From positions 1 to 22,746 of the forward strand of contig JAAOMT010000368.1 of the NCBI GenBank assembly GCA_016748015.1: a stretch of 22,746 nt of DNA. Direction: 5' to 3'. Below are positions 1-22,746 of the stretch, in pieces. A program made the position numbers and the translations under genes. Under the pieces are notes generated by a model. It did no database searches and was not told where the DNA came from. It saw only the letters and a list, made by a program, of their open reading frames with translations. The first letter of the stretch is position 1; each line of letters begins with the position of its first letter. Source of the stretch: Geosiphon pyriformis uo1 (Eukaryota > Fungi > Glomeromycota).

Positions 1-684
1 AACTTTCCCGCCTCCTCAGCCAATATTTTGAATTCTTCAGGCGTCCAATCCCCAATTTTTATCCCTGGTGCCAAATAGCAAATATAGTGGTTTCGTATGG
101 CCACAGGAGACCTTTGAAGAATATGACTTATTTTTTTCCATTTTTGACCATATGTCTGAACTAAATTTTGCAGTTGTTCATTTTCATTTTTAGTCCATGG
201 GCCACGTTTTGGTTCGCTTAAAACACTGTGATACCGACTCTTTAAACCCTCAACACTTCTTTTGGGGAAACAGCCAGTTAAAAATATAGATTTCCAATTA
301 ATTTTACCATAGATTAAATATTTCTTGGCAGCCAATTGTAGCTCCTCATCCTCTTTAAGTGTCCATTTCTGCGCCTTTCTGGTTAATCTAACATCAACAA
401 TACTTTCGCCAGTGCTTAAGCTATAAAATTTACTTTCCAGAGCTGGGATTGTTCTTTTTTGAAAATATTTCTGAGAAATCGGCTTCCAATTTGAACCGTT
501 CTTCTTTTGACACTCAATGAGCATTTTTTTTCTTCCAAAGTCCAGGATCTTAGCCCAGAAATTTTATGACCACATTGGCTGGTAACTATCGGCTAATTTA
601 TAAGTGAATAAGAGAATTTTTCCATTTATTGAATGCGGATTATTTGCAGTAGCTTACCTCCTCTTTACTTAAATTCAGTTTCAT
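1..684 (-). pseudogene. Multi-Myb-repeat gene copy A, 3'-truncated by the window edge and frameshifted (exon 1 684-658, intron 657-593, exon 2 592-<1)
   Basis: Same sequence as the open copy at 22062, but the A-run in GAA GAA AAA AAA ATG is one base short (524-531). This shifts the frame to a TAA at 418-416. There is also a TAC>AAC change at 500. The TATA-like element kept upstream of copies B and D is missing. A homopolymer sequencing error cannot be excluded. Confidence 0.7.
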
Positions 685-758
685 TAAATTTGATCAAATA
701 CAAATGGTAAAACCTGTGGTATAATTAGAACGTAATTTGATCGTGACTTGCATAGTTT
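1..758. repeat. Left arm of a ~760-bp inverted repeat bracketing the whole window (partner 21988-22746)
   Basis: Compared by eye, 1-693 is the reverse complement of 22053-22746 apart from one substitution (500 vs 22247) and a 1-nt homopolymer indel (T8 at 524-531 vs A9). There are five further mismatches in 694-758 (694, 697, 699, 706, 750), and similarity stops after 758. Confidence 0.97.
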
Positions 759-1289
759 TAAATATATTTTTTTTTCTACTGTGCTGCGACAAAATTAAAG
801 TATTTTTATCTACAAAAACATTTAATATTAAAGTCACAAATATGTATTATATTACAATTCTGTACAACTGTTTATTCAAGTATCTTACTACTAACTGAAA
901 GTAAATTATTATTTGAACTTTTGAAGAGACTTTATTTTGTTAGAAATATTAAATTAAATCAACCCAAGTTTTCAGCAAATATCAAAACCACTTAAAAGGA
1001 GCTTTGGATTTGTGCTTTTAATAAGCAAATTTTTTTGGTTTTTTATTAGACTTTACAAAAGTAATTACAAAGGGCACAACAAATTAACTAGCAAATGAGC
1101 AAATAGTTATAAGTTAAAGCACATTAATAAATAGCAAAAAGTGAAATAATAAAAAGAAATATATTAATATATTTAATGTATAAGTAATTTATTTATTATA
1201 ATTAATTTTAAAATTACATTACTAATCTTTTGAAAAAATTTAAATCAGAAAATAGCTTATATTTGTCAATAAACATATTTTTTACTAAT

Positions 1290-1412
1290 TTATTGATTTC
1301 TAAATTAATTATTAGCTTGATTATTAATCTAATTAATGACTTAATTGTTAACTTAATTATTAATTCAATTATTAATTCAATTATTAATTTAAAATTGATC
1401 AAATTGTTAACT
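1290..1412. repeat. Degenerate 12-bp-period AT-rich minisatellite (attattaattca-like)
   Basis: ttaattattaattcaattattaattcaattattaattt around 1352-1390, with decayed units on either side. It explains the LIIE/LIIK periodicity of the spurious ORFs 1214-1402 and 1230-1415. Confidence 0.6.
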
Positions 1413-2271
1413 TGATTATTTGTTTTTTTTAATAATTATGGAAATAAATTTGTTAAATTGTAAAAACACCAATAGTTTTGTTTTTCTCTTTTTTTTATGA
1501 CTTGTATTTGTTAAAATAATTGATATTTGTTATTAAATTTTAAAAAGCACTAACTTAGACATAAAATTATAGCAATTGTATTGGTTTTTAACCTTCTAAA
1601 AGGTTAAAAATTCTAATTTTAAGACTAATTATATCAAGTAAATAATTTACTTATTTAATTTTCTTTCTGTTAATTTTTCTATGTTAAGTTTTTATCACTA
1701 TAAAATAATTGTTTTTGATTATCTATTAGTTTTACTTTAATCTATAATAATATTGTTAACTTTGAAAATTTTACAACCAGAAAAAAGTTAATTTATTGAA
1801 TTTAAATGGCTTAAAATTTCTTTATTACTTAAAAAAATATTAGTAAATCAAGACTATATTAGCTAAAGCTGAATTTTCATATAAAAAATTACATATTATT
1901 ACAAATTAGTTAGTTTTAATTTAATATCAATAATTTTATTAAACATTTAAAAACATATTTGATGTTATCAAAAAATATGTCAAGAAATATTGTAAAATAC
2001 AACAACAGCAAAAAAAATTAATTTAAAAACTATAATAGACTTGATATTTTAAATTTAATAAAAAAATTAGATTAATAAGCTTAATAATAACATTTAAAAA
2101 ATTTGAAATGTAAACTTTGCACAAAACAGTTTAATATTGTTTTTAGAAATTAATTTAAAACTAATAAAACTTAAAAGCAATTGAATACAGTTTTAAAAAA
2201 CACTAAGCACTAAGACAAAAATTACCTATCCAAAAATTTGTTGATAGCTAATAACTTTTTAATTATTATTA

Positions 2272-2317
2272 AATAATATTAACAAACACAATAATATTAG
2301 CAAACACAATAATATTA
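2272..2317. repeat. 18-bp tandem repeat, about 2.5 copies (aataatattaRcaaacac)
   Basis: aataatatta acaaacac aataatatta gcaaacac aataatatta read directly. Confidence 0.8.
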
Positions 2318-3714
2318 AAAAAAGAAGTTATTATTTCAGTTTTATAATATTAACTTAACTTTTAGTAATTAATAATATTATATAATATTAAATAAAAGTA
2401 TATATTAAAACATAACTTATTAATAAAACAAAACTAGCAGAAAGATAAAAAAAAAGGTAAAACAACCAAGATTTAAAAACAGTAACAACAGTAACTAAGT
2501 TTTCAAAAAGCACAAAGTTGTTGGTTTTTGGCACAGCAAATGAAAATTGATTACTGCTATTGATAAAAGTAAAGCATTTTGGTTATTTTTTTCTTGTTAT
2601 TTAGAAAAAAAGTGTTACTATTGTAGTTTTTTTGGTAGAAAAAAGAGTTTGATACTGTTAGTCTTTTTGATAATAAAAACAATGCTAATCTATTTTAATG
2701 AGTTCTTTTAACAACACTTTTACAATAAAGCCAAAAAAGACAAAAAATGTTTCTTGTCTAGCTGCTTTTATTATTGAGAGACCTTTTTTTGGTAGTTGCT
2801 TTCTTATTTATAATAGTAGAAATAGATGTTGTTTTTTTGTCTTTTACTTTGATTGTGAACATGAGATTTACAAAACTAAAAAGAGTTCTTATCAGTTATA
2901 AAGACAAATAAAATAATCAGTGAATATAAATTTATTCAGCTAAAATATAGTTTTGGCTAAAGCTTTAAATTACATTCGACATGTTAATAAATACAAAATA
3001 TATAATCAATTTTATTGTATGAAAAAATTATTTACAAAATAAATTGCTAATTGTTAGTTCAAATTTCATTTAAGAAATATCAATAAATTCAAAAAATAAA
3101 GCTTTTTGTTGTAATTGAAAGTCACATGTTATATAGTTAATGTTAGACTTAATTTTTTTCTTAATGAATCAAAACTACCGGTTAGAATTGAAAATGCAAA
3201 TTTTTGAGTTTGGATAGGGTATGTCTCAAAGCTATAGAAAAATTATCTCGGTTTTAAATAATACTAGTATAAAATATTTTGGATTTTTAAAAATTCGAGT
3301 TATCTTATAGTCATATAAAAGATTTTGCTTTGGCAAATTTTATTATATATTTACGCGTGAGACGCTATCATTATTTCTAGCATAAAAAGTGGCAAATATT
3401 GCTAATTGTCGCTATTTAAATGTAAAATTGCCGTTTGCGAAAGCCAAATTAGCTGCAATAGTAGCCTTAAAAAAAATGCAAATATCGGTATATGAAAACA
3501 CTAAACGTATTTTTAAATTTCAAGATTATCGATACTTCAATATCCATTTTGTAGCATGCTGAATTGATTCTACTAGTGAATACTCCCAAATATATTTTAG
3601 GACTATTTTCATAGATAATTCTAATTTGATCACACTATGAAGAATCTTGAAACTCATCTAAAAACTCATAATCAAAAAAGGGTCGAAATAGCATTTAAAT
3701 AATTGGGGAGATTG

Positions 3715-3925
3715 GTGGGCGGTACGCCATTTCTTATATTTTGAGCAACTTTCCAGACTTTTCAAGCGGCAATAATGTAGTCGATAAAATAATTCACAAT
3801 CCAATTTATATTCCACCTGATAGAGACAATTAGAATGGCGGAGTCAATTATTATGAATAGATTTCATGGGAGTATTTAAAGAATATTAACAAAATTGCAA
3901 AAAGAACCTTTAGCCAATTGCTCGC
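3715..3925 (+). pseudogene. Probable relic of the N-terminal part of a Glomeromycotina-type tyrosine-kinase-like protein kinase
   Basis: The frame from 3741 reads LSNFPDFSSGNNVVDKIIHNP...N*NGGVNYYE*ISWEYLKNINKIAKRTFSQ. This resembles, from recall, the NFxxWTSGNxxIDxFI...EWIPyxxfxNIxxIakGGF segment leading into the glycine-rich loop of these kinases. In-frame TAG stops occur at 3831 and 3858. No HRD or DFG motif was found downstream. Confidence 0.45.
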
Positions 3926-5121
3926 CCTTAGCAATCAGATTTCGACGCAAACGATAATGCCAGTAAAACATTTTTTGAAATCTTTTAATCTTATGATTCT
4001 TCGTGTCTGACAGCTCATACGGTTGTATGATGATTAAATCAAACTCGCGAGTAAAAAATAGGATCGCTTTTCTGTGGATTTTATTCTGCAGACGCACAAT
4101 CTTTCGTTGTACGAGACTGCTTTACCGAGTCGCAGGTGTTACGGATGAAAAATTGTTATTTATAATTGAGAATTGCTCCACTAACTGCTAAACAATACCA
4201 AAGCTTCTGCTATTTTTGAAGAATTATTTTGAACTTTACTCATCATGGAGTTTAATTACTAAACTTCCTTTTGGGATAATTAGGCAAAAAGTTTTATTAT
4301 AGTTTAATAAGGGTTTTTTGATTGGCAAGTATTTTTATAGCGATATAAAGGTATAAAAAGAATTTAAAATTTATACTATCAAATCGATTATTTTAGAATT
4401 TCAAAGATAATAATAATATTTTTATAAAAATTTTGCATTCTCAGAAAAGCAAAATAGAACAATAGTAAATTGCATCAAATAATTAAAATTAGGCTGAAAT
4501 TTCAGAAATAAGTTAAGAATTATATTTTGAGATGAATTCATTATTAAATTTATGCATATTAAAATTCGAAACGAATTTTTTGAAAACATAATTTTATTTA
4601 ATCAAAATGCAGAGCTTGAGAATCTGTTCCAAATTTAATGTTTTGGGATTTTACAATTTAAGGTGTGATTTATTTGAATGGTTTTTTCAAAATTTAACTT
4701 TAAAAAATCTTTTAATTCAATTAGTCAAAAAAAAATTTTGGATATTCATTTTGAAAAGGGCTAAGAATAATAAACCACATGACACTTTTTAAAATATAAA
4801 ATTTGATGCTAATAAAAACTCTGTAACTTTTAGACATTGAGAATTTGTAGGCGAAGTAAGATTTAAAACTTAATATTCATTCGCTGGTAAAAATAAGTCA
4901 CTTATAACTGCTGTTCTATTTTTATTCTTGTTTCCAAAATAAGAGCCCAAATGCGACAAGTTTATATCTATCATTTAAGATTTATTTTGTTGCCCATTTT
5001 TTATTAAGAAAGAGATGCTTTATCTTTCATCTCGACTCTTCTATCCAAATTTAAATCTATCTGATCTCCATTATAAAAAATGTGAATCAAAGCCAAAAAA
5101 AGCTCATATTTTATAATAATT

Positions 5122-6062
5122 TCAACTTGTTTTCTTTAGCATCTTTTCATTACATTGTTTGGGACTTCTTGTACTTACAGCCTCCGAAACCTTTTGAAAA
5201 TTTTTACCAAATTTTTTGATTGCTTCATTTAAGGTATGTATTTCTATATCATTCCATTTTCCACTATTGAAATTCCTTTGAACTTTTGGGGAATTATAAT
5301 AATGGCTTTTAATATCCTTCAAAGGTCGCCCGGGTATTAATTGCTGGATTTCTTCCCAATTTTCGTTGAACTTTCCCGCCTCCTCAGCCAATATTTTGAA
5401 TTCTTCAGGCGTCCAATCCCCAATTTTACTTCCTGGTGCCAAATAGTGGATATAGTGGTCTCGTATGAACGTAGGAGGTCTTTGAAGAATATGACTTATT
5501 TTTGTCCATTTTTTGCCATGTGTCTGAACTAAATCGCGCAGTTGTTCATCTTCACTTTTAGTCCATGGGCCACGTTTTGGTTTCGCCAAAGATTCGTGAT
5601 ATCGACTCGCTAAACTTCTAGCACTTCTTTTGGGGAAAGAGCCAGCTAAAAATATAGATTTCCAATTGATTTTGCCATGGATTAAATATTTCTTGGCAGC
5701 CAATTGTAGCTCCTCATCCTCTTTAAGTGTCCATTTCTGCACCTTTCTGGTTAATCTATCATCAATAATACTTTCGCCAGTGCTTAAGCAATAAAATTTA
5801 ATTTGGATAGCTTTGATCGTTCTTGATTGAAAATATTTCTGAGAAATCAGCTTCCAATTTGAACCGTACTTCTTTTGTAGCTCAATAAGGGTTTGTTTTT
5901 CTTCCGAAGTCCAGTTCCGACGATATTTTAGACCAGGAATCTTATGATCCTTTTGGCTAGTAACCATAAGCTAATTCATAGGTGAATAAGAAAACTTTTC
6001 TATATATTGAATGCGGATTATTTGAAGTAGTTTACCTCCTTTTTTTTTAAATTCAGTTTCAT
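5122..6062 (-). CDS. Five-repeat Myb/SANT DNA-binding protein, copy B (about 291 aa; exon 1 6062-6036, intron 6035-5971, exon 2 5970-5122)
   Basis: Five Myb repeats starting WTSEEK, WTLKED, WTKSED, WTPEEF and WNDIEI, with spaced Trp/aromatic residues. An upstream mini-exon MKLNLKKKE is joined in phase 0 by a 65-nt GTAAAC...TAG intron conserved in the paralogs. Confidence 0.93.
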
Positions 6063-6187
6063 TAAATTTGACCATACACAAATTGTAAAACCTGTGGTAT
6101 AATTAGAACGCAATTTGATCGTAGCTTTCATAGTTTGTGATTGAAAAAAAATAAGTGATAAACAAATGTTTCAGTTGCAAAATTCTT

Positions 6188-6197
6188 TATTTATATA
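6188..6197 (-). promoter_or_regulatory. Putative TATA box (TATATAAATA) of Myb copy B
   Basis: About 130 nt upstream of the ATG and conserved at the equivalent position upstream of copy D (21927-21936), within otherwise diverged flank. Confidence 0.5.
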
Positions 6198-7024
6198 GAT
6201 GACCAAAGTGTCGATCAAGCTAGAAGGTTACGCAAGACAAACTAAAAAGTCTAAATCATTCAAGTTTATCCTATTGAATATGATTGTTGTAACTTATTTA
6301 TATTGGAAAATTAGTAAAAAGTTTTACAATTTAATTTTAGCACAATAAATAAAAATTCTAATAAAATACAATAGATAAACAGTTGAAATCAAAAATTTTT
6401 GGGAAAGAGCTAATATAATCATAAAAATTTCTTCAAGAACAAAGACCTGTAGTAATATTATTTTCTAATTTACAATATATTTCAAGAGGTAATATAAATT
6501 TTTCGTGAATTATCATACTTTGTAACAAGTAAGAAAATTTCAAACCATTGCTTACTATAGTTGAAATACTTCCACCCACCAAAAAGTTCGAGTCAAAGCC
6601 ATACTTATGTTTAAATTCTATTAATGTTCTAAAGCTATATTACATAGATTTATTTATGAAAATTTCATTGATTTATTGCAGAAGAAAATGATTTAAAAAT
6701 AAATGAATTGTATATCATTAATCAATAATGGATTAATAACTAAGTTGAGTCTTTGACACTTTTGCTGAGTATAAATATTTTAAACTATTCATTGGAATGC
6801 AATTTTAATAAGTAAGGTTTATATGAGCGGCTTTATTTTGAAATGAAAAGTTGTAAATTGATTTCTTAGTAGTAGGTAAAGCCTAATTAATTTTTTTGAT
6901 TTAGACTGGTTGGCATTAATATTTTTTATATTTATATTTTATGTATTGCAAAAGCCAGTGGCTTTTATAACTATAATTTTGTCTTTTGATATACGGATAC
7001 TTTTTAAAGTCTTGCAATGAATTT

Positions 7025-7660
7025 TAGCGAAACGGTGTCATATAACCTTGAATATTTTCATTGCATTAACAGAATTAATTGTTAATTTTTGGAAATTTAA
7101 AAAATAGGTCTTGTTCATTGTAAAGTTGATGATCAAAATTTCTCATTCGAGCCACGATTCTAAAGGTAATATGCAAGGATAATGGTGCATAAACCTGATA
7201 ATGCTGCTTTTCATAAGCAAATTTTTAATGTCAAGGAGTAAAATGCTTCAATGAATTAAATTAGTAGGCTGATAAATCCTTTTCGGTCATAATTGTAAAA
7301 TTTTAAAAGCTTTTCAAAATTCAAATCAAAGATGATTCATCTAACCATATAACTTTTTCCCGGTCATTTACAGTTCAATGTCTGTATTTATTAGCAAATT
7401 AAAGTTTTGTTGTGGGTATCGAAAGTTAATTTAGAGCACGTTGAATAGCCTGTTTTGAAATTTTGTTTTGAGATTTGCATTAAATTGATTCGTTGAGAAT
7501 TTATATTGTGAGTAAGAGTTATTGTTAACATCTTGCATTTTGAACTGTTCATAATTCAAGCCATTCAGATTCTTTTTTGATAAATTTTAATCCGAAAAGT
7601 TTGCGAAACAGTTGTTTAAAAACATCCAACAATTTGACCTTTTCTTTTGCTGGTTATTTA
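7025..7660 (-). mobile_element. Decayed Tc1/mariner-family transposase remnant
   Basis: Minus-strand fragments occur in the expected order: ITSKRKGQIVGCF (about 7657-7619, N-terminal HTH), KISKQAIQRALN (about 7466-7430, second HTH), L*FANKYRH*TVNDREKVIWLDESS (about 7404-7330, matching Tc1-like RLxFAxxHxxWTxxxWxxVIWSDES), and a weak VNAMK/NIQGYMTPF tail (about 7070-7030). There are many stops, frameshifts and internal deletions. TIRs were not identified. Confidence 0.7.
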
Positions 7661-9891
7661 ATGAAATATGTTTGTACAGAAATCTTAATGCGCTGCAATC
7701 AAAATATGCTTAATATTATTAATTTCAATTATATAAATTTAATTAGTTGCAATTACTATGATGCACAGGCCTATTCAGACATTTAAATACAAATTTATTC
7801 TTTCTTTTTCACCAAGAAGTTTTAAAAACATTATTTTCTATAAAATATTTTCATAAAAACTTTAAAATATCTATTTTTAATCACCTGAGAAGGTTTTCAA
7901 TTTAGTTGGCCACTTTTATTAAAAGTTAATTTTTCTTGGCTATTTATCATTTAAAGGAAGCAATAATCTCTTTTAATAAGAAAGTAGCCAAATATATCTT
8001 AGCTAGAGATGGACTTATAACATATTAAAATTAATATTTTTTTAATAAATAAATATATAACTTTTAGTTTAATAATTTTTTCATCTTTTTCTATTATTAC
8101 TATAATTTTTTTTTTAATTTTTATTTGCAAACAAAATCCGAAATCTAAAAAAACAATAAACAATATAATTAACTATAAAATATTTAAATTAAGAAATTAA
8201 TATATTGATTTCTTTTTTCAAAATTTTCTTATTGTTTACATCACAATTTTTTCATTCAATATATGCAAATAAAATATTTAAACTAATAATTTGCATATTT
8301 TTTTATTATTTGAAACTTGTTTAAATTTTCAAAATCTTGAATATTATCAAGAATTCAAAAAAAAAATTTACATTAAATTAATGCATTTATAATTGATAAA
8401 TTGAAATCAACTTCAAGTTATTTTTTAACAGATAAAAATTTATTAATTAAAAATTGATTTATGAAATGTTACATTATTTTATTAAAAAAGTGTTTCCCTA
8501 ATATAGAAACAAAATATATGTTTTTTTTCAAGTTGCAAAAATTAAATTAAATTTAAGATAATTTTAAATTTTTGCAATAAAAGTAATTGCATTCATAATG
8601 TTGAAACATTAATTAAATTTTTATCAAAAAATTCATTTTTAATGTTTTAAAACATCATGTATTATTTATTCTTCTTTTATTAAATTGATTTATTAATATA
8701 ATATTTAAAAGTGTTGACTTAAATTTTATTCGATAAAGTTTAATTTTTTGAGCAATAACAAGAGTATTTTACTTTCATTTCTGAACTTATAATGCATATA
8801 TAATATGTGCAATAGAGGATTTTTTTCGAATTTTGAAATTTTAAGTTGTTTTTGCATTGTAATACAATTGTCAAAGTAAATATTTTTGAAAATGCTGAAT
8901 TAAATATTTTTTACAGTTATTAAAAAATGGTTTGTTTAAGGTAATGAATATTTAACTAAGTGTTCAAAAATTTCAATAAAAAAATCAATTATTATTTATA
9001 TTAAAAAAATTTTTGTTTAGTCCAAATTTCTAATCATTTTCCGATTACCCATGTATAAATAAAAGAAAAAACATTAGACGCTCAAAATGACGAAAAATTT
9101 TCAAATTATTCGATGCATACAAAAAACTCTTGCTATTTCTTATTTATATTATTTTTAAATTGCAATTTGGAATTACACTTTGAGTTTTTCATTTTTACTC
9201 AATTCGGAGATTTTAGAAAATTCTATTTATGGAACTTGCTTGAAATTATTTTAAACAAATTAGATATAAAATTTGTTTAGTTGACCTTGAGGCATCCAAA
9301 TCTTTGGAAAATTATTATATTTATAGACTTTCGGTAATCTATTATAAATTTTAAAAAAATGAGATTAAGAAACATTGAGAAATTCCCAATGCCCAAATTT
9401 AACTTTGTGATGGCTTGTAAGGGTATTAGTCTCAATTATAAGAATAAAACAGGTATTTAAACTGCGGATCAAAAGAAGTTTTTACTTTCTTCATTCCAAA
9501 AATTGGTATCTGATGCGTAAAAATGGTTGTTTGACATTATTTAACTTGGGATTGCCGCAAAAAGACATAGTTTTTTTACACTTCTTTTTTGGATCGAATC
9601 GAATATAAAAAAGTTGCAATTCGATGATTCGAAAATCAAAATAAAATTTATAAAATTGATTTTTTTGCTATTCATAAAACCTTAGAATGTCACTAAGCTA
9701 TCATAATATGTACAAAGGGATATTTGGAGATTTGTAAATTAAAAGTCTTCATATGTATAAGTATCTATATACAGGATAAAAATTTCAAAATAAATGGTGT
9801 AATAATGAATTTGTGTATAAGACCTATTAGGTTCCTTTTGTGTTTGTTTGTTTGTTATTGTCTATTTTTGAGTTATTAAGTTTAACATGTT

Positions 9892-10431
9892 TTACCAATC
9901 CATCAATCCAACATATCCAGCTTTCAGTTTCTCATCAATCAACCTTTGTACAAATTCTTGTGCCCTTAAAGGCGAAGAATGTCTTTGGGTTTGGATAGCT
10001 CGTTCTTTTTGCGTGCCATCCTGCAAAATATTTCCATATCTTATCTGTGTTGTCGTCTCATCTTCAATACAAAATTCCCAAAAGCGTGTGTCTGTTCGAA
10101 GATACCCTGACAACGATGGATGTGATGACGCAATTGTTGTTGCTGATATTATCGAGGATGTGGAAGATACTGATGTCGATAGTGGTGAGTGAGATTGTAT
10201 TTTTTGTTGACTCTGTAGAATTTCTTGTCGTTCTTTTACAAGAATGGCTTCATATTGCGCAAGAAGACCGTCCATTTCGGCGAAATTCTCCGCGGTGAGG
10301 GTATGAGGAGGTAAATTCTTCTCCATTATGAAGGTAGTTTGCCGCGAGAGGGTTTTATTTATTTGACCTGTACCATGCTCTTCAACAATAGTTTCTTTTG
10401 GCTGATAGTTTTGAACAGATGGCATTTTCAT
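9892..10431 (-). CDS. Small protein (179 aa from the first ATG) with a C-terminal WGR-like domain, a helical/coiled segment and a Ser/Thr-rich linker
   Basis: The C-terminus RFWEFCIEDETTTQIRYGNI...QRHSSPLRAQEFVQRLIDEKLKAGY fits the WGR pattern (FW...WG(R)...A...li.eKl.kGY). The ORF is GC-richer than its flanks. The ORF track starts at a non-ATG codon; the first ATG is at 10431. TATAAATA lies on the minus strand at 10545-10538. Confidence 0.85.
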   Translation of the reverse strand: MKMPSVQNYQPKETIVEEHGTGQINKTLSRQTTFIMEKNLPPHTLTAENFAEMDGLLAQYEAILVKERQEILQSQQKIQSHSPLSTSVSSTSSIISATTIASSHPSLSGYLRTDTRFWEFCIEDETTTQIRYGNILQDGTQKERAIQTQRHSSPLRAQEFVQRLIDEKLKAGYVGLMDW

Positions 10432-10489
10432 TTGTGATTTTTCAAGGTGACGGCAAATATAAGTTGAGAAGTAAGCAAGCAAAGCGATT

Positions 10490-11450
10490 GCGGTTATGGT
10501 TTGGTTTTAATGTTTAATGTGCAAGGAACACCCATCGTATTTATACTGTTTCTATTAATTTATATCCGCAGTACTCGTTTGGTCTCATGGGCTGCGTATC
10601 GGCATCAATATTCGACAAATGTTTACCATTCCGACTTACGCTGATTTATCGGAATAATTTTACCGATTGATTTGTGAAACTTGCACAAAGCCACGTTTCA
10701 AAAATTAATAAGCAAATAGGAAAGGATCACGCTCTCGCAGTTCCTTCATCTTCCCACGATCCAATTGAACCTTGAATATGGACATATTTGCCGCAAAAGT
10801 GGTTTCGCAAATAATGCAATCTTGCGTTTTAAGCGGCTCGTGATATTTAAAAAAGTCAGATTTGAATAACTTCGTGATATGTTTTAAGATACGCAGACTT
10901 GTTAATGACTGCGGGCGATAATGTGGAATTTTTTCTTCAAAATGATGAAATTTCTTAAGCTTTAGTCATAATGACCAAAACTGACCTCACTGATAAGCTA
11001 ATCATTTATTACCAATATAAATATTTATTTGCTTTAATTATAATGAGTTGCTCCGCCTACAATGATGATGATATCGACCTCAGACTTTTTCATAATGTTT
11101 CCGGCAGGAGATGCAATTTCTTCCGAGGTTCCGGTATAATTAATTAACAAAGAAATGATGATCGATAATACACCATATGATAACCAGCTGACCATAAGAT
11201 AATAAATCATTCCGAAGTTGTACGTTTTATTGTCTAATAAAGCATTTTAAATAGTTCCGGAAAATATGTAATACTTAGGCTTCGGGGCTTCGGAAGTTAT
11301 CAATAATATATTACTTAAAATATATGTTCATGAGACTTCAATGAAAGAAAGGAATGATAAATTCAATGGAGGTTTGTATCCGAAGATATCCTATCTAATT
11401 AATAAATTAATAAGTATATACATGCAATATATATAACCAAGCCGGGAGTT
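10490..11450. promoter_or_regulatory. CpG-rich upstream region of the WGR gene with clustered TTCCG/CGGAA motifs
   Basis: TTCCG or CGGAA at about 10629, 10650, 11099, 11121, 11129, 11211, 11255 (palindromic TTCCGGAA) and 11291, in a window where CpG is otherwise scarce. No long ORF is present. Confidence 0.4.
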
Positions 11451-14081
11451 TAGCATTTTATCCATCATGATCCATGATCGATGTTTGTCATTTTAGGATT
11501 TCACAAAAACTTATCTATTTGTTTCACTTTTGAGGTAACTGAATATTAAAAGAAATTGTTTATTTACACAAACGCATTTGCACAAAAGTAAATAAAATTC
11601 ACTTAGTTACTAAATCCTCTGTTTCATAATTATTAAAGAAATTTTATGTTTGAATTGATAACTGTAGATACAAAACACAAACTCGTGTATAACCTCAAAT
11701 TCTTTAATGATGATTATTATGTTGTTTCATAAAAACCTAAAAACTTGAATTTAAGTAACACCTCATGTCAAAAACCTTGTGAAGGGTTTTGATAAAACAA
11801 GAAACAGCGTTTTCTAATCTTTAAATAATAATATGATTTACATTTGAGTTCCAAGATTAATTTTAAATGTTGATAAACTCTGAGCTTGTTCTTTCAACAA
11901 TCAATCTGTTATAGAACAATTTTGATTATTGTTTTCTTTGAAAAAAAAAAGACAATAAAATTGATAAACTCAAAAGAGCCTATTAATAAAAGAATTGTCA
12001 GCCTTTTTAATTTTTGTATTTTTCTGTTATAAATCTTAATGACTAGAGAAGGTGTTTATATCAATCGTCTTAATAAATATCTTTTGTAAATAGCATTTAA
12101 ATTTCTATGCTTAAATTTTATTCTCTGACAAAAATTGTCCCTTTAAAAATATTTATAGGGTTAAGAGTTTCTGTAACTTGATATTCCATTTTGGGCTTTA
12201 AAAAATCTATCTCATTATTAATGCTTTGATTCAAAATAAATATCCCTTAGTTTTCCTTTTATATTTTGATTACGAGATTCGAATGACAGAGCTTTAAAAA
12301 AAAACCGTCTTTTAAAAACATGTTTGTAAGTTTTTTTTAGACATTTGCTAACTTTTTAAAGCAATTTTCAAATTTATTCAATTTCGGAATATATATGGAA
12401 GTTTGGAGTTAAAGTTTGTTTTGTTTGTGACAAGGGCAAAAATCTTGTATGTTGTGACTTTTGAATTTCAAACGAGGAAAATATTTTCAACTTTTCGCCT
12501 ATCAATTCTATTTTAGTCGAGTTTTTAAACATCAAAAGTTTTGATATGAATTACCAAGTGGATAAACAAATAATTGCTCTTGGGTGCATTGAACCAAAGA
12601 AGTGGTCAAATCCTTTTAGCTCACTTTGTTTTGAATCATAATTGCGATACGTTTGAGAAATGAAGTAGCAAAAAAAACTAAAACTTTTAAAAATAATTTT
12701 AGAATCAGGGTGCTAAAGTTCGTTCAGGAAGATAACTATAATAGTTATATTTTCGAATTTTTTATGCATTCTGATGATTATTAAATAAAGAATTGATTTA
12801 TTAATTTACGTGAAGAACGAAACTTTTTATTAAGAACATTCCTTGATATAAAGTCAAGCATTTTAAATTTTTTGCAAAAAAAATTCCAAATCGTAATGTC
12901 AAAAAGTATTACTCATGTGTATAAGTAAATACAGCTACAACCCATTTATATCCCTGCCCCATCTCAAATATCTCCCTTAACTTGCCAAGAACAAACATCC
13001 CAAGATAAGCAAGCATTTTTGTCCACTTATATTCCTTTCAAATCTATCTTTACCCAAAAATTCTCACAACTTCTTGTTATATTCCAACCCTTCTTTGAAT
13101 CTATCATAATATTTTATTCATTTATATTTCTGACTGAGTAATTGCAAGGCTGGAACTAAAAGAAATTAACAGAAGGAATTCTATAAATATAAAAGCCTGT
13201 TACTAATCAAAATAAAAAACACAGTGGAAATTCAAGTAATGAACTGGACAGAATTTGACCTTGGATTTCAGACACTAATTTGAATTGTGTTTGAATTTCT
13301 AACTGACATACATCTGAATTCCAACATTAATTCAGACCTAAATTTGTAATTTAAAAACTATGAAGCAAACACAATATTTAAAAATAAATTATACCGGTAT
13401 TAGTTATTTTATTTTGAATTTCAATAATTTTATAACAGTCATTGTCACTATTATATAAAATGCTGTATTTTCATGGTTGATCATTAAGTTGATAAAAACA
13501 TGAAATAACAGTTGATGTGTAATAGGATTCATAATATTGAATAATTCATTTGGGAAGAAAAAATTTATAAAAATAAGATGAGTAAGTAATTTGGAAAATT
13601 TTCAACAAGAATAATATAATATAAACAATATGAAACATTATATAATTTGTAGTAACATGTTTTGTTAAAAAACTGCATGTTATTATATATAATTTAAGCT
13701 TATAGATAAATTTATATTTTTTATCTTGTTTTTTATTTAATATTTGACTTTTTTTAACAAAAAATTTTGTCAATTGATAAAAAATTTTTAAAAAGAAACA
13801 TGAGAAAAAATGCTTTATATCATTTGAACCCAAAAATAAAATTATTGTAAAAAAAACATAACAACTTGGTACAATTATGCAGTCTTAATTATTCAATTAT
13901 CAACAATATTATTTTGATATTGTTAAAAGTGCAATATATATAAATGATTTATGATTTTCAAAAGTTGAAAAAAAAGTACAAGGATTTTATGAAAAATTTG
14001 TTAATTCTCAAGTAGATTTATTTACAAATTTCTTTTAAAATTATATTCGTTTAAATAATTTCATGTTTTTGAAATACAAAG

Positions 14082-15665
14082 TTAATTCCTAGGGCTTTCT
14101 CCATAAACTTTAACTTTAATTTTTTTAATCAGATTATAGTCAATAATCAAATCTAAATGTTCTTCACCATCACATTCACAATAAGAAATTTCTGGTCGTA
14201 TGAAATCATTCATAATATTTAAGAAATATTTCAAAGTTTCATAATCAAAATTTATCGAAATCTCTAAATGTAAAAAATCTAAATTTTTTAATAGTTTTTG
14301 ATGAATTTTACAAAGATCAATTAATTGATTGAGATGTAACATGTAGGGTAAACTCGCAGAAGAATCATAAAGAATTAATTCTTTTAAATTTGGACATGAA
14401 ATTAGCAGGTTGTGGATGGATGCTATGGTTTCTCGACTTATATGACAATATAGTTTTTCAAGATTAGGGCAATTTTCGGCTATAATCCAAAGAATTTGAT
14501 TAGAATTGTTTAAAGATTTAGTCACAGTGCCGCCGATTATGATTGTTTTCAATTCGGTATTTGAATGTCGGATCATATCGATTACTATATCCTCTGATAT
14601 TACCGTTGAAATATTTAATTTCTTCAATTTTATAATTTTCATGGAAATAAATGAATGACCCCATTGAGGATAGGGCTCTCCATCACAATCAAAAATATGA
14701 AATTCTTTAAGTTTTTTACATTCAGATAAGCTGGTAAGACAAGACCAACCCAAAGTTGAGATACGGGTAATTGATAAACGACAAAATGTTTTTGATTGAG
14801 TTTTTAATGCTTGACAAATAGAATTCATTATTGTAGAGTCATCTTTCCAATTCCCTAGATCAAGTTCCTGAAGCCCCTTTTGTGATTCAATCAATTTGAT
14901 TAAGATAGGAAGTTGAATTTTTTGGTGATTGGTTGAAAAATTATGGACCAAGTTTCGATCTAAAGGTTGCCAAATTTTTATTTTTTTCAGATTACAAGTT
15001 GCCGATGCGAGTCGTAATAAGAAAAAGTTTGGATTGCGGAATTTTGTTATGGTTAAAATTTTTATTGAAGTTGCCCGATTAAGTAACATTTTAAATAGAA
15101 TTTGAGTGATTAAATTTTCACAATTTTCTCGATATTTTTGAGAATCGGTAACGTATTTTGCTCCATTTTTTGGTGTGAAGATGCTGGTAGTGAGTTGATT
15201 GATTTTTGATGAACAGCGGAGACTATAAAAAATTGATTTTCTCTTCCTTATTGCCTTAACCCTCGACAAAGCAAACCAACAATTAACCCCGTCAACAAGT
15301 TGTTCAATATCAATAGTTTGAGAAAAGGAAGCGTAATCAATGTTTATAGTTCTCCTTATTTTTGACAGTATAATTCCTCCTTCCTTTAAACTTTTTCTGG
15401 AATCTTTATCCAATATTGAAAGGTAAGTCTCAATTAGGATGGGAGCTTTTTGACGCCAAACTTGTACCGATTCGGTGGTATCAGTTCGTTTTTCCAATAA
15501 GAGATTGAATGGGTTTTGCCAAAGAGTTTGGGTGGCGGGAAAGTTCCAACTTCGATTTATTAAGAGACAATTATATAGGGTAAAGAGATCTGTTGTTTGG
15601 ATTGAGTTGATAATATGCTGGATACATTCTAATGGGAGTGTGTTTGCTGGTGCTAGCGATGTCAT
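14082..15665 (-). CDS. F-box-like / RNI-type leucine-rich-repeat protein (527 aa, single exon)
   Basis: N-terminal LPLECIQHII...LYNCLLINRSW...LWQNPF F-box-like motif typical of the expanded arbuscular mycorrhizal fungal family. C-terminal LRR-like units (LQELDL, CKKLKEFHI, CPNLEKLY, CPNLKELIL). Confidence 0.9.
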   Translation of the reverse strand: MTSLAPANTLPLECIQHIINSIQTTDLFTLYNCLLINRSWNFPATQTLWQNPFNLLLEKRTDTTESVQVWRQKAPILIETYLSILDKDSRKSLKEGGIILSKIRRTINIDYASFSQTIDIEQLVDGVNCWFALSRVKAIRKRKSIFYSLRCSSKINQLTTSIFTPKNGAKYVTDSQKYRENCENLITQILFKMLLNRATSIKILTITKFRNPNFFLLRLASATCNLKKIKIWQPLDRNLVHNFSTNHQKIQLPILIKLIESQKGLQELDLGNWKDDSTIMNSICQALKTQSKTFCRLSITRISTLGWSCLTSLSECKKLKEFHIFDCDGEPYPQWGHSFISMKIIKLKKLNISTVISEDIVIDMIRHSNTELKTIIIGGTVTKSLNNSNQILWIIAENCPNLEKLYCHISRETIASIHNLLISCPNLKELILYDSSASLPYMLHLNQLIDLCKIHQKLLKNLDFLHLEISINFDYETLKYFLNIMNDFIRPEISYCECDGEEHLDLIIDYNLIKKIKVKVYGESPRN

Positions 15666-16241
15666 TTTTTTGATAAAAAAATTAAAGTGGCTACCTTTTT
15701 TTTTTCATTTATAAAGATTTTAACAATTTTTTGATTAGAACGAAATGCAATATGTTTCATCAACTTTCATTACATTACTTTGCATAAAAAAAATTTCCTG
15801 TTAGATATGCCGGATGAGGTCATAAACTTTATTCAGGAGGAGGAGGATCATCAGTTTTTTCGGAATTTTATTTTTATTAAAATTTCTAATATTGCTAATA
15901 ATTTTGTCAACGTGTGCTTTATATTTACATGCATTTAGACTAAGTGCATGTGTTCAAGATTTTTCACCTGTTGTGTATCCCTGAAGTATGTCATAGTGTG
16001 GACATACAAAAATGGCTAGGAATTCATTCCTTAAAAAAATCCAATAGCGTTTATCATATTTATCCATTTTGATCATTATCTAAATTATATTTCTAGAGAA
16101 GATGAATATATTTTTGAAAAAAGGTTTTATAAGAAAATTAAGAAATTAAAATTTAAAATTTTATACTCAATAATTAAATTAAAGGAGAGTGTAGTAATAT
16201 TTTTGATTTATAAAACAAACATTTTCACGAAAAATAATATG

Positions 16242-16282
16242 AATTATCGGTTAAATTATCGGTTAAATTATCGGTTAAATTA
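16242..16282. repeat. Perfect 12-bp tandem repeat (aattatcggtta)x3 plus aatta
   Basis: Read directly: aattatcggtta aattatcggtta aattatcggtta aatta. Confidence 0.95.
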
Positions 16283-17799
16283 AAAAAAAAAAACATTTTC
16301 GATATCTCAAAGAATGGCATTCGGATAATATTAATTTTCAATATCTGTATTAAATAAAAGGTTTATTCACAATGATTTCATCTTAGTGATAAAACACAAT
16401 AATTAACATGTTTTTTAAAAGTCAAAAAAAAAAAAAATTTAAAAAAGTAAATTATTTTTTTCTTGTACAATATGTGTCAGAACCAATACCAGCTAGAAAA
16501 TTTTTAAATGCAATATATGCATAATGATGATCAAAAAGCTAGAATTAATTTGATCTCTGTTTTTTTGAACAAATCAAAAAGCACTCCAAGTTTTTATACA
16601 TGCTTTTTAGTTTTAATACTAGAGCTCATACCTTTACTTATTCTTCCCACGGCCTAGATACGAACAATGTGAATTCAATAGTGGATGAAAAAATCCAAAT
16701 GAACATTGTTCACCCAATCTGGTAAGATTTTAATGATGCTACTGGTGACCTTTCTATTTCCAAAGAAAAAGTTTAGTTTAGTTTCTTTTATGCTTTATCC
16801 GGAAAAACGTTTATTAAAATGCTAATCAAATTTCTCAACTTTATTAAATGCTTTAATAACTGAAACCTTTAGAAATACTCCTAACTCTCAGAACATTCAA
16901 AAATCTTGAGTACATGTATAACACAGTGAAAAAGTCAAACGTTTTAAGATGTCATAATATTCATTCAAATACAAACTAATAGTAAAATATCATTTAAGTT
17001 TTACGGCACCAATAAAATTCATATACCTAAATAAAAATCACTGGATTCGATCACTTATTATAAACTTAATGATGATATCAATTTTTTATTGGTAAAAGAA
17101 TTTTTAAACCCAATTTTAAAGTTGAAATTTTTTTTTAATTAAACGACAAATACGATTTGAAACCATATTAATAGCTTAAAAAACCATTTAAAAATGCTTT
17201 TTTAAATTATCTTATCTTTTTATTATCTTTTGAAAAGACTTGAGGGTTAAATTGAAAATTCTAATTTCAAATAATAGTTCTTGAATAGCTATTCAAATTT
17301 ACTATTATTTACATGTTACTTGTCATATATAATATTATGCATAATGATGTAATTATTATTTTTAGACAATAACTTCTATAATTCTGAATTTTAATTAAAT
17401 TTTTAATTTTAAAACATGTAATTATTGTTTTGTTGATTGTATAAAATCCAGTATATTTAATTAGCTATATGCAAAAAAAAAATTTCGAATCAATAAAATA
17501 TTGCTCTATGATGGTCGAAGTTACATGATGCAAAAGTTATTTTTTTTTGGAACACGTGAATTTGTGTGTGAATTAAAAAAGTTGGTCTTTAAATTAATAA
17601 CTTTCAAACTCAAATTAAATAATTTTAAACTCATAAATGAAAATCCGAAAGTGAGTAAATTCGTATATTTATATATTAAAAACCAATAATCTAAAAATGA
17701 TTTTTACAAGTTTGCAAGAAATTTAATTTTTTTCATAAAATATCACCGCGCTGAAAGTTAAGCTAATATCAAAAAGCTGCTTAAGAAAGTCTCCTTCGA

Positions 17800-18790
17800 T
17801 CAATCTACCTTCAAAGATTTTAATTTGGGCATTTCCAAACGATATTTTCTCGGAATTCTTGTAACAATTACCTTTGAAACATTGACCCAATTTTTGCCAT
17901 GTTCTTTAATTGCTTTAATTAAGGCCTCTGCCTCTATTAAATGCCTTATTCCGGTTTTAAAACGGTTTCGAGCTTTTGGTGAATTGCGAGAATTTTGTCG
18001 GATGCGTCGCAACGACCGCCCTGGTAGACATTTCTGAATTTTTTCCCGATCTGGTCCAAATTCTTCTATGGCTTTGACTAATTTTTCAAACTCCTCGGCT
18101 TTCCAACGGCTTGTTTGAACCCCGTGGGTTAAATATTCACTATACCGTCTTGATATATTCCTAGGAGCTCTTTGTAGAAGATGACTGATTCTCTGCCATT
18201 GCTGGCCATATTGTTGAATCAGATTTAGCAATTCTTTATCTTCCTCCTTTGTCCATAATCCCTGTTTTTGGTATTTGTTTACATAGTAATAACGCTTACG
18301 CAAATCTCTAGCAGCTTTTTGAGAAAACTTGCCCTTCGATAATATGGCCTTCCTGTCAATTTTTTGTATGGTCAAATATTTTTCTACCGCAGATTTCAGC
18401 TCTCTATCTTCTTTTTTTGTCGATTTGATGGTATTTCGATTAAATTTTTCATCAGAAGCTGCGCCACTTTTTTGTATTTGGGACCATTGCTGAAATATGG
18501 CTCCACTCGTCCGTGAAGGAAAATATTTTTCGGCCAAAAGCTCCCAATCTGAGCCATGCTTTTTATGAACCGCTATTAATTCTTTCTTTTCGTCCAGGCT
18601 CCATCTCTGATAAGATCTTAAATGAGAAATCTTTTTTTGTATACATTCAGCAATCTTAAAAGTAGTTTTTTCACATATTAGATTATTCTAGGAGGATCAA
18701 GATATATGATCCAGTGAAAATTTTTCGCTAGCATAAATAGGGATCTTAAAGTTAATTTACCAAAGCTGGGAATCCCAATTTCATTTTCAT
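17800..18790 (-). CDS. Divergent five-repeat Myb/SANT protein, copy C (about 294 aa; exon 1 18790-18761, intron 18760-18655, exon 2 18654-17800)
   Basis: The frame stays open upstream of the track's TTG start (IAECIQKKISHLRSYQRWSLDEKKELIAVHKKHGSDWELL), completing repeat 1. Mini-exon MKMKLGFPAL is followed by a phase-0 GTAAAT...CTAAT...AAG intron of 106 nt at a position equivalent to that in the paralogs. It is colinear with copy B over all five repeats. Confidence 0.85.
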
Positions 18791-21700
18791 TATACTGCCA
18801 CGTTTGATAAGCATAGTGTGAGATTTGTTGAATTGTCAGCCACTTTGTTTTGTAATCTATTTATTTGCGATTTGTTCACATGATTATCCAAATTAGGCGA
18901 ACAGTTTTTTGTGATTTGTTATTTACTAATTTGTGCTACTCAATTTGTGATTTTTTTCGGAAAATCATATTTTTAATATTGCAAACAATACATGTATTAA
19001 CAAGAAATTGCGAGTCCATATTTGTTTTTGCATGACTTAACTCTATCGGTTTGAAATGGGATATCGTGTTTGTGATTTCAAAAATAATACATTTATTTAT
19101 TTTTTGTAGTCGATTATTCTCTTGACAAAAAGAAATATTTAAGAAGCTAAATATTTCCAAAGAAATAAAGTGACATTACCCGATTTTACAATAGTTTTAT
19201 GATTAATTTACCCTATTTAGTAACAATATCAATTATATATATTATGCATTAACGGTATCATGTAATCTAATTAGTATTCTTATTTGATCATTGATCTTTA
19301 GTAATGGTTTTTAGAATTATAAAAAATATCAGTTTCCATTGTTTTCAACCAAGTTAGAAATTAATTTCTTTTTAACAAACAGAATTACCATGAAAACTTA
19401 AAAAGTTTGTTCTTGTAGTTTACTTTGAAAAAAATTAATTATTGAATTGATTAAACTTTAAATTTTTTGTCAATAATTTATTAATTGTATTATGTGGATT
19501 TTACATATCAAATTAATTTTCTAGTTTCAAAACTTTTGTTTGATATTTTTAAAATATATTTTTATTTTATTATATAATTATAATCAATCTTGATTTTTCT
19601 TTTTCTTTTTCTTTTTTATCTTATTTTTATTTTTAATCAATTTATTTACTTTTATTTATTAACTTGTTATTTTAATTTTTGAAAATAATAACTTAGAATT
19701 GATAAATTGAAATTAATAACTATAAACTATATTATATTTTCTTAAGTGCATTTTGGTTTAAATAAGCAAAAATTCTAAAAAATACTAATAGATGGTTTAT
19801 ATAGCAATTTTTTATTGAAAATATATTAAACTTGCAAAATAACTTTCTGTGAACTATGTTACATAAAATTCTTTGATTTTCAATAATTGTGATAGATGTA
19901 AAAATTATTGACTTATATGGTCACAAGATTTATTACAATTTCCAATTTAAAAAATAACTTTATGCTCTTAAATCATATTTAATTTTAAAAATATTGATTA
20001 TACTAATAAACAGCAAAAAACAAGTTATTTAATTTTTAAAAAAAGTTTTATTTATTCAAAGTTTATTAATAAAAATAATTAAATAGCTTAGAGATATATT
20101 AAAAGTATCTTGTAAAAAAATTCTTATGAAAAATAGATTTGGTTTATTTTATAAAGCTTTATTTCTTAATTGAATCTGAAATTTAAAAACATTGGTATTG
20201 TCTCAAAAACAAATTATCATGTAAATTCTAATTGAATTTTGGTCTTTAAAATAAGACTTTCGTCATGGTCTCTTTTTTTAAATAATGCAACACAAGAATA
20301 TTTTCAAAATAAGTAAATAATACTAAAAACTTTGGGAAAAAAATTTATTTTAAAAATGTCAAATATAATCTTTTTCAATTATATAGGCATATAATCAAAT
20401 TTTGCATTAATTCAAAATTATTATTAAAAGGAATACATAATATCAGTATTTAAAGCAAGCTACTCTTGATTTATATTTTCTTTAGAAGCTCTGCCTGAAA
20501 TCTATTTTGAAAACCACACACTTTTTTTCGCAAAAGAAATTTTCCCATATATAAAATAAACTTTGAAAGTATAGAAAAAATATGAATCAAAAATCAGTTA
20601 TTCAAATTCTAAAGAAATTTGAATTAGCTGGAAAGCGCTAAAAAAATTAATGGATTTTCAAATTATAGTCTATCTTACTCTTATAACTACGAGTTTAGCT
20701 TATTATTCATGACCCTATAGTCATAATAAATTTATTAAAATAAATAATTGATCAAAAAAGTAATAGATTATTTATATCGTATGAAAATTGATAAAACTAA
20801 AAAAAAGGTAAAATTCTTATTTAAAAGATAAAAGCATTATAATTTTATAAATTAATTATGAATTTTTCAAATTCAAAAAGGTCATAAAAATATTTAATTT
20901 AAATTTGTAATATTTATTAAAAAGTGTTTAAAGAAAATTTTTTAAGAAATACCAATTTCAAAATCATTATTTGAGAAAAAAAATTATTTTTAATTTTGAA
21001 ATGTAATTATTTAAGCAATTAAGCTTTGATTTTTGATTCAGAAAAATATTATATTTAAATACCAAATAATAATTAATCATACAATTTTAAATTTATAAAT
21101 TAACTTAGTTTTTTTGTAATTTTTTATTTATTATGGTGAAAAACTTTTGATAGTAGTTAATTTACTAAATTTTCAATATAAATGTGTTATTAACAATCAT
21201 TTTCAAGATAAAATAAACATTTTGAAGTCGATAATGACATGGTCTTTTTTTCAAATTATTTACAATATATTTTTTGCGTACTACTGTTTCTCAAAATAGA
21301 ATATTAGAAGCTTTTATTTTGATTACCTGCAAAATAATTTAATCTGGTTATGCACTCCGCAAAATTATCGTTTTTATCACCCCTGAATTTCCTTAACACG
21401 ATTATAGCCGATTTCATTCAGGGTCAAATTGAACCTGACTTCAGAATTATATTTAAAAAAAAACCCTAAACTTTTCTAATCAACATTCATAAATGGATTT
21501 CTATATTGAAAAATGGTTCGTTAGTTATAATAATAATAATAAGGTTAATAGAGCGAACTTAAAAACTTCAAATGTCACATTATTCCTTGAAAAAAATTAT
21601 CCTTCAAAAAGTATCTCTAAGATGAACAAAAACAAGGCTGAGAGACAGTTTTACTTAGTAGTCTCTTTGCAGCAGCAAGAAAACTTTTTGAGCATATTTT

Positions 21701-21926
21701 TTATTTTTTTGAATAGAAAGGGCCAAAGAAATTTTAATTCCGAATTCTCAACTTCTGCTTTTGTAAATTGAATAATTTGCGGGATCATATCTTAATGTAA
21801 TAATTTAATTCAAATATCAAAATTAGTGTATCTAATTACAAGAACATACACATTAACCTAATTAAATGATTTTTTTACTTGATGGTAGAATACATATACA
21901 TCAGTTTGATCGACACGTTGATCATC

Positions 21927-21936
21927 TATATAAATA
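21927..21936 (+). promoter_or_regulatory. Putative TATA box (TATATAAATA) of Myb copy D
   Basis: Conserved with 6188-6197, about 130 nt upstream of the ATG at 22062. Confidence 0.5.
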
Positions 21937-21987
21937 TTGAATATCGCACTCAAAACATTTGTTTATCACTTATTTATTTTAAATCAT

Positions 21988-22746
21988 AAACTATGAAAGT
22001 CACGATCAAATTACGTTCTAATTATACCACAGGTTTTACAATTTGTGTATGGTCAAATTTAATGAAACTGAATTTAAGTAAAGAGGAGGTAAGCTACTGC
22101 AAATAATCCGCATTCAATAAATGGAAAAATTCTCTTATTCACTTATAAATTAGCCGATAGTTACCAGCCAATGTGGTCATAAAATTTCTGGGCTAAGATC
22201 CTGGACTTTGGAAGAAAAAAAAATGCTCATTGAGTGTCAAAAGAAGTACGGTTCAAATTGGAAGCCGATTTCTCAGAAATATTTTCAAAAAAGAACAATC
22301 CCAGCTCTGGAAAGTAAATTTTATAGCTTAAGCACTGGCGAAAGTATTGTTGATGTTAGATTAACCAGAAAGGCGCAGAAATGGACACTTAAAGAGGATG
22401 AGGAGCTACAATTGGCTGCCAAGAAATATTTAATCTATGGTAAAATTAATTGGAAATCTATATTTTTAACTGGCTGTTTCCCCAAAAGAAGTGTTGAGGG
22501 TTTAAAGAGTCGGTATCACAGTGTTTTAAGCGAACCAAAACGTGGCCCATGGACTAAAAATGAAAATGAACAACTGCAAAATTTAGTTCAGACATATGGT
22601 CAAAAATGGAAAAAAATAAGTCATATTCTTCAAAGGTCTCCTGTGGCCATACGAAACCACTATATTTGCTATTTGGCACCAGGGATAAAAATTGGGGATT
22701 GGACGCCTGAAGAATTCAAAATATTGGCTGAGGAGGCGGGAAAGTT
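21988..22746. repeat. Right arm of the inverted repeat (partner 1-758); its upstream similarity to the middle Myb copy extends further (about 21906 vs 6218)
   Basis: The window ends ...gaggaggcgggaaagtt, the reverse complement of its first bases aactttcccgcctcctc. 21906-22060 also aligns in reverse complement with about 6064-6218. Confidence 0.97.
22062..22746 (+). CDS. Multi-Myb-repeat protein, copy D, open frame running off the window (exon 1 22062-22088, intron 22089-22153, exon 2 22154->22746)
   Basis: MKLNLSKEE | GTAAGC...TAG | PIVTSQCGHKISGLRSWTLEEKKMLIECQKKYGSNWKPISQKYFQKRTIPALESKFYS...GDWTPEEFKILAEEAGK, with no stops. It has an in-frame 9-nt deletion relative to copy B. It is absent from the ORF track because no stop codon falls inside the window. 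Confidence 0.9.

Follow-up and report, generated by a model that had tools for sequence, protein, structure and literature searches.

Adaptive change at DNA-contacting residues in clustered C2H2 zinc-finger genes is tied to the control of transposons and to recombination hotspots. The literature that we searched describes nothing comparable for Myb domains, whose key contacts are usually treated as conserved; positive selection on the Myb recognition helix appears there only in surveys of plant R2R3-MYB genes. In c-Myb, bases are contacted by K128, E132 and N136 of R2 and by N179, K182, N183, N186 and S187 of R3 (PMC3203581, PMC2673439), and animal and plant MYBs keep the key contacts K128, K182 and N183 (PMC2673439). 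A longer Myb-repeat subunit is known from the snRNA-activating complex (SNAPC4, also SNAP190; PDB 7XUR, 7ZWC). Here we describe a family of five-repeat Myb genes on which the searched literature holds nothing. The family is clustered and turns over, with purifying selection on the scaffold of the repeats and positive selection on the equivalents of the base contacts in all five recognition helices.

The window, i.e., the stretch of DNA that was analysed, is an entire contig of 22,746 bp (C310) from the glomeromycotan fungus Geosiphon pyriformis. A tblastn search with copy B as query revealed four family members in this contig, named A, B, C and D. Copy B is described further below; the other copies and the duplicated contig end are:

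3..589, minus strand: copy A (tblastn; blastn of the contig ends)
1..758, no strand: left arm of a terminal inverted duplication, partner at 21988-22746 (759-bp alignment)
17800..18633, minus strand: copy C (open reading frame, tblastn, Pfam)
22157..22744, plus strand: copy D (tblastn; blastn of the contig ends)

Both terminal copies break off at residue 199, D because of the contig end and A, which carries one frameshift, because of the contig start. Since A and D are inverted copies with 99.1% identity (6 mismatches and 1 gap in the 759-bp alignment), they were counted as one data point. D and B share 77–78% identity as proteins and 87% identity as DNA across about 850 bp. Copy C has an open frame but is only 39% identical to B, and R or S stands in place of four conserved tryptophans. 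No close paralog of C was found in the Geosiphon genome, where its best match reaches 42%. Because C is such a distant singleton, its helices are uninformative on where divergence is concentrated, and C was rejected as a third copy for comparison.

The gene structure of copy B is as follows:

5122..5970, minus strand: exon 2 of copy B (open reading frame; Pfam; identical to an annotated protein)
5971..6035, minus strand: intron of copy B, 65 nt, GT...AG (kept in all close paralogs; alignment of upstream regions)
6036..6062, minus strand: exon 1 of copy B, 27 nt, encoding MKLNLKKKE (from an ATG present in every paralog)
6185..6219, minus strand: conserved promoter block (conserved columns in ten aligned paralog upstream regions; function inferred)

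Copy B is intact and has the 65-nt intron, preceded by a short first exon and a TATA box. Exon 2 encodes 281 aa when counted from an internal Met at 5967, and the stop codon is at 5122-5124. The protein is identical to the annotated hypothetical Geosiphon protein G9A89_000662, the 314-aa model of which requires splicing of the intron. This annotated model starts further upstream, at an ATG at 6131 that is not conserved. The putative promoter block consists of a TATA box (6185-6197) and, just upstream of it, a doubled TTGATC-like element (6198-6219). The ten aligned close-clade loci, which comprise eight of the nine intact paralogs, B and the frameshifted locus L011, all retain the TATA box, exon 1 and the intron. 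A 15-mer from exon 1 of copy B also recurs upstream of A (670-684) and D (22062-22076). All protein analyses were based on exon 2; counted from the conserved ATG, exon 1 would contribute no more than nine residues. Comparison of positions 4900-6300 with one public sequencing run gave three contig pieces that were 90–95% alike, one of them of 468 nt; a contig of this run is 91% similar. Their source is probably the DNA of a related strain or of a paralog, and they are then uninformative on transcription.

Copy B matches the Pfam profile Myb_DNA-binding (PF00249) in five stretches (E=1e-47, 160 bits versus a cut-off of 24.4). Pfam found no domain other than Myb in copy B, and an effector or repressor domain is absent. 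The aromatic or hydrophobic core residues are W19/W38/F58, W79/W102/Y123, W135/W154/Y172, W185/W204/Y223 and W238/F257/M276 for repeats 1 to 5, respectively. Nine of the ten Trp positions (19, 38, 79, 102, 135, 154, 185, 204, 238) are invariant or nearly so among 17 family members. An AlphaFold model of B (mean pLDDT 80) has three helices in each repeat, and in a Foldseek search of this model the DNA complexes of SNAPC4 and c-Myb took the top ranks, the Reb1 complex also being among the best structural matches. TM-scores against the c-Myb and Trichomonas Myb DNA complexes were 0.62–0.73. By sequence and fold together, the solved structures that come closest are those of the SNAPC4 array bound to its promoter element (7XUR) and of c-Myb R1R2R3 bound to DNA. 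The paralogs are without exception strongly basic (pI 9.5–10.1), while repeat 4 is acidic overall. Sequence-specific DNA binding via helix 3 is inferred from this homology, from the basic pI and from the position of the selected sites described below.

Outside Geosiphon, the named proteins most closely related to the family come from Ambispora gerdemannii and Diversispora epigaea/eburnea; they are uncharacterised and show 33–37% identity. These five-repeat Myb proteins match over most or all of the repeat array but are longer (357–457 aa). For the Diversispora relative and for a long metagenomic relative (P0018) the best match is SNAPC4.

A preliminary description, made from the sequence alone, had proposed that B and D share long identical DNA stretches while their divergence is concentrated in the third helices of the Myb repeats. 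The helix-3 strings that it quoted for B, D and C are all present. Long identical stretches were confirmed as exact runs of 61 nt and 57 nt. The former corresponds to window positions 5680-5740, a segment ending ...EELQLAAKKYLI; the latter, described as 59 bp at 5369-5427, is in fact 57 nt at 5371-5427 and extends to the point where D is cut off by the contig edge. The concentration in helix 3 held as well: amino-acid changes between B and D affect 15 of 36 helix-3 codons versus 28 of 159 others (Fisher p=0.003). At codons equivalent to base contacts the amino-acid differences amount to 10 of 15, compared to 33 of 180 elsewhere (p=1e-4). The clustering of multi-nucleotide codon changes was likewise confirmed, with 9 of the 17 B/D multi-nucleotide changes located in helix 3. 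The statement that copy C "differs again" cites correct strings, but this comparison carries no weight, C being the distant singleton.

For formal tests the helix boundaries were fixed beforehand by applying DSSP to the AlphaFold model of B, which placed helix 3 of the five repeats at aa 51-62, 116-127, 165-176, 216-225 and 269-280. The contact positions were taken from c-Myb as offsets −6, −3, −2, +1 and +2 from the third tryptophan of the repeat. A phmmer alignment to 1H88 places repeats 2–4 of B on R1–R3 of c-Myb. Applying the offsets to all five repeats, with F58, Y123, Y172, Y223 and M276 as the third aromatics, resulted in 23 contact codons among the 276 analysed. The main data set (clade 1) comprises ten paralogs over these 276 codons, namely B, eight other intact copies (contigs C507, C520 and C788) and D. 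Their proteins are 76–82% identical, are spread over four contigs and align without gaps in the repeats. Our own codon-likelihood code matched the likelihood of IQ-TREE under GY+F3X4 to the third decimal (−3721.219).

Under M0, omega was 0.62 for clade 1. A partition model gave an omega of 1.39 in helix 3 versus 0.46 elsewhere (2dlnL 24.5, p=7e-7), while under the same model omega in helices 1 and 2 was not different from the rest. The 23 contact codons, defined a priori, showed an omega of 3.6 versus 0.49 elsewhere (2dlnL 40, p=2e-10), and this value is above 1 (2dlnL 17, p=4e-5). The 31 non-contact codons of helix 3 had an omega of 0.57, like the rest of the protein, and the signal of helix 3 is therefore the signal of its DNA-facing side. 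The ratio of synonymous rates was 1.1–1.2 for helix 3 (1.11 in the partition model) and 0.75 for the contact codons. The synonymous rate within the helices thus equals that outside them, and local hypermutation is therefore unlikely.

In site models with a single tree, M2a was favoured over M1a (2dlnL 70) and assigned 11% of sites to an omega of 4.7. With segment-specific trees (see below), a posterior above 0.8 was reached by 12 of the 23 contact codons versus 11 of the 253 others (p=4e-9). Of these 23 selected sites, 13 are in helix 3, 12 of them in the contact set. Their distribution over the recognition helices of B is:

5782..5817, minus strand: recognition helix of repeat 1, aa 51-62, selected K52 (−6) and Q55 (−3) (for this and the following helices: DSSP, M2a/M8 posteriors)
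5587..5622, minus strand: recognition helix of repeat 2, aa 116-127, selected R117 (−6), A120 (−3) and E125 (+2)
5440..5475, minus strand: recognition helix of repeat 3, aa 165-176, selected T166, F167, D170 and H174
5293..5322, minus strand: recognition helix of repeat 4, aa 216-225, selected K217 and S221
5128..5163, minus strand: recognition helix of repeat 5, aa 269-280, selected K270 (−6) and N273 (−3)

In the 1H88 alignment T166, D170 and H174 of repeat 3 fall on K128, E132 and N136 of c-Myb, while K217 and S221 of repeat 4 fall on N179 and N183. K220 of repeat 4, which aligns with K182, is invariant in clade 1; among T166, K220, S221 and their counterparts in the other repeats it is the only fixed position. 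Variation is strongest at offset −6, where each of the five repeats shows 5–7 different residues among the ten copies (mean posterior 0.96). Offsets −3, −2 and +2 come next, and conservation is seen at −9, −8, −4 and 0. There is no explanation so far for ten selected sites that are located outside helix 3 (6, 26, 30, 76, 128, 184, 245, 250, 252, 255). Among these are A128, just past the recognition helix of repeat 2, and positions in the first helix of repeats 1 and 5. Some selected sites sit in linkers just before a repeat, where a Trichomonas Myb is described to use a lysine for base recognition.

The paralogs are mosaics (see below). Mosaics can mislead site models, and for this reason the tests were repeated with a separate tree for each of five segments. 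M2a was still preferred over M1a (2dlnL 61), with an omega of 4.2 at 13% of sites; 2dlnL was 77 for M8 versus M7 and 60 for M8 versus M8a, with about 15% of sites at an omega of 4. A tree-free pairwise composite likelihood resulted in a contact omega of 2.8 (codon bootstrap 1.9–3.9, no replicate at or below 1) versus 0.445 elsewhere. The cruder NG86 count was 1.63 at contact codons with a bootstrap interval of 0.93–3.05, which includes 1. None of 5000 random sets of 23 codons was above 1.57. When the offset pattern was slid along the repeats, the maximum was found at the true register, and values everywhere outside helix 3 were 0.13–0.76. Under gene conversion, site-model tests can come out too strong, and some breakpoints may be missed by the use of five fixed segments. 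Single-step codon models can take double changes at neighbouring bases for excess replacement; 17 of the 56 changed codons between B and D are multiple changes of this kind.

A second clade of six copies on contig C669, about 52% identical to B, replicates the result in part. M2a again beat M1a (p=1e-6; omega 5.6 at 7% of sites), and all seven sites with a posterior above 0.8 are in helix 3, five of them in the contact set. Contact omega was 1.17 versus 0.40 elsewhere (p=0.024), and this mean is not above 1. In the closest pair of clade 2 (L016 and L018, 93% DNA identity) 11 of 23 contact codons differ versus 22 of 247 others (p=9e-6), and no synonymous-only change was found within the contact codons of this pair. 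The closest pair of clade 1 (L006 and L008) shows no enrichment at contact codons.

Our data demonstrate that the concentration of divergence in helix 3, proposed in the preliminary description, passes a formal site-model dN/dS test: helix 3 is elevated, and dN/dS is not uniform along the protein. The proposal of positive selection for new target sequences is supported with regard to selection; that DNA targets are altered is only inferred from homology to c-Myb. An arms race with transposons, which had been offered as "possibly", remains no more than a possibility, as no binding motifs are available.

The Geosiphon genome contains 85 six-frame matches to B, clustered on contigs C310, C507, C520, C669, C596 and C788. 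Further family matches are scattered on other contigs beyond these six clusters. About a third of the long copies contain in-frame stops (12 of the 36 matches that cover at least 200 aa). The copies resemble one another only from about 260 bp upstream of the main exon down to the stop codon, and it follows that the duplicated unit is the gene itself and not a larger mobile element. No second shared open reading frame was found around the copies. A Myb gene carried by a transposon (e.g., of the Harbinger type) was rejected, as only the gene and about 260 bp upstream are common to the copies. Gene conversion between paralogs is significant (Sawyer-type run test p=0.002; PHI-type test p=0.008), and the trees of the five repeat segments disagree with each other. 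L005 and L007, for instance, do not differ at any of codons 152-175, among them those of the repeat-3 helix. Each paralog carries its own combination of contact residues.

It may be argued that the enrichment in helix 3 is real but that the excess of omega over 1 is artefactual, with contact positions that are merely unconstrained (omega near 1) and conversion together with multi-nucleotide mutation inflating the estimate. In favour of this view, recombination is significant, many codons differ at two or three bases, the NG86 interval includes 1, and the contact omega of clade 2 is not different from 1. However, segment-specific trees altered little (2dlnL 61, omega 4.2), and for the tree-free pairwise omega of 2.8 all bootstrap replicates were above 1. 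Which codons face the DNA makes no difference to either artefact, yet the peak is at the register chosen a priori and above all 5000 random sets, and position −6 has 5–7 residues in every repeat among the ten copies. We therefore consider an artefact unlikely. A related view would be that the helix-3 segments are the site of a targeted mutator (hypermutation or templated diversification) and not of selection on ordinary mutations. The changes are indeed clustered and often multi-nucleotide, and helix-3 cassettes are common to otherwise diverged copies such as L005 and L007. This is hardly compatible with a synonymous rate that is not raised in helix 3 (1.1–1.2) or in contact codons (0.75), nor with the conservation of non-contact helix-3 codons (omega 0.57), and neither a reverse transcriptase nor a template repeat was found in the 1.1-kb unit. 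Such a mutator is very improbable.

Equally remote is the view that the family is decaying, with the copies being pseudogenes or nearly so and the pattern reflecting a general loss of constraint. It could be based on the in-frame stops in about a third of the long matches, the frameshift of copy A, the four conserved tryptophans missing from copy C and the nonexistence of RNA evidence. Against this, nine full-length close copies have open frames, and these and D keep promoter, start codon and splice sites. Omega is 0.49 outside the contact codons and 0.57 at non-contact codons of helix 3, and an omega of 3.6 at 23 pre-specified codons is impossible under neutral decay. The variable face of helix 3 might also bind something other than DNA. 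Candidates would be RNA, which Cdc5/Cef1 contacts, histone tails, the ligand of SANT domains, and a fast-changing protein partner or antagonist. RNA-contacting Cdc5/Cef1 Myb-like proteins are among the sequence and fold matches, repeat 4 is acidic, the first helix of repeats 1 and 5 also carries selected sites, and binding data do not exist. On the other hand, the selected positions match those with which c-Myb contacts bases, and not another surface, the paralogs are strongly basic (pI 9.5–10.1) while SANT domains are acidic, and the best structural matches are the DNA complexes of SNAPC4, c-Myb and Reb1. On balance, a non-DNA ligand does not appear to be a likely explanation.

The reading that we prefer, diversifying five-repeat Myb readers that are reshuffled by conversion, is likely as a whole; its binding and target parts are inferred, with no binding, target or expression data at hand. 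The family, to which A, B and D belong, consists of small, strongly basic proteins of about 291 aa that are almost wholly made of five Myb repeats and are greatly expanded in Geosiphon. It grows as a unit that spans about 1.1 kb, from the promoter through the 27-nt first exon and the intron to the main exon, is duplicated locally, and gene conversion reshuffles the copies into mosaics. Purifying selection maintains the fold-forming residues in intact copies, while positive, diversifying selection acts on the DNA-facing residues of helix 3 at −6, −3, −2 and +2 in all five repeats, the equivalents of K128/N179, K182, E132/N183 and N136/S187 of c-Myb. Each paralog is then predicted to read a different long nucleic-acid sequence, and duplication together with conversion would provide new combinations of reading heads. 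Lacking an effector domain, the proteins may act by site occupancy or via a partner that is brought in by their short conserved N-terminal segment.

A bolder reading is that the family represents a Myb-based fungal counterpart of the KRAB-ZNF genes, a repertoire for genome defence or management that tracks transposons, satellite repeats or foreign DNA. This is possible, but the targets are untested. In every protein five reading heads would evolve independently of each other, and gene conversion would bring them into new combinations across copies. The setting is a repeat-rich fungus in long-term symbiosis. If true, neither a system of this kind in fungi nor one made of Myb repeats would have been described before.

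How does the family compare to known systems? In SNAPC4, too, four to five Myb repeats form a collinear array, and B residues 75-275 align with SNAPC4 310-511 over four and a half repeats. 7XUR_A is also the top whole-length Foldseek match of B (285 columns). SNAPC4 in the PDB entries has about 1,500 aa, with regions that bind other SNAPc subunits, whereas the Geosiphon protein is the repeat array alone. We rejected an orthologue of SNAPC4, since the Geosiphon protein is short (291–314 aa), consists of repeats only and has 85 genome matches as opposed to a single conserved gene. With c-Myb and R2R3-MYB proteins the family shares the fold, B being 33–35% identical to c-Myb R1R2R3, and the same geometry of the recognition helix, so that the contact positions map one to one. 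It differs in having five repeats and no activation domain. Above all, the positions that are conserved in c-Myb and R2R3-MYB are the most variable in the Geosiphon family, only the repeat-4 equivalent of K182 being fixed. A factor of the c-Myb type was rejected because the key base contacts are not conserved.

In their mode of evolution the closest parallels are the KRAB zinc-finger genes of vertebrates, PRDM9 and the ZAD zinc-finger genes. These also form tandem clusters with birth-and-death turnover and pseudogenes, are modular arrays of small DNA-reading units, and show positive selection on few base-contacting residues per unit while the scaffold is conserved. The Geosiphon family meets what is expected of a KRAB-ZNF-like system in that clustered duplicates turn over and omega is above 1 at base-contact equivalents (3.6 versus 0.49). 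It differs in that the unit is a Myb helix-turn-helix repeat and not a C2H2 finger, in that the repeat number is fixed at five while it is variable in the zinc-finger systems, and in that KRAB, SET or other effector domains are lacking. The natural series of five-repeat proteins, which differ mainly at defined positions, represents a data set for the Myb recognition code. A Myb-based array would show that the same evolutionary solution can be realised on a different DNA-reading fold, and that it is possible in an early-diverging fungal lineage in which gene regulation is almost unstudied.

In the alignment of clade 1, the ten close paralogs that include the intact copy B and the truncated copy D (276 codons, numbered as in B), helices 1 and 2 of the Myb repeats (codons 21-45, 81-107 and 137-161) had synonymous rates about 0.5-0.7 of those in the rest of the alignment. 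The runs of exact identity between B and D also lie there. Gene conversion possibly homogenises the scaffold, while differences in the recognition helices (helix 3) are retained. Further features of the family and its surroundings are the following:

About 5923-5949: short N-terminal segment before repeat 1 (residues 7-15 of B), of the form D-[HK]-K-I-x-x-L.
6185-6219, minus strand: conserved promoter block, common to B and the upstream regions of nine paralogs.
9892-10482, minus strand: ORF of 196 aa, located where the GC content of the contig is highest (38%).
14082-15665, minus strand: intact ORF of 527 aa, whose start weakly resembles an F-box (Pfam E=0.002).
17800-18633, minus strand: copy C, a distant Myb family member with an open frame.

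The N-terminal segment is conserved across clades that share only 40-50% identity, and I10 is nearly invariant. It could serve as a partner-binding motif or as a DNA-contacting arm. Copy C carries R or S in place of four conserved repeat tryptophans (repeats 2, 4 and 5), and may be either a decaying copy or one with an altered fold.

The start and the end of the contig (1-758 and 21988-22746) are inverted copies, 99.1% identical, that carry the same Myb gene fragment truncated at the identical residue. This arrangement suggests either that a large segment was recently duplicated in inverted orientation or that a palindrome interrupted the assembly, and the actual locus probably extends beyond the 22,746-bp contig.

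The two nearest paralogs of the 527-aa ORF are 25-26% identical to it and adjoin other Myb clusters, at 28-30 kb of contig C520 and 294-296 kb of contig C788. Therefore, the Myb clusters might derive from an old duplicated block that included this gene. The 196-aa ORF had no match in Pfam.

In the close paralogs, the promoter block contains two TTGATC-like words, 12 bp apart, immediately upstream of the TATA box. Its function is inferred only, and it is conceivably a common or auto-regulatory site; the TAAC preceding the first word loosely resembles a Myb site.
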